Source: a virus (taxonomy: Duplodnaviria > Heunggongvirae > Uroviricota > Caudoviricetes). Taken from it: a stretch of DNA of 32,306 bases. How positions within the stretch are numbered: position 1 is the first letter of the stretch; each line of letters begins with the position of its first letter. Below, piece by piece: positions 1-32,306 of this stretch. The DNA is taken from positions 1-32,306 of the IMG/VR virus record IMGVR_UViG_2802429237_000004; one strand, given 5' to 3'. The notes beneath the pieces are model-generated. The model saw nothing but the letters and a program-made list of their open reading frames with translations. It did not search any database and was not told where the DNA came from. Made by a program: the position numbers and the translations under genes.

Positions 1-216
1 TTAGTAAGCAAATTGTTCCTGCATACCTTTTGGATGAGGCGGTGCTGCACTGATTTTTTGTGGACGGCATACTGATCGCACAAAAGTCTCATGCGTCACG
101 AAGGTATGCCCGCACTCAATGTTAGTGCACTGGTTGTAGCGTTCCTTGGTTTCATTGGAAACCTGGAAGCTGCTTCGGGTATGTGCCGCCTGCCCACATA
201 TAGGACAATTCATCAT
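1..216 (-). CDS. ogr: Late-gene transcription activator Ogr/B (C4 zinc finger)
   Basis: 71-aa ORF with CPxC...C..C spacing (CPICGQ...CTNIECGH) typical of P2 Ogr / 186 B; lies directly after tail gene D as in P2; stop codon at window positions 1-3. Confidence 0.85.
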   Translation of the reverse strand: MMNCPICGQAAHTRSSFQVSNETKERYNQCTNIECGHTFVTHETFVRSVCRPQKISAAPPHPKGMQEQFAY

Positions 217-283
217 AAAAATCAGCCCTCATTATTAACCAGTTCGCAATAATAATACATTATTGTTCGCAATTTGGAACTAA

Positions 284-1384
284 TCATTCTATTGCAAGGT
301 CATCAATCCTCACTTCAAGCTCCAGACTGGTCGTAAAACCATTATCCGGGCTGACAGTATGTGTCAGGGTGGTAATGGTCCATTCCGCATCATCTATCGG
401 CTGTTTAAAACCACTGACCTTCACAGGCATTTCCGTGTAGAGATCTGCCCGCCCTTCTGCCAGTTGTAGCGAAAATGACGCAACGCCGCGTTGCAGGCGT
501 TCCCACTGCATTTTCGCCGCTCGTTCGGCGTTGCTCCGGTTGGCATAAGTGCGATTAAGTACCAGCACGTTTTCATCCGTACCCACCAGGTAATCGCCCT
601 GCTTCGCTTCTGGCTCTTTCTTCTGCTTCTTAGTTCTGCGCTTACGCTTCACCGTGGTGCTTTCTTTCTTCGCAGGTTCGCGGGTATGCAACCAGCTGGC
701 AATTACGCCCGTGTAGGCTCCGCGATCTGCCAGGGTAAATCGGTGACTGTCGCCGTCCTTGCGTGTGATAGTGATCACTGGCAGAGGTTTACCAGTGGCG
801 CTTTTGCCCTGCCCCTGCCGGATGAATAACAGATTGCCATTTTTCACCGACGCGATGGCACCGTACTGTCGCGCCAGCCGCATCAGAAAACTGCCGTCAC
901 TCTCATTAGTCTGGTCTATATGCTCCACGGGCTTATCCGACAGGTCTTTACCCAGTGCCATCTTCAGCTTGTGCCGCGCGGCTATTTCCTTCACCACTTC
1001 CCCGACGGTGGTCTTATGCCACGATTTTTCACGGCGGGTATTCAGCGTTTCCCGAAAATCAGCACTTCGCGCCCGGATAGTCAGGCGGTCCGGTGCGCCA
1101 GTGTGTTCAATCTCGTCCACTGTGAATGCCCCTTTCGGGAAAAGCGGCTGCCCCTTCCAGCCCAGCGCCAGCGTAATAACCGCACCACGGCGCGGCAGCA
1201 CGATTTTTCCGTCAGCGTCATCCAGCTCCAGATCAAGCTGGTCCGCTTCAAAGCCCCGGTTATCCGTCAGCGTCAAACTCATCAGGCGGTTATCCAGCAC
1301 AGTGGTGATATCCCTGCCCTCAATACTGATGCTGAATGCGGGAGTTTTGTTGCCTTTGTTAAGCAGTTCAGAGCTGAAATTCAC
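284..1384 (-). CDS. D: Tail protein D (late control gene D family)
   Basis: 366-aa ORF at the end of the FI-FII-E-T-U-D tail block, 4-nt overlap with U; size and position match P2 gpD. Confidence 0.8.
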   Translation of the reverse strand: MNFSSELLNKGNKTPAFSISIEGRDITTVLDNRLMSLTLTDNRGFEADQLDLELDDADGKIVLPRRGAVITLALGWKGQPLFPKGAFTVDEIEHTGAPDRLTIRARSADFRETLNTRREKSWHKTTVGEVVKEIAARHKLKMALGKDLSDKPVEHIDQTNESDGSFLMRLARQYGAIASVKNGNLLFIRQGQGKSATGKPLPVITITRKDGDSHRFTLADRGAYTGVIASWLHTREPAKKESTTVKRKRRTKKQKKEPEAKQGDYLVGTDENVLVLNRTYANRSNAERAAKMQWERLQRGVASFSLQLAEGRADLYTEMPVKVSGFKQPIDDAEWTITTLTHTVSPDNGFTTSLELEVRIDDLAIE

Positions 1385-1866
1385 GACAGCAGCCCTCCCA
1401 CCGTTTTACTGATATCGCTTAAGGCAGACGTTGCCGTGTCCTGCAAATTATTCAGTTGCGCACTGAGATCACCGAACATATCGGACAGGGATTCATCCAC
1501 TCGTTTGAGCGACAGGGTGAACTCAATCCGGCGCGGCATACCGTCGCGGAAAAACTCCGTTTTAGTCTGATTCAGTCCCTCAATCACATACATGCCGTAA
1601 ATCGTGCCGCTGCCTTCAATCAGGGGCCATGCTTTCCCCTGTTCTGCCATCTGCTCCAGTGCCAGCAACGACAGCCTGCCGCCTGTTATTTCCGGCATAA
1701 GAACACCGGAAAGCGTCAGCATGTCGTTTTCCGGTCCCAGAAACTGCGTGGACGGACGTCGGTTTACCCGACTGTTTGCCGCATGTCGCCAGCTGCGTTG
1801 ATACTGCAGTTCCTGATACGGAACGGTGCGCAGCATAAACACGTACAATCCCAGCACCATCATCAT
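1381..1866 (-). CDS. U: Tail protein U
   Basis: 161-aa ORF between tape measure T and D, overlapping starts/stops; matches P2 gpU size and synteny. Confidence 0.8.
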   Translation of the reverse strand: MMMVLGLYVFMLRTVPYQELQYQRSWRHAANSRVNRRPSTQFLGPENDMLTLSGVLMPEITGGRLSLLALEQMAEQGKAWPLIEGSGTIYGMYVIEGLNQTKTEFFRDGMPRRIEFTLSLKRVDESLSDMFGDLSAQLNNLQDTATSALSDISKTVGGLLS

Positions 1867-4800
1867 GCGTCGTATCCCCCCTGATCGCTGTAGTTACTCC
1901 TGGCTTTTGCCTTCAGCCTGCGTTCACGTTCATCAAGCTGGCGTGCCACCTCCCGCGCAATATCCTGCGCACTTTGTCCTGGCTGCGTCTGAATGATGAT
2001 CTGCGTCGGTGCCTCAATCCGTTGAACGAGCGGCACAGTGGCTGCGCGACTCACAATTGCTTCTCCACCTTTCGCGGGAAGTGCCAAAGGGTGCAACGGT
2101 GGAAGCTCTGCTGGCGCGGCAGCAACGCCCATCATTCCGGCAACAACGGCAGCCAGTGCAGCTGTATTTCTCCGGCTGGTCACATTTGCCGGGCCGTTAA
2201 CAATTTCCGGCCCGTTTTCACCGACGATGCCAAACTGCCCGCGCGGGATATACCCGCCGCTGTCATACATCCCCGCAAAGCCATATCCCCATGATGGAAA
2301 ACCACCCGATGGCATCATCACTTTACCGTCTGCATTCACCGTCGCAGGTTGCTGACGCGTCACGCTTTCCGGCAGTTTTGCCTTTGCGGCCTCTTTACTG
2401 ACAATGCCGAGCTTCTCCAGCAACCAGGAAACGCCGGATTTCAGGGAGTCCAGCGGATGCATGACCATATTCAGCCCTTCCGCCAGTGCCTCCCCGAATC
2501 GCCGCCCCATTGCCGCTGCGCTCTGCAGTTCGGCAGAGGTCGACTTAACGGGCGTCAGCAGATCAGTAAACCAGCCCCACAGCGCCTGCACTTTGTCGCC
2601 AATCCACTGGAACACGGGCTTAAGCGGTTCGAACGCTGCACTGATGGGACCTGCCGCCGCTTTGAATCCTTCCACCACGCCACCGAGAAATGCGGTGATG
2701 GGTTGCCAGTATTTCCAGACAACCAGCGCCACGCCCGCCAGTGCAGTAACCACAAGACCTATCGGACTGAGCAGAGCACCTAACAGACCAGATATGGCAT
2801 ACAGGGCAACGCGCAGCATCGCCAGCGGGCCGGATGCGAGCACACGCAGCACCGCGCCTGCGGCAGCCAGCCCACCGCGTAGTGCTGCCAGTGGATTCAT
2901 AAACATCACAGCAACAGCACGTAAACCGGATAATCCAGAACGCAAAAGTGCAACCGGCGCACCTGCTACAGTTTTCAGGACATTCCCCATCAGTGATACC
3001 GTGCGACGCAAAGACGACAACGGAGCAGTAAGTAAACCCGCTGCGTTGCCCGATGAAGCAAGCCCGCGTCGCAGCAGTGCCAGTGGTGCGCCAGCCAGCC
3101 AGGACAACGCGCTGCTGGTTCGAGTTACTGCTGCCGTAACGGAAGGTAACGTTTTGATACCCAGCACAGAGAATCCCAGACGGATGACTGCCAGCGGCCC
3201 CAGCACTGCAGCCAGCGCCACCGCTAAGGTGCCGAGGCCTACGGTAACCGCAGCCACCACAGCCGCTACTTTCATCAGTGTGCCTGTCAGTTCCGGGTTA
3301 GCTTCCACCCAGCGGCGCAACGCCCCCATGATGCTTTTCACCGTGTACAGAATATCCATCAGCGGCTGGCGCAGCGTTTCGCCCAGGCTGCTGAAGGTGT
3401 TCTGCGCTCCGGTTTTGACCAGCAACCACTGAGCAGAAAGTGAGTCTTTGTTGATGTCGGATTCTTTCTGCATGGAACCGAGCGCATCATTGCCCGCTGT
3501 CAGTTTTAGCTGGCGCTGCAGTTCCGGAAGGTTGTTTGCCAGTTTCGCCGCGTCATCACCAAACTCTTTACCAAACAACATGGTCATGGCAGACAGACGC
3601 TTGTCCTGCGGCAGTGCGTTCACCTTCTCCAGCACACGCTGGATAGTTCCCATCGCATCCTTCGTCATCTGCTTTTCAATCACTTCAGGATTGAGTTTCA
3701 GCAGATTCATCCCTTCAAAGAAACTCTTGCTTTGCATGGTGGCAATGGACAATTCACGCACCATCGCGTTTGCTGCACTGGCTGCAACCTCCGGCGCAGC
3801 GCCCAGTGTCAGAAAGGTGGAACCCAGTGCCGCCGCTTTACGATAATCCAGACGGTCAGCCACACCGCCCAGACGTTGCATCACATCAATGATGTCCGCC
3901 CCTTTCGACATGGCGTTATCATCCAGATAGTTCAGCGCATCACCGAGCTGTTCAATATTGCGGGTAGGGATTTTGTAGAGCTGGGCGATTTTCCCCAGAC
4001 TTTCTGACAGTTCATCCGCTGGCAGCTCAAAGGCTGTTGCCGCCTTTGCTGCCGTGCTGGCGAAGGCCAGCAGATCACGTTTCTGGTCTTCCCAGCTGTC
4101 GTCAGGGTTTGCGACGTTCATGCGCGCCCCACCTTCAACCAGTGCAGCGAAGTCCACCGCACCGTTTTCCATCGGCAGCTGTTCGCTGGCAGCCTTGATG
4201 GCATCCTGCATTTCATAAAAACGTGCAGTGCGGTTGCCATTATCGTCACGCAGACCATTGACCTGCTTTGCCACACCTTTCATGGCATCTTCCATGCTGG
4301 TATAGCTTTTTACTGCCGCCATCACTGGCGCACCCATTGCCAGCCCTGCAGCCGTGGTAGTGGCTCCGGCTCCTGCGATGCGATCGCGCACTTCAAGCCG
4401 TCTTGAGTATTGTTCTCTGGCAGCGTTCATCCGTGCCTGTTGTTCACCCAGACGTTTAAGTGCTTTTTGCTGGCCCTCCAGTGCCTGCCTTGTTTCTTCA
4501 GCATTTTTCTTAAGTTCTCGCTGGGCACTACTGAGTTGTCTGGTATCAATCCCTGATTCTTTAAGTGCCTGACGTTGTCTCTGGACCGCCCCCAACAAGC
4601 CGTTATAGGTCTGCTGAAGTTCCTGTACTCGTGTTTTGGCCTGACTGAATAACTTTGCCTGCGCGGCGGTTGGCCTGTTAGTGGCAGCAAATTGTGTGGC
4701 GAGTTTTGCCGCCTCTTCGCGGGCTGCGTTCAGGTTGTTGGCTGTTATGGCTAGTTGCGAGCGCGTCTTGCGAAATTCATCAATTCTGCCAGCCTGCTTA

Positions 4801-4940
4801 TTCAGTTCTTTGAGGCTGTTTCGGGTATTCTGAATTGCGCCAGCCAGCTCTTTCGAACTGGCCTGTGCAGCACGGAATGGGCGGGTGAGTTTGTCAACCG
4901 CATTAAGAATGACCTGCAGCCGCAGGTTATTATCACTCAT
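1863..4940 (-). CDS. T: Tail tape measure protein
   Basis: 1025-aa ORF with a long Ala/Gln/Lys-rich coiled-coil N-half and a hydrophobic Gly/Ala/Leu-rich central segment, immediately downstream of the E/E' chaperone pair. Confidence 0.9.
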   Translation of the reverse strand: MSDNNLRLQVILNAVDKLTRPFRAAQASSKELAGAIQNTRNSLKELNKQAGRIDEFRKTRSQLAITANNLNAAREEAAKLATQFAATNRPTAAQAKLFSQAKTRVQELQQTYNGLLGAVQRQRQALKESGIDTRQLSSAQRELKKNAEETRQALEGQQKALKRLGEQQARMNAAREQYSRRLEVRDRIAGAGATTTAAGLAMGAPVMAAVKSYTSMEDAMKGVAKQVNGLRDDNGNRTARFYEMQDAIKAASEQLPMENGAVDFAALVEGGARMNVANPDDSWEDQKRDLLAFASTAAKAATAFELPADELSESLGKIAQLYKIPTRNIEQLGDALNYLDDNAMSKGADIIDVMQRLGGVADRLDYRKAAALGSTFLTLGAAPEVAASAANAMVRELSIATMQSKSFFEGMNLLKLNPEVIEKQMTKDAMGTIQRVLEKVNALPQDKRLSAMTMLFGKEFGDDAAKLANNLPELQRQLKLTAGNDALGSMQKESDINKDSLSAQWLLVKTGAQNTFSSLGETLRQPLMDILYTVKSIMGALRRWVEANPELTGTLMKVAAVVAAVTVGLGTLAVALAAVLGPLAVIRLGFSVLGIKTLPSVTAAVTRTSSALSWLAGAPLALLRRGLASSGNAAGLLTAPLSSLRRTVSLMGNVLKTVAGAPVALLRSGLSGLRAVAVMFMNPLAALRGGLAAAGAVLRVLASGPLAMLRVALYAISGLLGALLSPIGLVVTALAGVALVVWKYWQPITAFLGGVVEGFKAAAGPISAAFEPLKPVFQWIGDKVQALWGWFTDLLTPVKSTSAELQSAAAMGRRFGEALAEGLNMVMHPLDSLKSGVSWLLEKLGIVSKEAAKAKLPESVTRQQPATVNADGKVMMPSGGFPSWGYGFAGMYDSGGYIPRGQFGIVGENGPEIVNGPANVTSRRNTAALAAVVAGMMGVAAAPAELPPLHPLALPAKGGEAIVSRAATVPLVQRIEAPTQIIIQTQPGQSAQDIAREVARQLDERERRLKAKARSNYSDQGGYDA

Positions 4941-5369
4941 CGTTGGCCCCGCTTCTCTGAATCGCTTTATACCGCCATTCCAGCACTTCGGTCAGCGGCA
5001 TAACGTCAGTAACGGATGGCGGCCAGTGAAAGATGGTGGCGATATCAGCCACCAGATCGTCAACCGTCAGGCTGTCGGTAAACCGGCAAGCACCGACTTC
5101 TTCAACAAAAAAGTGACAACCTCAACCGACATGGCAGTGAGATCTGCCGGGTCCATCTCTGCAATTTCCTGTGCAGTCAGTGCCGGACTGGAGATGCGGG
5201 GGATCACGGTCATCATCGCGTTCACATCCATATCCATAATGGCCTGCAGACGTGTGCCGCGCAGCGCACCAGACTGCGGTTTACGCAACACAATTTCGGT
5301 AATTTCTGTTTTACCGCGCATGATAGGAGTATCCAGTTGAATGGTCTTTTCAGTCTGCTTATCGCTCAT
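4933..5369 (-). CDS. E': E+E' tail chaperone fusion made by programmed -1 frameshift
   Basis: Slippery T6G (minus strand, plus-strand coordinates about 5106-5112) near the end of E; the -1 frame read by hand is open for 56 codons (VEEVGACRFTDSL...RSGANDE) and stops at 4933-4935, overlapping the T start codon; about 144 aa total, close to P2 E+E'. Confidence 0.55.
5067..5369 (-). CDS. E: Tail assembly chaperone E
   Basis: 100-aa ORF between FII and T; its 3' end contains a TTTTTTG slippery heptamer as in P2 gene E. Confidence 0.75.
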   Translation of the reverse strand: MSDKQTEKTIQLDTPIMRGKTEITEIVLRKPQSGALRGTRLQAIMDMDVNAMMTVIPRISSPALTAQEIAEMDPADLTAMSVEVVTFLLKKSVLAGLPTA

Positions 5370-5423
5370 TTTGTTGTCCTGTAAATTGGGTTCTGGCGCG
5401 GCATTCCGCGCCGTTCAGATACA

Positions 5424-5939
5424 TCAGAGGCCGAGGGCGTTGCGGTGCGCTTCCATCAGGTCCACACCGTCCACAATTTCCACCATGTTGATAAGGTCCA
5501 CTTCATAAAGCACCTCACCATTGATGGTCAGCTTCGCGTAGCTGTTGGTACTGGTCACTTTGGTGGTGTTGCTTTCACCCGTCTTCCACTCACCGGAATC
5601 CACTTCTTTGTGACGTCCACGCACCACAAGCTCCACGGCCTGCACTTCCCCGGTATCGTCACGCTGGATAGAGCCGGTAAAGCGCAACTGGATGCCATCC
5701 ACCGTGGCTTTGCCCATCTGCTTAAACAGCAGCAGTTCAGTACCACCAATGGAAAATTCTGTGTCCAGCGCACTGTCATCAAGCCCCAGATCCACATCCA
5801 CTGCCCCCGGCATTCCGCCGCCGCGATACTTCTCATATTTGCGGGTGAATTTCGGCAGCGTCAGCGACTCAACGATCCCCTGCCAGTTGTTCCCGTCGTT
5901 AAACAGGTTCAGGTGTTTTAATTTGCGTGGTAAAGCCAT
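5424..5939 (-). CDS. FII: Tail tube protein FII
   Basis: 171-aa ORF directly downstream of the sheath gene; P2 gpFII size and position. Confidence 0.85.
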   Translation of the reverse strand: MALPRKLKHLNLFNDGNNWQGIVESLTLPKFTRKYEKYRGGGMPGAVDVDLGLDDSALDTEFSIGGTELLLFKQMGKATVDGIQLRFTGSIQRDDTGEVQAVELVVRGRHKEVDSGEWKTGESNTTKVTSTNSYAKLTINGEVLYEVDLINMVEIVDGVDLMEAHRNALGL

Positions 5940-5948
5940 GTTGTCCCC

Positions 5949-7121
5949 TTACGCGCTGACCTGGCTGGAGAAATTCACCAGGTACTGATCGGTGATGCGC
6001 TGACGCAGCATCAGGTTTTCAAGTGGCGGCACTGGCGTGTAGTCGTAGTCGATGGTGAGCTTCCCGGCTTTCAGCGTGTCTTTATCGTTCACCGACTCAT
6101 CCAGCCAGCAATCACCACCAATGAGATAGCCCTGACTGACCAGGCTACGCATTTTGGCGCGGATACCTTCGATAATGTCGCGCGCCAGCGACGGGTTCAG
6201 CGGTTTATCCACCGCCCACATGTGCGCTTCTGCCATCGTGTCCGTCAGCACCTGCGCCGTGCGGGTGTAGTTTTCGAAAGCAAAAAGCGGATCATCGCTC
6301 AGACAGCGGGAACCCCAGAAGCGGAAACCATCCTTGCGCACAAGCGTGGTGACGTCATTCTGGTTCAGCAGACCTGCATCGGTTGCCGGGTCCTGCAGAT
6401 CCCAGAACACATCAGCAGAAATTCCGGTGACACCGTTCACGCCCACGTTGGACAGGCTTTTGTGCCACCCGGTCTGCTCATCAATTTTGGCACGCAGACC
6501 AAGCGCACGAGCGGTGGCATATGCCGTTGCTTCGGCATTCAGCACCGTGTCCCAGCCAGTAAAGTCAGGCCAGATCAGCATTCCTTCGCGCTGGCTGAAG
6601 TTTTCACGGTAAGTGATCGCCTCCTGTACCGTCTTGCAGCCATACGCTGACAGGTAGGCAAACCCACGCAGGCTTTGCGCCACACTCAGCAACTCAGTCG
6701 CAACGGCTTTGTTATCGTGACCTGGCACGCCGAGAATGCGCGGTTTAACGCCGAGCTGTGTCTGGGCAGATAACAGGGCTTTCATGCCTGTTTTTTTACC
6801 TTCAGCGGTCACTGCGCCGATGATATTAGTCGTGGTTTCTTCTTCCGTTTCCCCCTGCGGCACACGCACAACAACGGTCACGGGTTTTGCCTGGTCAGCG
6901 ATGGCATCCAGCGAACGGGCCAGCGTGCCGGACTCACCCGCTTTACCGCTGGCGGTCAGTACATCAGTGATCAGCACGGGTTTATTAAGAGGAAACATTT
7001 TTGCATCGGCATCATCGCCCGTGCAGACCATACCCACGATGGCGGTGCTCACCGTGGTAATGGATCGGGTGCCTTCGTTGACTTCAACAACGCGCACCCC
7101 GTGGTGGTAATCCTGAGCCAT
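5949..7121 (-). CDS. FI: Contractile tail sheath protein FI
   Basis: 390-aa ORF heading the FI-FII-E-T-U-D operon; preceded by a TGT-N12-ACA late-promoter element. Confidence 0.9.
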
Positions 7122-7196
7122 AAGGCAGTCTCTCCGGTTGTAGAGGGGGTCTGCCTATGTTCTGGTTGATACGCGCAGGGTGCACGCGATGGGGCT

Positions 7197-7214
7197 TGTA
7201 TGGAAAATGGCACA
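7197..7214. promoter_or_regulatory. Candidate Ogr-dependent late promoter element (TGT-N12-ACA) for the FI operon
   Basis: tgtatggaaaatggcaca read directly in the sequence, centred about 85 nt upstream of the FI start codon; P2-type late promoters carry this partial dyad near -55. Confidence 0.5.
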
Positions 7215-7225
7215 ACGGCAGGGTG

Positions 7226-7249
7226 AAAAAATCCCCGCAGACGCGGGGC
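7226..7249 (-). terminator. Rho-independent terminator after tail fiber assembly gene G
   Basis: GC stem tccccgc/gcgggg with a 4-nt loop; on the minus strand it is followed by a run of T, immediately after the G stop codon. Confidence 0.55.
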
Positions 7250-7255
7250 AGGAAT

Positions 7256-7858
7256 TTAAAATTCTGGTAGTTCGGGCCAGGCAATATCAGGGGCAGTGCT
7301 GATATCTGTTGCCGTCACTGCATCGATGTAGTCAAGAACAGCATTAAGTTTTACTGTTTCTGCATCAGTTAATTTTCTTCCGGCCCGTAATTTCAGTTGA
7401 ATCAAACTAACGGAAGCCATTGCAGTATCAATCAGTGACCGACGCTGTGTTTCTGCCGCTTCTACTGCGGCGCGATGTTGTATTTCAGTATCCGTCACCC
7501 ATTTCTCACCATCCCATTTATCATATGGCGTTAACGGGGCGATATTGGTTGTATTTTCAGGGTAATCACCCGGATTTGTGATTTCTTTGGCATCTCCCGT
7601 TTCGGTGCTATAGACAGTTTCACCGCGATGGTCTGGCACATATTCCCATGAGTTTAAATCCGCAGAGCGGCAGATGGCATAACCAGCTTTATATGTTCCT
7701 GGTGCATCTAAACAGGAACATGCCGGAATACCGACACCAACAGCAAGATATTCAGTTGATGTGGAAATATATTCTCGTGTTTCACCATTATAATTATAGA
7801 CAGTAATATCCCCCGCCTTCGTGGCAATAAACTCGTTATTTAATACAGCATTATCCAT
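7256..7858 (-). CDS. G: Tail fiber assembly chaperone
   Basis: 200-aa ORF immediately downstream of tail fiber gene H with 1-nt overlap; P2 gpG position and size. Confidence 0.8.
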   Translation of the reverse strand: MDNAVLNNEFIATKAGDITVYNYNGETREYISTSTEYLAVGVGIPACSCLDAPGTYKAGYAICRSADLNSWEYVPDHRGETVYSTETGDAKEITNPGDYPENTTNIAPLTPYDKWDGEKWVTDTEIQHRAAVEAAETQRRSLIDTAMASVSLIQLKLRAGRKLTDAETVKLNAVLDYIDAVTATDISTAPDIAWPELPEF

Positions 7859-9594
7859 TATGCAGCCCTCACTATATAGTTAAATGCAATATTTCGCGCA
7901 CGTGTTTCCGTTGATGTTCTGGCAACACGTGATGCATCAAAATAATAATTCGCCTGTTTATATGTACCACCTGTCGCAATTGATGCGAGATTTGGTGTCA
8001 ATGTTGAAGAGGTAAATACGCCGACAGTATTATTATTTGGCCCCGTGGTCATATCCAAAAAGCTCCCTGTAATATTTTGCAGCGTATCGCTCTGAGCACT
8101 CAATAACGCTCGCCCACTGTCCACGCCACGCCCGTCATCCCAGCCACGAATAAACTCGCCACGAAGATCGGGTACTTTTCCTGATGGATATGCTGTAGCA
8201 AGTCGGGGATATTTCACCTTATCAAAGGCAGCACCATTGCATTTCAACCAGCCTGTCGGTGGAGTGGAAGAAGGCCACGGAACAGGGATACCTACAGGTA
8301 ATGCTGAACCTTCTCCCAAACCAAGGTACGCGAGAAGACCAGCAACATCCTTTCCACTCAAATTAGTCAGCGTATTGTCCAGCGGTTGTTTACCTGACAG
8401 AGCATTCAACATTGTCGTGGCAAAGTTCGGGTCATTTCCCAGCGCCGCCGCCAGTTCGTTCAGTGTATCCAGTGCAGCAGGTGCAGAACCCACCATTGCC
8501 GCAATTGCCGATTTCACAAAAGCCGTGGTGGCAATCTGTGTATTGTTGACCGACTGTGCCGCTGTAGGTGCTGTTGGCGTTCCGGTGAGTGCCGGACTCG
8601 ACAGTGGCGCTTTCAGTGCCAGCGCATTGTTAATGGTGGTACTGAATTTCGGGTCATTATTAATGGCTGCGGCTATTTCTTTCAGCGTGTCCAGCGTGGC
8701 GGGCGCGCCATTAATCAGGGCTTTCAGTGCCGCCTGAACAAACGCCGTGGTGGCAATCTGTGTATTGTTGACCGACTGTGCCGCAGTCGGCGCTGTTGGC
8801 GTCCCGGTAAGTGCCGGACTTGACAGTGGCGCTTTTAGTTCCAGCGCATTGTTAATGGTGGTGCTGAATTTCGGGTCATTGTTTATGGCTGCGGCTATTT
8901 CTTTCAGCGTGTCCAGCGTGGCTGGCGCACCATTAATAAGGGCCTTCAGTGCCGCCTGAACAAACGCGGTGGTCGCAAGTTGCGTGGTATTATTCCCCGC
9001 CGCTGGCGTTGGTGCTTTGGGGGTTCCGGTAAACGTCGGGCTGGCTTTTGGCGCGTACTGTGAATGCGGGTCCAGTGCGGCAAGATGTTTTGCCATCAGA
9101 TCATCCACGTACACCTTCAGCTCCAGTGCCTTGTCATCCACATACTTGCGGGTTGCCAGCACAACGGCAGGGTCGATTTTCAGGGTGATATTGTCCGTGC
9201 TGCTGGTTATCAGCACCATGCGCACGGTCTGGGTGCGCCCGCTGCCTTCAGCCAGTTGCGGTTTATAGCTTTCCGGGCAGTTCCCCACGGCAATCAATGC
9301 CCCTGACTCATCAAACAGGCCCACTTCACGTATCCACCAACCGCCCTCGTTTTCAGGGATCACCTGTTCAGCAATAATCTGGCTGCTGTTCTGCGGGTCG
9401 ATATAGAGCATATTCAGCGCAGCCCGGCGTTTCTCATTTACCAGTGCAGTCTGCTTTGCGTCCGGCGTCGGCAATACTCCGCCGCCATCGCCCACCGCCA
9501 TATGGGTAATTTTTAGCGGCACACCGAGCGCGGCGGCGCTGGCAAGTTTCGCCGCGCCAATATCCGTCAGCAGGGTATAAAATTTTGTGCTCAT
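7858..9594 (-). CDS. H: Tail fiber protein H
   Basis: 578-aa ORF with an N-terminal P2 H-like region, internal 74-aa tandem repeats, and a C-terminal receptor-binding-type region; followed by G. Confidence 0.85.
   Translation of the reverse strand: MSTKFYTLLTDIGAAKLASAAALGVPLKITHMAVGDGGGVLPTPDAKQTALVNEKRRAALNMLYIDPQNSSQIIAEQVIPENEGGWWIREVGLFDESGALIAVGNCPESYKPQLAEGSGRTQTVRMVLITSSTDNITLKIDPAVVLATRKYVDDKALELKVYVDDLMAKHLAALDPHSQYAPKASPTFTGTPKAPTPAAGNNTTQLATTAFVQAALKALINGAPATLDTLKEIAAAINNDPKFSTTINNALELKAPLSSPALTGTPTAPTAAQSVNNTQIATTAFVQAALKALINGAPATLDTLKEIAAAINNDPKFSTTINNALALKAPLSSPALTGTPTAPTAAQSVNNTQIATTAFVKSAIAAMVGSAPAALDTLNELAAALGNDPNFATTMLNALSGKQPLDNTLTNLSGKDVAGLLAYLGLGEGSALPVGIPVPWPSSTPPTGWLKCNGAAFDKVKYPRLATAYPSGKVPDLRGEFIRGWDDGRGVDSGRALLSAQSDTLQNITGSFLDMTTGPNNNTVGVFTSSTLTPNLASIATGGTYKQANYYFDASRVARTSTETRARNIAFNYIVRAA
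8522..8965. repeat. Near-identical 222-bp tandem repeat (two full copies) inside tail fiber gene H, with diverged copies on either side
   Basis: The string gccgtggtggcaatctgtgtattgttgaccgactgtgccgc recurs with a 222-nt period (starts near 8522 and 8744), with a diverged copy near 8966; it encodes a repeated 74-aa unit (PALTGTPTAPTAAQSVNNTQIATTAFVQAALKALINGAPATLDTLKEIAAAINNDPKFSTTINNAL). Confidence 0.85.
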
Positions 9595-10196
9595 GGATTC
9601 ACTCTCATTGTGTCAATAACATGGACCGCCCCGCCTTCATGCGCGGTGCCGCCGGAAATAATTGTTTCGTTGATATACGGATAGATCGTGATTTCTTCGC
9701 CAAGATAGCTGGCGGCCCCCACCCAATGCGGACCGCTGGTCTGCAGATTGATGGACATGCCGATCATGTGACGGCTACATGGTTTGGCATCGCTTATCAG
9801 TCGCTCAAGTTCCAGATAGGTATCTTCAGTGATGCCCTGGTCCTGCACGCCGATATCCAGGCGAAACGTGCCCGGTGCCTCTCCGGTCTGCCACCACTCA
9901 ATAATGCGGATCAGAAAGCCGAACGGCTCCACCACCCGCCGCACGGCACTGGTGGTTCCTTTATGCTGATGAATATAAAAAGCATCCTTCACCACCTGGC
10001 GCTTGACGCTTTCTGTCCAGCTCTCGTCCCAGCGATCCACAGAGAACGCCCAGGCGAGATAAGGCAGGAAACTGACCGGACAGGTTGCCGGATTCCACAA
10101 GTCACGCAGCGGCACCTGCAGATCAGAAATCCCACTGCAGGTTTGCGCCAGTCGTCGCTCCAGTGAAGTTGAACCCGGTGGCAGCAGACTATTCAT
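9591..10196 (-). CDS. I: Baseplate protein I
   Basis: 201-aa ORF between J and H; contains the LWNPATCPVSFLPYLAWAFSVDRWDE segment I recall as typical of P2 gpI. Confidence 0.85.
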   Translation of the reverse strand: MNSLLPPGSTSLERRLAQTCSGISDLQVPLRDLWNPATCPVSFLPYLAWAFSVDRWDESWTESVKRQVVKDAFYIHQHKGTTSAVRRVVEPFGFLIRIIEWWQTGEAPGTFRLDIGVQDQGITEDTYLELERLISDAKPCSRHMIGMSINLQTSGPHWVGAASYLGEEITIYPYINETIISGGTAHEGGAVHVIDTMRVNP

Positions 10197-11097
10197 CCGT
10201 TCCCCCGTTGGTCACGCTCCACTGAGTACATGATGCCGCCTGCGTTTTGTTCAGGACCACATCCGCCAGCGGCGAAGCCAGCTCCACACGCTGCACACCC
10301 TCAACATGCAGGGCGGCAAAAATGGCGCTACGGCGAATATCCCGACCAAGCCGCGTCTGACTGGCGATGTACTTCTGCAGGCTGGCTTTTGCCGCTGCCA
10401 TTACCGGCTCGGCTTCCGGCCCCGGATAGAGAAAAATGGTGGCATCCACCCGGTACGGGATGATTTCTGCGCTGCGAACCGTCAGACGGTCAGCCACCGG
10501 GCGGACGTTCTCACTGTTCAGAGATTTTTCCACCACGTCCAGCAGGTCTTTTTCTGCAGTTCCATCGCCTTCACGGCTAAGGACAGTCAGCACCACCTCT
10601 GCAGGTGCCGGGCTGGTTGCACTGGCATCCGCCACCCGACCGTCGGCGCTTCGGGCATGAAATTCATAAGCTGCAGTTGGCCCCGCGACTGAAAGCCCTT
10701 CAAAGGCTGCAGGCACACGCAGGCGTAACGCTTCATCGCTTTCCATCACAGCCGCAACGGGCGGCACAGCGTCATTATCAGCAGGCGTCACCGTCAGGCG
10801 TTTCACGTTGTAGTTGGCAGCGAGCTGGTCCAGATCGCCGCCCATCGCGTAAGCCACCATCACCGCCTGCGCGGCTTCGTTAATGCGCTGTCGCAGAAGC
10901 AACTCACGGTAAGCGTTCTCCTGCAACAATTTGGTGACGGGTTCAGATTCCAGTTCCAGCGTGCGCATCACTGCTTCCTGTTCATCTTTCGGATGAAGCG
11001 CCACAAATTCTGCCTTGCGTTCGGCAAGCAGCGTCTCAAAGTCCGGCACATCCACAATCTGCGGCGCAGGCAACTGCGAAAGGTCAATCACTGCCAT
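10189..11097 (-). CDS. J: Baseplate assembly protein J
   Basis: Start moved to the internal MAVIDLSQLPAP (the ORF-track start at 11136 gives a non-homologous leader); about 302 aa, matching P2 gpJ. Confidence 0.85.
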   Translation of the reverse strand: MAVIDLSQLPAPQIVDVPDFETLLAERKAEFVALHPKDEQEAVMRTLELESEPVTKLLQENAYRELLLRQRINEAAQAVMVAYAMGGDLDQLAANYNVKRLTVTPADNDAVPPVAAVMESDEALRLRVPAAFEGLSVAGPTAAYEFHARSADGRVADASATSPAPAEVVLTVLSREGDGTAEKDLLDVVEKSLNSENVRPVADRLTVRSAEIIPYRVDATIFLYPGPEAEPVMAAAKASLQKYIASQTRLGRDIRRSAIFAALHVEGVQRVELASPLADVVLNKTQAASCTQWSVTNGGTDE

Positions 11098-11443
11098 TCT
11101 CTGCTCCTGTTGATACAGAAAGGGAAACAGGCACACCGTTATTACGCCGCCCGGTCAGCTCCACCACCATTGAACCGTCAAAATTGCTGTTGATGGTGAT
11201 GGAATCCAGCGTAAGCCGTGGCTCCCAGCGACTCAGTGCCACATACACTGCCGACATGACCTGCAGGCGTAACGCCGGATTTTGTGGCTGATCTATTAAA
11301 GCCGACAGCAGGGAACCATATTCCCGGCGGGCAATGCGGCTACCCTGCGGTGTCAGCAGAATGTCCCGCACCGACTGGCGCAGATGGTCAATATCAGTAA
11401 TGGCTTTACCGCTGGTATTGTTCATCCCGCTATAAAGCGTCAT
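11084..11443 (-). CDS. W: Baseplate wedge protein W (gp25-like)
   Basis: 119-aa ORF between V and J, 4-nt overlap with V; P2 gpW size and position. Confidence 0.85.
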   Translation of the reverse strand: MTLYSGMNNTSGKAITDIDHLRQSVRDILLTPQGSRIARREYGSLLSALIDQPQNPALRLQVMSAVYVALSRWEPRLTLDSITINSNFDGSMVVELTGRRNNGVPVSLSVSTGAENGSD

Positions 11444-12018
11444 ACCGGGCCTCCGGTTGTATCGCCGCCTTTCAGGACGCCAGTATGCTGATGCGCATCA
11501 ACCACGATCCCGTTAGAACTCATCGCACCGCCGCCCTGGGTAACGCCGCCATTGATCACTACTTCGCTATTAATACGCGTGCGCTCAGCCTCCAGCACAA
11601 ACTCACTGGTTTTCAGGGTGATATTGTCGGCAGCCTCAATGACCATGGATTTGATTCCCCTGACATACCAGCGCCCGGTAGCGGGTTCGTATTCAAACCG
11701 GCCGCCGTCAGGATGTTCTGTCACGCAGGCATCCGCCGACGTCGACGGCGGTGCAAACTGATTCGAATAGATGGCGGGCAGCGCAAAGGCGGTTTCCAGA
11801 TTTCCGCCCAGACTCAGCAGCACCACCTGCTCACCTTCCGATGGTCGCCACCATGTGCGGGCATTCCCGGCACGCAGCGTCAGCCAGCTGATCCAGTTAG
11901 TTTCAAGCTCGCCCGTTTTCACCCGGCAAAGCCAGTTCTCCCGGTCCACTTCGGTGACTACCCCAGTGCGGATCAGGTTGGTGATAAGACGCATGATTTC
12001 GGTTAATTGTACGTTCAT
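11440..12018 (-). CDS. V: Baseplate spike/assembly protein V
   Basis: 192-aa ORF; its N-terminus resembles P2 gpV as I recall it (IRTG..TE...R.KTGE...W..WLT.RAG..RTWW.PS.GEQV); first gene of the V-W-J-I-H-G block. Confidence 0.85.
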   Translation of the reverse strand: MNVQLTEIMRLITNLIRTGVVTEVDRENWLCRVKTGELETNWISWLTLRAGNARTWWRPSEGEQVVLLSLGGNLETAFALPAIYSNQFAPPSTSADACVTEHPDGGRFEYEPATGRWYVRGIKSMVIEAADNITLKTSEFVLEAERTRINSEVVINGGVTQGGGAMSSNGIVVDAHQHTGVLKGGDTTGGPV

Positions 12019-12064
12019 AAGAAAAAACTAACCGCCATTGCAAACGTAATCGAGTAGATAGGAA

Positions 12065-12082
12065 TGTTTGATTCATGGCACA
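12065..12082. promoter_or_regulatory. TGT-N12-ACA dyad in the V upstream region (possible late promoter element, atypical spacing)
   Basis: tgtttgattcatggcaca read in the 92-nt gap between V and the divergent cargo gene; its centre is only about 55 nt from the V start codon, closer than at FI and O. Confidence 0.3.
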
Positions 12083-12110
12083 ATACGTTGCTTACTTTTA
12101 AGGATATAAA

Positions 12111-12872
12111 ATGAAAGATAATTTAAATCTTCTTATAAAAAAATTAATAGGAAAGGCCTTTCCTGAATTTAGCAATAAGATAACATGGACTTTACTCACT
12201 GCAGGGATCGGTATTCTTGCACTACCTGCACCCACATATTTATTATTCGTAAACCTTATAATTGATTTTTACAACAAAACAACTAATTCAGAAATCAGCC
12301 TTCTTAAGATTGATAGCATTACACCAAGTAGTGGGGTTGCTTTAACTTTAATTCTATCCGGACTAGTCTTCCACCTATTAATAAAAGCCCCCCAGATATA
12401 CCAAGAAATTCTAAAAAAGAATAACAAAAAAGAAACACAGGAAAGAAAAAGAGTAGCAGACGTTAAACTTTATGAGGCATTTATTGAGATTCTACCTACA
12501 ACCTCGTTATCAATTGAGTTCTTAAAAGACCATGATTTTGAAAACTCCTATCATGATAATAATACAAAAGATTTTAGTAAACTTGAATACGGGTGGGGTC
12601 ATGCAGATCAACATTTTCATGACAATGAAATTGAAGATAAAGCCGTTCATCTTTATAGTGAAATAATAAAGTTCGATTATTTTCTCGCTTATAAATCGCA
12701 CAATATCAATGACTATATGTTTAGCATGCTTACTGACAGAGATCGAGCTATGGTGATGGAATTATTACCTCAAACAAAGGAAAATATAAAAATAGCCAAT
12801 GAGTGGAGTTCTACAATTCATCAGCTTTACTGTGACTTTATCTCCACATGTAGGAATAACTTAGCCATATAA
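12111..12872 (+). CDS. AT-rich cargo gene: predicted 2-TM membrane protein with unknown C-terminal domain
   Basis: 253-aa ORF with AAGGA Shine-Dalgarno 6 nt before the ATG; two hydrophobic helices (ITWTLLTAGIGILALPAPTYLLFVNLII and SGVALTLILSGLVFHLLI) then a roughly 160-aa soluble domain; visibly AT-rich against GC-rich flanking tail genes; located between S and V, where P2 carries orf30. Confidence 0.6.
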   Translation: MKDNLNLLIKKLIGKAFPEFSNKITWTLLTAGIGILALPAPTYLLFVNLIIDFYNKTTNSEISLLKIDSITPSSGVALTLILSGLVFHLLIKAPQIYQEILKKNNKKETQERKRVADVKLYEAFIEILPTTSLSIEFLKDHDFENSYHDNNTKDFSKLEYGWGHADQHFHDNEIEDKAVHLYSEIIKFDYFLAYKSHNINDYMFSMLTDRDRAMVMELLPQTKENIKIANEWSSTIHQLYCDFISTCRNNLAI

Positions 12873-12890
12873 ATTATATGCTGTAGTTAA

Positions 12891-13334
12891 TTAAGACAAG
12901 TAACGAAAAAAAATATCACGAGTTAGCATTTCCGCTTCGTCGTTAACACCCAGAAAGCGACGCTCTGCATAACGGACCTCAGGTCCTTTGCGACTGACGC
13001 GATCACGCAGGCCGTAATGGTGAACGCGGGCAATGCGCTGCACCTTACCTTCAAACTGCACGCTGGCAGAATCGGCGCTGGCGGCAGTTTTCAGGTATTT
13101 GGTGGTGCGCAGCTTTGTAAACATCTGACGTTTGATGCGCCCCTTTTTGCTGCGTGCTGTTACCCTGCGCGGTTCATAGCTGCTGCCGTCAGGGTTGCGC
13201 TGCATCCTGATATTCTGCTGCTGTGTCCGGCGCAGTTCCTGCGCCAGCTGGCGCATCATGCGGCTTCTTGCGGCTGGCTCCAGATTCGCCAGCAAGGCAC
13301 TCAGCCAGTCGTCCACCTTCTGCAGTTCAGCCAC
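12891..13334 (-). CDS. S: Tail completion protein S
   Basis: 147-aa ORF downstream of R with 8-nt overlap; P2 gpS size and position. Confidence 0.8.
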   Translation of the reverse strand: MAELQKVDDWLSALLANLEPAARSRMMRQLAQELRRTQQQNIRMQRNPDGSSYEPRRVTARSKKGRIKRQMFTKLRTTKYLKTAASADSASVQFEGKVQRIARVHHYGLRDRVSRKGPEVRYAERRFLGVNDEAEMLTRDIFFRYLS

Positions 13335-13779
13335 GTTTCACCGTCCACATTTCTTCAGGTTCATCGGGTTCCGCTACAGCTTCAACGCTGGACACAGTGC
13401 CGTCAGTGCTGACCAGCACACGTTCCGTCAGTTGCAGGTTAAGGCTGATATCACAGACATCGTTGCGCAGAATATCCACCTCAAAGGTGAATAGTTTTTC
13501 CCGTAACGCCGGGTTATTGATGGCATCGGGCTGGTTATCACGCAGCCACAGCAAAACCGGGGCCATCAGCAGATTCTGGTCGCCACTGAAATCCTCAATC
13601 ACCACGTTCAGGGTGTAACGGTACTCCCATGACATGGAGCTGGCCCCCGTAGCAACCAGCGAACCGTTATCCACAAACAGATGCAGTTTGTCCGGGTTAT
13701 TGCGGACATAAGGCACCGCTTTATTGAGGGCGTGGCGCAGGGATTGTGGTTTGTTCACTGTTTCGCTCCTGACACGCAA
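13327..13779 (-). CDS. R: Tail completion protein R
   Basis: 150-aa ORF; contains ..SLRHAL.......NPD.L..FVDNGS...... and RYTLNVVIEDFSGD resembling P2 gpR as I recall it; exact start uncertain because it overlaps lysC. Confidence 0.75.
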   Translation of the reverse strand: MRVRSETVNKPQSLRHALNKAVPYVRNNPDKLHLFVDNGSLVATGASSMSWEYRYTLNVVIEDFSGDQNLLMAPVLLWLRDNQPDAINNPALREKLFTFEVDILRNDVCDISLNLQLTERVLVSTDGTVSSVEAVAEPDEPEEMWTVKRG

Positions 13780-14011
13780 TAATCATGTCCACTTTGTCTG
13801 CACAGACCGCCCAGGCGGCCTCCGTTTCATCCAGCAATGCATTCAGATCAGCGTTAGTGCGCGGCGTTGCCTGCTCCAGCCGACACGGCGTCACTCGCGG
13901 ACAACCACTGACGGTAAGCTGCACCTCCGGTGAGTGCCGGACGTTCCCGCAGCCGGATAATGTCAGCAGGCAAAGGAGTATCAGCCCAGCGGCGTAAATC
14001 CTCGTTCTCAC
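13721..14011 (-). CDS. lysC: Outer-membrane spanin lipoprotein (LysC/Rz1-like)
   Basis: 96-aa ORF with a signal peptide and lipobox (LLCLLTLSGC) and Pro-rich mature region, lying in a different frame partly inside the lysB 3' end, as for P2 lysB/lysC. Confidence 0.65.
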   Translation of the reverse strand: MRTRIYAAGLILLCLLTLSGCGNVRHSPEVQLTVSGCPRVTPCRLEQATPRTNADLNALLDETEAAWAVCADKVDMIIACQERNSEQTTIPAPRPQ

Positions 14012-14282
14012 GTTTCAGTTCCTCGATCCGGCGTTGTCGTTGTCTCAGCAGTGCGCTGGTCTGTTCTGCGTCGGCATAGAGCCGCGCCTGCTCCCGGTTG
14101 TTGGTTTCAGCCAGAATGGACAGACTGATCAACTGGCTATTTTTCTTCGTTAGTTCCTGCGCTTTACTTTCTAGCGCCGCGCGCTGCGTTTCGATGGTGT
14201 GGCTGGCGCTGTTAAGCCGCCACGACTGCCAGCCCAGCGCAACGAGTACCAGCGCCACCACTACTGCCAGCGCACGCGTCAT
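13854..14282 (-). CDS. lysB: Inner-membrane spanin (LysB/Rz-like)
   Basis: 142-aa ORF with an N-terminal TM helix (ALAVVVALVLVALGW) and a coiled-coil periplasmic domain, directly after the endolysin gene. Confidence 0.7.
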   Translation of the reverse strand: MTRALAVVVALVLVALGWQSWRLNSASHTIETQRAALESKAQELTKKNSQLISLSILAETNNREQARLYADAEQTSALLRQRQRRIEELKRENEDLRRWADTPLPADIIRLRERPALTGGAAYRQWLSASDAVSAGAGNAAH

Positions 14283-14794
14283 AGTCCAGCTCCTTTAAGG
14301 CACCAGGCCATCTCCCGCGCACGGCGGTTATCCAGCCCCTGATTAAAAACACCTTTCACATAAACCCAGCGCGGCAACTGTCGGCACGCATCCGCCCAGC
14401 GCCGCTGGTTGAGTAATTTCACCAGCGTGGAACTGCAGGCATTGCCCGTTCCCACGTTGAAGGCAAACGACACCACCGCGTCATACACCTTCTGCGGCGG
14501 CTGTTGCTTCACACACCTTTCCAGCGCCCGCTCCACACGCAGCACGTTGGAGATCAGCCCTTCCGCTGCCTGTCGTTCCGTAATGGTTTTGCCGGGAATG
14601 ACGCCCGACGTATTACCAATGCCGTCGGTCCAGACACCCGCGCTGCACTGATACGGCTGCAGACGACAGCCTTCGTAATCGGCAATCAGTTTCAGCCCCT
14701 CCACGGAGGTGTGAAGCTGCTGAAAACCCGGCAACGTAGCTGCAATAGCCAGCACGGCCCCGACAAGGCAGCGTTTAACGATTGATGGATTCAT
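14279..14794 (-). CDS. K: Endolysin, T4-lysozyme-like with a likely N-terminal signal-anchor (SAR)
   Basis: 171-aa ORF; hydrophobic N-terminus (CLVGAVLAIAATL) then a lysozyme-type segment (EGLKLIADYEGCRLQPYQCSAGVWTDGIGNT); follows the holin gene. Confidence 0.85.
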   Translation of the reverse strand: MNPSIVKRCLVGAVLAIAATLPGFQQLHTSVEGLKLIADYEGCRLQPYQCSAGVWTDGIGNTSGVIPGKTITERQAAEGLISNVLRVERALERCVKQQPPQKVYDAVVSFAFNVGTGNACSSTLVKLLNQRRWADACRQLPRWVYVKGVFNQGLDNRRAREMAWCLKGAGL

Positions 14795-14990
14795 AGTCCT
14801 CCCGCGAGATCTGCCCGTCGCGCAGAAGCTGGTAGGCTTTATGTTTGTAGTACCAGTTGATAGCCAGCATCAGCACACCAATCATCAGGCCGCCCAGCGT
14901 TGAGGCATCCTTGATGGACAAATCGCCCAGCCAGGCCAGCACGACGGCGATGCAATACGTGATAAAGGCGCTGATTCGCTCAAGCGTCAT
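14775..14990 (-). CDS. Y: Holin
   Basis: 71-aa ORF with two predicted TM helices and a charged C-terminus, directly upstream of the endolysin gene. Confidence 0.7.
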   Translation of the reverse strand: MTLERISAFITYCIAVVLAWLGDLSIKDASTLGGLMIGVLMLAINWYYKHKAYQLLRDGQISREDYESINR

Positions 14991-14993
14991 AAT

Positions 14994-15197
14994 TCAGTCC
15001 CATAGCTGGACGGTCTGCACGGTGGTGGTGGTCGGAATGTCCGGCAGCTCCACCTGCAGCCCGTGAGGTAAAAAGGGGCCGTATTCGGCAAGCCCCGGAT
15101 TTGCCTTCAGTACCTGCTCCGTGACACCCTGCGTGCGCCCGTAATGACGCCAGCAAAGCGCGTCCACCGTGTCATACTGATGCGCACGCACTTTCAT
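14994..15197 (-). CDS. X: Tail protein X
   Basis: 67-aa ORF between L and Y, the same length as P2 gpX. Confidence 0.8.
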   Translation of the reverse strand: MKVRAHQYDTVDALCWRHYGRTQGVTEQVLKANPGLAEYGPFLPHGLQVELPDIPTTTTVQTVQLWD

Positions 15198-15724
15198 CAG
15201 ATAAGCTCCACTGTGCAGTGCGGCGCATCCTGTACCCGGCTGATGGCCCAGCGGGCGTCACGCCACAAATCACCGCTTGCTTCCGCCAGTTCCTCGCCCC
15301 GCTTCACACCGGACGCCGTGGCGTCATAGTCCTGATAACGCTCATTGAGCATGGCGCGTGCCCAGCAGTAAACCGCGTTGAAATAGTGATGAATGCGCTC
15401 ACTTTTGCCGTCCAGCTGTTCCGCCGGAACCTCAGCCAGCGACGCATACCCCAGCATCTGCTGGCGTCTGCGAAACTCATACAGCTCTGCGTTAACCTCC
15501 GAAATTGCCGACAGCGCAACCTGCTTTAAACGCGGCTGCGTCACCGTGCCGTCAGTGCGCATGACACTGCGAAACTCCGACAGGTCCACATCAGGCCAGA
15601 ACGGCGTATTTCTGATGATTTCCGCCTGTTCCGGTGCCTGTTCTGGCGCAACAAACTTCATGCTGCTTTCTCCTGAAATAGAGGGCGGTGGACGGGGTTT
15701 TGATGTGGCAGTGCCTTTCGCCAC
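15197..15724 (-). CDS. L: Capsid completion protein L
   Basis: 175-aa ORF downstream of M; contains ELYEFRRRQ and DLWRDARWAISRVQ resembling P2 gpL as I recall it; true start may be the internal MKFVAPEQ. Confidence 0.8.
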   Translation of the reverse strand: MAKGTATSKPRPPPSISGESSMKFVAPEQAPEQAEIIRNTPFWPDVDLSEFRSVMRTDGTVTQPRLKQVALSAISEVNAELYEFRRRQQMLGYASLAEVPAEQLDGKSERIHHYFNAVYCWARAMLNERYQDYDATASGVKRGEELAEASGDLWRDARWAISRVQDAPHCTVELI

Positions 15725-15756
15725 CCCGTGCCGCCCGTGCGCGGGGGCACGTTCTG

Positions 15757-16407
15757 TCAGCGGCTGTCATTGCGCAGTCTGCGCTCCAGCTGCTGTTTGT
15801 CTTTTTTCACGCCACAGCGGGGATCGAGCTGTAACGCATGGTTTAGATGATTAAGGGCGGAAGCCGGATTGCTTTCACTCAGGACTGCGCCAATCGCTTT
15901 ATGCAGACGCGCCCGTGACTGGTCCGGCATATCCAGACCGTCTGTCAGTTCCAGTGTCTGCAGTAACAGATCGGCATCAAAGCCGGTGGCGGCAAGCATT
16001 GCGCTCTGGGCTGCATCTGCCATTTCCTCTGCCAGCACGGTCTGCACGTTGCGGTTACCCAGCGGCATCACCCAGCCATGACGCAGGGCATGACGCCCGA
16101 TCTCCAGCGCCCCGGCATAATCTCCGGCATCAATGCGCCACAGCATCACGTACATCAGCACGTCATCCTGTTGAGCGCCTCCGGCAGCCAGGACACCCTC
16201 TGCCCAGGCGGCGTATTTCGGCAGCAGCTCCACCTTGATTTCCGCTTTTTTGACCGTGGACTGAACGCCCTTGAGACGGCAGCGGTCTTCCGCCAGTTGC
16301 AGCAGCATCAGGTCATAGCCCGACGCGTGGCGAACGCTGCCGCCCTCGCGGGCGGCCTGTTCAGCCTGAACGCGCAGGCGATGCTGCCGTGCGGGACTCA
16401 GGCTCAT
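15757..16407 (-). CDS. M: Terminase small (endonuclease) subunit M
   Basis: 216-aa ORF between major capsid N and L; P2 gpM position. Confidence 0.8.
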   Translation of the reverse strand: MSLSPARQHRLRVQAEQAAREGGSVRHASGYDLMLLQLAEDRCRLKGVQSTVKKAEIKVELLPKYAAWAEGVLAAGGAQQDDVLMYVMLWRIDAGDYAGALEIGRHALRHGWVMPLGNRNVQTVLAEEMADAAQSAMLAATGFDADLLLQTLELTDGLDMPDQSRARLHKAIGAVLSESNPASALNHLNHALQLDPRCGVKKDKQQLERRLRNDSR

Positions 16408-16410
16408 GGG

Positions 16411-17469
16411 TTACGCTCCGGCTTCTGCTGCAGCGGCGCTGAAATCGCCAATCTGGATGTTTTCCACCAGTGCGGCGCAGCGGTAGTCCTCAACCACATA
16501 GGCTTCGTTAACGGATTCAAAATTTTCAATCCGGTCACGTTTCGGGTTGTCGATAACTGAACGGCGGCGGGTGTCTTCCTGCCAGTAGATGGACAGGTTA
16601 TCCAGACGGGTGATCAGCAGCGCATTCGGCGGGAAGAACGGCGCACGGACGGCCTGCAGGCCCCCCATGCGTTTCTGGCTGATGATCATATCGGCAGCCA
16701 GTTTTTCACTGTTTTCCTGCTCTTTGTTGACCAGCGGGAAATACTTGTCAGACAGCAGTTCACGACCGCAAATCACCACCAGATCGTCATCGTCCTGGTA
16801 GACCACGTCGATAAGCTCATTGACCGCATCCATCACCACAGCGTCCAGGTTGGCATATTCGCCACCTTTACCGACTTTCACCGCGCCCGGTGTGGTTTCA
16901 CCGCCTGTGGTGGTGCTGCCCATGACGTGATCCGGTGCATCCTCGCGGATTTTCTGCAGCCAGCCTTTGTTCACATCCTGCAGCAGCGGGTTTTCACTAC
17001 GGTTGGAGGTTTTCGCACGCTTCACGCCGTTAAAGCCGATCATGATGCGGTCCAGTGCCTGACGTTTCACGATGGCGTCACGGATACGCACCTGGAAATC
17101 CTGAAACTTCGCCCACAGGTCCAGCTTCGCGTAGGTCAGCACCGTGTCAAAGTTGGTCTGCTCGCATTTATATTCCACATCGACCATCAGCGTCGGATCG
17201 ACAGGTTCACGCTCTTTCGCGGTGGTGTCAGTGGTTCCGGCAATGGTGCTGCCAACACCCAGCCCCAGCAGCTGACCGGACTGCTCAGTCACTGGCGTGA
17301 CGTTAATCAGCGTCAGGAAAGCGGCGGACTGCTGGATCTGGTCCTCCAGTGTCTGCTGCACAGACGGCTCCACAGTGAATTTGCTGGACAGTTCTTCAAC
17401 TGCCACACCGTTCAGACGCGCCAGCTGCTGCAGGTAAGCGTTAAAAGCAAAGCGGGTATTCTTCTTCAT
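16411..17469 (-). CDS. N: Major capsid protein N
   Basis: 352-aa ORF immediately after scaffold O; P2 gpN size and position. Confidence 0.9.
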   Translation of the reverse strand: MKKNTRFAFNAYLQQLARLNGVAVEELSSKFTVEPSVQQTLEDQIQQSAAFLTLINVTPVTEQSGQLLGLGVGSTIAGTTDTTAKEREPVDPTLMVDVEYKCEQTNFDTVLTYAKLDLWAKFQDFQVRIRDAIVKRQALDRIMIGFNGVKRAKTSNRSENPLLQDVNKGWLQKIREDAPDHVMGSTTTGGETTPGAVKVGKGGEYANLDAVVMDAVNELIDVVYQDDDDLVVICGRELLSDKYFPLVNKEQENSEKLAADMIISQKRMGGLQAVRAPFFPPNALLITRLDNLSIYWQEDTRRRSVIDNPKRDRIENFESVNEAYVVEDYRCAALVENIQIGDFSAAAAEAGA

Positions 17470-17485
17470 CGGGTTTTGTGCTCCA

Positions 17486-18319
17486 TCAGCAATTGGTCAG
17501 AGTGTCAGCGGGGGCGTTACCGCCTGTTGCACGCTGGCGGTAGTCCTGGCGGCTGTCTTCATGACTCAGCTTATCCACCAGTTCGTTAAAGGCGGCTTGT
17601 TGTGCCTGCAGGGCAGTCTCCATCTCAGACAGGCGTTCTTCCTGCTCAGACAGGGACTTTTCGGTGCGCGTGCTCAGGTTTTGCTGCTCAGTGGCGACCA
17701 GTTCCACGGCCTTATGCACATCAGAGAACCGGGCATCATCGGACTGCTCTTTTTTGGTGAACAGCGCCGTGACGCGGGCAAACAGGGACGGCTTGTCCTC
17801 TTGGATTTCTTCCAGTTCGATCACCGTTTCCTCTGCAGCGGTAAAAAGATTGGCGGGATTCTGCTTGCGGTTTGCCAGCGGGTTATGGGCTGCACTGGCG
17901 CTGAATGTCAGCATTTCCGTACCCAGACTGGCGGGATCATCAGTGGCAGCCAGGCCGACCAGGTAGGCTTTGCCCGTATCAGCAAACTTCGGGCTGACTT
18001 CCATAGAGGTGAATAATTTCTGGCCTTTTTTCACCAGCTCCACCAGAGATTCCGTTGGCTCAACGTCGGCATACAGCGCCATCTTGCCTGCCAGCGGACC
18101 TTCCGTGATTTCTTCAGCAAACAGCGCCGTCACCTTGCCGTAGCGGTTAAAGGTGCTGTCCGGCAGATAAGACTTGATGTGCTCAAGGTTAATCAGCGCG
18201 GTGTACACCGTCGGGTTGTAGCTGGCTGCCATCTGTTCCAGCCATTCACGCTGGATTTCGCGTCCGTCGGTGGTGGCACCTTCCACCCCGATGCGAAAAC
18301 GCTTTGCTTTCACTGTCAT
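17486..18319 (-). CDS. O: Capsid scaffolding protein O
   Basis: 277-aa ORF; N-terminal FRIGVEGATTDGREI and C-terminal ATGGNAPADTLTNC resemble P2 gpO as I recall it; divergent from P. Confidence 0.85.
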   Translation of the reverse strand: MTVKAKRFRIGVEGATTDGREIQREWLEQMAASYNPTVYTALINLEHIKSYLPDSTFNRYGKVTALFAEEITEGPLAGKMALYADVEPTESLVELVKKGQKLFTSMEVSPKFADTGKAYLVGLAATDDPASLGTEMLTFSASAAHNPLANRKQNPANLFTAAEETVIELEEIQEDKPSLFARVTALFTKKEQSDDARFSDVHKAVELVATEQQNLSTRTEKSLSEQEERLSEMETALQAQQAAFNELVDKLSHEDSRQDYRQRATGGNAPADTLTNC

Positions 18320-18397
18320 GAGCCGTGCTCCGTTAGAAAAAACTTACTGGAGCCTTATGGTTGCGGTGATGGGGGCAGTGAAACAATGCGCGGTATT

Positions 18398-18415
18398 TGT
18401 ACCGACAACCACACA
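18398..18415. promoter_or_regulatory. Candidate Ogr-dependent late promoter element (TGT-N12-ACA) in the divergent O/P control region
   Basis: tgtaccgacaaccacaca read directly; centred about 87 nt upstream of the O start codon, the same geometry as the FI site. Confidence 0.5.
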
Positions 18416-18461
18416 AACCGCAGGCGGGGAAAGCCTTCATTCAAGGCTGTAGGTTTGTGCC

Positions 18462-20228
18462 ATGAACACCACACTGACACCCGCAGATCTCGATCCCCGT
18501 CGGCAGGCCATGCTGCTGTACTTTCAGGGATACCGCGTCGCCCGCATTGCTGAAATGCTGGGCGAGAAAGTTGCAACCGTTCACAGCTGGAAAAAACGCG
18601 ACAAGTGGGGTGACTATGGGCCGCTGGATCAGATGCAGCTCACCACCGCCGCACGCTACTGCCAGCTCATTATGAAGGAGCACAAAGAAGGGAAAGATTT
18701 CAAAGAGATTGACCTGCTGGCGCGCCAGTCTGAGCGCCACGCGCGGATCGGCAAGTTTAACAATGGCGGCAACGAAGCTGACTTAAACCCTAACGTCGCC
18801 AACCGCAACAAAGGCCCGCGCCGTCAGCCGGAAAAGAATGTCTTCACCGATGAACAGATTGAGAAGCTGGAAGAAATCTTCCATTCCTCCATGTTCAACT
18901 ACCAGCGCCACTGGTGGGAAGCCGGAAAAACCAACCGCATCCGCAACCTGCTGAAGTCACGCCAGATCGGCGCGACCTTTTACTTTGCCCGTGAAGCCCT
19001 GATTGACGCCCTGCTTACCGGACGTAACCAGATTTTCCTTTCCGCCAGCAAGGCACAGGCCCACGTCTTTAAGCAGTACATCATCGACTTCGCCAAAGAA
19101 GTGGATGTGGAACTGAAAGGCGATCCGATGGTGCTTCCCAACGGGGCCACGCTTTACTTCCTCGGCACCAATGCCCGCACGGCCCAGAGTTACCACGGCA
19201 ACCTGTATCTGGATGAATATTTCTGGATACCGAAATTCCAGGAGCTGCGCAAAGTGGCTTCCGGTATGGCTATTCACAAAAAATGGCGACAGACCTATTT
19301 TTCCACGCCATCCAGTCTGACACACAGTGCTTATCCGTTCTGGTCCGGTGCGCTGTTCAACCGTGGGCGCAACAAAGCCGATAAGGTGGACATCGACCTG
19401 TCCCACAGCAATCTGGCCCCCGGCCTGCTGTGCGCAGACGGGCAATACCGCCAGATAGTCACCGTGGAAGATGCGGTGCGCGGCGGCTGCAACCTGTTCG
19501 ACCTTGACCAGTTGCGCATGGAGTACAGCCCGGACGAATACCAGAACCTGCTGATGTGCGAGTTCGTGGACGATCTCGCGTCCGTGTTCCCGCTCAGCGA
19601 GCTGCAGGCGTGCATGGTGGACAGCTGGGAAGTCTGGACCGACTTTCATGCACTGGCACTGCGCCCGTTTGGCTGGCGCGAAGTGTGGATCGGTTATGAC
19701 CCGGCGAAAGGTACGCAGAACGGCGACAGTGCCGGATGCGTGGTGGTGGCACCGCCAGCCGTGCCGGGCGGCAAGTTCCGCATTCTTGAGCGTCACCAGT
19801 GGCGCGGGATGGACTTTCGCGCCCAGGCTGACGCCATCAAAAAACTGACCGAACAGTACAACGTGACCTATATCGGCATCGACTCAACCGGCGTTGGTCA
19901 CGGGGTTTACGAGAACGTGAAAGCGTTTTTTCCTGCCGTCCGGGAGTTTGTCTACAACCCCAACGTTAAAAACGCCCTGGTACTCAAGGCCTACGACATT
20001 ATCAGCCACCGCCGTCTGGAGTTTGACGCCGGACACACCGACATAGCGCAGTCATTTATGGCAATCCGTCGCGCCACCACCGCCAGTGGCAACCGCCCGA
20101 CCTATGAAGCCAGCCGCAGCGAAGAAGCCAGCCACGCCGATCTGGCCTGGGCAACCATGCACGCACTGTTTAACGAACCGCTGCAGGGCGAGTCCGCCAA
20201 TACCAGCAATATTGTGGAGATTTTTTGA
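18462..20228 (+). CDS. P: Terminase large (ATPase) subunit P
   Basis: 588-aa ORF divergent from O and followed by portal Q with overlapping stop/start (TGATG); P2 gpP size and position. Confidence 0.9.
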   Translation: MNTTLTPADLDPRRQAMLLYFQGYRVARIAEMLGEKVATVHSWKKRDKWGDYGPLDQMQLTTAARYCQLIMKEHKEGKDFKEIDLLARQSERHARIGKFNNGGNEADLNPNVANRNKGPRRQPEKNVFTDEQIEKLEEIFHSSMFNYQRHWWEAGKTNRIRNLLKSRQIGATFYFAREALIDALLTGRNQIFLSASKAQAHVFKQYIIDFAKEVDVELKGDPMVLPNGATLYFLGTNARTAQSYHGNLYLDEYFWIPKFQELRKVASGMAIHKKWRQTYFSTPSSLTHSAYPFWSGALFNRGRNKADKVDIDLSHSNLAPGLLCADGQYRQIVTVEDAVRGGCNLFDLDQLRMEYSPDEYQNLLMCEFVDDLASVFPLSELQACMVDSWEVWTDFHALALRPFGWREVWIGYDPAKGTQNGDSAGCVVVAPPAVPGGKFRILERHQWRGMDFRAQADAIKKLTEQYNVTYIGIDSTGVGHGVYENVKAFFPAVREFVYNPNVKNALVLKAYDIISHRRLEFDAGHTDIAQSFMAIRRATTASGNRPTYEASRSEEASHADLAWATMHALFNEPLQGESANTSNIVEIF

Positions 20229-21265
20229 TGGGAAAGAGTAAAAAGAACCGCGCTGCGGCGACGAAACAGATCCAGCTTAAAAGCCAGACTACAGCCGAAG
20301 CATTCAGCTTCGGCGATCCCGTTCCTGTTCTGGACCGCCGAGAACTGCTGGACTATGTGGAATGCGTACAGATGGACCGTTGGTATGAGCCGCCCGTCAG
20401 CTTTGACGGACTGGCGCGCACCTTCCGCGCTGCCGTGCATCACAGTTCCCCGATTGCAGTAAAGTGCAACATTCTGACCAGTACCTATATCCCTCATCCG
20501 CTGCTCAGCCAGCAGGCTTTTTCGCGTTTTGTGCAGGACTATCTGGTATTTGGTAACGCCTACCTGGAGAAACGCACGAACCGCTTCGGTGAAGTTATCG
20601 CCCTTGAGCCTGCGCTGGCAAAATACACCCGACGCGGATTAGACCTGGATACCTACTGGTTTGTGCAATACGGCATGACTACGCAGCCGTATCAGTTCAC
20701 GAAAGGCAGCATTTTTCATCTGATGGAACCGGACATCAACCAGGAGATCTACGGCCTGCCCGGTTATCTTTCTGCCATTCCGTCAGCCCTGCTCAACGAG
20801 TCCGCCACGCTGTTCCGCCGGAAGTATTACATTAACGGTAGTCATGCAGGCTTCATCATGTACATGACCGATGCCGCGCAGAACCAGGAAGACGTGAACA
20901 ACCTCCGCAACGCAATGAAAAGCGCCAAAGGACCGGGTAACTTCCGCAACCTGTTTATGTACTCGCCTAACGGGAAAAAGGACGGACTTCAGATTATCCC
21001 GTTGTCAGAAGTGGCGGCGAAGGATGAGTTTCTAAACATCAAGAACGTGAGCCGGGATGACATGATGGCGGCGCATCGTGTGCCACCGCAAATGATGGGG
21101 ATTATGCCTAATAATGTTGGGGGATTTGGGGATGTAGAGAAAGCTAGTAATGTATTTGTGCGAAATGAATTACTACCATTGCAAAAGCGAATCACAGAAT
21201 TTAATGAGTGGATAGGAAACAATGTAGTTCAATTTGAGCCTTATACTTTCGAGATTAGAGAATAA
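20228..21265 (+). CDS. Q: Portal protein Q
   Basis: ORF-track start at 20225 is a TTG; the ATG at 20228 (MGKSKKNR) overlaps the P stop; about 345 aa, P2 gpQ size and position; the last 150 nt or so are conspicuously AT-rich. Confidence 0.9.
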   Translation: MGKSKKNRAAATKQIQLKSQTTAEAFSFGDPVPVLDRRELLDYVECVQMDRWYEPPVSFDGLARTFRAAVHHSSPIAVKCNILTSTYIPHPLLSQQAFSRFVQDYLVFGNAYLEKRTNRFGEVIALEPALAKYTRRGLDLDTYWFVQYGMTTQPYQFTKGSIFHLMEPDINQEIYGLPGYLSAIPSALLNESATLFRRKYYINGSHAGFIMYMTDAAQNQEDVNNLRNAMKSAKGPGNFRNLFMYSPNGKKDGLQIIPLSEVAAKDEFLNIKNVSRDDMMAAHRVPPQMMGIMPNNVGGFGDVEKASNVFVRNELLPLQKRITEFNEWIGNNVVQFEPYTFEIRE

Positions 21266-21289
21266 AATATACTATTAAAACAAGGTAAT

Positions 21290-21308
21290 GGCCGATTTAA
21301 TATCGGCC
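21290..21308. terminator. Bidirectional hairpin between convergent Q and the DUF4062-like cargo gene
   Basis: ggccgat-ttaat-atcggcc perfect 7-bp stem in the 49-nt gap between the two stop codons, with T-rich flanks on both sides. Confidence 0.5.
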
Positions 21309-21314
21309 TTTAAA

Positions 21315-22346
21315 CTATCTTTTTATTGCTCGTAGAGTAGTCATTAAATTCTCCCCATAAGGGGTTAAGGTCCAATATGTACCCTTGTCTTTTACACTTC
21401 TATTTCTTTCACTTTGGACCATAAGCCCTAGAGCTCGGAATTGTACTTTGATTGTCTGGACATCAGAACTATCCATACGAATAAACTTTATATGCATATT
21501 TTTAAAATCATCATCCGACCTCAACCCTGCCTCAACAATTTCATAGATGGAAGCGTTGATCAACGTTTTTAATCTATCATCGGAAATTTCATCAATCATA
21601 TAGGGAGAAATATAGGAAAATAATGAATTCCAACTTATCTGAGAGGTCCACTCATACTCTGAACCATCAGATGTCCACTCTGTAGGAGAAGCATGGAAGC
21701 TACATTTAAAAGTAAATAAATCGTCTCCTTGTGCAAGATCCTCAGTCCCTTTCGGTGCAGTTGTGGTATTCTTACTTAATTGATTTTCAAGTTCCTCAAT
21801 AGTCCTCTTCAACCCAAGAATTTCTTTTGCTGAACTCTCACTAGTAACTAAATCTCCACGAACCCATCCTACAGCAGGATGATCTTTAATAAGCCTAATC
21901 AAACTTCTACTGACTTGGCTTCCTAAGTCCGCAGGAGTTTCCCAGAATCGGCAAAGTTTCTTTTTAACAAGCTCTTCAAATGCTTCTAGCTTTTCTTTTC
22001 CTTGAGGAGATGGCTCACATCGCTGGGATGGTAAAAGACCTTTATTTTTGTGCAAAAAACCAATTACTGGCTTTCCTGATTCAACAGCGTAACGATACTC
22101 CATCTCAGTATAACTTATCCCATCAGGCCCTAAGGAACCGTAACGCCCCGCAAGGATTACAATGTAATAATCACTATCATCAATTATTTTCTTTATTAAG
22201 CTCCATTGATCACTATTAGTAGCAGGAAACAACTCCATACCAGCAGGTATACAATCCAGCTCTAAAAGAGCCTGCATGACCTCTTGACGTTCAGTTTCCA
22301 GGTCTGAGTATGTTGAACTAACAAAAACTTGATACCGCTTGTCCAA
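21315..22346 (-). CDS. AT-rich cargo gene: protein with DUF4062-like N-terminal module and unknown C-terminal domain (candidate defence/abortive-infection effector)
   Basis: 343-aa ORF; N-terminus YQVFVSSTYSDLETERQEVMQALLELDCIPAGMELFPA...DYYIVILAGRYGS matches my recollection of the DUF4062 signature; in-frame start is TTG preceded by GAGGGA at good spacing (no upstream in-frame ATG; the next ATG would cut the conserved motif); flanked by terminator hairpins. Confidence 0.6.
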   Translation of the reverse strand: MDKRYQVFVSSTYSDLETERQEVMQALLELDCIPAGMELFPATNSDQWSLIKKIIDDSDYYIVILAGRYGSLGPDGISYTEMEYRYAVESGKPVIGFLHKNKGLLPSQRCEPSPQGKEKLEAFEELVKKKLCRFWETPADLGSQVSRSLIRLIKDHPAVGWVRGDLVTSESSAKEILGLKRTIEELENQLSKNTTTAPKGTEDLAQGDDLFTFKCSFHASPTEWTSDGSEYEWTSQISWNSLFSYISPYMIDEISDDRLKTLINASIYEIVEAGLRSDDDFKNMHIKFIRMDSSDVQTIKVQFRALGLMVQSERNRSVKDKGTYWTLTPYGENLMTTLRAIKR

Positions 22347-22414
22347 ACCGCATCCCTCATGATTATTACTTTAAACAATGTAATATTTTTTACTCCATAT
22401 TTAATTTGCGCGCA

Positions 22415-22433
22415 ATCGTATCCCCGCCACGCC
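22415..22433 (-). other. cos-like cohesive-end site
   Basis: Minus-strand GGCGTGGCGGGGATACGAT; the first 13 nt match the 19-nt cohesive end of P2/186 as I recall it (GGCG[A/T]GGCGGGGAAAGCA[C/T]); lies between the SOS operon terminator and the cargo gene. Confidence 0.45.
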
Positions 22434-22478
22434 TGCCCGCTTTATGTAGTGGTTTTCATGCACCTGCATAATCTACGC

Positions 22479-22502
22479 AAAAGCCCGCCAGTTCTGGCGG
22501 GC
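22479..22502 (-). terminator. Rho-independent terminator ending the SOS (tum/dinI-like) operon
   Basis: gcccgcc-agttct-ggcgggc stem-loop followed on the minus strand by TTTT, about 135 nt downstream of the dinI-like stop. Confidence 0.55.
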
Positions 22503-22637
22503 CTTAGCAAAAACGATCCTCAAACGATCATGCGATCTCATGCGGCATAGACATGCACTACAGAGTTAACGCCTCGCAAGGGCTCGTTGTTCAACCTTGC
22601 TGACGCCAGAAGCAAGTTCAGACGCCAGCAACGTTTC

Positions 22638-22871
22638 TTAATGCAGCCAGCTGTCGTCTTCCCACACCTTCTGCATAATTTTCATCACTTGTTTTCTTTC
22701 TTCGTCCAGTTGCAGTCCGGTTAGTTCCACACCGTTAGAGCTACCTTTGCGAATGCGAATTACCGTTTTGGGATACAGGGGGCGCAGATTGCGGTAAAGC
22801 TCGGATTCAAGGGCGTCCAGGGTAGACTGGCTAATCTTCTGCTCTTTATCGATCATTATTTCAATGCGCAT
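22638..22871 (-). CDS. DinI-family protein (second gene of SOS operon)
   Basis: Start set at the internal MRIEIMIDKEQ, preceded by GAGGTG Shine-Dalgarno; 77 aa; N-terminus and C-terminal ...VWEDDSWLH resemble E. coli DinI and the C-terminal half of 186 Tum as I recall them. Confidence 0.6.
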   Translation of the reverse strand: MRIEIMIDKEQKISQSTLDALESELYRNLRPLYPKTVIRIRKGSSNGVELTGLQLDEERKQVMKIMQKVWEDDSWLH

Positions 22872-22881
22872 AAAAGTCACC

Positions 22882-23070
22882 TCAGCTGATGACATCCATT
22901 GAGCGGTTGTATTCGTGGGTTCTGATTTTTGCCATGAGTTCATCAGTCAATTCAGAAACCCACTGCAGAGCCAGCCCCTTCTCTTCATCACTACACTCAC
23001 TAGCCGCTACAAGCTTAAGAAAAAAATCAATGCGCTGGAGCTTCAAAGACTCCAAAAAATAGTCCTGCAT
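22882..23070 (-). CDS. Small SOS-operon protein (possibly the N-terminal part of a Tum-like antirepressor)
   Basis: Start set at the internal MQDYFLESL, which has a perfect AGGAGGAAAG Shine-Dalgarno directly upstream and lies 30-60 nt downstream of LexA boxes; the ORF-track start at 23172 would place the LexA boxes inside the coding sequence. Confidence 0.5.
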   Translation of the reverse strand: MQDYFLESLKLQRIDFFLKLVAASECSDEEKGLALQWVSELTDELMAKIRTHEYNRSMDVIS

Positions 23071-23098
23071 CTTTCCTCCTATGACACCACACGCAACA

Positions 23099-23129
23099 CT
23101 GTATGTATAACCACTGTTTATATTTACAG
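23099..23129. promoter_or_regulatory. Tandem LexA (SOS) boxes at the promoter of the tum/dinI-like operon
   Basis: Perfect CTG-N10-CAG with AT-rich core (ctgtttatatttacag, about 23114-23129) abutting an imperfect copy (ctgtatgtataaccac, about 23099-23114); LexA consensus is CTGTATATATATACAG. Confidence 0.6.
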
Positions 23130-23223
23130 CATATAATAATCTTACTGATGTAAAACGTTTTTTTACGTTCATCAGCCTGATATGCCTGGTATTATTAAGA
23201 GCACGAATTGTTAACCCGCGTAA

Positions 23224-25638
23224 TTAATACAGGTTCCGCCACTGATCATCTTCCTGCAAACGCTGGTTCCGATAGAAGATACGCAGGCCTGCTCCTGACG
23301 GAATACTGCCTCCGCGAAGGAGTAAATCGACCTCTTTCTCGCTGCCATCAAATCCTCTGGACTTCAGCTCATACACGAGCTGCAGTCGCTGATGGTCTGT
23401 AATTCGCTGTTTGTAGTCTTTACGCCGTTTCGGTTTCACCAGGCGTAACCTTGCTGCCAGTTCCCGGCGCTCTTTTTTGCTCATACTGTGCAGGTAATCG
23501 TGCAACTCCTTGTCATCCATGCTGGTAATGTCCGTTCTGGGGTCCCCATCAGCTGATTTATCTTTCTCCTGTTGGTTCAAATTTTCAGCAAGGGGACAGT
23601 TATTGCCACGAGTCCAAGGGGCGCAAGCGCCCTGGTCGGCTGCCGCCTCCTGAACGTCAACGGCCTTACGAACCATTTTCCACTTCACCGCATGAGTGCA
23701 GATCTTGCCCTCTGCAATGGGTGACCAGATGCCATAAATACGAATACCGTGATCGCCATATGCGGTCGGTTCTTCGTTGATTTCATAAGCAGTTCTGATG
23801 AGGTGATATTTGCGGGGAACCAGTACGCCGCCCTGCTTCATGATGTAGGTGGCAAAACAACCAACATCAGCAGCAGCCAGGATTGCATCAAGGCGCGGGT
23901 TATCCAGTACCGGCGCACCTGCTTTTTTGTCCCCCTGTTGCCTTGCCGCCTGACCAGCCAGCAATCGCAGTTCACGGTAAGCCTGACGCCCCGGAATGCC
24001 AAAGAAGCGGAATTGCTGAACACGATGCAGAGACGCCCAGGCATTAACGTATTCAGCGTTATCACGCAGGGATTTACCCGTTTCCTTGCTGATCTCGCCA
24101 GCCAGACCACGCCCGTCAATGTTCTTACTGATGTATTTCGCGATGTAGCTTGTTGGCGTACCTTTGCGCGGGTTTATCAGCTCAGACTTAAAGCGTGGTC
24201 CCGTGTTATTACCCAGCTCCTCGCGGTCTTCACGAATGGCAAACTTACGCAACAAAGCAGTAATGGTGCGGCGATCTTTTTTGCGCATAAAACACAACAG
24301 GTGCCAGTGAACTGTACCGTCATGATGCGGCTCAGCCACCCGCACGCCATACCAGCGCAATCCGGCTTTGTGCATCGCCTTACGAAATGCAGCAAACATG
24401 CCGACCAGATAATCACTGCTTTGTCTTACCGTCGTATTTGTCCAGGTCGGGTTGGGCCTGCCGTTATTTAGCGTGGAATGGAAACGTGACGGACAGGTGA
24501 TGGTGTAGAAAACGGCGCAGTCACCGCGCATTTCCGCGATAAGCTCCAGACCTTTAACACAGGCCATCATCTCATTGCGGCGATGCGCAGGGTTGCTGCT
24601 GCTGGCGTTTACCACATCCTCCATGTCCAGCATGTCGCCGTCTTCGTTCACCAGTTCATGAGAACGGAAAAACTCCAGCGACTTACGGCGCTGCTCACGT
24701 TTATGCATCACGGCTTCATAGCTGACATAGGGAGATGCTTTTTTGCTGACCAGGCAAACAGCACGCAACTGCTCTTCCCGCCATTCGCAACGCATCTTCC
24801 ATAATTTCCGGTACCACCAATCGGCGCACAACATACGCGCCAGCGAACCCGGAATGAGTTCATAGGGCACGGGTTTACGGCGGTTTCTTTTCCGGCGGAG
24901 TTGCTCAAACGCAGGCGGTATGACATCCAGTCGCAGGGTTTCTGCTGCCACCTTTTCCCATGTCTTGCGGATTTCTTCTGGCTTAACGTCATCGGTGGCA
25001 TACAAATCGCCACAAGCTGCATCAAGGCACATGCTCATATGCGCAGCAACAAGGGTGGACAGGCGTTTCACCTGATCCTGACTCATTTCAGGCAGGATCA
25101 GCAGGCCGTCCAGCCCTTCATGGCTTGCCATAAAGCGAAAAGAAGTGGATAGCTGACTGTCGCGTACATGCTCCAGCCGTTCCAGACATGGCTTAATCGT
25201 CTCACGCAAATAGCGGGAATAAGCCTTTGGCCTGCCAAGGCTGCTGAAGTATTCAATACGTTGCATCAGCGGCCTGCTGATATGGGAAGGCTGGGCGTTA
25301 ACGTCTGCCAGAATGACCATGTCCGGGTTAAAACGCTGCTGCTCATGCGCCAACTTTGCCCGGCTAATGAGCTTATCCTGCTCCATTTCGCGCTGGACAG
25401 GATCACGGGATTCATTAAAGAAATAACGCTCCCAAACCTGATCACTCAGTGCCTCGCGGCGCAGTTGTTCCTGCTCGTTATCGGCAGCGTACAGAGTGAT
25501 CAGGTTTGAAAGCGCAGAAACCGGCGCAACTTCCGCCGGGTCCAGATAAGGGTTAATAGCCTTTTTCGGGCTGTTCCATGAGAATGCTGCGGCGGCCTCG
25601 TTAAAGCCGCTGCAGTTGTTCATATCAGCATGGCTCAT
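23224..25638 (-). CDS. A: Rolling-circle replication initiator A
   Basis: 804-aa ORF with an HUH-type motif ([10 protein letters not shown]) and a Y-x-x-K-Y pair (SYIAKYISK); last gene of the early operon, start overlapping the Dam stop (ATGA). Confidence 0.8.
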
Positions 25639-26492
25639 GCACGCACTCCGTACACGGCAGAACTATCCACGCCACGCGAAGGATCAAATCCCACCCAGCA
25701 GCGCGCCCCAGAAACAGCGATGATTTCTGTTGCAGATTTACTCTCGCCAGCCGACACGCCGATGCTGCGTTTTGCCTTGATGTAGTGGTGAGTGAAATTT
25801 CGATACAGCGAACGGATCAGGGATGTGTCACTGTTAGAAACAATGACTGGATGACCTTCTGATGATCGATATTCAAGAACAGATGCCAGGTGATACTGGT
25901 CATCTTCAGTGAAGCCGTCAGTGTGATAGCCGGAAAACGTACCGTCATAAGGCGGATCGCAATACACCACATCCCCCACCTGCAGCATCGCCAGCGTTTC
26001 ATCAAAGCTGGCGCAGATAAACGTTGCTCGCTGGGCTTTCTCTGCAAATGCGCGAATTTCTTTTTCAGGGAAATACGGATTTTTATAATTACCGTATGGA
26101 ATGTTGAAATGCCCGCTCTTGTTATAACGACATAACCCACGGTAACCATGACGATTGAGATACAGGAAATATACCGCTTTCATGAAATCAGTAATTTCAG
26201 TGGAGTAATTAAACTCCTGCCTTATGTTGTAATAAGCCAACTCCCTGTTTGCTTCCTCAAATAAAGCTCTGGCACGAGATATAAACGCCTCGCAATCAGC
26301 AGCAACCTTTTTATAGAGGTTGATTAAATCAGGATTAATATCCGCAACAAGATAGCTGGGGTAATCCGTCTCCATCATCACAGCACAGGAACCCGCGAAA
26401 GGTTCAACCAGTCGCGGGCCAGCAGGAAGATGTTTTTTCAGTTCGGACATAATGGCAGTTTTATTACCCGCCCATTTCAGGATGGTACTCAT
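25635..26492 (-). CDS. DNA N6-adenine methyltransferase (Dam family)
   Basis: Start moved to [11 protein letters not shown] (ORF-track start is upstream and overlaps the previous gene); KWAGNK AdoMet-type N-terminal motif and DPPY catalytic motif ([10 protein letters not shown]). Confidence 0.85.
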
Positions 26493-26791
26493 ACAGCACC
26501 TCCTGCAATAACATATCCTAAAGCTTCTAATGGGGTTAATGGGCGAATTGATAGCATCACCCATTGTTCTGAAACTGCCATGACGTCATTAACCGGAAGC
26601 ACATGAGAGATAACAGCGGCCCATTCCCTACCCGTAAATACGCCATGCTTCCATTCGCAAAGAGAAAGAACATCACCAACTTTATAGCCACGATCGTCTT
26701 TACGAAGTTCAGCCGTCTTTTGACCTGCAACCACAGCGTTGAAATACTTAGGTGCAATTTTTAATTGATGGATACGCACTGCCCTTGTCAT
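26489..26791 (-). CDS. ASCH/PUA-like (DUF3850-type) small protein
   Basis: Start moved to MTRAVRIHQ, preceded by GGAGG and overlapping the TraR stop (ATGA); about 100 aa; family assignment from memory, low certainty. Confidence 0.55.
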
Positions 26792-27015
26792 ACAGCACCT
26801 CCGTTGTAATGTTTGCCTTTCAGCTCTGCGATTTCCTGGCAGGTAATGCAAAGCTGCACTCCCGGAATGGCGCGGCGTCGTGCTGGCGGAATTGGCGCTT
26901 CACATTCAATACAAAGCACGCGAGACACGCCCGGTGTTTTGGCACGGGCAGCACGAATATGGCGCTGGCGTTCTTCTTCAACGCGCTGCTGTACGAGATC
27001 CATTGCATCAGCCAT
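26788..27015 (-). CDS. TraR/DksA-family C4 zinc-finger protein
   Basis: 75-aa ORF with CIECEAPIP...CITCQ (two CxxC pairs) typical of phage TraR-like proteins. Confidence 0.75.
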
Positions 27016-27254
27016 TAGTGGATCTCCTGCGCTTCGTTCTGGATTGCTTCAGCAGTTACACGCAGCAGTTCTGCCGCTTCGACGTGGTTTAGCTGGCGGG
27101 ATGTGATATGACACGCCAGGCTATCAAGGCGAGCTGCCATTGCTTCAGCCCTTGCCCGACGTTCTTCCAGACGAGCCTCTGTCAGTAAAATATTAAGCCC
27201 TGCGTCATCCGGTCCGGTTTTAGTCGTGAGGATTTCAATATTACGCATAATCAA
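27015..27254 (-). CDS. Hypothetical early protein
   Basis: 79-aa ORF in the early operon; its stop overlaps the TraR start (TAATG); no function recognised. Confidence 0.5.
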   Translation of the reverse strand: MIMRNIEILTTKTGPDDAGLNILLTEARLEERRARAEAMAARLDSLACHITSRQLNHVEAAELLRVTAEAIQNEAQEIH

Positions 27255-27315
27255 TTCTCCTGAATTTAGATAAAGGGATGCCCGGCGGGTTTACGCCATT
27301 AATTTCATTAGTTGG

Positions 27316-27657
27316 TTAATTCGGCATGGTTAGCCGTCTGGGAAATAAGCTCACCACTGCACGAAAATGATTCATTGCTTTAATCAGCTCCCGCTTTTCG
27401 TCAGTGGTCAGCTCATTAATGCTGATGCTATGACGTGCAGCTGGAATTTTTGCCATAAAGAATATGGCAGCCAGTGCCCGTTTATTTTGTTCATTATTGA
27501 TATCCCGTGGATCACGCATATCTTTAATAAACCGCTCAAGCTCTGACTCAATATTCAGGCCAAAAACTTTCGCCCTTAATTCCGCTATGTGATTAAGTCC
27601 ATTCAGGCGTTCACCGGGACTTAATGGAACAGTCGCCGCAGCGCCTTCAATAGCCAT
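27316..27657 (-). CDS. Hypothetical early protein
   Basis: 113-aa ORF on the early-operon strand; no function recognised. Confidence 0.5.
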   Translation of the reverse strand: MAIEGAAATVPLSPGERLNGLNHIAELRAKVFGLNIESELERFIKDMRDPRDINNEQNKRALAAIFFMAKIPAARHSISINELTTDEKRELIKAMNHFRAVVSLFPRRLTMPN

Positions 27658-27738
27658 TTATGCATCCCACAACACATCTACTAAAAAATTTTTGATATGA
27701 TCCATTACCAACATATTGATAGCTAGAAGGAATCATCA

Positions 27739-27987
27739 ATGTTGAACCCGGTTGAAAGAGAGCGTTTAGAGCAACTTGAAAACGAGATCTCCAGTCTTCG
27801 CGATGAGGTTGCTGTTCAACGAATTCTTGTTTCAGGTCTGATCCACTCCTTATTTCGAACTGACTCAGCAAATCAATCTGCATTTTTTGAGCTCCTCCGC
27901 GAAGAATTAAACAAACTTCCTTTAGGTTCGGTTAAACAACAAGAATTCACTCATCTGATACAGACACTGATAGATCGTTACCGATAA
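27739..27987 (+). CDS. Small coiled-coil protein encoded opposite to the early operon
   Basis: 82-aa ORF with a strong AAGGAA Shine-Dalgarno 7 nt before the ATG; heptad-like N-terminus (ERERLEQLENEISSLRDEV); competes with an overlapping minus-strand ORF. Confidence 0.4.
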   Translation: MLNPVERERLEQLENEISSLRDEVAVQRILVSGLIHSLFRTDSANQSAFFELLREELNKLPLGSVKQQEFTHLIQTLIDRYR

Positions 27988-28217
27988 ATACTTCGCCGAT
28001 AACGTTCAAGAGGTGATGTCTTTATACGCATCACTTCTTGTACTTTTTCACCACGTATAAAGGTTCCATCCTTTAGCGTGAAAAAGTAGCTACCATCGCC
28101 CGACAACGACGGATAGCAACAGAGCAAATCATCTTCAGGTACTGAATAACTCTCCCCTCTGTAACGAAACTGATAAACCACTTCACTTTCTGCCGCATAC
28201 ATTTGGACTTTCTCCAT
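27978..28217 (-). CDS. Hypothetical early protein
   Basis: 79-aa ORF (MEKVQMYAAESEVVYQFRYRGESYSV...) with a plausible protein-like composition; overlaps the 3' part of the upstream ORF in another frame. Confidence 0.45.
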   Translation of the reverse strand: MEKVQMYAAESEVVYQFRYRGESYSVPEDDLLCCYPSLSGDGSYFFTLKDGTFIRGEKVQEVMRIKTSPLERYRRSIYR

Positions 28218-28369
28218 TTTCTCGTGGTCAATTCAGACAGCAATTCATCTTGTGAATGACATGGATGCCAGCGTTTACCATCCTCTCCCATGATCCAGCC
28301 GTGACCGTAGTGCATTGCCGGGCTTTGTTTTACCAGCAGCGATGCAAATGATGGTTCTTTCGTCAGCAT
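28073..28369 (-). CDS. Hypothetical early protein, possibly frameshifted relative to the downstream ORF
   Basis: Start set at MLTKEPSF (GAGGTG Shine-Dalgarno); the C-terminal 45 or so codons run through the next ORF in another frame and look non-protein-like. Confidence 0.3.
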   Translation of the reverse strand: MLTKEPSFASLLVKQSPAMHYGHGWIMGEDGKRWHPCHSQDELLSELTTRKWRKSKCMRQKVKWFISFVTEGRVIQYLKMICSVAIRRCRAMVATFSR

Positions 28370-28376
28370 AAGCACC

Positions 28377-28886
28377 TCACAGCAAACCGAATGAAGCACC
28401 GAGGCCAGTCACAGTATCAACTGCACTCGCCATCGCAGGGTTAGCCTGTAAACGGGCCTGCAATGAAACAGCCGCCAGCGCCATCAGTCGTGTTACAGAA
28501 TTAATGCTGCTGATGGCATCACGACGACCGGCACTGGTTTTTACATCGCCAGATACCGCACCTGCAGCAACACGCCCGATCTCTGCGGTTGCACTCATGA
28601 CGTAATGTGGCAGTTTCTCTTTTGCCACCTCATTAATCGGTACACATGGCAGACAATGAATCTGTGCCAGAAAACCATCTACCAGCGTTGAATCTTCAGT
28701 CAGATCGGTAAGCAGCCAGATTTCTGGTGCGGTTAATAAATGAGGTTGAGCTGGGTTCAGCTTGTTCCGCAGAATCTGCACATTCATGCCAGCACGTTCT
28801 GCCAGTTGCACCAGGTTGTGGCGCAATGCGAATGCACGACAGGCTTCATCAAAATGTGGATGTTTGGAAACTTGGTAATCAAACAT
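28377..28886 (-). CDS. cII: CII-like lysogeny establishment regulator (186 CII family)
   Basis: Start set at [24 protein letters not shown] (169 aa), which closely matches my recollection of coliphage 186 CII; second gene after apl. Confidence 0.8.
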
Positions 28887-28918
28887 GGTCGATACCCCTG
28901 ATGTATCCCAAAATGGAA

Positions 28919-29140
28919 CTAGTTGAATACAACATTGCAATCAGTAAGTGCATCAACGGTAAGAGCAGCAAGGTTGATCATCACCTTTTCTCTTTTCTTG
29001 TCTTTCCGAAGACGATGCCGAGGGATGCGACCGTCAGCCAGCATATCGTTAATTGTATCGATTGAAAGACCAGTAAGTTCGCTATAACGCTCAATTGTGA
29101 CATGTGGCGTATTCAGAGTTATTGAAATGTTAGGGGTCAT
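28919..29140 (-). CDS. apl: Apl/Cox-like excisionase and lytic-switch regulator
   Basis: 73-aa HTH protein, first gene of the lytic operon, divergent from the CI-like repressor gene as in 186. Confidence 0.7.
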
Positions 29141-29181
29141 GATGCAACATCTCCTATTGGCTTGTGGTGAGCCGGTTTGAA

Positions 29182-29201
29182 TTGTGACCAGAACTTCACA
29201 A
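29182..29201. promoter_or_regulatory. Candidate operator palindrome in the apl/cI switch region
   Basis: TTGTGA-N8-TCACAA perfect inverted repeat in the 88-nt gap between the divergent apl and cI-like genes. Confidence 0.35.
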
Positions 29202-29228
29202 AACGGAGATTAGGATCTCATAACGGTT

Positions 29229-30167
29229 ATGTCAACTCAAAAAAACACATTTCGCCATGTTAGCGAGAGTCTAAAAACTTCAATAATGCAAAACCGTGGG
29301 GGACAGAAAGTAATTGAGCGTATACTTGTTGCGTATGGTTTTACTTCGCGGCAAGCATTTTGCAATCATCTGGGTATCTCACAAAGCACGATGGCCAACA
29401 GGTATGCTCGTGACACATTTCCTGCTGACTGGGTGATAATTTGCAGTATAGAGACCGGCGCATCTATCGACTGGTTGGCATCGGGAATCAGCTGTGAATC
29501 ATCCTCAGTTTTATTAAATGATGAACGTTTAGCCCATACCAAATCTGATGACCTGGATAGAACTAATTCAATAGCCCAAAAGTTCCCAATCGAGACCAGC
29601 ATAAATCCTAATAAAGGAGGGAAGGCGGCAATTGATCGCTTAGTCGCAGCCTACGGCTTTAGCACCCGACAAGCCCTAGCAAACCATTTGCAGGTTTCAA
29701 AAAGCACTGTAGCAAACAGGTACTTACGAGACACGTTTCCTAGCGACTGGATCATTCAATGCGCTCTTGAAACAGGAACTTCATTACTCTGGCTCACAAA
29801 CGGCAATGGCCCCAAATTTATCGATAATTCCAGCTCTGTAGCCCAACTTAAACACCAAACAATCATTGACGGTAAATTACATGATGAAGGCTACTTAGCA
29901 TTTGACAAGACGCTTATACCTTCCGGATTGAAAAAACCTATTGGAGTTACCGCAGAAGGAAAAACCTTTATTGCAGATACAGAATATGATGATGTTTCAG
30001 ATGGTAGTTGGTTGATTGAGATTGAAGGTAAAGTAAGTTTAAGAAAATTAACAAGAATTCCAGTTGGAAAAGTAAAAATCACATCAGATACAACTGATTT
30101 TGTTTGTAAGCTTGAAGACATTACAACCATCGCAAAATGTTGTTGCGTTTTTTCAAAGGAAATTTAA
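29229..30167 (+). CDS. cI: CI-like immunity repressor with two tandem 186 CI-type N-terminal HTH domains
   Basis: 312-aa ORF; two consecutive segments (ERILVAYGFTSRQAFCNHLGISQSTMANRYARDTFPADWVIICSIETGASIDWLASG and DRLVAAYGFSTRQALANHLQVSKSTVANRYLRDTFPSDWIIQCALETGTSLLWLTNG) each resemble the 186 CI N-terminal DNA-binding domain; AT-rich C-terminal third; start codon choice uncertain (weak Shine-Dalgarno). Confidence 0.7.
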   Translation: MSTQKNTFRHVSESLKTSIMQNRGGQKVIERILVAYGFTSRQAFCNHLGISQSTMANRYARDTFPADWVIICSIETGASIDWLASGISCESSSVLLNDERLAHTKSDDLDRTNSIAQKFPIETSINPNKGGKAAIDRLVAAYGFSTRQALANHLQVSKSTVANRYLRDTFPSDWIIQCALETGTSLLWLTNGNGPKFIDNSSSVAQLKHQTIIDGKLHDEGYLAFDKTLIPSGLKKPIGVTAEGKTFIADTEYDDVSDGSWLIEIEGKVSLRKLTRIPVGKVKITSDTTDFVCKLEDITTIAKCCCVFSKEI

Positions 30168-30177
30168 AGGAACATAC

Positions 30178-31167
30178 ATGAATTCTGAAAATAAAAAAAA
30201 TGAAAACAACGATTATGTTGAAAAAGTTAATTGCGAATGGAAAGATCTTTATAATATTTTAAATGAAAATCTGCATAAATTTAATGAAAATGAACGCGCC
30301 TACTTAGTCGACTTATTAAAAAAAGGTGAACTTGATAAATTCAGAGAATACTACTGGAAATTAGCCCAGCAAGAAAAAATGAACTACAGCGATAAAGCTG
30401 GAGATATTTTTATTAATGAAAACAATAAGATAGATGAATTAATAAAAGAACAAAAACATCTTCGAGAGATAATGCGATCATATACCAAACGTTTATTGGA
30501 GGCTGAAGAGTCCAAAGCTACGTTACATCTTCGGAATGAGAATTTAGAAAAACTAAATTCTGAAAAAGAAGCAATTATTGAGCAAGCCGTATCTAGAATA
30601 AAGCAACTTGAAGCATCTAACAGCGAATTACAAAGCCGAGTACAACAAGAAAGGATTGATGAGAAAATACCAGGATATGTCGATAGCGTTAAAAGTGAAC
30701 TAAGTTCAGATGACTTATATTTCATTAAAATGTCGCAAGTATGGGCTTTTACTGGCTGCATTTTCGGGCTACTTGCTGTATGTGCATCATTTTATACACT
30801 CTACGCCACAATTGACTTCAACAATGTTAAAGGCTTTGAGCTATTTTATTTTTTCACACGTGGTTTAATTGGTATTTCCATTCTTTCTTGGCTAGCATAT
30901 ATTTGCCTTGGCAACTCTAAAAAATATACCCATGAATCAATTTTGAGAAAAGATAGAAGACATGCACTAATGTTTGGGCAAGTATTCCTGCAAATTTATG
31001 GTTCCACGTCAACAAAAGAAGATGCTGTGTTAGTCTTTAAAGACTGGAATATGTCTGGTAACTCTGCATTTTCTGACAAAACAGAACTCCCTCCGGGAAT
31101 CCAATCTTTATGGGATTCAACCAAAGAAAAACTAAAGCCAAGTACCGCTGAAAAAGCACAGGAGTGA
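30178..31167 (+). CDS. AT-rich cargo gene: coiled-coil protein with two C-terminal TM helices
   Basis: Start set at the ATG with AAGGA Shine-Dalgarno (MNSENKKNENN...); about 330 aa; a roughly 200-aa Glu/Lys/Leu/Asn-rich heptad region, then two hydrophobic helices (VWAFTGCIFGLLAVCASFYTLYATI, LFYFFTRGLIGISILSWLAYICLG) and a 65-aa tail; very AT-rich; followed by its own terminator. Confidence 0.6.
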   Translation: MNSENKKNENNDYVEKVNCEWKDLYNILNENLHKFNENERAYLVDLLKKGELDKFREYYWKLAQQEKMNYSDKAGDIFINENNKIDELIKEQKHLREIMRSYTKRLLEAEESKATLHLRNENLEKLNSEKEAIIEQAVSRIKQLEASNSELQSRVQQERIDEKIPGYVDSVKSELSSDDLYFIKMSQVWAFTGCIFGLLAVCASFYTLYATIDFNNVKGFELFYFFTRGLIGISILSWLAYICLGNSKKYTHESILRKDRRHALMFGQVFLQIYGSTSTKEDAVLVFKDWNMSGNSAFSDKTELPPGIQSLWDSTKEKLKPSTAEKAQE

Positions 31168-31229
31168 GGCCAATGTTTATTTCACCCTAAACATACATTG
31201 ATAACTGTTTAAATATACAGTTAAATTTA

Positions 31230-31253
31230 GCCCTCTGATATGAGGGCTTTTTT
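31230..31253 (+). terminator. Rho-independent terminator between the cargo gene and int
   Basis: gccctc-tgatat-gagggc stem followed by TTTTTT that runs straight into the int ATG. Confidence 0.6.
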
Positions 31254-32306
31254 ATGGCAGTACGAAAACTCACCACAGGAAAATGGCTTTGCGAATGTTA
31301 CCCTGCCGGACGTAGTGGACGTCGTGTGCGTAAACAATTCGCCACCAAAGGCGAAGCTCTGGCTTTTGAGCGTCACACGATGGAAGAAACCGAAGCAAAA
31401 CCCTGGCTGGGTGAATCAGTGGATCGTCGAACACTGAAAGACGTGGTTGAGATATGGTTCAAACTACATGGTAAATCTCTGACAGCTGGGCAGCATGTCT
31501 ATGACAAATTGCTGTTGATGGTTGACGCTCTGGGAAATCCCATTGCAACCGATCTCACCTCTAAAATGTTTGCCCACTATCGAGATAAACGCCTGACAGG
31601 AGAGATCTACTTCAGCGAAAAATGGAAGAAAGGAGCAAGCCCGGTCACCATTAACCTGGAACAAAGCTATCTTAGTAGTGTTTTTAGCGAACTATCCCGC
31701 CTGGGCGAATGGTCGTATCCGAACCCACTGGAGAACATGCGAAAATTCACCATCGCAGAAAAAGAGATGGCATGGCTTACCCATGAGCAGATTGTTGAAT
31801 TACTGGCTGATTGCAAACGTCAGGACCCAATTCTGGCACTGGTAGTTAAGATATGCTTAAGCACAGGCGCACGCTGGCGTGAAGCTGTAAATCTTACCCG
31901 CTCACAGGTGACCAAATACCGAATTACCTTTGTAAGAACGAAGGGGAAGAAAAACAGAAGCATCCCTATCAGTAAAGAACTTTACGAAGAGATCATGGCG
32001 CTTGATGGGTTCAATTTCTTCACAGACTGCTATTTTCAATTTTTATCTGTGATGGGAAAAACGTCTATCGTGCTCCCTCGCGGTCAACTGACACACGTTC
32101 TGCGCCATACGTTTGCGGCGCATTTCATGATGTCGGGTGGAAATATCCTTGCTTTGCAAAAAATCCTCGGACATCACGACATAAAAATGACTATGCGTTA
32201 CGCACATCTGGCACCGGATCATCTGGAAACGGCGCTCCGTTTCAATCCTCTGGCAACGCTGCCAAGTGGCGACAAAGTGGCGGCAGCGGTTGGCATTACC
32301 CCGTAA
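31254..32306 (+). CDS. int: Tyrosine integrase (P2/186 family)
   Basis: 350-aa ORF; N-terminus MAVRKLTTGKWLCECYPAGRSGRRVRKQFATKGEALAFE and C-terminal catalytic region (..HVLRHTFAAH...HHDIKMTMRYAHL) typical of P2-family integrases; stop codon is the last three bases of the window. Confidence 0.9.
   Translation: MAVRKLTTGKWLCECYPAGRSGRRVRKQFATKGEALAFERHTMEETEAKPWLGESVDRRTLKDVVEIWFKLHGKSLTAGQHVYDKLLLMVDALGNPIATDLTSKMFAHYRDKRLTGEIYFSEKWKKGASPVTINLEQSYLSSVFSELSRLGEWSYPNPLENMRKFTIAEKEMAWLTHEQIVELLADCKRQDPILALVVKICLSTGARWREAVNLTRSQVTKYRITFVRTKGKKNRSIPISKELYEEIMALDGFNFFTDCYFQFLSVMGKTSIVLPRGQLTHVLRHTFAAHFMMSGGNILALQKILGHHDIKMTMRYAHLAPDHLETALRFNPLATLPSGDKVAAAVGITP

Follow-up and report, generated by a model that had tools for sequence, protein, structure and literature searches.

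A 74-residue shaft module in the H-type tail fibre of a P2-like prophage, its copy number and a shared recombination junction

Introduction

A tandem repeat inside a phage tail-fibre gene raises the question of whether the array is a recent and unstable product of slippage, or an established part of the fibre whose copy number changes by another route. We address this question for gene H of a prophage contained in a stretch of 32,306 nucleotides (IMG/VR record IMGVR_UViG_2802429237_000004; the window). A first-pass annotation of this DNA had described two almost identical 222-bp units with diverged copies before and after them, and considered them substrates for slipped or unequal recombination, through which fibre length might vary between isolates, as well as a likely source of assembly collapse.

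Gene H and its prophage setting

The 578-aa ORF at window positions 7858-9594 (minus strand) is an H-type tail-fibre gene according to the ORF listing and Pfam. It shares with P2 gpH and the H fibres of P2/186-like prophages (Peduoviridae) a full-length PF12571 domain at the N-terminus, a C-terminal part with a collar domain (aa 435-482, E 6.5e-14) and the I-H-G gene order. In the window the order is J, I, H and then the chaperone, all on the minus strand, which is the arrangement that marks a P2 gpH-type fibre. The tip has sequence matches in the PDB to the short tail fibre 9cuy_c (1e-24) and to the T4 gp37 tip (2xgf, 1e-17). The genes and domains are the following:

7256..7858, minus strand: tail fibre assembly chaperone (G-like); Pfam Caudo_TAP, 3.6e-31
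7858..9594, minus strand: tail fibre gene H; Phage_tail_fib at aa 1-150, Collar at aa 435-482
9145..9594, minus strand: N-terminal baseplate-attachment domain of H, aa 1-150; Pfam PF12571, profile positions 1-150 of 150, E 1.1e-64
7861..8307, minus strand: C-terminal collar and receptor-binding tip of H, aa 430-578; PDB sequence matches and Pfam Collar
9591..10196, minus strand: baseplate protein I, upstream neighbour of H; Pfam Tail_P2_I, 9.6e-55
10189-11136, minus strand: Baseplate_J gene; Pfam

The exact 578-aa protein is present in public collections, where it is annotated as an E. coli 'phage tail protein'. The remainder of the window is a P2/186-like prophage, with gpD, a tape measure protein, gpA, a Dam methylase, a 186-type CI, CII and a DinI-like protein, and its first 25 kb are about 95.5% identical, over 87%, to Klebsiella phage Kp4845-2 (Peduoviridae) and to near-identical sister records.

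Some other ORFs of the prophage were noted in passing. The 312-aa ORF at 29229-30167 (plus strand) contains two Pfam Phage_CI_repr stretches and Phage_CI_C, and is presumably longer than the 186 CI repressor; either its listed start is over-extended or its helix-turn-helix domain is duplicated. Between the ORFs at 18462-21265 and the DinI-like gene lies a 343-aa DUF4062 protein (21315-22346, minus strand, 7e-29), which has the appearance of accessory cargo and may be a defence gene. A 253-aa ORF without a Pfam match (12111-12872, plus strand) runs opposite to the adjoining ORFs of the baseplate region, and the E. coli MEI005 prophage carries a 'hypothetical protein' at the corresponding position.

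Three in-frame 74-aa units in gene H

Tandem Repeats Finder reported one array at 8516-8978, with a period of 222, 2.1 copies, 92% matches and 0 indels, and a second repeat search paired 8506-8727 with 8728-8949 at 91%. When gene H was compared with itself at offsets of 30-700 nt, identity in the best 150-nt segment was 93% at an offset of 222, 63% at 444 and at most 46% at the others. The identity maximum in 30 codon-shuffled versions of the gene was 45%, so the periodicity is far beyond chance. The 222-bp tandem repeat is thus real, and the in-frame reading, together with the Pfam domains, also bears out the earlier statement that it encodes a 74-aa module of H located between the attachment domain and the receptor-binding end. 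In frame, exactly three 74-aa (222-nt) units follow the attachment domain and precede the C-terminal collar and tip:

8833..9054, minus strand: shaft unit 1, aa 181-254; N-terminal 26 aa diverged, the rest lies in duplicated copy A
8611..8832, minus strand: shaft unit 2, aa 255-328; absent from two-unit relatives
8389..8610, minus strand: shaft unit 3, aa 329-402; N-terminal part identical to unit 2, C-terminal 42 aa diverged

At the protein level units 1 and 2 are identical at 62/74 residues, units 2 and 3 at 55/74, and units 1 and 3 at 44/74. The differences between units 1 and 2 are confined to the first 26 residues and E252/A326, and those between units 2 and 3 to the last 42 residues. What had been taken for diverged copies before and after the repeat are thus the outer halves of units 1 (N-terminal) and 3 (C-terminal), and no further copies are found there.

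The duplicated DNA is a 241-nt block, which begins at one ATTAFV-coding motif and ends two such motifs further on:

8738..8978, minus strand: duplicated segment copy A, gene nt 617-857; 240/241 identical to the single copy of the E. coli MEI005 prophage
8516..8756, minus strand: duplicated segment copy B, gene nt 839-1079; 223/241 identical to copy A

Copies A and B differ at 18 positions (92.5% identity), 17 of which are synonymous, and their longest exact common run is 41 nt; the corresponding proteins are identical at 79/80 residues. The Nei-Gojobori estimates, calculated over an in-frame stretch slightly longer than 241 nt, are dS 0.34 and dN 0.011. With the unit boundaries drawn in the first-pass annotation (8522-8743 and 8744-8965), 207/222 positions are identical (93.2%). 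The units can therefore be called almost identical as protein, but not as DNA.

Two kinds of variable locus were considered for this region and rejected. A target of a diversity-generating retroelement does not fit the predominance of synonymous differences between the copies, nor the involvement of all four bases in them, and no reverse transcriptase was found among the 14 window ORFs scanned. A phase-variable (contingency) locus was discarded as well, given a unit length that is a multiple of 3, an identity of 92.5% and a location inside a coding region. On the plus strand, the repeat region also contains antisense ORFs at 8237-8737, 8747-8959 and 8969-9268 (166, 70 and 99 aa), which are themselves repeated and, in all likelihood, a by-product of coding for an Ala/Thr-rich repeat.

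Distribution and structure of the module

The N-terminal half of the module is extended and Pro/Thr-rich (APLxSPxLTGxPxAPTxxxxxNxTQIATTAFV), and the C-terminal half (xxALxALIxxAPxxLDTLxELAxALxNDPxF...K) is probably helical. In an alignment of 18 diverse units, the three of the window included, residues G10, P12, A27, V32, P44, T49, L50 and D60 are invariant. With unit 2 alone as query, 22,508 representatives of clusters built at 50% identity are matched (E<=1e-3). Full units are present in 88 of the 150 best representatives, with 1-11 per protein and most often two: 16 proteins have one unit, 43 have two, 20 have three and 4 have four, while five units occur in 1, six in 2, nine in 1 and 11 in 1. 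The N-terminal half also frequently forms arrays by itself. In the protein with nine full units (P0134), two non-adjacent ones are 97% identical.

No curated model of the 74-aa unit was found in Pfam (E<=10) or NCBIfam (E<=1), PF03406 (Phage_fiber_2), for example, not being matched; the weak matches to Acyl-CoA_ox_N and HTH_3 concern unrelated families and were discarded. Nor did literature searches on P2 gpH repeats, fibre copy number and the matching PDB entries turn up a description of the unit, the only structural hint in them being the stem of the cyanophage A4 gp24 described below.

An AlphaFold2 monomer model of aa 161-430, calculated from an alignment of 40 close homologues, is unreliable (pLDDT 39, pTM 0.22), and gives only a hint that each unit may begin with a coil of some 22 residues and continue with three helices. 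Sequence matches in the PDB cover halves of the unit only, and no solved chain contains the whole 74-aa unit or the tandem array. The C-terminal half (profile positions 27-74, 6e-14) matches 9d93, 'tail collar fibers gp4', and 6v8i, the 80alpha FibU gp68, in which the part matching the module is unmodelled (PMC7048315). The N-terminal half (profile positions 1-39, 1e-8 to 1e-9) matches the cyanophage A4 gp24 (9k09), whose stem is formed by three alpha-helices (PMC12002296), the phiTE fibre (9cuy_g) and 9cod.

Unit number in related H genes

In all of the best 40 matches to gene H from 5,426 complete E. coli genomes, the target is 222 nt shorter than the stretch of query that it matches, and the same holds for the leading phage records. 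Among the 120 best protein-cluster representatives from a collection of 5.8 billion proteins, 115 have two units and one has three in tandem (P0002, an E. coli cluster of 14 members found on >100 contigs); a four-unit version of the module array was not found in any of them. A query with the 463-nt array is uninformative on unit number because two-unit genes also read 100% coverage, with two overlapping pieces of the query joined onto one 241-nt target. The copy-B unit was therefore queried alone.

The same module is present at the same position, from aa 181 onward, in the Escherichia phage P2 record (KC618326, host O157:H43 T22) and in all the close E. coli and Klebsiella phage H homologues examined. 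These phage genes have two modules and encode 463-519 aa, whereas the window allele class has three modules and 578 aa. The H gene of the E. coli MEI005 prophage (NZ_CP071259, WP_075370768.1, 504 aa) is the best match among the complete E. coli genomes: it differs from the window gene by 5 nt and by the lack of one unit of exactly 222 nt, with near-identical flanks (615/616 and 654/658 nt, a 0.4% difference) and a single copy like copy A. With two units in most relatives and in MEI005, and three in the window allele class, the prediction that module number varies between isolates proved correct.

Two further arrangements were observed among the relatives. A 768-aa Salmonella Typhi protein annotated at NCBI as 'Gifsy-2 prophage tail fiber protein' (P0001) has four copies of the motif, which are due to a 264-aa internal direct duplication and not to the module array. 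The duplicated block runs from NNTTQVATTAFV through the collar domain and starts at the same motif as the module junction. The cluster has this protein as its sole member, on one contig, and the duplication may be genuine or produced by assembly. In a two-unit relative (L006, a contig from Logan ERR3469155), the region 3589-4515, downstream of H-G, contains a second, inverted Caudo_TAP gene and a resolvase/HTH_7 invertase, which suggests an invertible fibre-tip segment that is absent from the window.

A recombination junction used in two registers

Comparison of the window gene with two other alleles reveals its mosaic structure. Up to gene nt 845 it has the sequence of the two-unit LR-48 allele without any difference, and from nt 811 to the end it has 4 differing sites relative to the three-unit P0127 allele. 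The window gene is a recombinant, with an LR-48-like 5' part and a P0127-like 3' part. MEI005 has one difference from LR-48 through nt 845 and, from nt 811 on, 3 differing sites relative to P0127 shifted by +222 nt. The joints of the two genes lie in the same 41-nt stretch, which encodes AAQSVNNTQIATTA, one unit apart in register:

8744..8784, minus strand: 41-nt identical stretch, encodes AAQSVNNTQIATTA; inferred crossover interval of the window mosaic
8522..8562, minus strand: second copy of the 41-nt AAQSVNNTQIATTA stretch; register of the joint between MEI005 and the downstream allele

A single junction, present twice in three-unit genes, thus accounts for both the three-unit recombinant (window) and the two-unit one (MEI005), the latter joining the downstream allele one register later. 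MEI005 could be an out-of-register recombinant, or a deletion derivative of a window-type gene that arose via the same stretch. The change in copy number that could be traced is homologous recombination between alleles, in two registers and at an identical junction of 41 nt, and not the slippage that had been suggested at first.

We also considered stimulation of this recombination by Chi, which was rejected, as the site GCTGGTGG does not occur on either strand of the 32.3-kb window; its absence is in itself not significant, because only about 1.3 sites are expected by chance.

Age and lineage of the extra unit

DNA of the window gene, of four other three-unit E. coli genes (L002-L005) and of several two-unit alleles was compared. 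The B copies of L002-L005 differ from the window copy B at 1-6/241 nt, and among the five genes the differences are 1-11/241. Their A copies, in contrast, are 18-19 nt away from the window copy A and resemble various two-unit alleles. At the protein level, unit 1 is variable across the three-unit genes and unit 2 almost invariant. Since the B copies are alike while the A copies match different alleles, the extra unit appears to be a single lineage whose surroundings have been exchanged with two-unit alleles, although part of this pattern could reflect the spread of one allele instead of age. Between copies, dS in the three-unit genes ranges from 0.29 to 0.44, which is higher than the allelic values for the N-terminal domain in this group (0.09-0.16) and far below the dS to the P2-labelled record (1.6). 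Taken together, these sequence comparisons make it very probable that the extra unit is an old duplicate, kept by purifying selection and gained or lost by recombination at the conserved junction.

An alternative origin is that the extra unit was recently imported from a diverged H allele, by unequal crossover between co-resident P2-like phages, and in that case the divergence between copies A and B would measure the divergence of alleles and not the age of a duplication. This is compatible with the clearly mosaic nature of H genes, with the 18/241 differences between A and B, which are inside the between-allele range of 10-26/241, and with the up to 5 places matching H-gene sequence in some E. 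coli genomes, but we consider it unlikely. A donor was not found: with the 222-nt query 8516-8737, no copy-B unit above 95.0% identity was detected in the 5,426 complete E. coli genomes (best match 95.0%), and the best match in 50,697 phage records was 93.2%. The B lineage is seen only in three-unit genes, where it is already diversified (by the same 1-11 differences), and the window gene is explained by in-register recombination with an existing three-unit allele.

The first-pass view of the array, a recent in-place duplication by replication slippage or unequal sister-strand exchange with near-identical, unstable copies, is very unlikely and, at the window locus, largely refuted. The copies are indeed tandem, in frame and without indels, and the near-identical window and MEI005 alleles differ by having three and two units, respectively. 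However, the copies differ by 7.5%, against only 0.4% for the flanks relative to MEI005, and the between-copy dS (0.34 in the window gene) exceeds the allelic dS. The extra units of the five three-unit genes stay within 1-11/241 nt of each other while other parts of these genes have diverged, they have no match above 95.0% in the E. coli genomes, and no four-unit array exists among the 120 best representatives. Some support for such an origin comes from another host. The H gene of a Kluyvera cryocrescens prophage (L014), found in a scan of one genome per species, has three units, and its two duplicated copies are only 12/241 nt apart and share a 131-nt identical run, each being 43-52 differences away from every E. 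coli or phage copy compared. By its sequence, this array suggests either that the duplication took place independently or that gene conversion has acted between the copies; the 12/241 differences indicate that a fairly recent event of one of these two kinds does occur in this H family.

Finally, a spurious or mis-counted repeat created by assembly is extremely improbable, for although tandem repeats can mis-assemble and the 264-aa duplication in the single P0001 record is suspicious, the exact window protein is found on 7 contigs and its cluster on >100 from independent assemblies, and the copies have 18 differing positions in an intact reading frame. As these positions allow short reads to separate copies A and B, and the three-unit cluster is recovered from many assemblies, the anticipated risk of assembly collapse is not serious.

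Discussion

The results described above can be brought together in the following model, which builds on an old, retained duplicate. The shaft of a putative trimeric P2-type fibre is assembled from a widespread 74-aa module, and the extra module would have arisen by a 222-nt in-frame duplication, from one ATTAFV-coding motif to the next. This duplication would be old relative to the divergence of alleles in the window H-gene group. Strong purifying selection has since preserved the duplicate as a functional component of the fibre. Segments are exchanged between alleles by homologous recombination, and because the module end encoding AAQSVNNTQIATTA is conserved at the nucleotide level and occurs twice in three-unit genes, a crossover can be resolved in either register, giving a two- or a three-unit product. 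We infer that each chain of the shaft becomes one module longer with the extra unit, and a longer shaft may alter the reach of the fibre to its receptor.

The difference in copy number is ordinary tail-fibre modularity. Haggard-Ljungquist and colleagues in 1992, and Sandmeier in 1994, reportedly described shaft motifs that recur within other tail fibres, and the horizontal transfer of fibre segments at conserved motifs. The H genes studied here have in common with other modular tail fibres the use of conserved motifs as exchange points and a variable number of repeats; what sets them apart is a unit defined as 74 aa, a crossover interval narrowed to 41 nt, and natural isolates in which the two registers occur. 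What is new is therefore modest, and consists only of a resolved recombination junction and an abundant, uncurated repeat unit. The case is more a clean and well-documented example than a surprise, with both register outcomes of one junction present in natural isolates.

There are two practical consequences. The annotation of tail fibres would benefit from a curated model of the 74-aa unit, which is present in >22,000 cluster representatives. The ATTAFV junction offers a natural site for splicing, which could be used to build P2-type or pyocin-type fibres of graded length.

A more speculative idea, to which we give a rather low probability, is that the 41-nt boundary encoding AAQSVNNTQIATTA is itself kept as a recombination linker, which would allow changes in length by whole modules and the tuning of the shaft to the surface layer of the host. 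If this were true, P2-like phages would change their fibre by whole modules (two, three or more) at allele exchange, shaft length would be fitted to the thickness of the O-antigen or capsule, and spontaneous collapse of the array would be held in check by the synonymous differences that the copies have outside this boundary. As for the evolution of these fibres, the window gene illustrates that an additional module may last as a paralogue under selection and does not have to behave as an unstable repeat.

What the first reader, a model, noticed from the sequence alone, without database searches (positions are those of the whole stretch)
21110..21265. Sharp switch to AT-rich sequence inside the 3' end of portal gene Q: recombination junction for the adjacent cargo
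The last 150 nt or so of Q (from about ...atgcctaataatgttggg... onward) are visibly AT-rich, like the cargo gene beyond, while the rest of Q is GC-rich like the other structural genes. This suggests the cargo was acquired by recombination with a breakpoint inside the conserved portal 3' end, i.e. the Q C-terminus is mosaic and travels with the cargo.
Basis: seen in the sequence. Interest (0 to 1): 0.45.

Follow-up and report, generated by a model that had tools for sequence, protein, structure and literature searches.

The report
Portal gene tail travels with defence cargo
In this P2-like prophage the last 55 or so codons of the essential portal gene Q belong to the same swappable DNA block as the neighbouring anti-phage gene, which shows where defence cassettes are cut and pasted between such phages.

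Summary
Third-codon-position GC (GC3) in portal gene Q falls from 0.66 to 0.27 at about 21098–21107 (p = 1.5e-7), matching the adjacent cargo (0.31) and not the other late genes (0.65–0.72).

- Against a phage whose Q body is about 19% diverged (L130), divergence drops to 4.8% in the tail and 3.8% in the cargo.
- Against phages with a 93–96% identical Q body but only 70% identical cargo, the tail decays to 0.45–0.72 identity.
- The same holds for three unrelated cargo types (partial Mantel, tail~cargo given body, r = 0.78).
- In 50 loci, 26 cargo types map one-to-one onto 26 tail types (ARI 1.00).
- When the slot between Q and cos is empty, as in P2, the tail has normal GC.

Left junctions recur at 21086–21135 but also occur elsewhere in Q. 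The right boundary of the shared block is at or near cos (22415–22433).

The most likely mechanism is homologous crossover in the Q 3' end, exchanging the terminal cos-to-Q-tail block of the linear genome.

The cargo is a full-length homologue of Swarozyc, a portal-activated NADase. The hotspot itself is already known. The fine-scale junction and the linkage of the portal C-terminus to the cargo were not found in the papers I could read.

The parts
20228..21097 (+). Portal gene Q, body (codons 1-290). It has backbone-type composition and is inherited with the phage backbone.
   Evidence: Pfam Phage_portal E = 2e-17. GC3 0.66. 19.2% mismatch to L130 and 7.8% to L132, while the tail and cargo are far closer.
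21086..21135 (+). Recurrent left junction interval, which is also the GC3 switch. It includes the AT-type block ATGCCTAATAATGTTGGGGGATTTGGGGATGT.
   Evidence: The last dense backbone mismatch is at 21085-21091 in WIN against L130 and L132, and at window-equivalent 21085-21088 in five independent pairs from the DUF4145 cargo family. GC3 change point at 21107. The block occurs exactly in at least 80 viral contigs. A GC-type synonymous version occurs in loci without AT-rich cargo.
21098..21187 (+). Q tail, zone 2 (codons 291-320, GIMPNNVGGFGDVEKASNVFVRNELLPLQK). The protein is conserved, the codons are AT-rich, and the nucleotide sequence downstream of the shared block (from about 21134) is specific to each cargo type.
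   Evidence: pN 0.09, similar to the body, but pS 0.80 against 0.60 in the body. Synonymous identity falls from about 0.60 to 0.42-0.48 from 21089 on. Proximal-tail clusters (the 60 nt after the block) match cargo clusters with ARI 1.00.
21188..21265 (+). Q tail, zone 3 (the last 25 or so codons plus stop). This is the hypervariable, cargo-specific C-terminus.
   Evidence: Mean 35% amino-acid identity to 118 database portals whose bodies are 90% identical. pN 0.32. No AT-rich distal tail was shared between different cargo types.
21290..21308 (.). Hairpin GGCCGAT-TTAAT-ATCGGCC between the convergent Q and cargo genes. It is probably a bidirectional terminator and is part of the cassette.
   Evidence: Fold -13.2 kcal/mol, z = -3.5, no shuffle folded as well. 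Other cassettes carry a different hairpin at the same place. The simple terminator scan did not flag it.
21315..22346 (-). Cargo: a 343-aa DUF4062 protein, a full-length homologue of the Swarozyc (KpSwz) TIR-like NADase.
   Evidence: Pfam DUF4062 E = 7e-29. PDB 10wc/11cq/11cv KpSwz E = 2.8e-69 over residues 1-342. GC 0.39, GC3 0.31. No PADLOC 2023 model matched.
22347..22407 (-). Upstream region of the cargo (presumed promoter). This is the right end of the cassette-specific DNA.
   Evidence: Against L130, divergence returns to about 13-14% from 22351 on. Homology with a phage carrying a different cargo (Cartapus, L004) resumes at about 22408. No sigma-70 consensus match was found, so the promoter is inferred.
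22415..22433 (.). cos cohesive-end equivalent (ATCGTATCCCCGCCACGCC). This is the right boundary of the exchanged block.
   Evidence: It aligns with the P2 cos sequence GTGCTTTCCCCGCCTCGCC and with the annotated cos of phage Cartapus. In 9 of 10 usable same-cargo pairs, identity is high (0.82-1.00, mostly 0.95 or more) up to the cos motif and 0.78-0.93 just beyond it. WIN against L134 has 0 mismatches over 16000-22446 and then about 17%.
22560..22628 (.). Junction of a second, independent variable slot between cos and the DinI-like gene. It is empty in this window.
   Evidence: Relatives with the same cargo carry a DndB-family pair, an ASCH-domain gene or a 72 + 280 aa pair here.

Best explanation
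The last 165 nt or so of portal gene Q, the hairpin terminator, the cargo gene and its upstream region up to cos form one linkage block (about 21090-22410). P2-like phages exchange this block as a unit.

The exchange is by homologous recombination. The left crossover falls in the 3' part of Q, most often in the interval 21086-21135, which is the last sequence shared between backbones before the cassette-specific tails begin. The right boundary is cos.

The Q-to-cos slot lies at the extreme end of the packaged linear genome. A single crossover in Q, followed by cos-to-cos packaging, is therefore enough to move the whole terminal block onto another backbone. A second crossover in the conserved cos core would give the same pattern.

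Because the cargo polymorphism is old and very diverse, the Q tail linked to each cargo has diverged much further than the Q body and has taken on the AT-rich composition of the cargo. The protein stays functional: residues 291-320 are conserved, and only the last 25 or so residues are free to vary.

Shown here: the block structure, the linkage of tail to cargo, and the junction positions. Inferred: the recombination pathway, the single-crossover and packaging step, and the cause of the AT-richness.
For: - Composition switch.
- WIN against L130/L131 (cargo 97% aa): 167/872 mismatches in the Q body, 8/166 in the tail and 39/1032 in the cargo; Fisher body against tail p = 7.5e-7.
- WIN against L132: 7.8%, 3.0% and 0.3%.
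- WIN against L087-089 (Q body 93-96% nt, cargo 70% aa): tail identity decays to 0.83, 0.72 and 0.45.
- 74 loci from different species: tail GC against downstream GC r = 0.84.
- Empty slot (n = 7, plus P2): tail minus body GC3 = -0.03. Occupied slot (n = 50): -0.26, p = 2.6e-5.
- Three other cargo families show the same linkage: DUF4145 (L163-L178) 0.83/0.96/0.97 and, conversely, L168-L176 0.97/0.65/0.59; Hypoth_Ymh 0.93/0.99/1.00; DprA-like 0.94/0.99/0.99, given as body/tail/cargo identity.
- Partial Mantel: tail~cargo given body r = 0.78, p = 0.0005; tail~body given cargo r = 0.30.
- 26 cargo clusters equal 26 tail clusters, ARI 1.00, against body ARI 0.71.
- Junction positions.
- Right boundary at cos.
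- Deeper synonymous divergence in the tail.
Against: - For WIN against L130 the global max-chi-square break within Q falls at 20789, not 21090, because 20800-21000 is also fairly similar. The 21086-21105 break is a local call (16/79 against 8/180 mismatches).
- For that same pair the right-hand drop begins at about 22351, some 65 nt before cos, so not every block ends exactly at cos. L179-L180 also drops about 200 nt before cos.
- Across the wider sample of species, the 21089-21133 block is not unusually conserved, so a dedicated crossover site is not shown.
- No Q gene that is AT-rich throughout was found as a donor, and the reason the tail is AT-rich is unexplained.
- Many loci are related prophages, so the pairs are not fully independent.
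Confidence: 0.85

Rival explanations
1. There is no recombination. The Q C-terminus is weakly constrained and has drifted towards AT in place, under the same local mutational regime as the neighbouring AT-rich DNA.
For: The last 25 or so codons are relaxed (pN 0.32), and tail GC follows downstream GC.
Against: Drift in place cannot make the tail more similar than the body between distant backbones (WIN-L130 0.95 against 0.80; L163-L178 0.96 against 0.83), nor give a one-to-one match between tail and cargo across different bodies. Zone 2 is as constrained as the body at the protein level yet is still AT-rich and cargo-specific.
Confidence: 0.03
2. The cassette is inserted by a site-specific or integron-like mechanism at a fixed core site in the Q 3' end, rather than by general homologous recombination.
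For: Junctions recur at 21086-21089 in six comparisons. A 32-nt block is shared exactly by at least 80 contigs carrying 26 cargo types. From memory, an older paper (Nilsson et al. 2004, not held) argued for site-specific recombination in this region.
Against: Junctions also occur at 21142-21213 and at 21023, 20915, 20795, 20525 and 20471. GC3 change points fall into at least four groups. No recombinase gene is called in or next to the slot in the relatives examined. The block is not exceptionally conserved in the wider sample. The tail beyond the block is a diverged but genuine Q sequence, as expected for homologous flanks.
Confidence: 0.07
3. The AT-rich tail is an intrinsic functional feature of Q in this clade, for example RNA structure, translation pausing or transcription termination for the convergent genes, and has nothing to do with the cargo.
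For: Most enterobacterial loci (50 of 57) have a GC3 drop in the tail, and the proximal AT-type codons are shared by many lineages.
Against: Loci with an empty slot (L011, L023, L028, L053, L061, L062 and P2) encode the same protein motif with GC-type codons, and their tail GC3 equals the body. Change points differ between lineages.
Confidence: 0.04
4. The linkage is adaptive. Each portal C-terminus is co-adapted to its neighbouring defence gene, so that, for example, the prophage's own portal does not trigger its portal-sensing Swarozyc-like NADase.
For: The cargo is a full-length homologue of KpSwz, which is reported to be activated by a phage portal (preprint 10.64898/2026.05.01.722283). 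Tail and cargo types correspond one-to-one.
Against: The same linkage holds for unrelated cargo types (DUF4145, Hypoth_Ymh, DprA-like). Q tails next to DUF4062 homologues (L087, L103, L118, L119) share no common signature. There is no sign of positive selection. The published KpSwz contacts are on the portal stem, clip and wing, not the C-terminal crown. Most KpSwz-like genes in viral contigs are not next to Q.
Confidence: 0.06

Closest known systems
The gpA-gpQ (cos-proximal, 'old/tin') defence hotspot of P2-like phages (Rousset et al. 2022, PMC9122126; NAR 2026, PMC13586616)
   Same: Same locus. It is a P2-like prophage with hypervariable cargo between portal Q and replication gene A, next to cos, and defence genes are swapped rapidly between backbones. 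I found 52 cargo clusters in 77 loci.
   Different: Those papers delimit the hotspot by whole genes. They report almost no linkage between defence genes and any core gene (Spearman <= 0.2) and leave the exchange mechanism open. Here the boundary is resolved to inside Q. The last 55 or so codons are fully linked to the cargo, the region contains two independent slots (Q to cos, and cos to DinI), and the shared block ends at or near cos.
Hitchhiking of conserved flanks with hypervariable loci, such as gnd next to the O-antigen rfb cluster in E. coli, and mosaic junctions inside genes of lambdoid phages (from general knowledge, not re-read here)
   Same: A conserved gene next to an old, diverse polymorphism shows excess divergence, foreign composition and a phylogeny that follows the neighbouring variable locus. 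Junctions are scattered, as expected for homologous crossovers.
   Different: Here the hitchhiking flank is the 3' end of an essential virion gene, so every cassette brings its own portal C-terminus. The other boundary is a packaging site rather than a second flanking gene.
Swarozyc (KpSwz), a single-gene DUF4062 TIR-like NADase defence (preprint 10.64898/2026.05.01.722283; PDB 10wc, 11cq, 11cv)
   Same: The cargo aligns over its full length with KpSwz (E = 2.8e-69). Its N-terminal DUF4062 domain is highly similar, and a Glu aligns with the TE motif of KpSwz that is probably its catalytic E97.
   Different: The auxiliary (sensor) half is much more diverged and contains indels. Activity, trigger and NADase function are untested for this protein. 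Its position next to the prophage's own portal gene is not mentioned in either preprint.

Membership tests
P2-like phage gpA-gpQ cos-proximal defence hotspot | The locus lies in a P2-like prophage between portal gene Q and replication gene A | tested here: met
   Pfam finds Phage_portal, the gpP-type terminase domains and Phage_GPA. Gene order is the same as in annotated Peduoviridae.
P2-like phage gpA-gpQ cos-proximal defence hotspot | Gene content at the locus is hypervariable among otherwise related phages | tested here: met
   52 cargo clusters in 77 loci. 26 cargo clusters in 50 loci that share an identical Q block.
P2-like phage gpA-gpQ cos-proximal defence hotspot | [quoted passage not shown] | tested here: met
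   cos equivalent at 22415-22433, 69 nt from the cargo start codon. Same layout as the annotated cos of Cartapus.
P2-like phage gpA-gpQ cos-proximal defence hotspot | The cargo confers anti-phage defence | not testable with these tools
   There is only homology to the experimentally characterised KpSwz.
Recombination junction with a hitchhiking flank (mosaic gene end) | Pairwise divergence changes abruptly at the proposed junction | tested here: met
   WIN-L130: 19.2% falls to 4.8%. Max-chi-square breaks at 21086-21089 in five other pairs. Breaks at 21142-21213 against other cassettes.
Recombination junction with a hitchhiking flank (mosaic gene end) | The flank and the rest of the gene have incongruent ancestry, with the flank following the variable locus | tested here: met
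   Partial Mantel tail~cargo given body r = 0.78, p = 0.0005. ARI of tail against cargo 1.00, of body against cargo 0.71.
Recombination junction with a hitchhiking flank (mosaic gene end) | The flank has the composition of the variable locus | tested here: met
   GC3: tail 0.27, cargo 0.31, Q body 0.66. The tail has normal GC3 when the slot is empty.
Site-specific cassette insertion (integron-like or att-like) | A single fixed core site at all junctions | tested here: not met
   Junctions are at 21086-21135, 21142-21213, 21023, 20915, 20795, 20525 and 20471. GC3 change points fall into at least four groups.
Site-specific cassette insertion (integron-like or att-like) | A dedicated recombinase encoded at or next to the site | tested here: not met
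   Between Q and gene A, the window and its relatives have only the cargo, slot-2 genes, a DinI-like gene and a small hypothetical gene. A distant recombinase such as the prophage integrase is not excluded.
Swarozyc (DUF4062 portal-activated NADase) | N-terminal DUF4062 (TIR-like) domain | tested here: met
   PF13271 E = 6.9e-29, residues 6-87.
Swarozyc (DUF4062 portal-activated NADase) | Full-length homology to KpSwz, including the auxiliary sensor domain | tested here: met
   phmmer E = 2.8e-69, query residues 1-342 against chain residues 2-323. The auxiliary half is weaker and has indels.
Swarozyc (DUF4062 portal-activated NADase) | Catalytic glutamate (E97 in KpSwz) | tested here: inconclusive
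   Query E81 aligns with chain E82 in a conserved S-x-T-E motif. Mapping chain residue 82 to native E97 rests on my assumption about the numbering of the 16-C construct.
Swarozyc (DUF4062 portal-activated NADase) | NADase activity triggered by a phage portal, leading to abortive infection | not testable with these tools
   Known only for KpSwz, from the preprint.

The most novel reading that the evidence does not exclude
The portal C-terminus and the adjacent defence gene are a co-adapted pair. Each cassette brings a portal tail that keeps the prophage's own portal from triggering its cargo, or otherwise tunes its interaction with it. Here the cargo is a Swarozyc-like NADase, a type reported to be switched on by phage portals. 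The tail-cargo linkage would then be kept by selection for self-tolerance and not only by physical proximity.
Probability: 0.06. Interest if true: 0.8.

Novelty: new member of a known kind. Interest (0 to 1): 0.45.

Why it matters
The cos-proximal hotspot of P2-like phages is one of the richest known reservoirs of anti-phage systems. Both papers that describe it leave open how cassettes are exchanged.

Three results make that question directly testable in phage crosses:
- The exchanged unit runs from inside the portal gene to cos.
- Left junctions concentrate in a 50-nt interval.
- Each cargo type carries its own old, diverged portal C-terminus.

There are also practical consequences:
- Hotspot boundaries drawn at the Q stop codon miss part of the cassette.
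- The Q tail can serve as a short barcode for the adjacent cargo type.
- Whole-gene comparisons of Q understate its linkage to defence genes.
- The portal C-terminal 25 or so residues tolerate wholesale replacement, which is useful for engineering.

Tried and rejected
- **PADLOC scan of the cargo and two neighbouring ORFs:** no hits, because the 2023 library predates Swarozyc and Evangelion.
- **Exact P2 cos sequence in the window with up to 3 mismatches:** no match. cos was found later by aligning the P2 and Cartapus junctions.
- **The cargo in INPHARED phages and in complete E. coli genomes:** only two remote Acinetobacter hits among phages, and only the Q tail, not the cargo, in E. coli.
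- **First max-chi-square scan, WIN against L130:** it was captured by the poorly aligned Q N-terminus. The repeat from 20300 placed the global break at 20789, so the 21086-21105 junction for this pair rests on local mismatch counts.
- **A uniquely conserved crossover site at 21089-21133:** rejected for the wide sample. Third-position conservation there is 0.64 against a gene mean of 0.67.
- **AlphaFold model of Q from 59 close homologues:** mean pLDDT 37.6, so it is unusable except for helix 303-329, and no fold search was run.
- **Sequence and profile searches of the PDB with Q:** no hits, so assigning the tail to the portal crown is an inference.
- **Simple promoter and terminator scan:** it found no promoter for the cargo and did not flag the intergenic hairpin.
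- **Odegrip 2006 and Nilsson 2004:** not held, so earlier descriptions of variation at the Q 3' end cannot be excluded.
- **WIN-L132 row of the cos-boundary table:** mis-anchored and ignored.
- **Search for an AT-rich donor Q gene:** all 50 Q bodies that carry the AT-type block have GC3 0.61-0.79.
Full report
**1. Context**

The window is a P2-like (Peduoviridae) prophage, read in reverse relative to the P2 map.
- Terminase gene P is at 18462-20228 (+).
- Portal gene Q is at 20228-21265 (+).
- A convergent 343-aa cargo gene is at 21315-22346 (-).
- A DinI-like gene and replication gene A lie further on.
- The source contig is L135 (GCA_002965485.1, PTRM01000012.1), which is 100% identical over 10 kb.
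- cos lies at about 22415-22433 (ATCGTATCCCCGCCACGCC), found by alignment to the P2 cohesive end and to the annotated cos of phage Cartapus.

The cargo therefore fills the interval between the Q stop codon and cos. In P2 itself that interval is only 167 nt and holds just the tQ terminator, and old and tin lie on the other side of cos.

**2.

- GC falls from 0.51-0.55 to 0.29-0.37 at about 21100.
- GC3 is 0.659 in codons 1-290 and 0.273 in codons 291-345 (Fisher p = 1.5e-7).
- The best change point is at 21107, and none of 2000 permutations reached it.
- Tail GC3 equals cargo GC3 (0.31) and contrasts with P, N, O and A (0.57-0.72).
- The shift is largely synonymous. Residues 291-320 (GIMPNNVGGFGDVEKASNVFVRNELLPLQK) are conserved in all relatives. 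Loci with AT-rich cargo encode them with AT-type codons, and loci without such cargo use GC-type codons.

**3. Direct evidence for a junction in this prophage**

L130 and L131 are P2-like phages whose P and Q bodies are only about 80-84% identical to the window, but their cargo is 97% identical at the protein level.
- Mismatch density is 167/872 (19.2%) in the Q body, 8/166 (4.8%) in the tail and 39/1032 (3.8%) in the cargo.
- Dense mismatches stop at 21085. After that there are five between 21106 and 21145 and only three more to the stop codon.
- Divergence returns to about 13% from 22351 on.

L132 gives 7.8%, 3.0% and 0.3% for the same three segments.

L087-L089 show the converse. Their Q bodies are 93-96% identical to the window and their cargo is only 70% identical. 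Their identity to the window decays from 21100 onward (0.83, 0.72, 0.45).

Caveat: the global max-chi-square break for WIN against L130 lies at 20789, because 20800-21000 is also fairly conserved. The 21086-21105 call for this pair is a local one.

**4. The pattern holds across the family**

- In 74 loci from different species, tail GC correlates with the GC of the next 300 nt (r = 0.84). The difference between tail and body correlates with the difference between downstream DNA and body (r = 0.78).
- When the slot is empty (Q stop to cos 154-255 nt, n = 7, plus P2), tail GC3 equals body GC3 (difference -0.03). When it is occupied (615-3505 nt, n = 50), the tail is 0.26 lower (p = 2.6e-5).
- The slot is extremely diverse, with 52 cargo clusters in 77 loci.
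- Three unrelated cargo types behave the same way. For DUF4145, L163-L178 has body 0.83, tail 0.96 and cargo 0.97, whereas L168-L176 has 0.97, 0.65 and 0.59. Hypoth_Ymh gives 0.93, 0.99 and 1.00. The DprA-like cargo gives 0.94, 0.99 and 0.99.
- For 38 DUF4145 loci, the partial Mantel correlation of tail with cargo given body is 0.78 (p = 0.0005). Tail with body given cargo is 0.30.
- Among 50 usable contigs that share the exact AT-type block, 26 cargo clusters correspond one-to-one to 26 proximal-tail clusters and 26 distal-tail clusters (ARI 1.00). Body clusters match cargo with ARI 0.71. Seven of twelve multi-member cargo types sit on more than one body type, and three body types carry two different cargos.
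- At the protein level, 118 database portals average 90% identity to the window in the body and 35% in the last 25 residues. P0123 has a 99% identical body but only 36% there.

**5. Anatomy of the boundary**

*Left side.*
- In same-cargo pairs with different bodies, the break falls at window-equivalent 21086-21089 in five independent DUF4145 pairs, as in WIN against L130 and L132. In other pairs it falls at 21023, 20915, 20795, 20525 and 20471.
- Against relatives with a close body and other cargo, homology ends at 21142, 21145, 21160, 21169, 21173 and 21213.
- GC3 change points in 51 loci fall into groups at 21098-21116 (about 22 loci), 21140-21170, 21188-21203 and about 21218.
- The crossovers are therefore scattered, as expected for homologous recombination. 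They are enriched at the interface between backbone-type and cassette-type sequence.
- I first thought the 21089-21133 block was a specially conserved crossover site. Over the wide sample it is not, so I do not claim that.

*Right side.*
- In 9 of 10 usable pairs, identity is high (0.82-1.00, mostly 0.95 or more) up to the cos motif. It then drops to 0.78-0.93 within 40-120 nt and is lost at the second variable slot.
- WIN against L134 has no mismatch from 16000 to 22446 and then about 17%.
- Two pairs drop somewhat before cos: WIN-L130 about 65 nt before it, and L179-L180 about 200 nt before it.

**6. Age and constraint**

- Between different cargo types, synonymous third-position identity is about 0.60 along the Q body and falls to 0.42-0.48 from 21089 onward.
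- Nei-Gojobori proportions are pS 0.60 and pN 0.074 in the body, pS 0.80 and pN 0.092 in zone 2, and pS 0.85 and pN 0.315 in zone 3.
- The tails are therefore older alleles than the bodies. Zone 2 is under the same protein constraint as the body. The last 25 or so codons are relaxed but keep a recognisable pattern (R-x-x-E-h-N-x-W-x-G-x-x-h-h-x-F-x-x-Y, where h is hydrophobic). Nothing suggests positive selection.
- The only confidently modelled element of Q is a long helix at residues 303-329. That this belongs to the portal crown is an inference from general knowledge of portals.

**7. Mechanism**

*Shown:* the last 165 nt or so of Q, the hairpin (21290-21308, z = -3.5), the cargo and its upstream region form one linkage block that ends at or near cos.

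*Inferred:* the block is exchanged by homologous crossover in Q. In the packaged linear genome, the Q-to-cos slot is the extreme terminal segment. By classical phage genetics, one crossover in Q followed by cos-to-cos packaging yields a recombinant whose two apparent junctions in the prophage map are the crossover point and cos.

Rousset et al. speculated that there is a cos-end event plus one homologous event, and the data fit that idea. They fit equally well a second ordinary crossover in the conserved cos core, which is the only shared sequence between two variable slots. These data cannot separate the two.

*Not explained:* why the tails are AT-rich. All 50 Q bodies that carry the AT-type block are GC3-rich, so no AT-rich donor lineage was seen. 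Long co-residence with the cargo under the same mutational or selective regime, or reduced homologous exchange next to heterologous DNA, are untested ideas.

**8. Comparison with what is known**

- The gpA-gpQ hotspot next to cos is well described (PMC9122126; PMC13586616).
- The 2026 study reports very low linkage between defence genes and every core gene at whole-gene resolution (Spearman <= 0.2). It lists homologous recombination via flanking genes as one possibility among several.
- In the two hotspot papers I could read, I found no statement that the boundary lies inside Q or that the portal C-terminus is inherited with the cargo. Two older papers on this region are not held, so I cannot exclude prior description.
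- As a phenomenon, this is a hitchhiking flank or mosaic junction at a known hotspot, which is a known kind of thing.

**9. The cargo**

- It has an N-terminal DUF4062 domain and aligns over its full length with KpSwz (PDB 10wc, E = 2.8e-69).
- KpSwz (Swarozyc) is reported to be a TIR-like NADase. It assembles on a phage portal and causes abortive infection.
- A related preprint describes other DUF4062 defences under the name Evangelion.
- A portal-sensing defence gene next to the prophage's own portal gene, sharing a recombination block with that portal's C-terminus, is suggestive.
- However, the same linkage exists for unrelated cargo types. Tails next to DUF4062 homologues share no signature. 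Most family members in viral contigs are not next to Q. The published contacts are not on the portal C-terminus.
- I therefore rate functional coupling as unlikely (about 6%).

**10. Verdict**

This is a new, well-resolved instance of a known kind of feature at a known hotspot. It has moderate interest because it makes the open question of the exchange mechanism testable.

Noticed in passing
window 21315-22346 (-): The cargo is a full-length homologue of Swarozyc (KpSwz, PDB 10wc), a DUF4062 TIR-like NADase reported in a 2026 preprint to be activated by phage portal proteins. Here it sits convergent to, and 50 nt from, the prophage's own portal gene. PADLOC 2023 has no model for it.
   Followed up: partly
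window 22560-22628: A second, independently assorting variable slot lies between cos and the DinI-like gene. It is empty in the window. Relatives with the identical cargo carry a DndB-family pair (L132, L133, L136), an ASCH-domain gene (L134, L138) or a 72 + 280 aa pair (L130, L131) there.
   Followed up: partly
L132 7082-8119 and L137 1871-2908 (window-equivalent about 20822); L133, L136: In several relatives with a 100% identical cargo protein, Q is broken into 198 + 135 aa ORFs by a substitution (there are no indels in the alignment), or is not called at all. These look like decaying prophages that keep an intact defence gene.
   Followed up: partly
L103, L118, L119 (viral contigs): Distant DUF4062 homologues (37-50% aa identity) also sit convergent to Q in P2-like phages whose Q is only 55-71% identical. 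In L103, from a higher-GC background, the DNA downstream of Q (GC 0.59) and the Q tail (0.52) are GC-rich. Cassette composition therefore follows the host range rather than being AT-rich everywhere.
   Followed up: partly
window 22437-22452: A terminator-like hairpin (CCGCTTTATGTAGTGG followed by TTTTCATGCA) lies immediately next to the cohesive-end sequence, inside the conserved cos core. It is conserved in Cartapus, and P2 has a comparable element (CGCTTCACGGGGCGGTTTTAATGCACC).
   Followed up: no
window 22638-22943 (-) and 22882-23172 (-): The mechanical ORFs are longer than the genes called in the identical contig L135. There the DinI-like gene is 77 aa (window 22638-22871) and the next gene is a 62-aa hypothetical (window 22882-23070). 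The 101-aa and 96-aa ORFs overlap each other and probably overextend.
   Followed up: no
window 20989-21222 (-): A 77-aa ORF with a TTG start lies antisense to the Q tail. I found no evidence that it is a gene, and it is probably a by-product of the AT-rich sequence.
   Followed up: no

Follow-up and report, generated by a model that had tools for sequence, protein, structure and literature searches.

A Swarozyc-family DUF4062 protein as probable abortive-infection cargo in the cos-proximal hotspot of a P2/186-like prophage

Introduction

The founding member of the Swarozyc family, KpSwz of Klebsiella pneumoniae, was described in a preprint of May 2026, in which DUF4062 was identified as a TIR-like NADase (bioRxiv 10.64898/2026.05.01.722283). 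KpSwz and four homologues with similar C-terminal AUX domains were assayed against the BASEL phages, and the protection given by the five proteins turned out to be unequal; the homologues, expressed alone, protect against unrelated lytic BASEL phages (bioRxiv 10.64898/2026.05.01.722283). Protection by KpSwz requires both E97 and the AUX domain, and upon infection NAD+ drops and the culture collapses at high multiplicity of infection, which identifies the response as abortive infection (bioRxiv 10.64898/2026.05.01.722283). Phages escaping KpSwz carry portal mutations, and indeed the purified portal of Bas14 activates NAD+ hydrolysis by KpSwz, yielding ADP-ribose and nicotinamide (bioRxiv 10.64898/2026.05.01.722283). 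Cryo-EM has shown the dodecameric portal encircled by 13 KpSwz AUX domains, in which the contacts are made by a hairpin anchor (W238/Y239) and an alpha-loop-beta module, both set on a winged-helix core; prophage context is not mentioned in the preprint (bioRxiv 10.64898/2026.05.01.722283).

A wider DUF4062 defence family was described in the Evangelion preprint of June 2026, which sets Swarozyc as a DUF4062 lineage separate from Eva01 (bioRxiv 10.64898/2026.06.25.731849). Mutations in phages that escape Eva01 point to recombination or replication functions and not to the portal, and therefore triggers differ within the DUF4062 proteins (bioRxiv 10.64898/2026.06.25.731849). Both the Swarozyc and the Evangelion papers are preprints. 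The genomic setting considered here was recognized earlier, as the gpA-gpQ interval is a cos-proximal defence hotspot of P2-like phages, and the supplement of the same study catalogued the protein WP_001513676.1, without testing, as DUF4062 cluster 67 (Rousset et al. 2022, PMC9122126). This protein may be identical to "EcDUF4062 (Enterobacteriaceae/E. coli)" (UPI0002A39D72), which was strongly protective in the Swarozyc preprint.

Here we analyse a window of 32,306 nucleotides, by which we mean the whole stretch of viral DNA under study, and focus on one gene of it that a preliminary description had singled out as the best candidate for an undescribed single-gene phage-defence or abortive-infection factor. 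Judging by its homology to KpSwz, the product of this gene is quite probably a single-protein abortive-infection system of the Swarozyc family, which a P2/186-like prophage carries as cargo in its cos-proximal hotspot.

The Prophage and its gpA-gpQ Interval

The window is a P2/186-like prophage, with genes for a 186-type CI repressor, CII, an integrase, a Dam-type methylase, gene A, a DinI-like protein, the portal, terminase, capsid and tail. The product of the gene in question is WP_105289438.1 (UPI000CF76CAA) by exact-sequence look-up, and the gene, hereafter the Swz gene, lies among the following features:

20228-21265, plus strand: P2-type portal gene Q, a flank of the hotspot, convergent with the Swz gene (Pfam Phage_portal, E=2e-17)
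21290-21308, both strands: GC-rich 7-bp hairpin between the convergent Q and Swz genes (folding energy)
21315-22346, minus strand: Swarozyc-family gene, 343 aa, TTG start, TAG stop (ORF list, exact-sequence look-up)
22353-22358, minus strand: Shine-Dalgarno sequence GAGGGA, 6 nt 5' of the TTG (sequence)
22415-22433, minus strand: cos-like core GGCGTGGCGGGGATACGAT (single match, 0 in shuffled sequence)
22480-22505, minus strand: strong hairpin beyond cos, towards gene A, with a T-run (-25.1 kcal/mol, z=-4.2)
23224-25638, minus strand: replication endonuclease gene A, the other gpA-gpQ flank (annotation in matching loci)

The counterpart of Q in related prophages is annotated as phage portal protein, and the loci matching gene A carry replication endonuclease or Phage_GPA annotations. 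A sequence search of the window portal against all solved chains returned no detectable similarity. The cos-like core has three differences from what we take to be the cos sequence of phage 186. This core is identical across the alleles of the Swz gene, and the similarity between alleles stops about 8 nt past it, so that the cassette would extend roughly from 21302 to 22407 and carry its own 60-nt leader.

Between cos and gene A, the minus strand holds the DinI-like gene and a small hypothetical gene, phrog_698 (22638-23172); the ORFs are listed here as 101 and 96 aa and are annotated elsewhere as 77 and 62 aa. Both are kept in the related P2-like prophages examined, and for this reason they are regarded as backbone and not as variable cargo.

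Elsewhere in the prophage, an ORF of 253 aa (12111-12872, plus strand) sits in an island of 32-35% GC, on the strand opposite to its neighbours, the P2-like tail/baseplate genes V (11440-12018, minus strand) and S (12891-13334, minus strand), in a slot that is presumably the position of P2 orf30. This ORF, for which no Pfam, PADLOC, PHROG or PDB sequence match was found, is an orphan cargo gene. Another ORF, of 355 aa and 28-35% GC (30100-31167, plus strand), is flanked by the genes of the integrase (31254 onward) and of the 186-type CI repressor (29229-30167). Its match is phrog_2628, of unknown function (E=2.6e-88), no PADLOC model hits it, and its location is a possible second cargo slot of the prophage.

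The Swz Gene and its Local Signals

Much of what the preliminary description had reported about the gene holds, namely a 343-aa ORF with a TTG start and a GAGGGA Shine-Dalgarno sequence, a position between the portal gene Q and a cos-like site, and an AT-rich composition against the structural genes. The GC content is 38.7%, compared to 50.6% in the portal gene, 57.2% in the terminase gene, 53.0% in gene A and 51.3% in the whole window, the direct neighbours of the gene being at 51-57%. In the final ~140 bp of the portal gene (21128-21265, plus strand) GC falls to 32%, against 50-58% in the remainder, and the AT-rich tract thus starts inside Q and not at its stop codon.

The TTG is credible as a start, because the same codon is ATG in the sister E. 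coli allele WP_001513676.1 and because the expressed constructs of KpSwz begin at the matching point. Moreover, the position of the start codon is the same in other alleles, the two ATGs near the TTG are both out of frame, and GAGGGA is kept where the window allele occurs in Klebsiella and E. coli. A promoter scan of the ~60 nt from cos to the start codon found no sigma-70 consensus, and manual inspection of this stretch gave just weak AT-rich candidates; a search of the window against Rfam returned no match.

The gene had also been said to be bracketed by terminator hairpins on both sides. Both hairpins do fold strongly, and the one at 21290-21308 (-13.3 and -13.2 kcal/mol; z=-3.5 on the minus strand and z=-3.9 on the plus strand) is likely a bidirectional terminator serving Q and the Swz gene. 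However, cos separates the upstream hairpin from the gene, and this hairpin is therefore no bracket of the gene's own: it terminates the DinI-side transcript and insulates the Swz gene. Neither hairpin was called by a strict terminator scan, since their T-runs are short.

Domain Organization and Homology to KpSwz

The proposed resemblance of the N-terminus to DUF4062 was borne out by a Pfam search, which places PF13271 at residues 6-87 over the full length of the profile (E=6.9e-29); at E<=1 the scan gave nothing but DUF4062 and one spurious repeat, and no canonical TIR profile (PF01582/PF13676). A sequence search in a 2026 copy of the PDB aligns residues 1-342 of the protein to residues 2-323 of the KpSwz chain (E=2.8e-69; entries 10wc, 11cq and 11cv, "KpSwz DUF4062"), and phrog_15411 matches its full length (E=1.5e-114). 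The C-terminal domain, for which the preliminary description knew no match at all, is homologous to the AUX winged-helix domain of KpSwz, with the C-terminal 147 residues alone matching it at E=9e-16 and 28% identity. Identity to KpSwz is about 40% overall and 27-28% in the AUX domain, which is about 20 residues longer in the window protein. The protein can be divided as follows:

21867-22346, minus strand: DUF4062 TIR-like NADase domain (predicted), residues 1-160
22098-22100, minus strand: codon GAG of E83, predicted catalytic glutamate, equivalent to KpSwz E97 (alignment)
21732-21866, minus strand: linker and long helix, residues 161-205, predicted enzyme-sensor stalk (AlphaFold2 helix 170-195)
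21318-21731, minus strand: AUX sensor domain (predicted), residues 206-343, with beta-hairpin, alpha-loop-beta module and winged-helix core
21633-21731, minus strand: hypervariable beta-hairpin, residues 206-238 (entropy, alignment; strands 210-220 and 229-238)
21471-21581, minus strand: hypervariable helix-loop-strand, residues 256-292 (entropy; helix 256-276, strand 285-291)

For the comparison of single residues the KpSwz chain was rebuilt from the alignment, with the offset of +13 checked on V15, D16, R18, D71, W176, W238 and Y239. The chain has Ala at position 97, since it was the E97A mutant that was deposited, and the residue of the window protein aligned with this position is E83. E83 itself is invariant in an alignment of full-length homologues (67/67), and every family-invariant residue in this alignment, E83 included, is present in the window protein. 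As for the motifs of the DUF4062 superfamily, E83-Y84 and Q47-W48 are present, and S49 replaces the E of the Q/W/E motif. The predicted stalk has its counterpart in the published helical stalk of KpSwz. At the tip loop of the hairpin, W224 aligns with the hairpin anchor W238, and the other anchor residue, Y239, is T225 here.

The AlphaFold2 model (pLDDT 83 overall, 85-94 in the AUX region) consists of an alpha/beta N-domain, the helix 170-195, a beta-hairpin, a helix-loop-strand at 256-291 and a winged-helix C-terminus. From this model and the published description of KpSwz, we infer that residues 256-292 would be the counterpart of its alpha-loop-beta portal-recognition module. Foldseek matched the N-domain to the TIR domains of SPARTA, RPS4/RRS1, RPP1, Cat1, TIR-STING, TIR-SAVED and SARM1, as well as to nucleoside 2-deoxyribosyltransferase-like (NDT-like) enzymes, and the C-domain to the winged helices of PadR, RosR, Sso10a and MukF. 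The PDB library used by Foldseek ends at 2026-04-08, before the KpSwz entries, which is why the fold search gave generic TIR and NDT-like folds only. Likewise, no model of PADLOC-DB 2023 matches the window protein, and since this database predates the family, the result is not counted against a role in defence.

The protein is placed in Swarozyc because of its full-length homology to KpSwz, the match of the AUX domain by itself, the DUF4062 domain and the invariant E83. It combines a DUF4062 TIR-like domain, a glutamate equivalent to KpSwz E97 and an AUX domain joined through a helical stalk, all encoded by a stand-alone gene in a hotspot. In the broad sense it also belongs to the Evangelion or DUF4062 family, having a DUF4062 core with the catalytic E-Y region and a diversified AUX domain; the short AUX tail of the Eva01 type is absent.

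Divergence of Alleles and Distribution of Relatives

The window protein is absent from the five proteins tested in the Swarozyc preprint. It is 71% identical over its full length to WP_001513676.1, and this identity is distributed very unevenly: 85% in the TIR-like core and 84% in the winged-helix core, against 45% in the hairpin 206-238 and 24% in the helix-loop-strand 256-292. The 67 homologues vary in the same manner, with a mean entropy of 2.18 bits in the hairpin and 2.45 bits in residues 256-292, compared to 0.6-0.7 bits in the two cores (0.63 in the TIR-like core). Such a pattern agrees with recognition surfaces that diversify while their scaffold is conserved, and as no part of the family varies more than the two recognition modules, it suggests, at the level of sequence, that the window allele would have a target range of its own, different from that of its relatives.

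WP_001513676.1 was found in 609 contigs, versus 5 to 11 for the exact sequence of the window. The ORF is intact and occurs in Escherichia and Klebsiella, and a Klebsiella allele that is 97% identical occupies the same slot and adjoins a P2-type portal gene. Full-length homologues at 57-63% identity reside in other, non-P2 mobile elements of Pseudomonas and Burkholderia. A search of the phage database gave no P2-like genome carrying the gene, and just two Acinetobacter phage records at 24.6% identity. On the plasmid NZ_CP073264.1 of Duffyella gerundensis, an ORF of 170 aa (4001-4513 of the locus retrieved, L009) comprises the stalk and the AUX domain only and adjoins a Dsr1 defence gene; it was considered as a sensor fused to another effector, and this was rejected, the ORF being a Swz gene truncated by an IS fragment.

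Neighbourhood Survey

A 2.5-kb probe of the Q-to-A region has matches in 1289 of 5426 complete E. coli genomes. A full-length relative of the Swz gene (70% nucleotide identity) is carried by 7 of the ~1289 genomes matching the probe, and the window allele itself by none of those complete E. coli genomes. In the records that match best, the content of the interval differs: it may be a TIR-domain protein and two hypothetical proteins, a pair of DprA and a phosphoribosyltransferase, a SEFIR-domain protein, or DUF2971 together with DUF4062. This interchangeable cargo confirms the proposal that the gene occupies a variable cargo slot of P2-like phages.

The exact protein was found on 11 contigs, and in all six of the contexts examined it adjoins a P2-type portal gene. 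On the A side of cos these six differ: there is no cargo, an ASCH protein, or the combination of a 181-aa protein and a DndB-like protein. The last combination accompanies the exact allele in the four samples L003, L004, L007 and L008, and in all of them the P2 portal gene next to it (about 7082-8119 of L003, minus strand) has the same nonsense codon, K200*. Beside the same allele the portal genes are intact in the window, L005 and L006. The K200* codon may be ordinary prophage decay, and it might also be the trace of a conflict between the allele and the portal of its own prophage.

On its sequence, the gene is a new and rare Swarozyc member in an already known hotspot. The single-gene defence or abortive-infection role that had been put forward remains the best reading, by homology to KpSwz. 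Its description as undescribed, in contrast, has been overtaken by the two preprints of 2026, since Swarozyc, through the full-length homologue KpSwz, has already been characterised genetically, biochemically and structurally (bioRxiv 10.64898/2026.05.01.722283), and an account of the wider DUF4062 family is likewise available (bioRxiv 10.64898/2026.06.25.731849). A sister allele in the same slot was also listed in an earlier supplement (Rousset et al. 2022, PMC9122126).

Proposed Mechanism and Alternative Explanations

If the protein acts as KpSwz does, it would rest in uninfected cells in head-to-head oligomers that are autoinhibited. [quoted passage not shown] Binding of the portal would then switch on the hydrolysis of NAD+ and lead to abortive infection, by which the population of lysogens would be protected, and the prophage with them. 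Such a device would have to tolerate the portal of its own prophage. Being encoded directly beside that portal gene, the window allele would need to be blind to P2-type portals or to be silenced during induction. That it indeed has, owing to its remade recognition modules, a trigger range unlike that of the tested Swarozyc proteins and is, in addition, either blind to P2-type portals or silenced during induction is a tentative proposal, to which we give a chance well short of even. If it is true, the pairs of alleles found in one slot would make a ready system for mapping how self and non-self portals are discriminated.

The same variability of the recognition modules can be read in another manner. 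The protein could be a Swarozyc-type NADase whose hairpin and alpha-loop-beta module have been retargeted to a trigger other than the portal, such as another virion or replication protein, or a component of a P4-type satellite. The modules are hypervariable, as their low identity to the sister allele next to the 85% of the cores illustrates; Eva01, which also combines DUF4062 with an AUX domain, is apparently triggered via recombination or replication functions; and no solved chain shows detectable similarity in sequence to the P2-type portal of the window. However, the AUX scaffold is clearly homologous to that of the portal-binding KpSwz and retains the Trp at the hairpin tip, and variation in the contact loops is expected of a sensor that tracks diverse portals. 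A non-portal trigger is unlikely in our judgement.

Less probable still is the explanation that the gene mainly serves the prophage, either as an addiction or kill-switch device or in the competition of P2-like phages and P4 satellites over shared cos and portal machinery, any broad protection being incidental. It would accord with the immediate proximity of the gene to cos and to the phage's own portal gene, with the small number of probe-matching genomes that hold a full-length relative, and with the portal nonsense codon in one lineage of the exact allele. Yet homologues expressed alone stop unrelated lytic BASEL phages, family members are found in the non-P2 elements of Pseudomonas and Burkholderia, and the same allele stands beside intact portal genes in three of the contexts listed above, so that we consider this explanation improbable. 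That the gene is an inactive or decaying remnant with no present function, as the rarity of the allele, the TTG start and the lack of a recognisable promoter between cos and the start might suggest, is hardly credible, given an ORF of full length with all family-invariant residues including E83, a good Shine-Dalgarno sequence, copies that are identical or 97% identical in several genomes of Escherichia and Klebsiella, and the quite different appearance of a truly decayed copy, the IS-truncated one of Duffyella.

Taken as a Swarozyc-family abortive-infection protein, what was an unknown cargo gene now carries a specific prediction, namely that of a portal-triggered, NAD+-depleting protein with E83 as its catalytic residue. 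The discovery is a modest one, since preprints of 2026 already describe the family together with its mechanism and structure. Its remaining value lies in the context and in the natural series of alleles for mapping specificity. Swarozyc is placed here in the P2 cos-proximal hotspot, convergent with the portal gene of its own prophage, a context that the Swarozyc preprint does not discuss and that raises the question of self-tolerance; and the divergent alleles of one fixed slot, differing mainly at residues 206-238 and 256-292, provide natural material for module swaps.

Comparison with Known Systems

The closest characterized relative is KpSwz, with which the window protein shares the DUF4062 TIR-like domain with its catalytic glutamate, the stalk, the AUX winged-helix sensor and the Trp at the hairpin tip. 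Both are single genes in a defence locus. Beyond the divergence in sequence and in the length of the AUX domain, they differ in setting, the window gene being cargo of a P2-like prophage and adjacent to cos. WP_001513676.1 has the slot, the orientation and the position of the start codon in common with the window allele, whereas its 5' leader is different, its start is ATG, and it is far commoner.

Eva01 and the Evangelion proteins likewise possess a DUF4062 core with the catalytic E-Y motif and are carried by mobile elements, and they too are single-gene abortive defences tied to the depletion of NAD+, as the window protein is by analogy predicted to be. However, the Eva01 proteins of Staphylococcus plasmids match residues 4-163 of the window protein only, at about 38% identity, with an unrelated AUX domain, in agreement with the separate lineages drawn in the Evangelion preprint, and their trigger is seemingly linked to replication or recombination.

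In the canonical TIR-domain NADases, the destruction of NAD+ is driven by oligomerisation, as it would be in the window protein. The fold and the logic of the catalytic glutamate are shared with members of this group such as Thoeris ThsB, TIR-STING, SPARTA, Cat1 and SARM1, but the window protein belongs to the DUF4062 sequence family and not to Pfam TIR; KpSwz differs from them in its dimer interface AB and in its product, which is ADP-ribose and not a signalling nucleotide.

Finally, old and tin of P2 and the other gpA-gpQ cargo have the hotspot in common with the Swz gene, together with the logic of prophage-encoded exclusion of competing phages, although the proteins are unrelated. With respect to cos, the cargo of the window is found towards Q, and the extra cargo of the related loci L002 and L003 towards A.

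Follow-up and report, generated by a model that had tools for sequence, protein, structure and literature searches.

A probable P2-family cos site and a DUF4062 cargo gene between cos and the portal gene of a Fels-2-like prophage

The window analyzed in this work, a stretch of 32,306 nucleotides that makes up the IMG/VR virus record IMGVR_UViG_2802429237_000004, is a P2/Fels-2-like prophage in which the packaging genes and gpA are full length. The terminase large subunit, gpP (18462-20228), and the portal protein, Q (20225-21265, Pfam Phage_portal), are encoded on the plus strand, and the minus strand carries the genes for the scaffold (17486-18319), the capsid (16411-17469), the small terminase, gpM (15757-16407), and the replication protein, gpA (23224-25638). 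Read along the minus strand, which follows the P2 map, the order is gpA, a small ORF, a DinI/Tum-like gene, a terminator, the putative cos site, a cargo gene, and then the convergent genes Q and P. The site is located between the gpA/early-side operon and Q, and the cognate terminase genes are in the same element, as expected for the P2 family. The DinI/Tum-like gene (22638-22943, minus strand; Pfam DinI, E 1.3e-22, residues 38-100) comes last in the early-side operon that precedes cos, and its true start is probably internal, since its relatives, annotated as DinI-like, are 77 aa long. As called, this ORF overlaps the one at 22882-23172 (minus strand), and the corresponding genes of relatives are 189 nt and 234 nt long; judging from these homologues, the genes actually present probably encode a protein of ~62 aa (phrog_698) and a DinI-like one of 77 aa. 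This two-gene arrangement is closer to PSP3, with its split tumA/tumB, than to 186, in which tum is fused. Close to the immunity end of the prophage, the plus strand at 29229-31167 carries a 312-aa ORF with three matched stretches to the repressor phrog_4 and, overlapping its end, an ORF of 355 aa (phrog_2628, function not assigned).

The putative cos site is a 19-mer at 22415-22433 that reads GGCGTGGCGGGGATACGAT on the minus strand and ATCGTATCCCCGCCACGCC on the plus strand, and that has the form GGCG[A/T]GGCGGGG plus 7 nt of the P2-family cohesive ends. A degenerate pattern covering P2, 186 and Fels-2 has a single match in the 32.3-kb window, at this position, where shuffled sequences lead to an expectation of 0.01, and a search with the 186 19-mer allowing up to three mismatches also finds only 22415-22433 (0 expected). 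When compared with the ends annotated in GenBank, the 19-mer is identical at 16 of 19 positions to that of 186 and PSP3 (GGCGTGGCGGGGAAAGCAT), with positions 1-13 exact, and at 14 of 19 to that of P2 and P4 (GGCGAGGCGGGGAAAGCAC), with 12 identities in the first 13; therefore, the proposal in an earlier note on this DNA that the first 13 nt match P2/186 stands for 186 (13/13) and fails by one position for P2. The identity rises to 18/19 with the sequence GGCGTGGCGGGGATACGAG of SEN8, Fels-2 and Cartapus, and the exact 19-mer followed by TGCGCGC is also present in prophages of Escherichia coli EC20-72C-1 and Scandinavium lactucae. By analogy with the annotation of P2 and 186, the nicks are predicted at 22434|22433 on the minus strand and at 22415|22414 on the plus strand.

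The sequences that surround the 19-mer were compared with the circular cos junctions of P2, 186, PSP3 and P4, which were rebuilt from the ends of the records and aligned with the minus strand of the window. A shared block, GCATGAGATCGCATG, is present approximately 110 nt upstream of the 19-mer in register with the four junctions; the blocks TGCAGGTGCATGAAAACC...AAAGCGGGCA abut the 19-mer upstream, and TGCGCGC abuts it downstream. The right-arm cos core (22434-22469, minus strand; ATGCAGGTGCATGAAAACCACTACATAAAGCGGGCA), defined from the junction alignments with P2, 186, PSP3, P4, Fels-2 and SEN8, shows a column conservation of 0.82-0.96, and together with the 19-mer and TGCGCGC it forms the core of roughly 55 bp that is common to P2, P4 and 186. 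Within this core the motifs TGCATnAAAACC...AAGCGGGC[A/G] precede the 19-mer and YGCGCGC follows it, all of them in register, and the "55-bp core" of Ziermann and Calendar (1990), as this work is cited in PMC5694545 and PMC2231350, matches the 29 + 19 + 7 nt around the predicted nicks. In total, about 150 bp around the 19-mer align block by block with known cos regions, and in the comparison with Fels-2 and SEN8 the conserved blocks are likewise complete and in register. The alignment with the cos sequences of P2, 186 and P4 that had been proposed as a check of the site thus places the junction blocks in register, in addition to the 16/19 and 14/19 identities to 186 and P2/P4.

To describe how far this conservation extends, 64 cos regions, i.e. 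the window, 60 species-level prophage loci, P2, 186 and P4, were anchored on the 19-mer. Conservation is one-sided; it is high from approximately −125 to +7 and falls to background from approximately +8. On the portal side, the conserved region ends with the left-arm flank TGCGCGC (+1 to +7; 22408-22414, minus strand), beyond which lies the variable cassette, and in the form YGCGCGC this flank is conserved at 80% or more across the 64 regions. On the gpA/DinI side, the conserved ~125 bp comprise GCATG repeats, the operon terminator and the blocks TGCATGAAAACC...AAAGCGGGCA. The most distal block (22526-22557, minus strand; TGCATGTCTATGCCGCATGAGATCGCATGATC) includes three GCATG-type repeats and is conserved at −124 to −93 in the 64 regions, including P2, 186 and P4; two further TGCA/GCATG motifs adjoin AAAACC in the conserved right arm, which gives five motifs of this type between 22434 and 22557. 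From its repeated motifs, the block at 22526-22557 is a candidate for the region bound by the small terminase gpM. The terminator is an intrinsic hairpin (22479-22505, minus strand; GGCCCGCCAGAACTGGCGGGC followed by TTTT) that closes the DinI/early-side operon 45 bp before cos, and its RNA folds with −25.7 kcal/mol (z = −3.99); its elements CCCGCCAG..CTGGCGGGCTTTT are conserved across the cos regions and its position matches that of the annotated t95b terminator of 186. Another terminator-like element, the hairpin CCGCTTTATGTAGTGG plus a T-run in the cos core (22437-22452, plus strand), was discarded given that its fold is no better than that of shuffled sequences (z = −0.68). A scan of 21000-23400 with Rfam gave no credible match. 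In P2, the transcription start of old is located ~150 bp from cos, just outside the conserved right-arm block.

With the Eganvirus phages 186 and PSP3 the site of the window has in common nucleotides 1-13, position 15 and the last two bases AT followed by TGCGCGC, as well as the right-arm blocks GCAT...GCATG, TGCAnnTGCATnAAAACC and AAAG[C/T]GGGCA and the placement of cos downstream of the DinI/tum operon terminator; in contrast, positions 14, 16 and 17 differ (TACG in the window, AAGC in 186 and PSP3), and the 176 bp of GC-rich non-coding DNA that in 186 separate cos from the portal gene, together with the tW terminator, are replaced in the window by 1149 bp of low-GC cargo. For Fels-2, SEN8 and Cartapus (Felsduovirus, Elveevirus) the right arm is approximately 90-94% identical to that of the window over ~150 bp, and the three phages also carry cargo between cos and the portal gene, although its content differs; in the 19-mer and its flank, the window departs from this clade only at base 19 and the base after it, where it has T,T, like 186, and these phages have G,C. 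P2 and P4 share with the window the layout of the ~55-bp core. The gop/beta/cII defense locus of P4 follows CGCGCGC directly and shares with the cargo of the window its side of cos and its distance from it, whereas P2 has an empty cos-to-Q interval and carries its own cargo, old and tin, ~150 bp from cos on the opposite side. The P2 genes old and tin also read away from cos.

Two readings that would deprive the site of a role in packaging were weighed against these data. Given its short length, the motif could be a G-rich 19-mer that occurs by chance and has no relation to packaging; this is hardly credible, since shuffled sequences lead to an expectation of 0-0.01 matches, the position is the syntenic one, and the alignment of ~150 bp of the surroundings with known cos regions refutes it. 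It could also be a decayed cos, a relic in a defective prophage that is no longer used for packaging. The 19-mer has three mismatches to the experimentally defined sequence of 186, and some related E. coli prophages are degraded, for instance that of strain F1005, with truncated tape-measure and terminase-region genes. Nevertheless, the three apparent mismatches are the consensus of the Fels-2 clade in the 64 regions (GGCGTGGCGGGGaTACGAG), the exact 19-mer and its flank recur in unrelated hosts, and there is no truncation of the conserved flanking blocks or of the packaging genes, so that we consider a relic very improbable. We conclude that 22415-22433 is the real cos of an apparently intact P2/Fels-2-like prophage, with a probability of about 0.9 for this assignment made by sequence comparison; the identification of the site as cos in the earlier note is thereby supported by the conserved blocks of the P2-family cos region, which are all present and in register. 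A point against it is that positions 14, 16 and 17 of the 19-mer deviate from the experimentally defined ends of 186 and P2.

The annotations of the closest phages have the same origin. The GenBank record of SEN8 starts exactly at GGCGTGGCGGGGATACGAG, annotated as "putative cos site", and this site was assigned by homology during annotation, not by end mapping (PMC5427200); the cos annotation of Cartapus was also made by homology. A search for experimentally mapped ends of phages with the ...GGGGATACGAK variant of cos found none. As a proxy for virion ends, contigs ending at cos were sought in IMG/VR with the exact cos 18-mer, and the matches listed are all internal to contigs, mostly prophages in isolate genomes. 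One contig, IMGVR_UViG_3300011853_000021, carries two copies of the 18-mer in opposite orientation and 3.2 kb apart, at 3448-3465 (minus strand) and 6704-6721 (plus strand), which could be due to the junction of a P2-like and a P4-like element or to an artefact of assembly.

The stop codon of Q ends at 21265 and cos starts at 22415, so that the interval between them is 1149 bp long, in agreement with the ~1.15 kb given in the earlier note. The corresponding interval measures 176 bp in 186 and 167 bp in P2, where cos is at 1-19 and the Q stop at 187; the ~250 bp given for P2 in the earlier note is somewhat high. In the BLAST matches of the cos region, which comprise 91 phage records and prophages from 1273 out of 5426 complete E. 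coli genomes, the homology toward Q breaks at 22400-22408, 8-15 bp beyond the 19-mer. The interval was surveyed in 80 species-representative loci with a Q homologue (L014-L093), and cos could be located in 62 of them. The distance from the Q stop to cos is below 300 bp, the state of P2 and 186, in ten of these loci, between 300 and 600 bp in one, and at least 600 bp in the remaining 51, in which it spans 600-3500 bp with differing ORF content; the median distance is 1.6 kb. In the window, the interval has a GC content of 0.38 and Q of 0.51, which marks the cassette as compositionally foreign, and nearly all of the cargo-bearing loci show 0.32-0.48 for the interval and ~0.50-0.58 for Q. The largest ORF points from cos to Q, convergent with Q, in 49 of the 51 cargo-bearing loci, as it does in the window.

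The occupants of this slot are diverse: Fels-2 carries a 565-aa ORF, SEN8 a hypothetical protein and an HNH endonuclease, Cartapus a DUF4145 protein, and the prophages of E. coli EC20-72C-1 and F1005 a DUF262 plus HEPN pair and another DUF4062 protein, respectively. Variable genes are thus found at a fixed position, between conserved cos and Q flanks, in syntenic prophages, which is what defines a hotspot. The exchanged DNA extends into the portal gene. Over the last ~140-150 nt of Q of the window (from ~21110-21130) the GC content drops from 0.53 to 0.33 and the identity to the nearest Q genes from ~0.9 to 0.6-0.7, so that, by composition, the last ~45 codons of Q belong to the swapped low-GC cassette. 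Among the 51 cargo-bearing loci, the GC content is 0.556 for the Q body and 0.413 for its last 120 nt, with a drop larger than 0.08 in 42 loci; in the 11 loci that do not carry a cassette of at least 600 bp the values are 0.575 and 0.570, and only one shows such a drop. The difference between 42/51 and 1/11 places a recombination boundary inside the portal gene, and from the pattern across loci the exchanged module consists of the 3' end of Q, the terminator and the cargo, located between the Q body and the cos core. This fits with the exchange of modules by recombination between these two conserved anchors. Given that conservation on the portal side stops at +7, the cos-to-Q DNA can be replaced freely and the slot tolerates any insert.

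A cargo gene between cos and Q is the usual arrangement of P2-like phages and has already been described; the structural reading in the earlier note was right, with cos at 22415-22433, the cargo at 21315-22346 and the Q stop at 21265, and the arrangement is not novel. It had been presented as a departure from P2, but the slot is occupied in 51 of the 62 loci and is a published hotspot, so that the empty state of P2 and 186 is the one found in a minority. The position from cosL to gpQ was called a hotspot by Askora et al. (2017; PMC5694545). In the account given there, Dodd and Egan (1996) found the retrons Ec67 and Ec86 in a 186-like prophage, in place of the DNA from cos to a terminator, and ctx of phiCTX was located by Nakayama (1999) between cos and the gpQ equivalent. 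As far as these accounts go, the retrons and ctx resemble the case of the window in that a 186/P2-like prophage has foreign DNA in place of the stretch from cos to the terminator or portal gene, and they differ from it in the cargo, which in the window is a DUF4062 NADase homologue. Rousset et al. (2022; PMC9122126) described the cos-adjacent region from gpA to gpQ as a defense hotspot on the basis of 18,150 E. coli loci, and a 2026 survey restates it (PMC13586616).

The cargo gene (21315-22346, minus strand) reads from cos to Q and encodes a protein of 343 aa with an N-terminal DUF4062/NIR NADase domain and a C-terminal auxiliary domain. The DUF4062-like assignment made for it in the earlier note was borne out by Pfam, which matches DUF4062 at residues 6-87 with an E value of 6.9e-29. 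The protein matches phrog_15411 over its full length (E 1.5e-114), and residues 1-342 align with residues 2-323 of the 326 of KpSwz (PDB 10wc_A; E 2.8e-69), so that the auxiliary domain is covered as well as DUF4062; the Swarozyc system of KpSwz is represented by the PDB entries 10wc, 11cq and 11cv. In the ungapped N-terminal alignment, SYTE of the cargo is placed on SFTE of KpSwz, and the S-[YF]-T-E motif is kept with its catalytic glutamate, E81 in the window and chain residue 82 in KpSwz; this residue would be E97 in the numbering of the paper, allowing for the 15-residue offset of the 16-C construct. KpSwz (Swarozyc) is a TIR-like NADase that is activated by binding of the phage portal and causes abortive infection (bioRxiv 10.64898/2026.05.01.722283). 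From this homology, we infer that the cargo is a Swarozyc homologue of the portal-activated DUF4062 NADase type of defense, and that it may have the corresponding activity. Vulcan and Evangelion are related single-gene DUF4062 systems. The five Swarozyc homologues tested in the preprint are located in bacterial defense islands, and prophages are not mentioned in it (bioRxiv 10.64898/2026.05.01.722283); in contrast, the copy of the window is in a P2-like prophage and adjoins the phage's own portal gene. A homologue of a portal-sensing type of NADase is thus found directly beside Q (20225-21265) of the prophage that carries it. PADLOC-DB 2023 gave no match for the cargo; this library is older than the papers on DUF4062 defense, and it was the search against PDB sequences that gave the identity.

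Between cos and the start of the cargo gene there is an AT-rich leader (22347-22407, minus strand) in which GAGGGA, 8 nt ahead of the TTG start codon (22346), is the Shine-Dalgarno sequence. A scan of 21200-23300 for sigma-70 promoters gave 0 sites, and in the 68-nt leader read by eye the best promoter-like site matches 7 of 12 positions. The related DUF4062 cassette present in the same slot of E. coli F1005 (NZ_OY754353.1, positions 3067-3162 of locus L012) has a near-consensus CTGACA-17-TATAAT promoter ~10-45 bp from cos, and its leader is unrelated to that of the window. Read-through from the DinI operon was considered as a source of the cargo transcript, and it is unlikely given the strong terminator at 22479-22505. 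At the other end, the convergent stop codons of Q and the cargo gene are separated by a GGCCGAT-n5-ATCGGCC hairpin (21290-21308) that folds with −13.2 kcal/mol on the plus strand and −15.1 kcal/mol on the minus strand (z ~−3.5 on both), and that is a probable bidirectional terminator.

Taking into account the sequence identity, the conservation pattern, the position of the site, the intact packaging genes and the variability of the cassette observed here, the organization of the locus could be explained as follows. By analogy with P2 and 186, the terminase encoded in the window (gpM, small subunit; gpP, large subunit) would recognize a one-sided cos signal that runs from ~125 bp before the 19-mer, on the gpA/DinI side, to 7 bp beyond it, and its staggered nicks at 22415-22433 would leave 5' overhangs of 19 nt. 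The portal-side DNA past +7 would be replaceable and would constitute a slot for cargo, which in this prophage is filled by a low-GC cassette of 1.15 kb. The last ~45 codons of Q are part of this cassette, which encodes an NADase of the Swarozyc type, presumably active in defense.

The earlier note also suggested that, if the site is the true cos, the cargo is the first gene injected and expressed on infection; the gene would be next to the left cohesive end, and this end would be the one that enters the cell first. The predicted end is only 69 nt from the start codon of the cargo gene, which is oriented away from this end, 49 of the 51 slot cassettes show the same orientation of the largest ORF, and the promoter of the F1005 DUF4062 cassette, 10-45 bp from cos, would stay intact on linear DNA. 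In lambda, the side bound by the terminase is packaged first. By analogy with lambda, recognition on the right arm, which is one-sided, would leave the left, cargo-bearing end as the last to enter the capsid and the first to leave it. Chattoraj and Inman reportedly mapped in 1974 the tail-proximal DNA end in P2, 186 and P4. However, the papers that cite their work do not state the polarity of P2-type ejection, and a strict last-in-first-out order has been questioned even for lambda (PMC10287942). Moreover, no sigma-70-like promoter was detected in the 68-nt leader in the scan of 21200-23300, the operon upstream ends in a strong terminator (22479-22505), and the host ligase seals the cohesive ends after entry (PMC7617512). 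The hotspot genes old and tin of P2 give immunity when they are expressed in the cell (PMC9122126), which points to a benefit of the hotspot cargo in lysogens. For these reasons it is improbable that the cargo is the first gene delivered and expressed, and we rather expect it to be a prophage-borne defense gene with its benefit during lysogeny.

The orientation bias also has simpler explanations, such as the avoidance of transcription through cos and of antisense transcription of the early operon, and the sharing of a terminator with Q (the hairpin at 21290-21308). A more elaborate and equally improbable idea is that the cassettes point away from cos (49/51) and start within ~70-130 nt of the end as a result of selection for expression from the leading end, before or independently of circularization, and that the co-swapped ~45 C-terminal codons of Q are tuned to the cassette, for instance to avoid that the portal sensor triggers itself. 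If expression from the leading end were true, a newly infected cell would be armed at once, in this case with a portal-sensing NADase; the simpler alternatives are the transcriptional insulation of cos and, for the end of Q, a recombination boundary inside this gene.

Under the preferred reading, in which 22415-22433 is a functional cos and the cargo a defense gene of the prophage, this site would define the ends of the virion chromosome, and the DUF4062 gene is part of the cos-adjacent defense hotspot well known in P2-like phages, where, as in P4, it occupies the portal side. For annotation purposes, it may be recorded as a Swarozyc homologue carried by a P2-like prophage, in a cassette with boundaries at ~21120 and ~22407. 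The feature is real, correctly located, ordinary and known in kind, and leaves the current understanding of these phages unchanged; the one-sided conservation of cos offers a simple reason for the tolerance of this slot to any insert.

Follow-up and report, generated by a model that had tools for sequence, protein, structure and literature searches.

The two-gene tumA-tumB operon of an apparently intact Fels-2-like prophage, a probable SOS-induction locus with a rare -10 variant

Layout of the tum operon and its LexA boxes

The window, meaning the whole stretch of 32,306 nucleotides that was analysed, apparently holds an intact P2-family prophage with a 186-type lysis-lysogeny switch. Its late genes are large open ORFs, about 95% identical to those of Klebsiella phages. 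A P2-type replication gene A (gpA-like ORF of 804 aa; minus strand, 23224-25638) lies directly upstream of the tum operon, which runs from 23154 to 22479 immediately downstream of gene A and on the same strand. The order of gene A, LexA-box promoter and tum is common to the window, 186, PSP3 and Fels-2. The conservation of the locus was assessed in the window and 82 relatives (80 IMG/VR contigs, Fels-2 and one E. coli phage), giving 83 copies.

The first gene of the operon, of the tumA type (minus strand, 22882..23070; ATG at 23070, stop codon TGA at 22882), encodes a 62-aa protein that is predicted to be an antirepressor of 186-family CI. Its Shine-Dalgarno sequence, AGGAGG (minus strand, 23075..23080), stands five bases before the ATG and is kept in the relatives, in agreement with the strong ribosome-binding site that an earlier note on this DNA had ascribed to the small ORF. 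The second gene, tumB (minus strand, 22638..22871), encodes a 77-aa DinI-family protein. As the same note had read it, the DinI-family ORF (Pfam DinI, E 6.6e-23) follows the small ORF after 10 nt, the gap between the tumA stop and the tumB start being formed by the junction TGAGGTGACTTTTATG. The Shine-Dalgarno sequence of tumB, GAGGTG (minus strand, 22878..22883), overlaps the tumA stop codon, and this arrangement suggests translational coupling of the two genes.

Directly 3' of tumB lies a stem-loop without a U tract (minus strand, 22599..22629), recognized by RNAalifold covariation and in a single-sequence fold. In the RNAalifold comparison of 20 sequence variants, 7 of its 10 pairs stay paired through changes on both sides. 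The hairpin is found after tumB in PSP3 too and is absent from Fels-2. Rfam gave no match in the window at the gathering threshold and none in 22300-23300 at E up to 1, and the hairpin is therefore not a described RNA family. It is followed by a canonical intrinsic terminator, GCCCGCCAGAACTGGCGGGCTTTT (GCCCGCCAGAACTGGCGGGC plus TTTT; minus strand, 22479..22502), identified from sequence and fold, and then by a separately started DUF4062 gene. This terminator, which was missed by a scan tool because its T run is only four bases long, is the one expected after the DinI-family ORF and is the probable end of the operon.

A perfect CTG-N10-CAG LexA box and an abutting imperfect one had been described before the small ORF, and both are present on the minus strand. 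Box 1, TGCTGTAAATATAAACAGTG (23112..23131), has its CTG-N10-CAG core at 23114-23129 and overlaps the predicted -10 hexamer. Box 2, CAGTGGTTATACATACAGTG (23097..23116), has a core with one G in common with box 1. Taken by itself, the CTG-N10-CAG pattern is unspecific, with 20 matches in the window against 9.4 expected, and a 20-nt weight matrix, whose scores are approximate, was therefore built from 28 E. coli sites. The leave-one-out scores of the 28 known sites had a median of 19.6 and a minimum of 7.6, and the best score per shuffle in 30 shuffles of the window had a median of 10.3 and a maximum of 18.2. Box 1, at 23.1 bits, lies above the median of the known sites and above all 30 shuffles, so that the matrix-based check proposed in the earlier note came out in favour of a LexA site. 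Box 2, at 15.4 bits, is within the range of the known sites but below the shuffle maximum when taken alone. Almost all of the 82 relatives retain the GTGG and CAG ends of this box, and its centre varies freely. As predicted sites, box 1 is convincing by itself and box 2 only in context.

The same two-box geometry, with one shared base and a near-identical sequence, is present in the colicin operator of ColE1 upstream of cea, as confirmed in the ColE1 record. The cores are CTGTAAATATAAACAG and GTGGTTATACATACAG in the window and CTGTATATAAAACCAG and GTGGTTATATGTACAG in ColE1. Box 2 of Fels-2 is identical to box 2 of ColE1 at 20 of 20 positions, whereas that of the window differs at four. The ColE1 operator drives a plasmid toxin gene, not a prophage antirepressor. 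In colicin operons, dual overlapping LexA boxes are associated with tight repression and delayed induction. Phages 186 and PSP3 have a single consensus LexA box each, in contrast to the colicin-like double box of the Fels-2 type, to which the window belongs.

The tum promoter and a rare variant of its -10 hexamer

The predicted -35 hexamer of the tum promoter, TTTACA (minus strand, 23149..23154), was read from the sequence and coincides in position with the annotated p95 -35 of 186. After a 17-nt spacer comes the predicted -10 hexamer, TGCTGT (minus strand, 23126..23131), at the position of the TACTGT that the 186 record annotates as the -10 of p95, overlapping the LexA box. The predicted promoter of the window is TTTACA-17-TGCTGT and that of 186 is TTCACA-18-TACTGT, the window having a G for the conserved A at -10 position 2. 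The -10 assignment is a prediction transferred from the annotated p95 hexamer. A promoter scan of 22300-23400 found none, and the rules of the scan would also reject the mapped 186 promoter.

Every relative whose upstream region is intact keeps the -35 hexamer; in one contig the sequence there is unrelated. The -10 hexamer is TACTGT in 80 of the 82 relatives; one has the same G as the window, and one has unrelated upstream sequence. When the exact 34-mer was searched, the form with G at 23130 was found in 6 IMG/VR contigs, compared with at least 120 for the form with A. Over 821 nt, at least 12 E. coli chromosomes match the window at 99.8% identity. H103, the E. coli copy that was compared base by base, has just two differences from the window, one at 23130 and one at 23097, the latter being a common polymorphism at the last base of LexA box 2. 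The change at 23130 hardly alters the LexA score of box 1 (23.1 bits with G versus 24.3 bits with A), and little effect on LexA binding is expected. On a rough -10 matrix, the score falls from +2.6 bits for TACTGT to -2.4 bits for TGCTGT, or by about 5 bits.

Among the bases of sigma-70 promoters, the A at -10 position 2 has the highest conservation and the most critical mechanistic role. The operon may be intact while this copy is a promoter-down allele (A to G at 23130), which would leave the prophage poorly or not SOS-inducible though the family is inducible. The rarity of the G, the near identity of the closest E. coli copies outside that base and the common polymorphism, the annotation of the homologous TACTGT as a -10 in 186 and the loss of matrix score all favour this reading. 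A precedent is also available: in S. Typhimurium D23580, induction of Gifsy-1 is silenced by one SNP in the -10 of the dinI-gfoA promoter (PMC5322425). Against it, the -10 assignment is by analogy, and six different haplotypes, with tumA and tumB intact, carry the G allele, which is not obviously tied to decay. The frequency of the G, around 1%, is like that of other rare operator variants. TACTGT is itself a weak -10, and the promoter may rely on other features. A promoter-down copy is a realistic possibility, though held to be the less probable outcome. Recurrent selection for the G allele was also considered in view of the six haplotypes, yet other rare operator variants have frequencies similar to its roughly 1%, and no claim is made.

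The rare TGCTGT allele may weaken SOS induction in this copy. Because of the G at the predicted -10 position 2, the inducibility of this prophage is less certain than the earlier note assumed. Its term UV-inducible applies by homology, and the prediction holds less firmly here than for the family as a whole. If this lysogen proves non-inducible, the -10 variant would be a simple explanation.

TumA, TumB and the CI repressor

The coding signatures of the two genes were examined in 125 distinct haplotypes. For tumA, distinct synonymous and nonsynonymous variant codons numbered 43:21 in frame, compared with 10:54 and 6:56 in the other two frames. The corresponding numbers for tumB were 66:49 in frame and 21:96 and 13:104 off frame. 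By this codon evidence, tumA and tumB are under purifying selection, and in their annotated frames only.

TumB matches Pfam DinI (PF06183) over profile positions 1-63 of 63, with 81.3 bits against a cut-off of 24.2. It has the features of the DinI family: a length of about 80 aa, an acidic C-terminal helix and the W-E-D-x-x-W motif. The alignments suggested earlier for this ORF bore out its assignment, since it aligns with E. coli DinI (1GHH) over residues 1-75 with an E value of 2.7e-6 and is 41% identical to residues 71-145 of 186 Tum. Identity to PSP3 TumB is 78%. The score of TumB against the NCBIfam equivalog for host DinI, 42.7, is below the cut-off of 111, indicating that it is a phage paralogue and not host DinI. 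In alignment, the first residue of TumB falls on an internal GTG start annotated in 186 tum, whose product is described in the 186 record as a "truncated Tum" that "modulates SOS induction." The fused 186 gene therefore also yields the DinI-like module separately.

TumA is 98.4% identical to STM2728 of Fels-2, a gene at the same position. Pfam and NCBIfam contained no family matching the small ORF, and BLASTP detected no similarity of it to 186 Tum or PSP3 TumA, nor any between PSP3 TumA and 186 Tum; profiles were therefore needed to establish the link. TumA matched phrog_698 (3.6e-38), phrog_8554 (2.4e-8) and phrog_1993 (2.2e-3). Residues 1-70 of 186 Tum matched the same families in another order of strength, phrog_1993 (2e-23), phrog_8554 (3.3e-12) and phrog_698 (6.7e-6), at the same positions, 7-44. 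PSP3 TumA is a member of phrog_1993 (2.7e-32). When TumA and the 186-type Tum N-terminal families were aligned with hhalign, columns 4-43 were paired with columns 4-43 at a P value of 4.7e-4 and a probability of just 33%, which is attributable to the shallowness of both alignments. The similarity to 186 Tum foreseen for the small ORF thus holds at the profile level and fails in BLASTP.

AlphaFold2 modelled TumA confidently (pLDDT 89.8) as a plain hairpin of two helices. A profile search of the PDB gave no match for TumA, and a Foldseek search of the model against BFVD gave none at E up to 0.001, so that the case for homology gains nothing from the structure. The profile links, the conserved position and the operon context together indicate that the small ORF is very probably a divergent TumA. 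No direct report of antirepressor activity was found for a Fels-2-type protein; the activity is reported for 186 Tum only and, as a personal communication, for PSP3 TumA (PMC3121763).

The presumed target of TumA is a 186-family CI repressor of 312 aa (plus strand, 29229..30167), which has two HTH domains and no peptidase domain. In the Pfam search it matched Phage_CI_repr twice (5.3e-55) and Phage_CI_C (1.5e-30), with no S24 peptidase match. It is 35% identical to 186 CI and has the same double-HTH layout as PSP3 CI. The switch of the window also contains a Cox/Apl-like gene and a CII (Phage_CP76) gene. Because this CI cannot cleave itself, an antirepressor is needed for SOS induction, which fits the 186 model.

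The small ORF might instead not be an antirepressor, with the DinI-like gene as the only SOS module, like host dinI, and with induction by another route or none. The absence of pairwise similarity to Tum or TumA, the label of hypothetical protein in databases, the occurrence of the same TumA beside very different CI proteins and the generic helical hairpin with no informative structural match are all compatible with this. The position of the ORF, however, is collinear with tumA and with the N-terminus of Tum, several independent links exist at the profile level, and purifying selection on the ORF is strong. The lack of a self-cleavage domain in CI also argues against it, as an antirepressor is then needed, and the only other LexA site in the window above every shuffle is upstream of int. 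The lethality of a lexA null in Salmonella is, moreover, traced to Fels-2 in the title of Bunny 2002, a reference in PMC3121763. An operon without an antirepressor is therefore improbable.

The locus is read, with good confidence, as the SOS-induction operon, in the two-gene tumA-tumB form, of an apparently intact Fels-2-like prophage (Felsduovirus-type, P2-family). The LexA-box scores, the Tum and DinI homologies and the CI/Apl/CII switch support the LexA-controlled tum/dinI-like operon of a 186-type prophage that the earlier note had proposed. Anatomy, LexA-box scores, homologies, conservation, coding signatures and the 186-type switch were observed here, and LexA binding, TumA as antirepressor and the role of TumB are predicted from work on 186, PSP3 and Fels-2. 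In the undamaged cell, two LexA dimers on the overlapping boxes would cover the -10 hexamer and the start region, downstream of gene A. Upon DNA damage, RecA would become active, LexA would cleave itself and a bicistronic tumA-tumB mRNA would be made, with transcription stopping at the conserved hairpin and the canonical terminator. TumA (62 aa, two-helix) would bind the 186-family CI and block its operator binding, and the early lytic promoter would fire. TumB, as a DinI homologue, would bind RecA filaments and tune the SOS signal.

In 71 related contigs compared with the window, TumA is 92-100% identical, the HTH domain of CI 62-88% and the C-terminal domain of CI 26-48%, the loci having been picked by TumA or promoter identity. 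Near-identical TumA with such different CI C-terminal domains is unexpected for a highly specific protein pair and counts against the tumA-tumB explanation, as do TGCTGT in place of TACTGT at the predicted -10 and a link of TumA to Tum that is at the profile level only, with the low hhalign probability. If all these prophages are inducible, TumA would be expected to act on a conserved feature of CI, and the DNA-binding domain is the obvious candidate. Such a target fits an antirepressor that "prevents operator binding." The near-invariance of TumA was also considered as evidence for a generic target and was downgraded, since gpA is also about 98% identical and the loci were picked by TumA or promoter identity.

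The strongest LexA box of the window lies in a conserved, predicted promoter directly upstream of int. This predicted int promoter (31198-31226) consists of TTGATA, the LexA box as the 17-nt spacer, and TTAAAT. Transcription of int would begin within the left arm of a terminator-like hairpin, and the same hairpin would otherwise block read-through from the cI side and mask the ribosome-binding site of int.

A wider scheme, in which LexA controls both the antirepressor operon and the int promoter, one TumA serves heteroimmune CI proteins through their HTH domains, with cross-induction, and the tum copy of the window is a promoter-down form, is tentative and less likely than not. If it is true, HTH targeting by a near-invariant TumA would allow cross-induction between co-resident prophages.

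Gene number, related systems and significance

The earlier note had left two possibilities, two genes or a frameshifted tum, of which the first is upheld. The first ORF is 62 aa long in 83 of 83 copies, and the frame offset between the ORFs is +1 in all of them. The junction TGAGGTGACTTTTATG is found in 80 of the 83 copies, with a one- or two-base variant in the other 3, and tumB is intact at 77 aa in 81. The 62-nt overlap reported between the ORFs 22882-23172 and 22638-22943 is correct as a mechanical longest-ORF call and is an artefact as far as the genes are concerned, because the ATG at 23172 precedes the promoter and the LexA boxes and the ATG at 22943 lies inside tumA, in the other frame.

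A tum pseudogene, broken by a frameshift or in some other way, could be suggested by the sum of 62 and 77 aa, which approaches the 146-aa length of 186 Tum, by the different frames of the ORFs (offset 199 nt) and by the tumB frame being open for 24 codons before its ATG, but this is scarcely credible given that the split and the 10-nt junction with its own Shine-Dalgarno sequence recur across the copies, that both ORFs are under purifying selection in their annotated frames only, that the PSP3 and Fels-2 records annotate two genes, that homologues of the 186 Tum N-terminus commonly occur as stand-alone proteins of 63-78 aa, and that 24 open codons in a row would arise by chance with a probability of about 0.3. 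Programmed +1 frameshifting to a fused Tum was also rejected; the junction is without a slippery or prfB-like site, the alternative frame is without coding constraint, and the 24-codon open stretch is expected by chance. On comparative grounds, the locus is two genes and not a frameshifted tum.

The split tumA-tumB arrangement is already known. Fels-2 and PSP3 were reported to have tum split in two by Lemire 2011 (PMC3121763), citing Bunny 2002 and a personal communication of G. E. Christie, and the PSP3 record annotates tumA, described as "UV induction of prophage," together with tumB. It is thus the standard Fels-2/PSP3 form and not peculiar to the window.

Fels-2 of Salmonella LT2 is the closest counterpart. 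At its STM2728/STM2726.1 locus, which likewise comes after gene A, the promoter, the double LexA box and the 10-nt junction are as in the window. Fels-2 differs in having TACTGT at the -10 and in being without the post-tumB hairpin and terminator. A 732-nt gene directly follows instead, matching 186 orf97 in length and position. The CI of Fels-2 is about 43% identical to that of the window and is of a different immunity type.

PSP3 also has two genes, a small protein followed by a DinI homologue, with a double-HTH CI and the same post-tumB element as the window. Its tumA and tumB share one frame, with a stop codon and 3 nt between them, whereas those of the window are offset by +1. PSP3 TumA falls into a different PHROG family (phrog_1993), and its relationship to the TumA of the window is seen at the profile level only.

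In 186, the tum gene of the p95 SOS operon likewise has a LexA-repressed promoter after gene A, and encodes an N-terminal antirepressor and a C-terminal DinI-like module, with a 186-family CI as the target. The 186 gene differs in being one fused ORF of 146 aa, with orf97 downstream on the same transcript. The Gifsy dinI-gfoA/gftA-irsA operon resembles that of the window in being LexA controlled and in combining a DinI homologue with a small antirepressor (PMC3121763). It differs in that dinI comes first, the order being reversed, and in belonging to a lambdoid phage with an unrelated repressor family.

The locus was found in 1144 of 5426 complete E. coli genomes (about 21%), in 733 of them with a coverage of at least 80%, and a close relative of TumA is encoded in more than 590 IMG/VR contigs. 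PGAP labels tumA as "hypothetical protein" and tumB as "DinI-like family protein." In RefSeq and phage records, tumA is called "hypothetical protein" or bears the erroneous name "levan regulatory protein."

The main value of the finding is for annotation, in that a 62-aa gene of this prophage is very probably an antirepressor coupling the prophage to the SOS response. Bench work might be worthwhile only for the -10 variant and the predicted LexA-controlled int promoter. The prophage type is present in about a fifth of the complete E. coli genomes and also in many Klebsiella and Salmonella. Its SOS coupling bears on prophage induction by antibiotics such as fluoroquinolones. Fels-2-like prophages carry variable cargo genes, and induction could therefore mobilise this cargo.

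Predicted LexA box and promoter upstream of int

The highest-scoring LexA box of the window, AACTGTTTAAATATACAGTT (31203-31222), reached 26.1 bits with an approximate weight matrix. It is part of a plus-strand region (31198-31256) and occupies the 17-nt spacer of a good predicted promoter, TTGATA-N17-TTAAAT, immediately upstream of the int start codon (ATG at 31254). A terminator-like hairpin, GCCCTC-tgatat-GAGGGC-TTTTTT, is located between the -10 element and this ATG. The predicted start site of the promoter falls within the left arm of the hairpin, and the right arm contains the likely Shine-Dalgarno sequence of int. LexA box, promoter and hairpin were all kept in 39 related contigs, in which the commonest promoter form was TTGACA-16-TAAAAT with a LexA box of 23.6 bits. 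Across these contigs, the hairpin stem showed one compensatory change and one G-U change. The conserved arrangement upstream of int suggests a LexA-repressed int promoter that would bypass a terminator. One literature search turned up no account of such a promoter.

A plus-strand ORF of 355 aa (30100-31167; phrog_2628) is inserted between cI and int. It gave a weak Pfam match of the coiled-coil type and no family in PADLOC or NCBIfam, and its C-terminal part appears hydrophobic when judged by eye. The ORF was missing from phage records that have the flanking int region in common. A LexA-like site of 15.3 bits by weight matrix lies inside it (30352-30371).

Elements flanking the tum operon

Directly after tumB, the DinI-family gene of the presumably LexA-repressed tum operon, lies a minus-strand stem-loop with a trailing motif (22585-22634). 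The stem-loop has compensatory changes at 7 of its 10 pairs among 20 variants. The conserved motif GGTTGAACAACGAG comes next. The stem-loop lacks a U tract and matched nothing in Rfam. PSP3 has it too, and Fels-2 does not. Candidate explanations are a partial terminator comparable to t95a of coliphage 186, an mRNA 3' stabilizer or the border of the cargo hotspot.

A minus-strand gene flanked by the portal gene on one side and the tum terminator on the other encodes a DUF4062 protein of 343 aa (21315-22346; Pfam, 6.9e-29; phrog_15411). Its position is the variable cargo slot known from P2-like phages. The gene has a TTG start and a Shine-Dalgarno sequence of its own, and its product had no PADLOC match. 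In relatives, the same slot is filled by different genes (orf97-like, SieB-family and Ymh-domain).

At the other end of the operon, the second base of the predicted tum -10 hexamer (position 23130) carries a rare change from A to G on the minus strand. The G allele is present on six different haplotypes in IMG/VR, and this position is one of only two differences over 821 nt between the window and the closest E. coli copies.

Tum forms and their CI partners

Many close homologues (70-98% identical) of the 186 Tum N-terminal half occur as free-standing proteins with a length of 63-91 aa, and some of these bear the name "Tum protein." Within the 186 sequence type, too, split forms are therefore found alongside fused ones.

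The CI repressor of the window (29229-30167, plus strand), the presumed target of the predicted antirepressor TumA, carries the Phage_CI_repr HTH domain as a tandem duplication, at residues about 28-86 and about 133-196, before a single C-terminal domain. PSP3 CI shares this layout; in 186 CI the HTH domain is single. The best hit from the phage collection was only 54.5% identical, and the immunity type is therefore uncommon. In IMG/VR relatives, near-identical TumA proteins (92-100%) are partnered by CI proteins that share 62-88% identity with the window CI in the HTH domain and only 26-48% in the C-terminal domain, at loci chosen by TumA or promoter identity and at which the replication protein gpA is as conserved as TumA. 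These pairings hint that one antirepressor serves many immunity types.

Follow-up and report, generated by a model that had tools for sequence, protein, structure and literature searches.

The early operon and its genes

The window analysed here, a stretch of 32,306 nucleotides, includes the early, replication operon of an E. coli prophage that belongs to the P2 family and is of the Fels-2/RE-2010 type. By Pfam, gpA is preceded by a DUF2732 protein and a DksA-like zinc finger, downstream of CII/Apl-type regulators, as expected of a P2-family (Peduoviridae) early operon, and the gene order in the window is the same as in phage RE-2010, P2 and MLG42.

Table 1. Genes and junction repeats of the early operon, in window coordinates
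Feature	Coordinates	Strand	Evidence or content
DUF5347 gene	27316..27657	-	Pfam PF17282, E 1.8e-32; equivalent CDS in RefSeq
DUF2732 gene ("orf79"; P2 Orf80 counterpart), 77 aa	27015..27248	-	Pfam PF10809, E 5.4e-29
TraR/DksA-type C4 zinc finger (P2 Orf82 counterpart), 75 aa	26788..27015	-	Pfam PF01258, E 3.1e-11; phrog_54
Junction repeat, copy 1	26788..26802	-	Shine-Dalgarno, spacer, DUF3850 ATG overlapping TraR TGA
DUF3850/ASCH gene, 100 aa	26489..26791	-	PF12961, PF04266; ATGA overlap at each end
Junction repeat, copy 2	26489..26503	-	Shine-Dalgarno, spacer, Dam ATG overlapping DUF3850 TGA
D12-class Dam gene, 285 aa	25635..26492	-	Pfam PF02086, E 2e-76
gpA (replication initiator endonuclease), 804 aa	23224..25638	-	Pfam PF05840, E 8.8e-127

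An earlier note on this DNA had described a chain of overlapping genes, and reading the sequence confirmed it as a minus-strand series of DUF2732, TraR, ASCH, Dam and gpA. The DUF2732 stop and the TraR start share a TAATG (1-nt overlap), after which three ATGA junctions (4-nt overlaps) follow. A Shine-Dalgarno sequence stands before each chain start, located within the preceding ORF; that of the DUF3850 gene is contained in the last codons of the TraR/DksA gene (GGAV). With these overlaps and ribosome-binding sites inside upstream ORFs, the arrangement fits the translational coupling that had been claimed. The first gene of the chain encodes a DUF2732 protein, the domain under which P2 Orf80 is also annotated; its start is likely the ATG at 27248 (AGGAG 7 nt upstream) and less likely the TTG at 27254, and the identical sequence is a 234-nt CDS in RefSeq. 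A 67-nt gap separates the chain from its upstream neighbor in the early operon, the DUF5347 gene. At the other end gpA, the last gene, lies beyond the interval that the earlier note had covered and starts at an ATG that overlaps with the TGA of Dam. A scan of the operon for promoters and terminators found nothing beyond shuffled expectation, and no internal coding-strand promoter before the ASCH gene or Dam. The overlap chain is genuine but routine among prophages of this type: a related E. coli prophage in RefSeq, with blocks 92–99% identical to the window, has ~19 overlapping same-strand junctions, 12 of them by 1 or 4 nt.

The methylase belongs to the Dam family, as had been proposed from its motifs (KWAGNK at residues 6–11 and DPPY at 179–182). 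It scored 257.5 bits against the D12 profile PF02086 and matched the E. coli Dam structures 2G1P/4GOL at E 5.5e-74; given this last match, the phage enzyme is probably GATC-specific. Its best PADLOC model was "orphan methyltransferase" (E 1e-111), and no cognate restriction endonuclease lies beside it, the neighbors being the DUF3850 gene and gpA. We conclude that Dam is an orphan D12-class DNA adenine methyltransferase. GATC sites numbered 114 (observed/expected 0.8, like other 4-bp palindromes), and the densest 1-kb bin (25001–26000; 9 sites) was not significant after multiple testing, giving no sign of special methylation targets.

The small protein upstream of Dam (WP_000196280) is PUA/ASCH-like, as had been suspected, since it matched family profiles over their cut-offs (PF12961, 83.6 bits against 22.9; PF04266, 25.5 bits against 21.2). 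Its fold is a minimal PUA-like beta-barrel with a C-terminal helix at residues 87–95. The ASCH octapeptide GxKxx[E/T/S]xR is present as G23-x-K25-x-x-E28-x-R30, and the pattern G.K..E.R is shared by all 46 distinct DUF3850 proteins linked to Dam and by 54 of a diverse set of 60 family members. Charged residues (K, E, R, D, H), rather than those of an aromatic cage, make up the conserved set. With a dN/dS of 0.08–0.11, the gene is real and under purifying selection, and its GxKxxExR pocket is intact. The protein also matches phrog_986 (category "DNA, RNA and nucleotide metabolism"), which PHROGs labels "RNA-binding protein". A literature search yielded no experimental study of DUF3850 or of the Dam that P2-like prophages encode.

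An optional 299-bp cassette

Both junctions flanking the ASCH gene consist of one identical 15-mer, GGAGGTGCTGTATGA on the coding strand, which reads TCATACAGCACCTCC on the + strand at 26489 and again, exactly 299 nt further on, at 26788. Unlike the overlap chain, this identity is an unusual feature. Alignment with phage RE-2010 revealed an indel of exactly 299 bp with the 15-mer at its bounds, and the locus of relatives spans 1,321 nt versus 1,620 nt in the window. The DUF3850 gene is an exact optional 299-bp cassette and not a fixed or obligate partner of Dam; this structural part of our account (cassette boundaries, gene structure and presence/absence polymorphism) is close to certain. As for the route of gain and loss, we infer that recombination between the two 15-bp copies would excise exactly 299 bp and produce the TraR–Dam junction found in RE-2010 and most relatives. 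The cassette would bring its own SD-ATGA junction, such that its gain or loss would leave Dam and gpA coupled.

We also considered the 15-bp repeat as a target duplication of the transposon type, a reading rejected because the repeat is a functional SD-ATGA junction that occurs, in looser form, at all junctions of the operon in all lineages.

The cassette was present in 76 of the ~1,097 E. coli genomes having this operon, leaving ~1,021 (~93% of such prophages) with Dam and no DUF3850 gene. Of 160 viral contigs sampled, 128 (80%) likewise had Dam without it, and the DUF3850 gene was absent from the best 30 of 56 matching records in a phage collection. Presence was scattered on a tree of flanking sequence, where 7 or more changes are needed to account for 11 presences, and the flanks of one carrier and one non-carrier differed by just 0.76%. 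The slot directly upstream of Dam also holds other cassettes, encoding TraR, DUF2732, an RNase T-like exonuclease, a C5 methyltransferase and several small ORFs.

Within the clade of DUF3850 proteins to which the window protein belongs (47–100% identical), the gene stood directly 5′ of Dam in 117/117 loci. Across these loci DUF3850 falls into 14 allele groups and Dam into 19, and the upstream neighbor is of five kinds; the DUF3850 gene overlaps the Dam start by 1–11 nt, and the arrangement persists where Dam is ~50% and gpA ~37% identical to those of the window. Adjacency of ASCH and Dam is therefore kept across diverged genomes, as a module would require, although all 117 cases may stem from one insertion. 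Two-way co-occurrence, which a module of ASCH and N6-adenine methyltransferase would also predict, was not seen, each gene being found without the other.

Outside this clade the DUF3850 gene takes other positions. In PHB48 and L262 the order is TraR, DUF3850 and then gpA, with Dam absent; the PHB48-type protein used as a query returned one further locus. In P2, Wphi and L-413C, which also lack Dam, the DUF3850 gene (Orf91) follows gene A. In many unrelated phages, of other families, DUF3850 adjoins helicases or primases. A scan of genome contigs gave 5 loci. These context statistics come from clade-level queries and are deep within Peduoviridae, anecdotal elsewhere (~13 other contexts). Fusion to a methyltransferase was found neither among the homologues listed nor in 10 long DUF3850 proteins checked, a small sample from a family of 18,849 representatives; for other ASCH families such fusions are on record (PMC4738411).

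Function of the DUF3850 protein and its relation to Dam

The earlier note had proposed that Dam and the ASCH protein could act as a writer plus a reader. As stated, this pairing is unsupported: it is countered by the large majority of Dam genes that have no ASCH gene beside them, and by the occurrence of DUF3850 in Dam-less P2-like operons (P2 Orf91, PHB48) and in many unrelated phages. Nor is the idea new. That ASCH domains are m6A discriminators was proposed by Iyer, Zhang and Aravind (2016; PMC4738411) because ASCH domains occur fused to, or in operons with, N6-adenine methyltransferases; according to a 2024 paper, the prediction is without experimental confirmation (PMC11037411). Together, the comparative sequence evidence on a link between ASCH and Dam is mixed. 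DUF3850 is a genuine accessory gene under selection, its arrangement is a known one, and its pairing with Dam is not obligate.

The explanation we prefer starts from the activity shown for other ASCH proteins that have the same motif. On this basis, the DUF3850 protein most likely binds, and probably hydrolyses, the N-acylated exocyclic amine of an N4-acetylcytidine-type base, either in RNA or in a nucleotide. Each of 19 ASCH proteins assayed, none of them DUF3850-type or from a phage, strips tRNA of ac4C, the GKER motif providing a catalytic Lys/Glu pair (bioRxiv 10.64898/2026.02.27.708502), and K25, E28 and R30 of the window protein line up with YqfB K21, T24 and R26, which are catalytic (PMC6972931). 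The profile alignment to YqfB spans YqfB residues 12–50 only, and the C-terminal strand and helix of the window protein differ. The protein would be produced early, alongside those for replication, and its place beside Dam would reflect the point at which the cassette entered a variable operon slot, not a common mechanism. The enzymatic activity, its substrate and the independence from Dam are putative. Taken whole, with an optional cassette, a probable N-acyl-base hydrolase and adjacency to Dam without a shared mechanism, the explanation is tentative and falls somewhat short of an even chance.

Several observations sit uneasily with it. It is not obvious what an ac4C hydrolase would do in a replication operon, the window protein appears to lack the C-terminal half of YqfB that provides E74, H70 and Y89, the invariant adjacency to Dam across re-assorted alleles fits a functional tie, and fusions and operon associations of ASCH with N6-adenine methyltransferases have been published repeatedly (PMC4738411).

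One alternative is that the DUF3850 protein recognises N6-methyladenine, which it would flip out, or hemimethylated GATC, and so guides or modulates, during replication of the phage DNA, the Dam translated along with it, comparable to the UHRF1 SRA domain and DNMT1. We consider this unlikely. In its own clade the gene is always directly 5′ of Dam despite diverged and re-assorted alleles, but one insertion held in place by homologous recombination could account for the whole clade, most Dam genes in E. coli prophages and sampled contigs do without DUF3850, and Dam is absent from the two other P2-like configurations. P2 Orf91 is compatible with an m6A ligand, since the hosts of Dam-less P2 provide Dam methylation; the DUF3850 family is also common, however, in phages of Enterococcus and Listeria, hosts which to our knowledge have no Dam. 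Its PUA-like fold makes the protein kin to the YTH, EVE and SRA readers, yet its conserved residues are the charged set described above in place of an aromatic cage. The recurrent ASCH–methyltransferase fusions and operons in the literature (PMC4738411) favor such a reader, and the m6A prediction drawn from them still lacks experimental support (PMC11037411).

Somewhat less probable again is a role as a non-catalytic nucleic-acid-binding accessory that aids gpA in rolling-circle replication or tunes operon translation and has nothing to do with base modification. DUF3850 lies at most one gene from gpA in all three P2-like configurations and elsewhere adjoins helicases or primases, and prophage ParB–DUF3850 fusions beside ParA have been reported (PMC12704722; bioRxiv 10.1101/2025.10.10.680097). 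The PHROG category is in keeping with such a role, but the label derives from the ASCH prediction and not from a test. The near-invariant K/E/R octapeptide and other polar residues point to a specific small pocket and not to a generic binding surface, and the gene is dispensable in most relatives.

Least probable, and in our judgement very doubtful, is that the DUF3850 protein is an anti-defence blocker, masking or sequestering a methylated signal (m6A on msDNA, or m6-dAMP) from a defence that phage Dam would trigger. Over-produced Dam, including that of phage P1, triggers retron-Sen2 by methylating GATC in msDNA, and racC–recE is a linked blocker–trigger gene pair in the same study (bioRxiv 10.1101/2020.06.22.160242); in the E. 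coli PUA-Cal-HAD defence, activation occurs when a PUA/ASCH-clan domain binds Dam-derived m6-dAMP (PMC12871103). If true, the blocker would explain an optional, frequently gained and lost gene that always lies directly ahead of Dam in its clade, a behavior typical of counter-defence genes. This evidence is purely circumstantial: DUF3850 matches no known anti-defence protein, its sole PADLOC match is marginal (E 0.005), many phages that have no Dam gene carry homologues, and a sponge would need no strongly conserved catalytic-type motif.

Significance and comparison with known systems

The finding as it stands is an annotated gene arrangement together with an already published hypothesis. Its interest lies in closely related prophages that differ by a precise 299-bp cassette with Dam–gpA coupling intact, and that therefore constitute a clean natural experiment, on a question where the 2016 prediction of N6-methyladenine as the ASCH ligand stands against recent biochemistry pointing to ac4C deacetylation. 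If a function emerged, it would be the first for a family of ~19,000 sequence clusters, whose members examined here are mostly from phages and prophages; a negative outcome would make ASCH–Dam adjacency mere operon architecture.

Compared with known phages, the Dam of the window shares 96% protein identity with the RE-2010 enzyme and occupies the same place, just before gpA, as in Fels-2/RE-2010-type and other P2-like prophages. The difference lies in the ASCH gene: RE-2010 and most relatives have none between the TraR-like gene and Dam, which are directly coupled. Like the associations collected by Iyer, Zhang and Aravind (PMC4738411), the window combines a PUA-like domain and an N6-adenine methyltransferase in one operon. 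With racC–recE and PUA-Cal-HAD the likeness would extend to a potential defence trigger, here the phage Dam, beside a small accessory protein; DUF3850 is unrelated in sequence to both RacC and the PUA-Cal sensor, and the comparison is by analogy only.

Among proteins, DUF3850 (Pfam PF12961) has as kin Orf91 of phage P2 and an Enterococcus faecalis protein (PDB 3IUW). Orf91 follows gene A in a phage without Dam, whereas the window clade precedes Dam and is set apart from both P2 Orf91 and 3IUW by a C-terminal helix of its own, SIRxLxPLEALxYxxxGG. The nearest characterised relatives are ac4C amidohydrolases and not m6A readers. In comparison with these ASCH ac4C erasers (E. coli YqfB, T. thermophilus TthASCH, human EOLA1 and TRIP4-ASCH), the window protein is much shorter, and the C-terminal part that carries H70, E74 and Y89 in YqfB appears to be missing or replaced.

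The replication operon and its junctions

The window carries a prophage of the P2 family, and the genes in question belong to its early operon, on the minus strand. This is a replication operon of normal P2-family type, in which one slot is modular and recombining. As the earlier note had proposed, its genes are chained by overlapping stop and start codons; from DUF2732 to gpA, the junctions in the window sequence read TAATG, ATGA, ATGA and ATGA, with a Shine-Dalgarno sequence before every chained start, located within the preceding ORF. The upper end of the span assigned at that time (25635-27254) most likely moves from a TTG at 27254 to an ATG at 27248, where the RefSeq annotation of an identical sequence begins. 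A stretch of the E. coli KS-NP019 chromosome matches the 1,620-bp region at 100% identity, and its annotation already reads 'DUF3850 domain-containing protein' and 'DNA adenine methylase'; differences from the KS-NP019 prophage lie in the rest of the window. Overlaps are commonplace in that related prophage (about 19 stop/start junctions, 12 of them by 1 or 4 nt), and the window's chain is therefore real but ordinary.

Genes of the operon and further genes of the window
Gene	Position	Strand	Length	Pfam match
DUF5347	27316-27657	-	113 aa	PF17282
DUF2732 ('orf79'; P2 Orf80 counterpart)	27015-27248	-	77 aa	PF10809
TraR/DksA zinc finger (P2 Orf82 type)	26788-27015	-	75 aa	PF01258
DUF3850/ASCH	26489-26791	-	100 aa	PF12961, E 1.1e-23; PF04266, E 2.2e-5
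D12 Dam	25635-26492	-	285 aa	PF02086, E 2e-76
gpA	23224-25638	-	804 aa	PF05840, E 8.8e-127
CI-type repressor	29229-30167	+		Phage_CI_repr
DUF4062 cargo gene	21315-22346	-	343 aa	DUF4062
Cargo gene beside cI	30100-31167	+	355 aa	weak, coiled-coil rod domain (sole match)

Elsewhere in the window, the CI-type repressor carries two tandem helix-turn-helix domains and a CI C-terminal domain, and its two heads are clearly alike in sequence, which suggests that the DNA-binding module was duplicated. Both cargo genes lie at spots unlike the closest E. coli genome and may be lysogenic-conversion or defence genes; the DUF4062 gene sits between the portal and DinI genes, where KS-NP019 has a PIN_12 protein.

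An optional cassette ahead of Dam

As a cassette, the ASCH-like gene is both optional and under selection; it entered the slot directly ahead of Dam. The best 30 of 56 phage-collection records covered 82% of the region as two pieces, spanning 1,321 nt versus 1,620 nt in the window. When Salmonella phage RE-2010 was aligned with the window, the absent segment was exactly the ASCH gene, and across the junction ...CAACGGAGGTGCTGTATGAGC... TraR is coupled straight to Dam. The 15-mer GGAGGTGCTGTATGA of this junction has two copies in the window, 299 nt apart, one ahead of the ASCH gene (26788-26802) and one ahead of Dam (26489-26503); the last four residues of both TraR and the ASCH protein are therefore GGAV, the Shine-Dalgarno sequence translated as codons. 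Recombination at any point inside the repeat would remove the ASCH gene precisely and restore coupling.

The operon was found at ≥80% coverage in 1,097 of 5,426 complete E. coli genomes, and the ASCH gene in just 76 genomes (~7% of the operon carriers). In Dam-based samples of viral contigs, the gene stood beside a window-type Dam in 11 of 80 and beside a Dam lineage ~50% identical in 21 of 80. The 11 carriers are scattered over a flanking-sequence tree, a pattern that requires at least 7 changes, and the flanks of one carrier are only 0.76% apart from those of a non-carrier. The gene's dN/dS of 0.08-0.11 indicates purifying selection.

The position just 5' of Dam serves as an insertion point in general, which weighs against a specific tie to Dam; its occupants in other relatives are TraR (69), DUF2732 (49), the exonuclease (2), a C5 cytosine methyltransferase and several uncharacterised small ORFs. 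The C5 enzyme (~298 aa; PF00145, E 3e-16) fills DUF3850's place in two loci from distant relatives (L171 2111-3001; L162 2105-3001), giving two methyltransferases in tandem. In some relatives Dam and gpA are separated by an additional 0.8-1 kb that is presumably a further cassette (L014 and L022, about 5150-5990; L059 and L062, about 5130-6200). In every lineage examined (loci L002-L253), slot genes end in an in-frame Shine-Dalgarno sequence, and unrelated upstream proteins therefore share tails such as GGAV, GGAK or KGGAAWQ. This common tail looks like a 'plug' for cassette swaps without loss of translational coupling.

Fold and activity of the ASCH-like protein

HMM classification, the check suggested for the small protein, returned DUF3850/ASCH and bore out its ASCH/PUA-like fold. 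The AlphaFold2 model (60-sequence alignment) is confident (pLDDT 92), showing a small beta-barrel in which a single helix follows strand 1, and a C-terminal helix specific to the clade. Near-constant family residues are polar (H8, K11, K25, E28, R30, D33, R34, D40, E46, T53); among them are those of the ASCH octapeptide GxKxxExR, which 46 of 46 distinct Dam-linked proteins contain. In alignment, the octapeptide K, E and R fall on K21, T24 and R26 of YqfB, an E. coli ASCH amidohydrolase that requires them for catalysis (PMC6972931). The C-terminal half of YqfB is absent from DUF3850. A 2026 preprint found ac4C removal from tRNA by 19 of 19 ASCH proteins tested, no phage or DUF3850-type protein among them, with the GKER-motif Lys and Glu as catalytic pair (bioRxiv 10.64898/2026.02.27.708502); according to a 2024 paper, the sole experimental support for an ASCH domain concerned N4-acylated cytosines (PMC11037411). 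The best-supported biochemical reading, which we put forward tentatively, is a minimal ASCH enzyme or N-acylated base binder acting independently of Dam.

Relation of the ASCH-like protein to Dam

The adjoining gene does encode a Dam-family methylase with KWAGNK and DPPY motifs, as claimed: residues 4-260 match E. coli Dam structures (E 5.5e-74), and the residues that we take to contact GATC in E. coli Dam (K9, L122, R124, P134, Y138) are the same in the aligned phage protein. The top PADLOC model was 'orphan methyltransferase', and no nuclease gene adjoins Dam among the neighbouring genes. The window contains 114 GATC sites, neither unusually depleted nor unusually clustered; the densest 1-kb bin (25001-26000, spanning the gene A 5' end and dam 3' end) has 9 sites versus a mean of 3.5, an excess of no significance once corrected for 33 bins.

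Some looser functional link with adenine methylation, readers and blockers taken jointly, is a less likely alternative, kept in view because adjacency is invariant within the clade. In 117 of 117 loci with both clade DUF3850 and Dam (80 distinct protein pairs), Dam is the next gene 3' of DUF3850, and its start is overlapped by 1, 4, 7 or 11 nt. This held over 14 DUF3850 and 19 Dam allele groups (85% identity), partly re-assorted into 23 combinations, under five upstream neighbours (TraR, an RNase T-like exonuclease, DUF2732 and two small ORFs), and with Dam ~50% and gpA ~37% identical to the window's. The clade could also descend from one insertion held in place by homologous recombination. 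Three contigs with the ASCH gene, probably decaying prophages, have a frameshift near Dam residue 262 (L046, L049) or a deletion joining Dam residues 1-212 to gpA residues 662-804 (L048).

A phage PUA-like protein beside Dam could in principle mask a Dam-derived defence signal. Two recent studies make this conceivable: Dam excess, phage P1 Dam included, leads to msDNA methylation and triggers retron defence, with linked trigger-blocker pairs carried by prophages (bioRxiv 10.1101/2020.06.22.160242), and an E. coli defence detects Dam-derived m6-dAMP via a PUA/ASCH-clan domain (PMC12871103).

The writer-reader pair suggested in the earlier note is unlikely as an obligate pair: the relationship is one-sided because Dam mostly stands alone, and DUF3850 also occurs in P2-like phages without Dam. 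The gene order in Salmonella phage PHB48 and contig L262 is TraR, DUF3850 (43% identical), gpA; in P2, Wphi, L-413C and many E. coli prophages, DUF3850 (Orf91) comes right behind gene A. Beyond Peduoviridae the family is very large (18,849 representatives at 50% identity; tblastn matches in 537 phage records). In ~13 contexts inspected there, DUF3850 lies in early/replication modules, often beside helicases or primases; only one has an adjoining methyltransferase, of C5 type, and another an N6_N4 methyltransferase 2 kb away. The C5 case is an IS-rich region of the Orbus mooreae chromosome (L259 2173-3246), with DUF3850 160 nt 3' of the methylase. None of 10 long DUF3850 proteins checked had a methyltransferase domain.

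The writer-plus-reader idea was already published, with ASCH as an m6A discriminator (PMC4738411), a proposal unconfirmed as of 2024 (PMC11037411), and prophage ParB-DUF3850 fusions have been described (PMC12704722; bioRxiv 10.1101/2025.10.10.680097). The locus, its genes already annotated in RefSeq, is a further example of this published type of association.

Follow-up and report, generated by a model that had tools for sequence, protein, structure and literature searches.

A 186-type phage repressor CI with two N-terminal DNA-binding domains of apparently different ancestry

Gene organization around cI

The window, that is the whole stretch of 32,306 nucleotides analyzed here, contains a cI gene in a 186-like neighborhood, in which apl, cII, fil and int are syntenic according to annotation and family matches (Table 1). 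In a 99%-identical E. coli prophage the NCBI name for this ORF is "phage repressor protein CI". The HMM search of Pfam detected both domains of the repressor family, Phage_CI_repr (PF07022, E 5.3e-55) in two stretches, the second of which covers residues 133–196, and Phage_CI_C (PF16452, E 1.5e-30) at residues 207–305. Domain matches, name and synteny confirm the proposal of the earlier note, made from the letters alone, that the ORF codes for an immunity repressor. A cargo gene is located between cI and int; neither this gene nor CI had a match in the PADLOC defence-system library.

The window also carries a putative SOS operon with a LexA box, an ORF of 62 aa and a homologue of DinI and of the C-terminal part of Tum. 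Compared by BLASTP, the N-terminal half of Tum and the 62-aa ORF showed no similarity. Fels-2 and PSP3 have a split tum, the upstream half of which is an antirepressor (PMC3121763). The operon is likely to be the inducer of CI.

Table 1. Features of the cI locus and related elements, in coordinates of the window
Feature	Position	Strand	Description
Candidate site upstream of the ogr/B late-activator gene	265..280	.	GTTCGC-AATT-TGGAAC, 49–64 nt upstream of the gene
SOS operon	22638..23129	-	LexA box, 62-aa ORF, DinI/Tum-C homologue
DinI/Tum-C homologue	22638–22871		Part of SOS operon; PF06183 DinI, E 6.6e-23; 41% identity to Tum residues 71–145, E 1e-19
62-aa ORF	22882–23070		Part of SOS operon
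LexA box	23114–23129		Part of SOS operon; CTGTAAATATAAACAG
cII	28377..28886	-	CP76 family activator of lysogeny; PF06892, E 4.5e-42; NCBI start site
Candidate site at apl/cII junction	28904..28919	.	TATCCC-AAAA-TGGAAC; position of the FR operator in 186
apl	28919..29140	-	Cox-like excisionase and lytic repressor, 73 aa; phrog_575, E 9.6e-32, and synteny; transcribed away from cI
Candidate lysogenic promoter pL	29122..29150	+	TTGAAA, 17 nt, CAACAT; faces pR; in conserved block
Candidate N1-type operator	29194..29211	.	CTTCAC-AAAACG-GAGATT, over pR -10 and start site
Stretch homologous to N1-type single-domain phage L004	29195..29464	+	BLASTN, 76% over 270 nt
Predicted lytic promoter pR	29207..29235	-	-35 TTGACA, 17 nt, -10 TAATCT; read from the sequence
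cI	29229..30167	+	312 aa; arm, N1, linker, N2, CTD; from ORF, Pfam and NCBI name
N-terminal arm	29229..29297	+	Residues 1–23; overlaps pR -35 and candidate upstream operator block
Inserted module, absent from single-domain relative L006	29242..29578	+	BLASTN breakpoints; about 339 nt before codon 4
Candidate second pR-flanking operator	29252..29266	.	Imperfect palindrome TCGCCA-TGT-TAGCGA, codons 8–13, upstream of pR -35
N1, first Phage_CI_repr HTH	29298..29489	+	Residues 24–87; recognition helix SQSTMANRYAR
Inter-domain linker	29490..29612	+	Residues 88–128; hypervariable, predicted disordered
Candidate N2-type operator	29582..29597	.	GTTCCC-AATC-GAGACC, in linker coding sequence just upstream of N2
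N2, second Phage_CI_repr HTH	29613..29819	+	Residues 129–197; recognition helix SKSTVANRYLR; canonical NTD position
C-terminal domain (CTD), Phage_CI_C	29820..30164	+	AT-rich; PF16452 and match to 2fkd_A

Two N-terminal domains in one chain

In a pairwise alignment N1 and N2 share 41 of 73 residues without any gap (56%, E 4e-33; about 58% in other comparisons), close to the 60% that had been estimated by eye for two homologous HTH copies of the 186 CI type, and each is about 40–45% identical to the N-terminal domain (NTD) of 186 CI. The protein is also, as had been pointed out, much larger than 186 CI with its 192 aa, the difference amounting to about 120 aa. The canonical architecture has one NTD and about 190–210 aa; having two NTDs instead of one, the protein is therefore a variant of 186-type CI. 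The solved structure of 186 CI (2fjr) aligns only with residues 134–310 (E 1.8e-32), and therefore the first copy along with the linker constitutes the extra part.

The start codon at 29229 is sound. An in-frame TAG is located 15 nt 5′ of it, and the conservation of ATGTCAAC in single- and double-domain relatives supports this start. The objection that translation truly begins downstream of the first copy was also checked: between residue 55 and the second copy the sequence contains no in-frame ATG, GTG or TTG, and the first copy has a dN/dS of 0.055.

In the AF2 model the helices of N1 span residues 25–85 and the pLDDT is below 50 across linker residues 90–128, while the CTD superimposes on the CTD of 186 CI (2fkd_A) with a TM score of 0.93 and an rmsd of 1.6 Å; the pTM of the monomer model is low (0.37), which makes it uninformative on the arrangement of the domains. 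With such a linker and a retained CTD, the protein does not resemble a fixed-geometry tandem HTH lacking a separate oligomerization domain. The presence of two HTH domains per chain had led to the suggestion that N1 and N2 of one monomer read the two half-sites of one operator. Such a monomeric reader is not needed and hardly probable at all, as a linker of about 40 residues that is predicted to be disordered would provide no fixed geometry, and as the multimerizing CTD is intact, being structurally close to the 14-mer-forming 186 CTD and having a dN/dS of 0.20. The CTD resembles LexA only distantly in fold (Foldseek E 3.6e-7, 9–15% identity), and a Peptidase S24 domain (PF00717) was not matched in CI by Pfam at E ≤ 0.1.

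N1 and N2 belong to different lineages

Sequence comparison places N1 and N2 in different NTD lineages, each of which is also found alone in single-domain CIs. N1 shares 88% of its residues with the NTD of P0098, a single-domain CI of 208 aa with an identical recognition helix; the NTDs of the likewise single-domain P0075, P0055 and P0051 are 84% identical to N2, and P0026 is 76% identical across N2 and CTD. Each copy is hence nearer to another CI lineage than to its partner (~58%), which speaks against a recent duplication in place, and the tandem duplication assumed in the earlier note does not account for this. It also conflicts with the BLASTN matches to the single-domain phage L006, which indicate an N1 module inserted in a single-domain backbone: positions 28300–29241 of the window match L006 3065–4014 and positions 29579–32264 match L006 4012–6666. 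The stretch shared with the N1-type phage L004 comprises pR-proximal DNA and N1 coding sequence, as is also seen in alignments of the switch region. The extra DNA begins about 34 nt upstream of the ATG and N1 therefore seems to have come with its own pR-proximal DNA.

A mosaic protein that arrived together with the cargo gene had been considered as well, and the composition of the DNA was correctly described: the CTD coding sequence has a GC content of 0.34 (GC3 0.23), the adjacent cargo gene 0.33, N1 0.45, the linker 0.37, N2 0.48 and the whole window 0.51. Single-domain relatives, however, likewise have CTDs more AT-rich than their NTDs, the CTD is a canonical Phage_CI_C domain, and the stretch from N2 through the CTD and the cargo gene to the integrase is a single block that is collinear with L006 at 78% identity. 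Judged from these alignments the added piece is N1 and not the CTD.

The last ~14 residues of the linker correspond to the former N-terminus of an N2-type CI, where KFPIETSINPNKGG matches MSTSKYPNEIKINPNQGG of a single-domain CI. BLASTN and TBLASTN searches with 29470–29640 against the relatives matched only these 14 residues, the 38-codon linker having no detectable homologue among the relatives. The linker is variable in both length and sequence. As to the direction of evolution, single-domain genes could derive from double-domain genes by deletion.

The architecture with two NTDs recurs in at least three clades, and at least four N1 types precede one constant N2 type. A representative search also returned long proteins with four to nine "stretches", which proved to be spurious matches to generic HTH_3 arrays or SpaA repeats. 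N1 and N2 lie side by side and are homologous, and duplication in place does occur in this family, as in a homologue from Shewanella algae whose two copies are 70% identical. It might thus be argued that an old duplication in place gave rise to our gene and that the N1-like and N2-like single-domain CIs arose by loss of one copy. We regard this as quite improbable. Between single-domain phages of the N1 and the N2 type it is not only cI but also apl and the switch DNA that differ, the insert in double-domain genes has sharp borders with shared N2-type backbone to its left and right, and the variety of N1 types before a constant N2 fits repeated module exchange better.

Selection on the domains and conserved synonymous sites

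The dN/dS ratios are 0.055 for N1 and 0.075 for N2, and together they point to strong purifying selection on both domains; the CTD (given above) is followed by the linker with 0.60. One could also suppose that N1 does not bind operators and instead tunes induction, offering a decoy or a place of docking to, for instance, the SOS antirepressor or a competitor's repressor. The LexA-controlled split-tum operon of the prophage and the flexible tether which in the AF2 model keeps N1 away from the core would suit such a role. We nevertheless hold it to be very improbable, given the dN/dS of N1, which is as low as that of N2, the recognition helix of N1, which is identical to that of single-domain CIs that must bind DNA with it, and the arrival of N1 together with pR-proximal DNA that varies by N1 type.

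Two parts of the gene are in addition conserved at synonymous sites. Within the N-terminal arm dS is 0.165, compared with about 1.17 in N1; synonymous-codon conservation reaches 0.95–0.98 at codons 1–12, and the codons ACA TTT CGC CAT are invariant across six genes. A second peak of 0.78–0.88 is found at codons 113–123 (baseline elsewhere 0.35–0.5). These nearly frozen synonymous sites point to DNA elements embedded in cI.

Promoters and candidate operators

The -35 box of the predicted pR is the reverse complement of 29230–29235 and overlaps the ATG of cI, and the -10 box is that of 29207–29212. TGTCAAC is kept in all relatives; the -10 box reads TAGTAT in L006 and TATTCT in L004 and L008. 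A strict sigma-70 scan found no promoter and missed the predicted pR (3/6 in the -10 box). The candidate pL is a weak one, read from the sequence and suggested by a layout analogous to that of the annotated pL of 186.

Over the -10 box and start site of pR lies the candidate N1-type operator; TTCACAnnnCGGAGAATAGGATC is conserved in 7/7 N1(Q)-type loci. In L004 the site reads ATTCAC-ACAACG-GAGAAT, with half-sites that match the 186 pB site ATTCAC-GAATT-GAGAAT. The conservation is ambiguous, as the site also overlaps the -10 box and a Shine-Dalgarno-like sequence. The second candidate on the other side of pR is located within the block of near-total synonymous conservation.

For N2 the candidate at 29582–29597 agrees with GTTCCC-N4-GGGAAC at 10/12 positions; with three sites at ≥10/12 in the window against 1.4 expected, the statistics are modest. 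In N2-type single-domain phages (at least nine) this motif, in the form GTNCCC-AAAT-GNGANC, flanks pR at -45 and +14. In double-domain genes with three N1 types its position is +353 or +299, irrespective of which N1 is present. The candidate also encodes a conserved K-F-P-I-E peptide, which could be the cause of its conservation.

Two further candidates lie outside cI. The site at the apl/cII junction is conserved in all relatives and may equally, by analogy with 186, be the -10 box of the CII-activated promoter pE. The site upstream of the ogr/B gene lies where 186 has its CI-repressed pB, and other double-domain phages have at the same place CTTCGC-AATG-GAGAAC and GTTTGC-AAAA-TGGAAT, 22 bp apart. 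The Fels-2-like RE2010 had been expected to be of the N1 type; it carries an N2-like NTD, and hence no N1-type pB region could be taken from it.

Scans of the window for the 186 operators (ATTCAC-N5-GTGAAT and TTCAC-N6-GAGAA) gave no enrichment over shuffles. A generic palindrome finder recovered FL and FR of 186 and nothing clear at the matching positions in the window, and an exhaustive dyad search of the switch, pB and FR regions returned AT-rich noise only.

The proposed half-sites of N1 and N2 are alike (CTTCAC/GAGAAT versus GTTCCC/GGGAAC) and their specificity may not differ. It could therefore be that the doubled heads raise only avidity, wrapping and looping, N1 and N2 sharing one half-site. 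Such a pure gain in valency would agree with the similar recognition helices, with candidate half-sites that for both domains resemble xTTCxC/GxGAAx, as do the 186 operators, and with "N2-like" 6-4-6 sites at the FR and FL positions of the N1-type phage L004. We consider it rather unlikely, because the second residue of the recognition helix is fixed as Q in the main N1 clade and as K in N2, and because the closest single-domain lineage is not the same for the two domains, the switch DNA of these lineages being different too. Moreover, the pR-proximal DNA switches with the N1 type while the site before N2 stays unchanged. L066 is a case in point: on the same backbone it combines an N1 whose recognition helix is 186-like with palindromes of the 186 kind at pR, and one of these palindromes occupies the 17-nt spacer, as in 186 pR.

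Proposed explanation

Taken together, it is probable that a complete 186-type CI, consisting of N2 and CTD, gained N1 before codon 4 and that N1 and N2 read different sites. According to this proposal the CI maintains lysogeny of a P2/186-like (Peduoviridae) E. coli prophage, and N1 along with about 30 residues of new linker was added ahead of the complete protein. The CTD would still drive multimerization as in 186 CI, from dimers to a 14-mer wheel. Pairs of N2 at the canonical position would bind the legacy GTTCCC-N4-GGGAAC operators, namely the ogr-upstream site and 29582–29597, which would have been next to pR before the insertion and is now about 350 bp from it. Pairs of N1 on flexible tethers would bind the co-acquired pR-flanking elements at 29194–29211 and 29229–29266 and thereby repress the lytic promoter. 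Induction would proceed via the SOS-controlled antirepressor of the split tum operon and not by self-cleavage.

More tentatively, and with considerable doubt, we suggest a bi-specific repressor in which a heteroimmune cassette of pR operators and matching NTD was placed before a constant core of operator, NTD and wheel-forming CTD. The number of DNA-binding heads on the wheel would then be 28, with two specificities among them; control of the swapped lytic promoter would fall to the new heads, the old ones would retain the legacy sites (the promoter of the late-gene activator and a distal looping site), and the lysogen would be immune to two immunity classes together. Immunity could in this way change without loss of genome-wide repressor control.

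186 CI is among the best-studied alternatives to the lambda switch. Its dimers form a 14-mer wheel able to wrap and loop DNA, and the model of wheel, wrapping and looping assigns a single DNA-binding domain to each subunit. A two-domain CI of mixed ancestry that is natural, widespread and maintained by selection is a test case for this model and raises the questions how many heads are usable per wheel, whether tethered heads get as far as distal sites and in what way operator sets and repressor domains are exchanged jointly during a change of immunity. Should the two domains have different specificities, such prophages would shut out superinfecting phages of two classes, which would bear on how prophages compete in clinical lineages of E. 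coli and Klebsiella, and the protein would be a natural model for engineering dual-input repressors; if the specificities are equal, we simply deal with a CI of higher valency. We found no description of a two-domain 186-type CI in the full-text literature, the coverage of which is limited, so that absence is not proof.

Comparison with known systems

The CI of 186 (PDB 2fjr and 2fkd) has the same two Pfam domains and the same CTD fold. In 186 cI is likewise located between int and a divergent apl, and the promoters of cI and apl, which face each other in 186, are predicted to do so here. Further companion genes in common are cII, fil and a tum-like operon that here is putatively under LexA control, and the window has a late-activator gene with candidate CI sites upstream. 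Differences are the single NTD per chain in 186, its operator consensus, the spacer between apl and cI (88 nt here, 129 nt in 186) and the cargo gene, which has no counterpart between cI and int in 186.

The closer relatives are Enterobacterales prophages, each with one NTD in its CI. Of these, the N2-type P0026/L006 shares apl, int, a cargo homologue and the left half of the switch with our prophage, and the N1-type P0098/L004 shares the pR-proximal block and N-terminal arm. Compared with the N2-type single-domain phages, double-domain genes have the -45 copy of the motif replaced by N1-type DNA and the +14 copy moved 339 bp further.

The Fels-2/PSP3/SopE-phi group has a 186-type CI with longer inter-domain couplers (PMC3448106), in which a single NTD is described, in contrast to the two found here; RE2010 likewise has one NTD, with a long linker. 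In Fels-2 and PSP3 the split tum yields an antirepressor and a DinI homologue (PMC3121763), the arrangement apparently also seen here. PDB entry 7jvt, by its deposited title an engineered lambda–186 hybrid repressor with a foreign DNA-binding domain on the 186 CTD, matches the CTD of our CI by sequence and fold. There the NTD was artificially replaced, whereas the CI described here would represent the natural addition of a second NTD.

The repressor carries two DNA-binding domains

The window represents an almost complete E. coli prophage of the P2/186-like type (Peduoviridae); E. coli strain AR_452 has a 99%-identical copy of it between ybjL and rcdA. NCBI names the cI product 'phage repressor protein CI', and a cargo gene and int follow downstream. 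Pfam finds in the protein two Phage_CI_repr domains (PF07022, E 5.3e-55), here termed N1 and N2, and one Phage_CI_C domain (PF16452, residues 207-305, E 1.5e-30), the C-terminal domain (CTD). N1 and N2 are 56-58% identical and align without gaps over 73 residues (56%, E 4e-33), and each is modelled by AlphaFold as a helical bundle; the two consecutive 186-CI-type HTH domains proposed in the earlier note are therefore borne out. The 186 CI structure 2fjr could be aligned only to residues 134-310, so that N2 and the CTD together amount to a full canonical CI, the added part being residues 1 to ~128. The modelled CTD superimposes on the 14-mer-forming 186 CTD (2fkd_A) with a TM score of 0.93 and an rmsd of 1.6 Å.

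Features of the prophage and of its CI repressor (nt, window positions; aa, CI residues; dN/dS against L008, a relative's double-domain locus)
Feature	Position	Strand	Remarks
SOS operon	22638-23129 nt	-	perfect LexA box CTGTAAATATAAACAG, then 62-aa ORF, then 77-aa DinI-family ORF
apl (Cox-like)	28919-29140 nt	-	opposite cI; cII and fil come next
Candidate pL, weak	29122-29150 nt		TTGAAA-17-CAACAT; would face pR
Predicted pR	-35, 29230-29235 nt; -10, 29207-29212 nt (reverse complements)	-	TTGACA-17-TAATCT; -35 overlaps cI ATG; from conserved DNA
cI	29229-30167 nt	+	312 aa; same place as cI of phage 186
Cargo gene	30178-31167 nt	+	329 aa; coiled-coil N-terminal half, hydrophobic C-terminal half; phrog_2628 (unknown function)
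Extra helix ahead of N1	13-21 aa		AlphaFold model
N1	25-85 aa		five-helix bundle (AlphaFold model); dN/dS 0.055
Linker	90-128 aa		pLDDT < 50 (AlphaFold model); dN/dS 0.60
N2	131-191 aa		five-helix bundle (AlphaFold model); dN/dS 0.075
CTD	204-309 aa		beta-rich (AlphaFold model); dN/dS 0.20

An in-frame TAG lies 15 nt 5' of the ATG, the initial ATGTCAAC (M-S-T) is kept in both single- and double-domain relatives, and no in-frame ATG, GTG or TTG was found in the linker. Together with the low dN/dS of N1 this argues against a true start downstream of the first copy, which the earlier note had considered. In the phage record L063 (MK416009.1, 1-936) GenBank gives a CI of 257 aa starting within N1; the full 311-aa frame is intact. 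Since the tblastn match spans the full length, the shorter CDS looks like a gene-calling choice. Such truncated annotations conceal the two-domain architecture in databases.

Origin of the first domain

A recent tandem duplication does not agree with the domain identities: N1 is 88% identical to the sole N-terminal HTH domain (NTD) of P0098, a 208-aa CI from Salmonella, and N2 is 84% identical to the sole NTDs of the CI proteins P0075, P0055 and P0051, versus ~58% to each other. In the domain tree the N2 domains are intermixed with single-domain CI NTDs (mean 74% identity) and the majority of N1 domains form a separate group. The breakpoints in the DNA also speak against such a duplication. 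The window is collinear with L006, the phage locus of the 199-aa CI P0026 (76% identical to N2 plus CTD), in two blocks (28300-29241 = L006 3065-4014 and 29579-32264 = L006 4012-6666), leaving an insert of ~339 nt ahead of codon 4 in the window. Homology with L004, the N1-type phage of P0098, is limited to 29195-29464, that is from 34 nt 5' of the ATG through the end of N1. The last 14 linker residues, KFPIETSINPNKGG, correspond to the former N-terminus of an N2-type CI, MSTSKYPNEIKINPNQGG; for the remaining 38 codons of the insert no source was detectable among the relatives. Because of the domain identities, the breakpoints and this linker end, sequence comparison indicates that the cI gene joins NTDs of two lineages. 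A history in the opposite direction, with deletions turning double-domain genes into single-domain ones, could also account for this pattern.

The AT-richness of the CTD and its likeness to the cargo gene hold (GC 0.34 and 0.33, NTDs 0.45-0.48). The suggestion of a mosaic protein that came in with the cargo is not supported, as the CTD is a canonical Phage_CI_C domain and N2, CTD, cargo and int form a single block at 78% identity with a single-domain phage. The CTD is more AT-rich than the NTDs also in the single-domain relatives L006 and L004 (GC 0.40) and in every double-domain gene examined (0.31-0.34). Judged from these comparisons, the added piece is N1 and not the CTD.

In an alignment of double-domain CIs both NTDs are far better conserved than the CTD, contrary to what simple immunity diversification predicts. 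The CTD of the query lineage terminates in an unusual Cys-Cys-Cys motif (IAKCCCVFS), common to P0026. In L011 (Dryocola sp. BD586, 2501-3434) the double-domain cI is broken within the CTD, giving the 229-aa product P0034; this is probably a decaying prophage.

The cargo product gave only sub-threshold Pfam matches and no PADLOC match. In the same slot L006, L008 and L066 have a homologue, L067 has an AAA_15/SMC-like ATPase with DUF4276, vB_EcoM-813R9 has a 558-aa 'chromosome segregation ATPase' and L004 has two small genes; the slot thus looks like a variable cargo hotspot between cI and int. A second locus that varies, and that may be related to defence, lies between the portal gene and the SOS operon: a 343-aa ORF (21315-22346, minus strand) with an N-terminal DUF4062 (E 6.9e-29) is found there in the window, and a TIGR02391 (Hypoth_Ymh) protein at the matching position in AR_452, whose prophage is otherwise 95-99% identical.

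Selection and candidate operators

Selection acts on both NTDs, as is evident from the dN/dS values in the table. The recognition helix of N1, SQSTMANRYARD, recurs unchanged in single-domain CIs, which depend on it for DNA binding. At position 2 of the N1 helix the main N1 clade has Q, and other double-domain genes have S (as in 186 CI), A or K; in N2 this position is K-type throughout except in L068 (N).

Among six double-domain genes, synonymous-codon identity has a baseline of 0.35-0.5 along most of the gene and peaks at codons 1-12 (29229-29264, 0.95-0.98) and codons 113-123 (29565-29597, 0.78-0.88). The first peak agrees with a dS of 0.165 in codons 1-23 versus ~1.17 in N1. There is hence constraint at the DNA level at two places within cI. 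ATGTCAAC would be conserved because the -35 element of the lytic promoter pR overlaps the cI start. A strict promoter scan detected neither pR nor the lysogenic promoter pL, and we infer both positions; relatives have better pR -10 hexamers (TAGTAT and TATTCT). A perfect 11-bp palindrome, ATAACGGTTAT (29220-29230), lies in the predicted pR spacer directly 5' of the cI ATG; it is present in L010 and absent from L008, L011 and L004.

The second peak coincides with the candidate site GTTCCC-AATC-GAGACC (29582-29597). Sites that match GTTCCC-N4-GGGAAC at 10 or more of the 12 positions number three in the window versus 1.4 expected from shuffles, this one and 265-280 among them. The latter, 49-64 nt upstream of ogr, has the position of the CI-repressed operators of the late-activator promoter pB in 186. 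The motif lies on both sides of pR (GTCCCC-AAAT-GGGAAC at -45, GTACCC-AAAT-GAGATC at +14) in at least nine single-domain phages of the N2 type. Double-domain genes have the N1-type block TTCACAnnnCGGAGAATAGGATC (29195-29218) in place of the -45 copy, and the insertion has displaced the +14 copy ~340 bp from pR. The block is kept in all seven loci with a Q-type N1.

Although cI is 99.6% identical in the window and AR_452, ogr and its upstream region gave no BLASTN alignment (window 1-281 vs 2476-2756 of L002, the AR_452 locus). As candidate CI sites upstream of ogr, the window has GTTCCA-AATT-GCGAAC and a TTGCGAAC half-site that is repeated, and AR_452, 4LV2017 and ST11-OXA245phi3.1 have CTTCGC-AATG-GAGAAC and GTTTGC-AAAA-TGGAAT.

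The Kosakonia locus L066 agrees with the window in its N2-type apl and in the left half of the switch. Its N1 recognition helix, SSSTLANRYTRD, resembles that of 186 CI, and the DNA next to its pR differs as well and is of a 186-like kind (ATTCAC-GTTAGA-GAGAAT, CTCAC-AAAAT-GTGAG, CTCAC-ATTTT-GGGAG), the middle palindrome filling the 17-nt spacer of TTGACA-17-TAAATT at the position of the central operator of 186 pR. The site directly upstream of N2 is retained at +299 in L066 (GTCCCC-AAAT-GAGATC) as well as in L067 (GAACCC-TATT-GGGAAC), whose N1 is of a third type. The pR-proximal DNA thus varies with N1, and the site ahead of N2 stays with N2. A division of labour between N1 and N2 is suggested chiefly by this covariation, which is correlative. 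In the main rival explanation N1 and N2 would recognise one and the same half-site, and the second domain would contribute nothing but valency; the proposed half-sites for N1 and N2 are indeed similar.

Proposed mechanism

The CTD would drive multimerisation as in 186 CI, for which a wheel model has been described (PMC3675496). N2 pairs would bind the legacy candidate sites ahead of N2 and upstream of ogr, and possibly also a candidate site at the position of the flanking 186 operator FR (28904-28919), which is conserved in all relatives and could alternatively be the -10 of pE. The tethered N1 pairs would bind the elements flanking pR and repress the lytic promoter. Induction would probably proceed via the LexA-controlled operon. 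Its DinI-family ORF shares 41% identity with the C-terminal half of 186 Tum; no similarity to the N-terminal half could be detected for the 62-aa ORF. Fels-2 and PSP3 have a split tum of the same layout, and there the antirepressor is the upstream half (PMC3121763).

Distribution and comparison with known repressors

This cI allele occurs in 24 of 5426 complete E. coli genomes. Two NTDs were found in 50 of the best 120 cluster representatives (290-330 aa), from E. coli, Klebsiella, Citrobacter, Enterobacter, Salmonella, Kosakonia and Edwardsiella, and likewise in induced Klebsiella phages such as 4LV2017. An NTD search of 1.84 billion representative proteins gave only 181 matches at E <= 0.001; among the 150 matches listed, some two dozen have two matching stretches, and all six Pfam-checked matches of 285-327 aa carry PF07022 twice plus PF16452. 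At least three clades of double-domain proteins can be distinguished. Besides that of the query, an independent second one (P0130-P0182; Hafnia, Citrobacter, Edwardsiella, Enterobacter) has the same Pfam content with copies 29-53% identical, as do P0245 and P0287 of Shewanella algae with copies 70% identical, the latter by this identity being a more recent in-place duplication. NTD doubling has therefore occurred more than once.

A full-text literature search found no description of an NTD-doubled 186-type CI, and a review on the regulatory genes of P2-like phages speaks of longer couplers and longer CTDs only (PMC3448106). We regard the two-NTD layout as a variant, of moderate interest, on the familiar 186-type CI.

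Follow-up and report, generated by a model that had tools for sequence, protein, structure and literature searches.

A conserved two-transmembrane-helix protein encoded between the repressor and integrase genes of a 186-like E. coli prophage, a candidate anti-phage factor

Organization of the locus

The window, a stretch of 32,306 nucleotides of viral DNA (IMG/VR record IMGVR_UViG_2802429237_000004), ends with three consecutive genes on the forward strand. The first (29229..30167) encodes a 312-aa CI immunity repressor, labelled "phage repressor protein CI" in RefSeq, in which a tandem pair of CI-type helix-turn-helix domains at the N-terminus is followed by a CI C-terminal domain (PF07022 in two stretches, E 5e-55; PF16452, E 1.5e-30). 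The last (31254..32306) encodes a tyrosine integrase with Pfam Int_N and Phage_integrase domains and, based on the RefSeq context adjoining rcdA, belongs to the rcdA-site (phi-b0847-type) 186-like prophages. Of 5426 complete E. coli genomes, 1114 (~20%) carry this int. Between the two lies the subject of this analysis, an ORF of 329 aa (30178..31167, from the ATG at 30178 to the stop at 31167), hereafter the cargo gene, which was matched over its full length by PHROG 2628.

The first-pass annotation of this DNA had described an AT-rich ORF of about 330 aa inserted between repressor and integrase, and this was borne out. The GC content of the cargo gene is 0.334 (GC3 0.273), against 0.478 for int and 0.513 for the whole window. 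In phage 186 the cI stop codon overlaps the int start with no gene between, so that the repressor gene is indeed followed directly by int in that phage and the cargo gene is inserted relative to an empty slot. More than 160 homologues of the protein were found, and dN/dS ranged from 0.01 to 0.16 across the second transmembrane (TM) helix and tail, with dS saturated. Judged by the number of homologues and this purifying selection, the ORF is a genuine gene. An antisense ORF at 30384-30761 (125 aa) was set aside as a by-product of the AT-rich sequence.

Transcriptional signals

The cI stop codon and the cargo ATG are separated by 10 nt (30168..30177), with a Shine-Dalgarno sequence (AGGA) 6 nt 5' of the ATG. 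Within this gap no significant promoter or terminator was identified, promoter-like matches being no commoner than expected by chance. Because of the short gap, the good Shine-Dalgarno sequence and the lack of an intervening signal, the cargo gene appears to be placed for co-transcription with cI in the lysogen. Near the end of the cI coding sequence, at 30131-30147, a weak hairpin precedes T6; as an attenuator it was rejected (-3.8 kcal/mol, z = +0.43 versus shuffled sequences).

The cargo stop codon is followed by 86 nt before int begins at 31254. Homology to KP12 and vB_EcoM-813R9 starts at 31171, which marks out a conserved int leader belonging to the backbone (31171..31253). The leader contains a promoter-like sequence, TTGATA-18-TAAATT (31198..31227), the spacer of which holds a LexA-box-like palindrome, aaCTGTttaaatatACAGtt (31204-31223). 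This element is conserved in five phages; only two CTGT-N8-ACAG sites were observed in the window, where 0.35 were expected. It is followed by an intrinsic-terminator hairpin with a T-run (31229..31254; -13.3 kcal/mol, z = -2.5), consisting of a 7-bp GC-rich stem at 31229-31248 and U6, with the T-run ending in the int ATG. The sole Shine-Dalgarno-like element for int is GAGGGC, which forms the 3' arm of this hairpin. The cargo gene had been credited with its own terminator, and half of that claim stands: the hairpin and its U6 are real, but the same stretch of about 85 bp (31171-31253) is also present in phages which carry a different gene, SNIPE, in the slot, and the hairpin is therefore assigned to the int leader and not to the cargo.

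Occupants of the cI-int slot

Near-identical rcdA prophages carry SNIPE/PD-lambda-1 in the cI-int slot (PADLOC, E 3e-120), and other sibling prophages carry a 63-aa ORF there. As read from these genomes, the cI-int interval of these prophages is a variable site at which cargo is swapped. SNIPE is a membrane-bound nuclease with a proven role in defence, acting at genome injection (bioRxiv 10.1101/2025.11.03.685801), and the occupants of the slot include this validated defence protein. A 2026 survey counts the int-to-primase interval among the defence hotspots of P2, as a minor one (PMC13586616). In a search of complete E. coli genomes with the sequence for the conserved C-terminal region of the cargo protein (30700-31167), 154 carried a homologue, and 164 carried a SNIPE homologue, both counts being of homologues anywhere in the genome.

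SNIPE resembles the cargo protein in its slot, in being encoded by a single gene, and in having an inner-membrane anchor and a long helical region. It differs in having an N-terminal TM helix, DUF4041 and a T5orf172/GIY-YIG nuclease; neither DUF4041 nor the nuclease was identified in the cargo protein by Pfam or PADLOC, and the two share no sequence similarity. A remote relationship, in which the slot SNIPE would be a homologue whose stalk is extended, was rejected, since the BLASTP match (E 0.14) covered the coiled-coil stretch only.

A swapped block (29481-30836) takes in the distal portion of cI as well as cargo residues 1-220, and because it spans both, repressor type and N-terminal head are inherited together. 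Such co-inheritance might indicate a housekeeping or regulatory role tied to immunity, for example in modulating CI or induction as a membrane-tethered protein. Linkage alone, however, explains the co-variation, the cargo gene is missing from 186 and from most sibling prophages, and homologues exist without any cI or int; we regard a role of this kind as highly improbable.

Architecture and conservation of the cargo protein

Residues 1-71 (30178..30390) were modelled by AlphaFold as a small three-helix domain (helices 7-30, 37-48 and 52-71). Its conservation is low (0.2-0.37), and alleles share merely a loose motif. Residues 81-186 (30418..30735) form a long helix, as identified from AlphaFold, conservation, periodicity tests and coiled-coil matches in PDB and Pfam. 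The first part of this helix (residues 81-147) is a hypervariable, coiled-coil-like stalk, which continues into a conserved pre-TM helix (residues 148-186) with the motif QQxRIDxKIPxYVxxVKxxLxxDD.

The two adjacent TM helices that had been noticed at the outset were recovered by hydropathy, at about residues 187-212 and 221-245, and are in agreement with the alignments. In TM helix 1 (30736..30813) W189 and G193 are invariant. An 8-residue loop (residues 213-220; 30814..30837), placed by hydropathy and probably periplasmic, leads to TM helix 2 (30838..30912), where a basic residue, R228, and an RGxxG motif are conserved near the outer end and W238 is invariant among close relatives. Gly motifs are conserved in both TM helices.

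TM helix 2 is followed by six K/R residues. By the positive-inside rule and the lack of a signal peptide, the protein is predicted to reside in the inner membrane with both termini in the cytoplasm. The part beyond TM helix 2 had been described as a short tail, which proved incorrect; it is 84 residues long and includes the most conserved segment of the protein. This segment (residues 246-300; 30913..31077), a basic juxtamembrane helix and the helix after it, both predicted to be cytoplasmic, reads YTHESIxRKDRxHALxFGxxFLQIYG ... VFKDWNMSGxSAFS. The tail is basic and pocket-like. Residues E253, H262, A263, G267, G275, F287, W290 and F298 are invariant across the superfamily. The C-terminal end (residues 301-329; 31078..31164) is variable, with low conservation and a low-confidence AlphaFold model. 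Overall, residues 150-300 are 75-93% conserved and under strong purifying selection (dN/dS 0.01-0.16), while residues 1-147 show 13-47% identity between alleles in the same slot.

The N-terminal region had also been called heptad-rich, and here the evidence is divided between family and individual protein. AlphaFold placed residues 81-209 in one unbroken helix (pLDDT 93-98), with pLDDT above 90 over residues 90-150, and in a PDB profile search the family profile matched the coiled coils of GCN4, ZapB and tetherin (E 1e-4 to 0.1). In a Fourier test heptad periodicity was significant (p<0.05) in 41% of 69 family members, with a median peak period of 3.45, but the cargo protein itself did not reach significance (z = 1.4, p ~0.11), and its crude a/d-position heptad score lay within the shuffle null. 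A coiled coil in the N-terminal region thus has only moderate support overall, and weak support in the cargo protein itself.

Searches against known families

The phrog_2628 match (E 1.1e-88) aligned residues 22-326 with positions 13-311 of the 314-position profile. PHROG 2628 is an unannotated cluster and provides no functional information; all four PHROG matches of the cargo protein at E<=1 were of "unknown function", with no superinfection-exclusion PHROG among them. Apart from phrog_2628, obtained by the PHROG scan, no relative of the cargo protein was found in Pfam, NCBIfam, PADLOC or the PDB. PDB searches with full-length and C-terminal profiles gave coiled-coil noise or nothing. No published work was found on this virus record, on phrog_2628 or on a coiled-coil plus two-TM prophage exclusion protein.

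A remote-homology search including SLATT-like profiles had been put forward as a check, and it came back negative: SLATT, Abi, Sie and other defence models matched neither the cargo protein nor its 69 close relatives. For the cargo protein no match to the Pfam SLATT profiles (SLATT_1-6 or fungal) was seen at E<=1, and SLATT was absent from the 25 most frequent Pfam families of the 69 relatives (E<=0.1) and from 10 distant members. In the same 69 relatives and 10 distant members Pfam identified no domain for the C-terminal module. The cargo protein does have the layout of SLATT proteins, namely a pair of adjoining TM helices next to a conserved helical region in the cytoplasm. Four SLATT proteins appeared among the top 50 Foldseek matches in BFVD, but these were non-significant (E 0.14-0.94, TM 0.2-0.3), so that a likeness of fold is merely hinted at.

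Two PADLOC v2 matches of the cargo protein, to JukA (0.5) and LeoBC (0.59), were considered spurious. A match to DUF2207_C (PF20990), which covered the stalk and TM helices at 24.6 bits (E 2.4e-5), was rejected as it lies below the 33-bit gathering threshold; similar sub-threshold matches were seen in 36 of the 69 relatives. No nucleotide-signal enzyme (SMODS/CD-NTase, TIR or SLOG) was identified in the cargo locus. By Pfam and PADLOC a TIR domain with catalytic Glu is absent from the cargo protein and occurs only in distant members of the family.

Family members and their genomic neighbours

An exhaustive HMMER search with the C-terminal module gave at least 468 clusters (50% identity), in which the module is always C-terminal and the N-termini vary. 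All 115 distant members tested matched phrog_2628. The family occurs in Enterobacterales, Vibrio, Shewanella, Bacteroidota and Nitrospirales. Tblastn with the cargo protein and a distant member as queries detected it in none of 50,697 deposited phage genomes, and megablast matched no phage carrying the cargo gene; the evidence on the family therefore comes entirely from prophages and chromosomes.

In about 27-30 of the 139 distant representatives listed (~20%), an N-terminal TIR domain takes the place of the helical head. This assignment is based on PADLOC TIR models (E down to 1e-14), a local HMM and Pfam TIR_2; in PDB searches these heads matched AbTIR, Cat1 and TIR-APAZ at E ~1e-14, and the Glu is invariant. 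A weak EAD11 match was seen in two distant representatives. Defence genes were found close to several members. One relative lies in a locus with the order CI_C remnant, Abi_alpha, family gene and int, adjoining a restriction-modification system, another is 3 kb from Hachiman HamA/HamB, and a Vibrio plasmid member is near DUF4238 and DUF262 genes. One member occupies a moron position of a P22-like prophage and one is flanked by IS elements. The association of the family with immunity is upheld by the TIR fusions and by these defence neighbours, the latter being a matter of about a dozen individual loci.

Several distant members, on the other hand, lie among ordinary chromosomal genes, and prophages of the phi-b0847 type are known to carry a fitness moron, neaT (PMC3573123). 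Both observations would suit a lysogenic conversion gene unrelated to phages, which like neaT would alter envelope physiology, stress tolerance or virulence of the host. This we consider very unlikely in view of the TIR fusions and defence neighbours, and of the hypervariability of the cytoplasmic head within one prophage lineage, which is typical of conflict genes.

The TIR fusions bear also on how the protein might work. It is plausible that the coiled coil acts as sensor and the two-TM part as effector. A TIR domain is usually an effector or a signal generator (NADase), and for this reason the conserved module could instead be an anchor or sensor. The roles would then be reversed, with the two-TM module anchoring the protein and sensing a membrane perturbation or a conserved host partner in the membrane, and the swappable N-terminus providing the output, through a TIR NADase in some members and in the cargo protein through a head that binds or sequesters a target instead of breaching the membrane. 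Replacement of the coiled-coil head by TIR on the same module speaks for such an arrangement, as does the extreme conservation of the module, which would be expected of contact with a conserved cellular component. In the cargo head, however, no enzymatic or binding domain was recognised, the weak matches to EAD11 adaptors suggest that the module itself is the delivered effector, and the conserved Gly motifs and the basic residue within the membrane are in keeping with an assembling pore. On balance the reversed arrangement seems quite unlikely.

Comparison with known systems and proposed function

Among the known systems with which the cargo protein can be compared are SLATT effectors, such as those of CBASS and ThsH of type VII Thoeris. 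Like these it has two adjacent TM helices and positively charged cytoplasmic helices, and SLATT effectors occur with, or fused to, TIR domains, as do some members of the cargo family. The Gly motifs of its TM helices, the basic residue in TM helix 2 and the basic tail are reminiscent of features of type VII Thoeris SLATT effectors, which have been proposed to oligomerise and breach the membrane (10.64898/2025.12.03.692087). Unlike in SLATT effectors, the module of the cargo protein is C-terminal to a long helix, it gave no match to SLATT or PADLOC effectors, and the locus holds no signal enzyme.

Its position recalls other lysogen-expressed genes. In phage lambda the rexAB exclusion genes are transcribed with the repressor in the lysogen, and the membrane effector depolarises the cell. 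Rex comprises two proteins, the sensor RexA and the 4-TM channel RexB, whereas the cargo is a single protein with two TM helices and no homology to either. The Sie genes of lactococcal Sie2009 and S. thermophilus Ltp lie between repressor and integrase and encode membrane-associated proteins expressed from the prophage. Sie2009, Ltp and P22 SieA share with the cargo gene a similar position in the lysogeny module, with no sequence relationship detected; they are small proteins or lipoproteins acting in the membrane or from its outer face.

These likenesses raise the alternative of superinfection exclusion without cell death, in which the protein would block genome entry at the inner membrane by way of the ejection or tape-measure machinery or a host factor, in a manner comparable to P22 SieA, HK97 gp15, T4 Imm and Sie2009. 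The gene lies where a lysogen-expressed gene would, its product is predicted to be an inner-membrane protein with a large cytoplasmic domain, its sibling occupant SNIPE acts at the injection step, and its hypervariability could let the N-terminus keep pace with a variety of ejected phage proteins. We nevertheless consider exclusion unlikely. Only about 8 residues are predicted to be exposed to the periplasm, the PHROG search recovered no exclusion family, relatives fused to TIR or EAD11 look more like immune effectors of a cell-autonomous kind than like passive blockers, and members occur in non-phage defence islands, which is unusual for Sie genes.

The reading we prefer, at about even odds (roughly 0.5), is that the cargo gene encodes a single-gene anti-phage protein that is expressed in the lysogen, sits in the inner membrane and has a SLATT-like module as its effector. 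The gene would be a moron, an accessory gene occupying a cargo slot in the lysogenic operon, after cI and before the terminator that insulates int, and its product would be expressed constitutively as a single-gene anti-phage factor. A variable N-terminal helical head would sit on a long, probably oligomerising helix leading into TM helix 1, and head and stalk would keep the module inactive until a phage-derived cue is recognised. The conserved C-terminal module would then assemble and breach or depolarise the inner membrane, so that infection by the competing phage is aborted or blocked at the membrane. The analysis shows that the gene is real and establishes its architecture, slot, family, pattern of conservation, TIR-fused relatives and neighbours; co-transcription with cI, topology, oligomerisation, the anti-phage role and membrane disruption are what we infer. 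Against this reading stand the lack of homology to characterised defence proteins and to SLATT models, the absence of the family from the deposited phage genomes, the ordinary chromosomal surroundings of several distant members, the usual role of TIR as effector or signal generator, and the weak support for a coiled coil in the cargo protein.

A bolder version is put forward tentatively and is doubtful as it stands. In it the C-terminal module (pre-TM helix, both TM helices and HE..R.DR.HA..FG...WN tail) would be a membrane module of immunity that is widespread, not described before and separate from SLATT, with interchangeable heads of coiled-coil/helical, TIR, EAD11-like or MgtE_N-like type. 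The prophage form, with its hypervariable head, would be a one-protein sensor-effector that collapses membrane integrity on detecting a competing phage at the inner membrane, and the family would be a new single-gene defence family in a third, cI-linked hotspot of P2/186-like phages.

Conclusions

As its conserved two-helix module is found fused to TIR elsewhere, the cargo protein is a good candidate for a new prophage anti-phage protein. Even if it does not act against phages, it represents an unannotated, strongly conserved membrane family in clinical E. coli lineages. The TIR fusions offer a direct handle on the question of effector versus sensor, which makes the family a compact model for the wiring of membrane modules to immune domains. 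If the protein is anti-phage, it would add to the prophage defence repertoire a new single-gene family of at least 468 clusters, one that Pfam, NCBIfam and PADLOC v2 all fail to detect. In the phi-b0847-type prophage the interval between cI and int, with SNIPE, the PHROG 2628 family and the 63-aa ORF as its known occupants, would then be an insulated slot for defence cargo expressed in the lysogen.

Organization of the immunity and integration end

The final 5 kb of the window are the end of a 186-like prophage that serves immunity and integration, with genes for CII (CP76; 28377-28940, minus strand), a Cox/Apl-like HTH protein (28919-29140, minus strand), the CI repressor (29229-30167, plus strand), the cargo protein (30178-31167, plus strand) and a tyrosine integrase (31254 to the window end, plus strand). 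RefSeq genomes with the same DNA (99.7% identity) have the prophage next to rcdA/ybjJ and contain the early genes typical of 186: Fil, DUF5347, DUF2732, TraR, Dam, replication endonuclease and DinI-like Tum.

The first-pass annotation had described a very AT-rich ORF of about 330 residues between the repressor and integrase genes, and this was borne out, the cargo gene encoding 329 amino acids with a GC content of 0.334 (GC3 0.273); the GC content of int is 0.478 and that of the window 0.513. It begins 10 nt after the cI stop codon and is preceded by AGGA at 6-nt spacing. In phage 186 the stop codon of cI overlaps the start of int, so that int directly follows cI, as the first-pass annotation had stated; relative to 186, the cargo gene is therefore inserted. 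In the CI repressor (312 amino acids) the CI C-terminal domain is preceded by a tandem pair of CI-type HTH domains (PF07022 twice); a single HTH domain is present in 186 CI (579-nt gene) and in CI of the sibling prophages (189-198 amino acids), and alleles of 292 and 314 amino acids were also found. That the cargo protein, encoded next to this repressor, has a regulatory role linked to immunity was considered very improbable.

Integrase leader, terminator and LexA-like sites

Homology to phages KP12 and vB_EcoM-813R9 starts exactly at 31171, four bases past the cargo stop codon. The int leader (31171-31253) ends in a 7-bp GC-rich hairpin followed by U6 (31229-31254; -13.3 kcal/mol). This hairpin had been regarded as the cargo gene's own terminator, but the 85-bp leader which includes it is kept in five phages with different cargo and, judged by sequence comparison, the hairpin is an element of the phage backbone. 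Cargo placed downstream of cI would be transcribed from the lysogenic promoter and terminated before int.

In its stretch 31198-31254 the leader has a promoter-like element, TTGATA-18-TAAATT, the spacer of which forms a palindrome resembling a LexA box, aaCTGTttaaatatACAGtt, with 16/20 matches to what we take to be the consensus, and this promoter/LexA-box-like element is likewise kept in five phages. The terminator hairpin follows directly, and its 3' arm forms the sole int Shine-Dalgarno sequence. A transcript from the leader promoter would start within the 5' arm and would therefore escape the hairpin which, together with the LexA-box-like spacer, suggests that int, in contrast to 186, is induced by the SOS response independently of the cI operon. 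Two CTGT-N8-ACAG sites occur in the window versus 0.35 expected. The other perfect site (23114-23129) lies just upstream of two minus-strand ORFs, the DinI-like (Tum-type) gene being at 22638-22943 and the other ORF at 22882-23172, and the site corresponds in position to the LexA-controlled p95 promoter of 186.

Properties of the cargo protein

On sequence grounds the cargo ORF is a real gene. A search of 5.8 billion proteins revealed 167 relatives, all annotated as hypothetical and all from Enterobacterales, and comparison of TM2 plus tail with alleles of other genomes gave dN of 0.03-0.21, saturated dS and omega of 0.01-0.16. PHROG 2628 (unknown function) matched over the full length (E 1e-88), while Pfam gave no domains above threshold and the NCBIfam and PADLOC scans no matches. 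Database entries for the family are limited to an unannotated PHROG and the label "hypothetical protein", and a literature search found no paper on it.

The two adjacent TM helices claimed earlier were confirmed by hydropathy at residues ~187-212 and ~221-245, 8 residues apart, and six K/R are found among the 17 residues following TM2. Because the protein has no signal peptide and a 186-residue N-terminal region, an N-in/C-in hairpin is predicted. AlphaFold, run with a 69-sequence alignment (mean pLDDT 80), gave a three-helix head (residues 7-71) and a disordered linker, an unbroken helix (81-209) continuing into TM1, another helix comprising TM2 and the juxtamembrane part (219-274), and two short helices. 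A coiled coil is moderately supported. The description of the N-terminal region as heptad-rich held at the level of the family, 3.5-residue periodicity being significant in 41% of 69 relatives versus 5% expected, but not for the cargo protein itself (z = 1.4), the crude a/d score of which was not above shuffles. Profile matches to GCN4, ZapB, tetherin and crescentin were weak.

Conservation is strongly polarised, with column identities of 20-40% at residues 1-147 and 53-93% at residues 151-300, including a near-invariant stretch after TM2 (YTHESIxRKDRxHALxFGxxFLQIYG...VFKDWNMSGxSAFS). A reverse arrangement, in which this C-terminal module is the sensor or anchor and the head is the output, appears improbable.

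The wider family and TIR fusions

A 20-sequence profile of the module (residues 148-329) was used in an exhaustive HMMER search, which yielded 468 cluster representatives at E<=1e-3, 289 of them also passing E<=1e-10. In every representative the module was C-terminal, after 100-240 variable residues; phrog_2628 was matched by 115 of the 115 distant members tested, and no Pfam domain was found on the module among the distant members scanned. Residues E253, H262, A263, G267, G275, F287, W290 and F298 are invariant across the superfamily; L175, G193, L271, N291 and a basic residue where TM2 begins are nearly so.

The key finding on the family, from sequence searches, is the fusion of the module to TIR domains, which replace the helical head in approximately 27-30 of 139 distant representatives. 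These heads were matched by PADLOC TIR models, with E values as low as 1e-14, and by a local HMM; a PDB profile search gave AbTIR, Cat1 and TIR-APAZ at ~1e-14 with the aligned Glu invariant. The fusions carry precomputed Pfam TIR_2 assignments and some are named TIR-domain proteins (Roseivirga, Dokdonia, Nitrospirales). Two members showed a weak match to EAD11, and one has an MgtE_N-like head.

The layout of the cargo protein had been likened to that of membrane-disrupting abortive-infection effectors. Tested by HMM, the protein did not fall within the SLATT two-TM effectors. A BFVD structure search gave no matches passing 1e-3, and the four annotated SLATT proteins among the 50 best weak matches (E 0.14-0.94) provide only a hint of structural likeness. 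The Gly motifs of the module, its basic residue within the membrane and its basic pocket region in the cytoplasm are comparable to features described for the SLATT effectors of type VII Thoeris (10.64898/2025.12.03.692087). By analogy, we infer that the cargo protein may work like SLATT.

Occupants of the slot and exchange of alleles

Prophages that share this int and its rcdA site contained three kinds of occupant between cI and int. The first is a 558-amino acid protein with a TM segment, DUF4041 and T5orf172, identified by PADLOC as PD-lambda-1 (E 3e-120), since renamed SNIPE, a membrane-bound nuclease which cuts phage DNA during injection (bioRxiv 10.1101/2025.11.03.685801). Non-lethal exclusion at DNA entry is, for the cargo protein, a rather unlikely alternative. 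The second, the commonest in sampled E. coli prophages (5/6 sampled genomes), is a 63-amino acid ORF, labelled in RefSeq "YdcA family protein" or hypothetical and situated at ~3180-3373 in loci L029, L030, L031, L032 and L033. The third comprises divergent alleles of the cargo-gene family. Among 5426 complete E. coli genomes, int plus leader was present in 1114; counted genome-wide rather than in the slot alone, a SNIPE homolog was present in 164 and a homolog of the conserved C-terminal portion (window 30700-31167) in 154, 24 of which carry the present allele.

In comparisons with other E. coli prophages, DNA homology (~90%) ends within cI, at 29481, and begins again where TM2 starts, at 30836. 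From these breakpoints, distal cI and cargo residues 1-220 are exchanged as one block, with the conserved 3' part of the cargo gene as recombination anchor. A 2013 study of phi-b0847-type prophages listed only two moron positions (PMC3573123), and a 2026 survey mentions the interval from integrase to primase among minor defence hotspots in P2-like phages (PMC13586616).

Sibling prophages have a further variable slot, located between int and the attachment site on the rcdA side and occupied by a Panacea-domain protein plus a hypothetical (L031, 4745-5973), a DUF2971 protein (L033, 4780-5532) or an 89-amino acid ORF (L029, 4650-4919), which agrees with the int-att hotspot noted in PMC13586616. 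In the cI-int slot of Yersinia rohdei (L005, 6611-8076) two extra genes lie downstream of the cargo homolog, encoding a 168-amino acid bPH_3 plus SHOCT protein and a 307-amino acid protein with no Pfam or PADLOC matches; int is apparently frameshifted.

Two other cargo-like ORFs were observed in the window. An AT-rich (GC ~0.38) 343-amino acid ORF (21315-22346, minus strand) with N-terminal DUF4062 (E 7e-29) adjoins a portal-like gene, with the DinI-like gene nearby; we take its location as the hotspot which P2-like phages have between replication and portal genes, and the ORF probably represents a further cargo gene of the defence type. A 253-amino acid ORF (12111-12872, plus strand), lacking Pfam domains, lies within the most AT-rich kilobase (GC 0.336); we suspect that this is the tail-region moron position which holds neaT in phi-b0847 of CFT073 (PMC3573123).

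Neighborhoods outside 186-like prophages

In a small, non-statistical sample, a metagenomic Enterobacterales-like contig (L019) had, near smpB, a CI_C remnant, Abi_alpha (PF14337, 7050-7943) directly upstream of a distant family member, and a truncated int, adjoining a methylase/MvaI-BcnI restriction-modification pair and a DUF2726 helicase. A Shewanella member lies 3 kb from Hachiman HamA/HamB, and one on a Vibrio megaplasmid is near DUF4238 and DUF262 genes. These defence-type neighbors are suggestive of an immune link. Other members occupy the moron position of a P22-like prophage, a site between IS elements, and plain chromosomal settings (Chimaeribacter, Enterobacter and a metagenome contig). 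A lysogenic-conversion role unrelated to phages was given a slim chance.

A circular 9.1-kb (9111 bp) Klebsiella "plasmid" (NZ_CP072999.1) consists only of a group II intron RT and a 186-like early region (cargo homolog, cI, apl-like, cII, fil, DUF5347, DUF2732, traR, dam and replication endonuclease). It could be a mini-replicon derived from a phage, or else a product of assembly.

Proposed function

The most economical reading is that the cargo protein is a lysogen-expressed, single-gene inner-membrane anti-phage protein, and as a whole this effector reading was assigned a probability of about one half. It is based on the slot together with the siblings that carry SNIPE there, the effector-like conservation versus the hypervariable head, the TIR and EAD11 fusions, and the defence neighbors. 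A SLATT-like mechanism is favored by analogy: head and stalk would restrain the module until a phage cue, and the conserved module would assemble into a membrane-breaching oligomer, with which the Gly motifs, intramembrane basic residue and basic cytoplasmic pocket region fit. This specific step is proposed with less confidence than the anti-phage reading as a whole, and the idea that the module represents a distinct, widespread immune membrane domain is put forward tentatively, as doubtful. A prophage-encoded membrane anti-phage protein in a cargo slot of the lysogeny module is an already known kind of protein; the cargo gene, its function being predicted, is a well-founded candidate with clear experiments.
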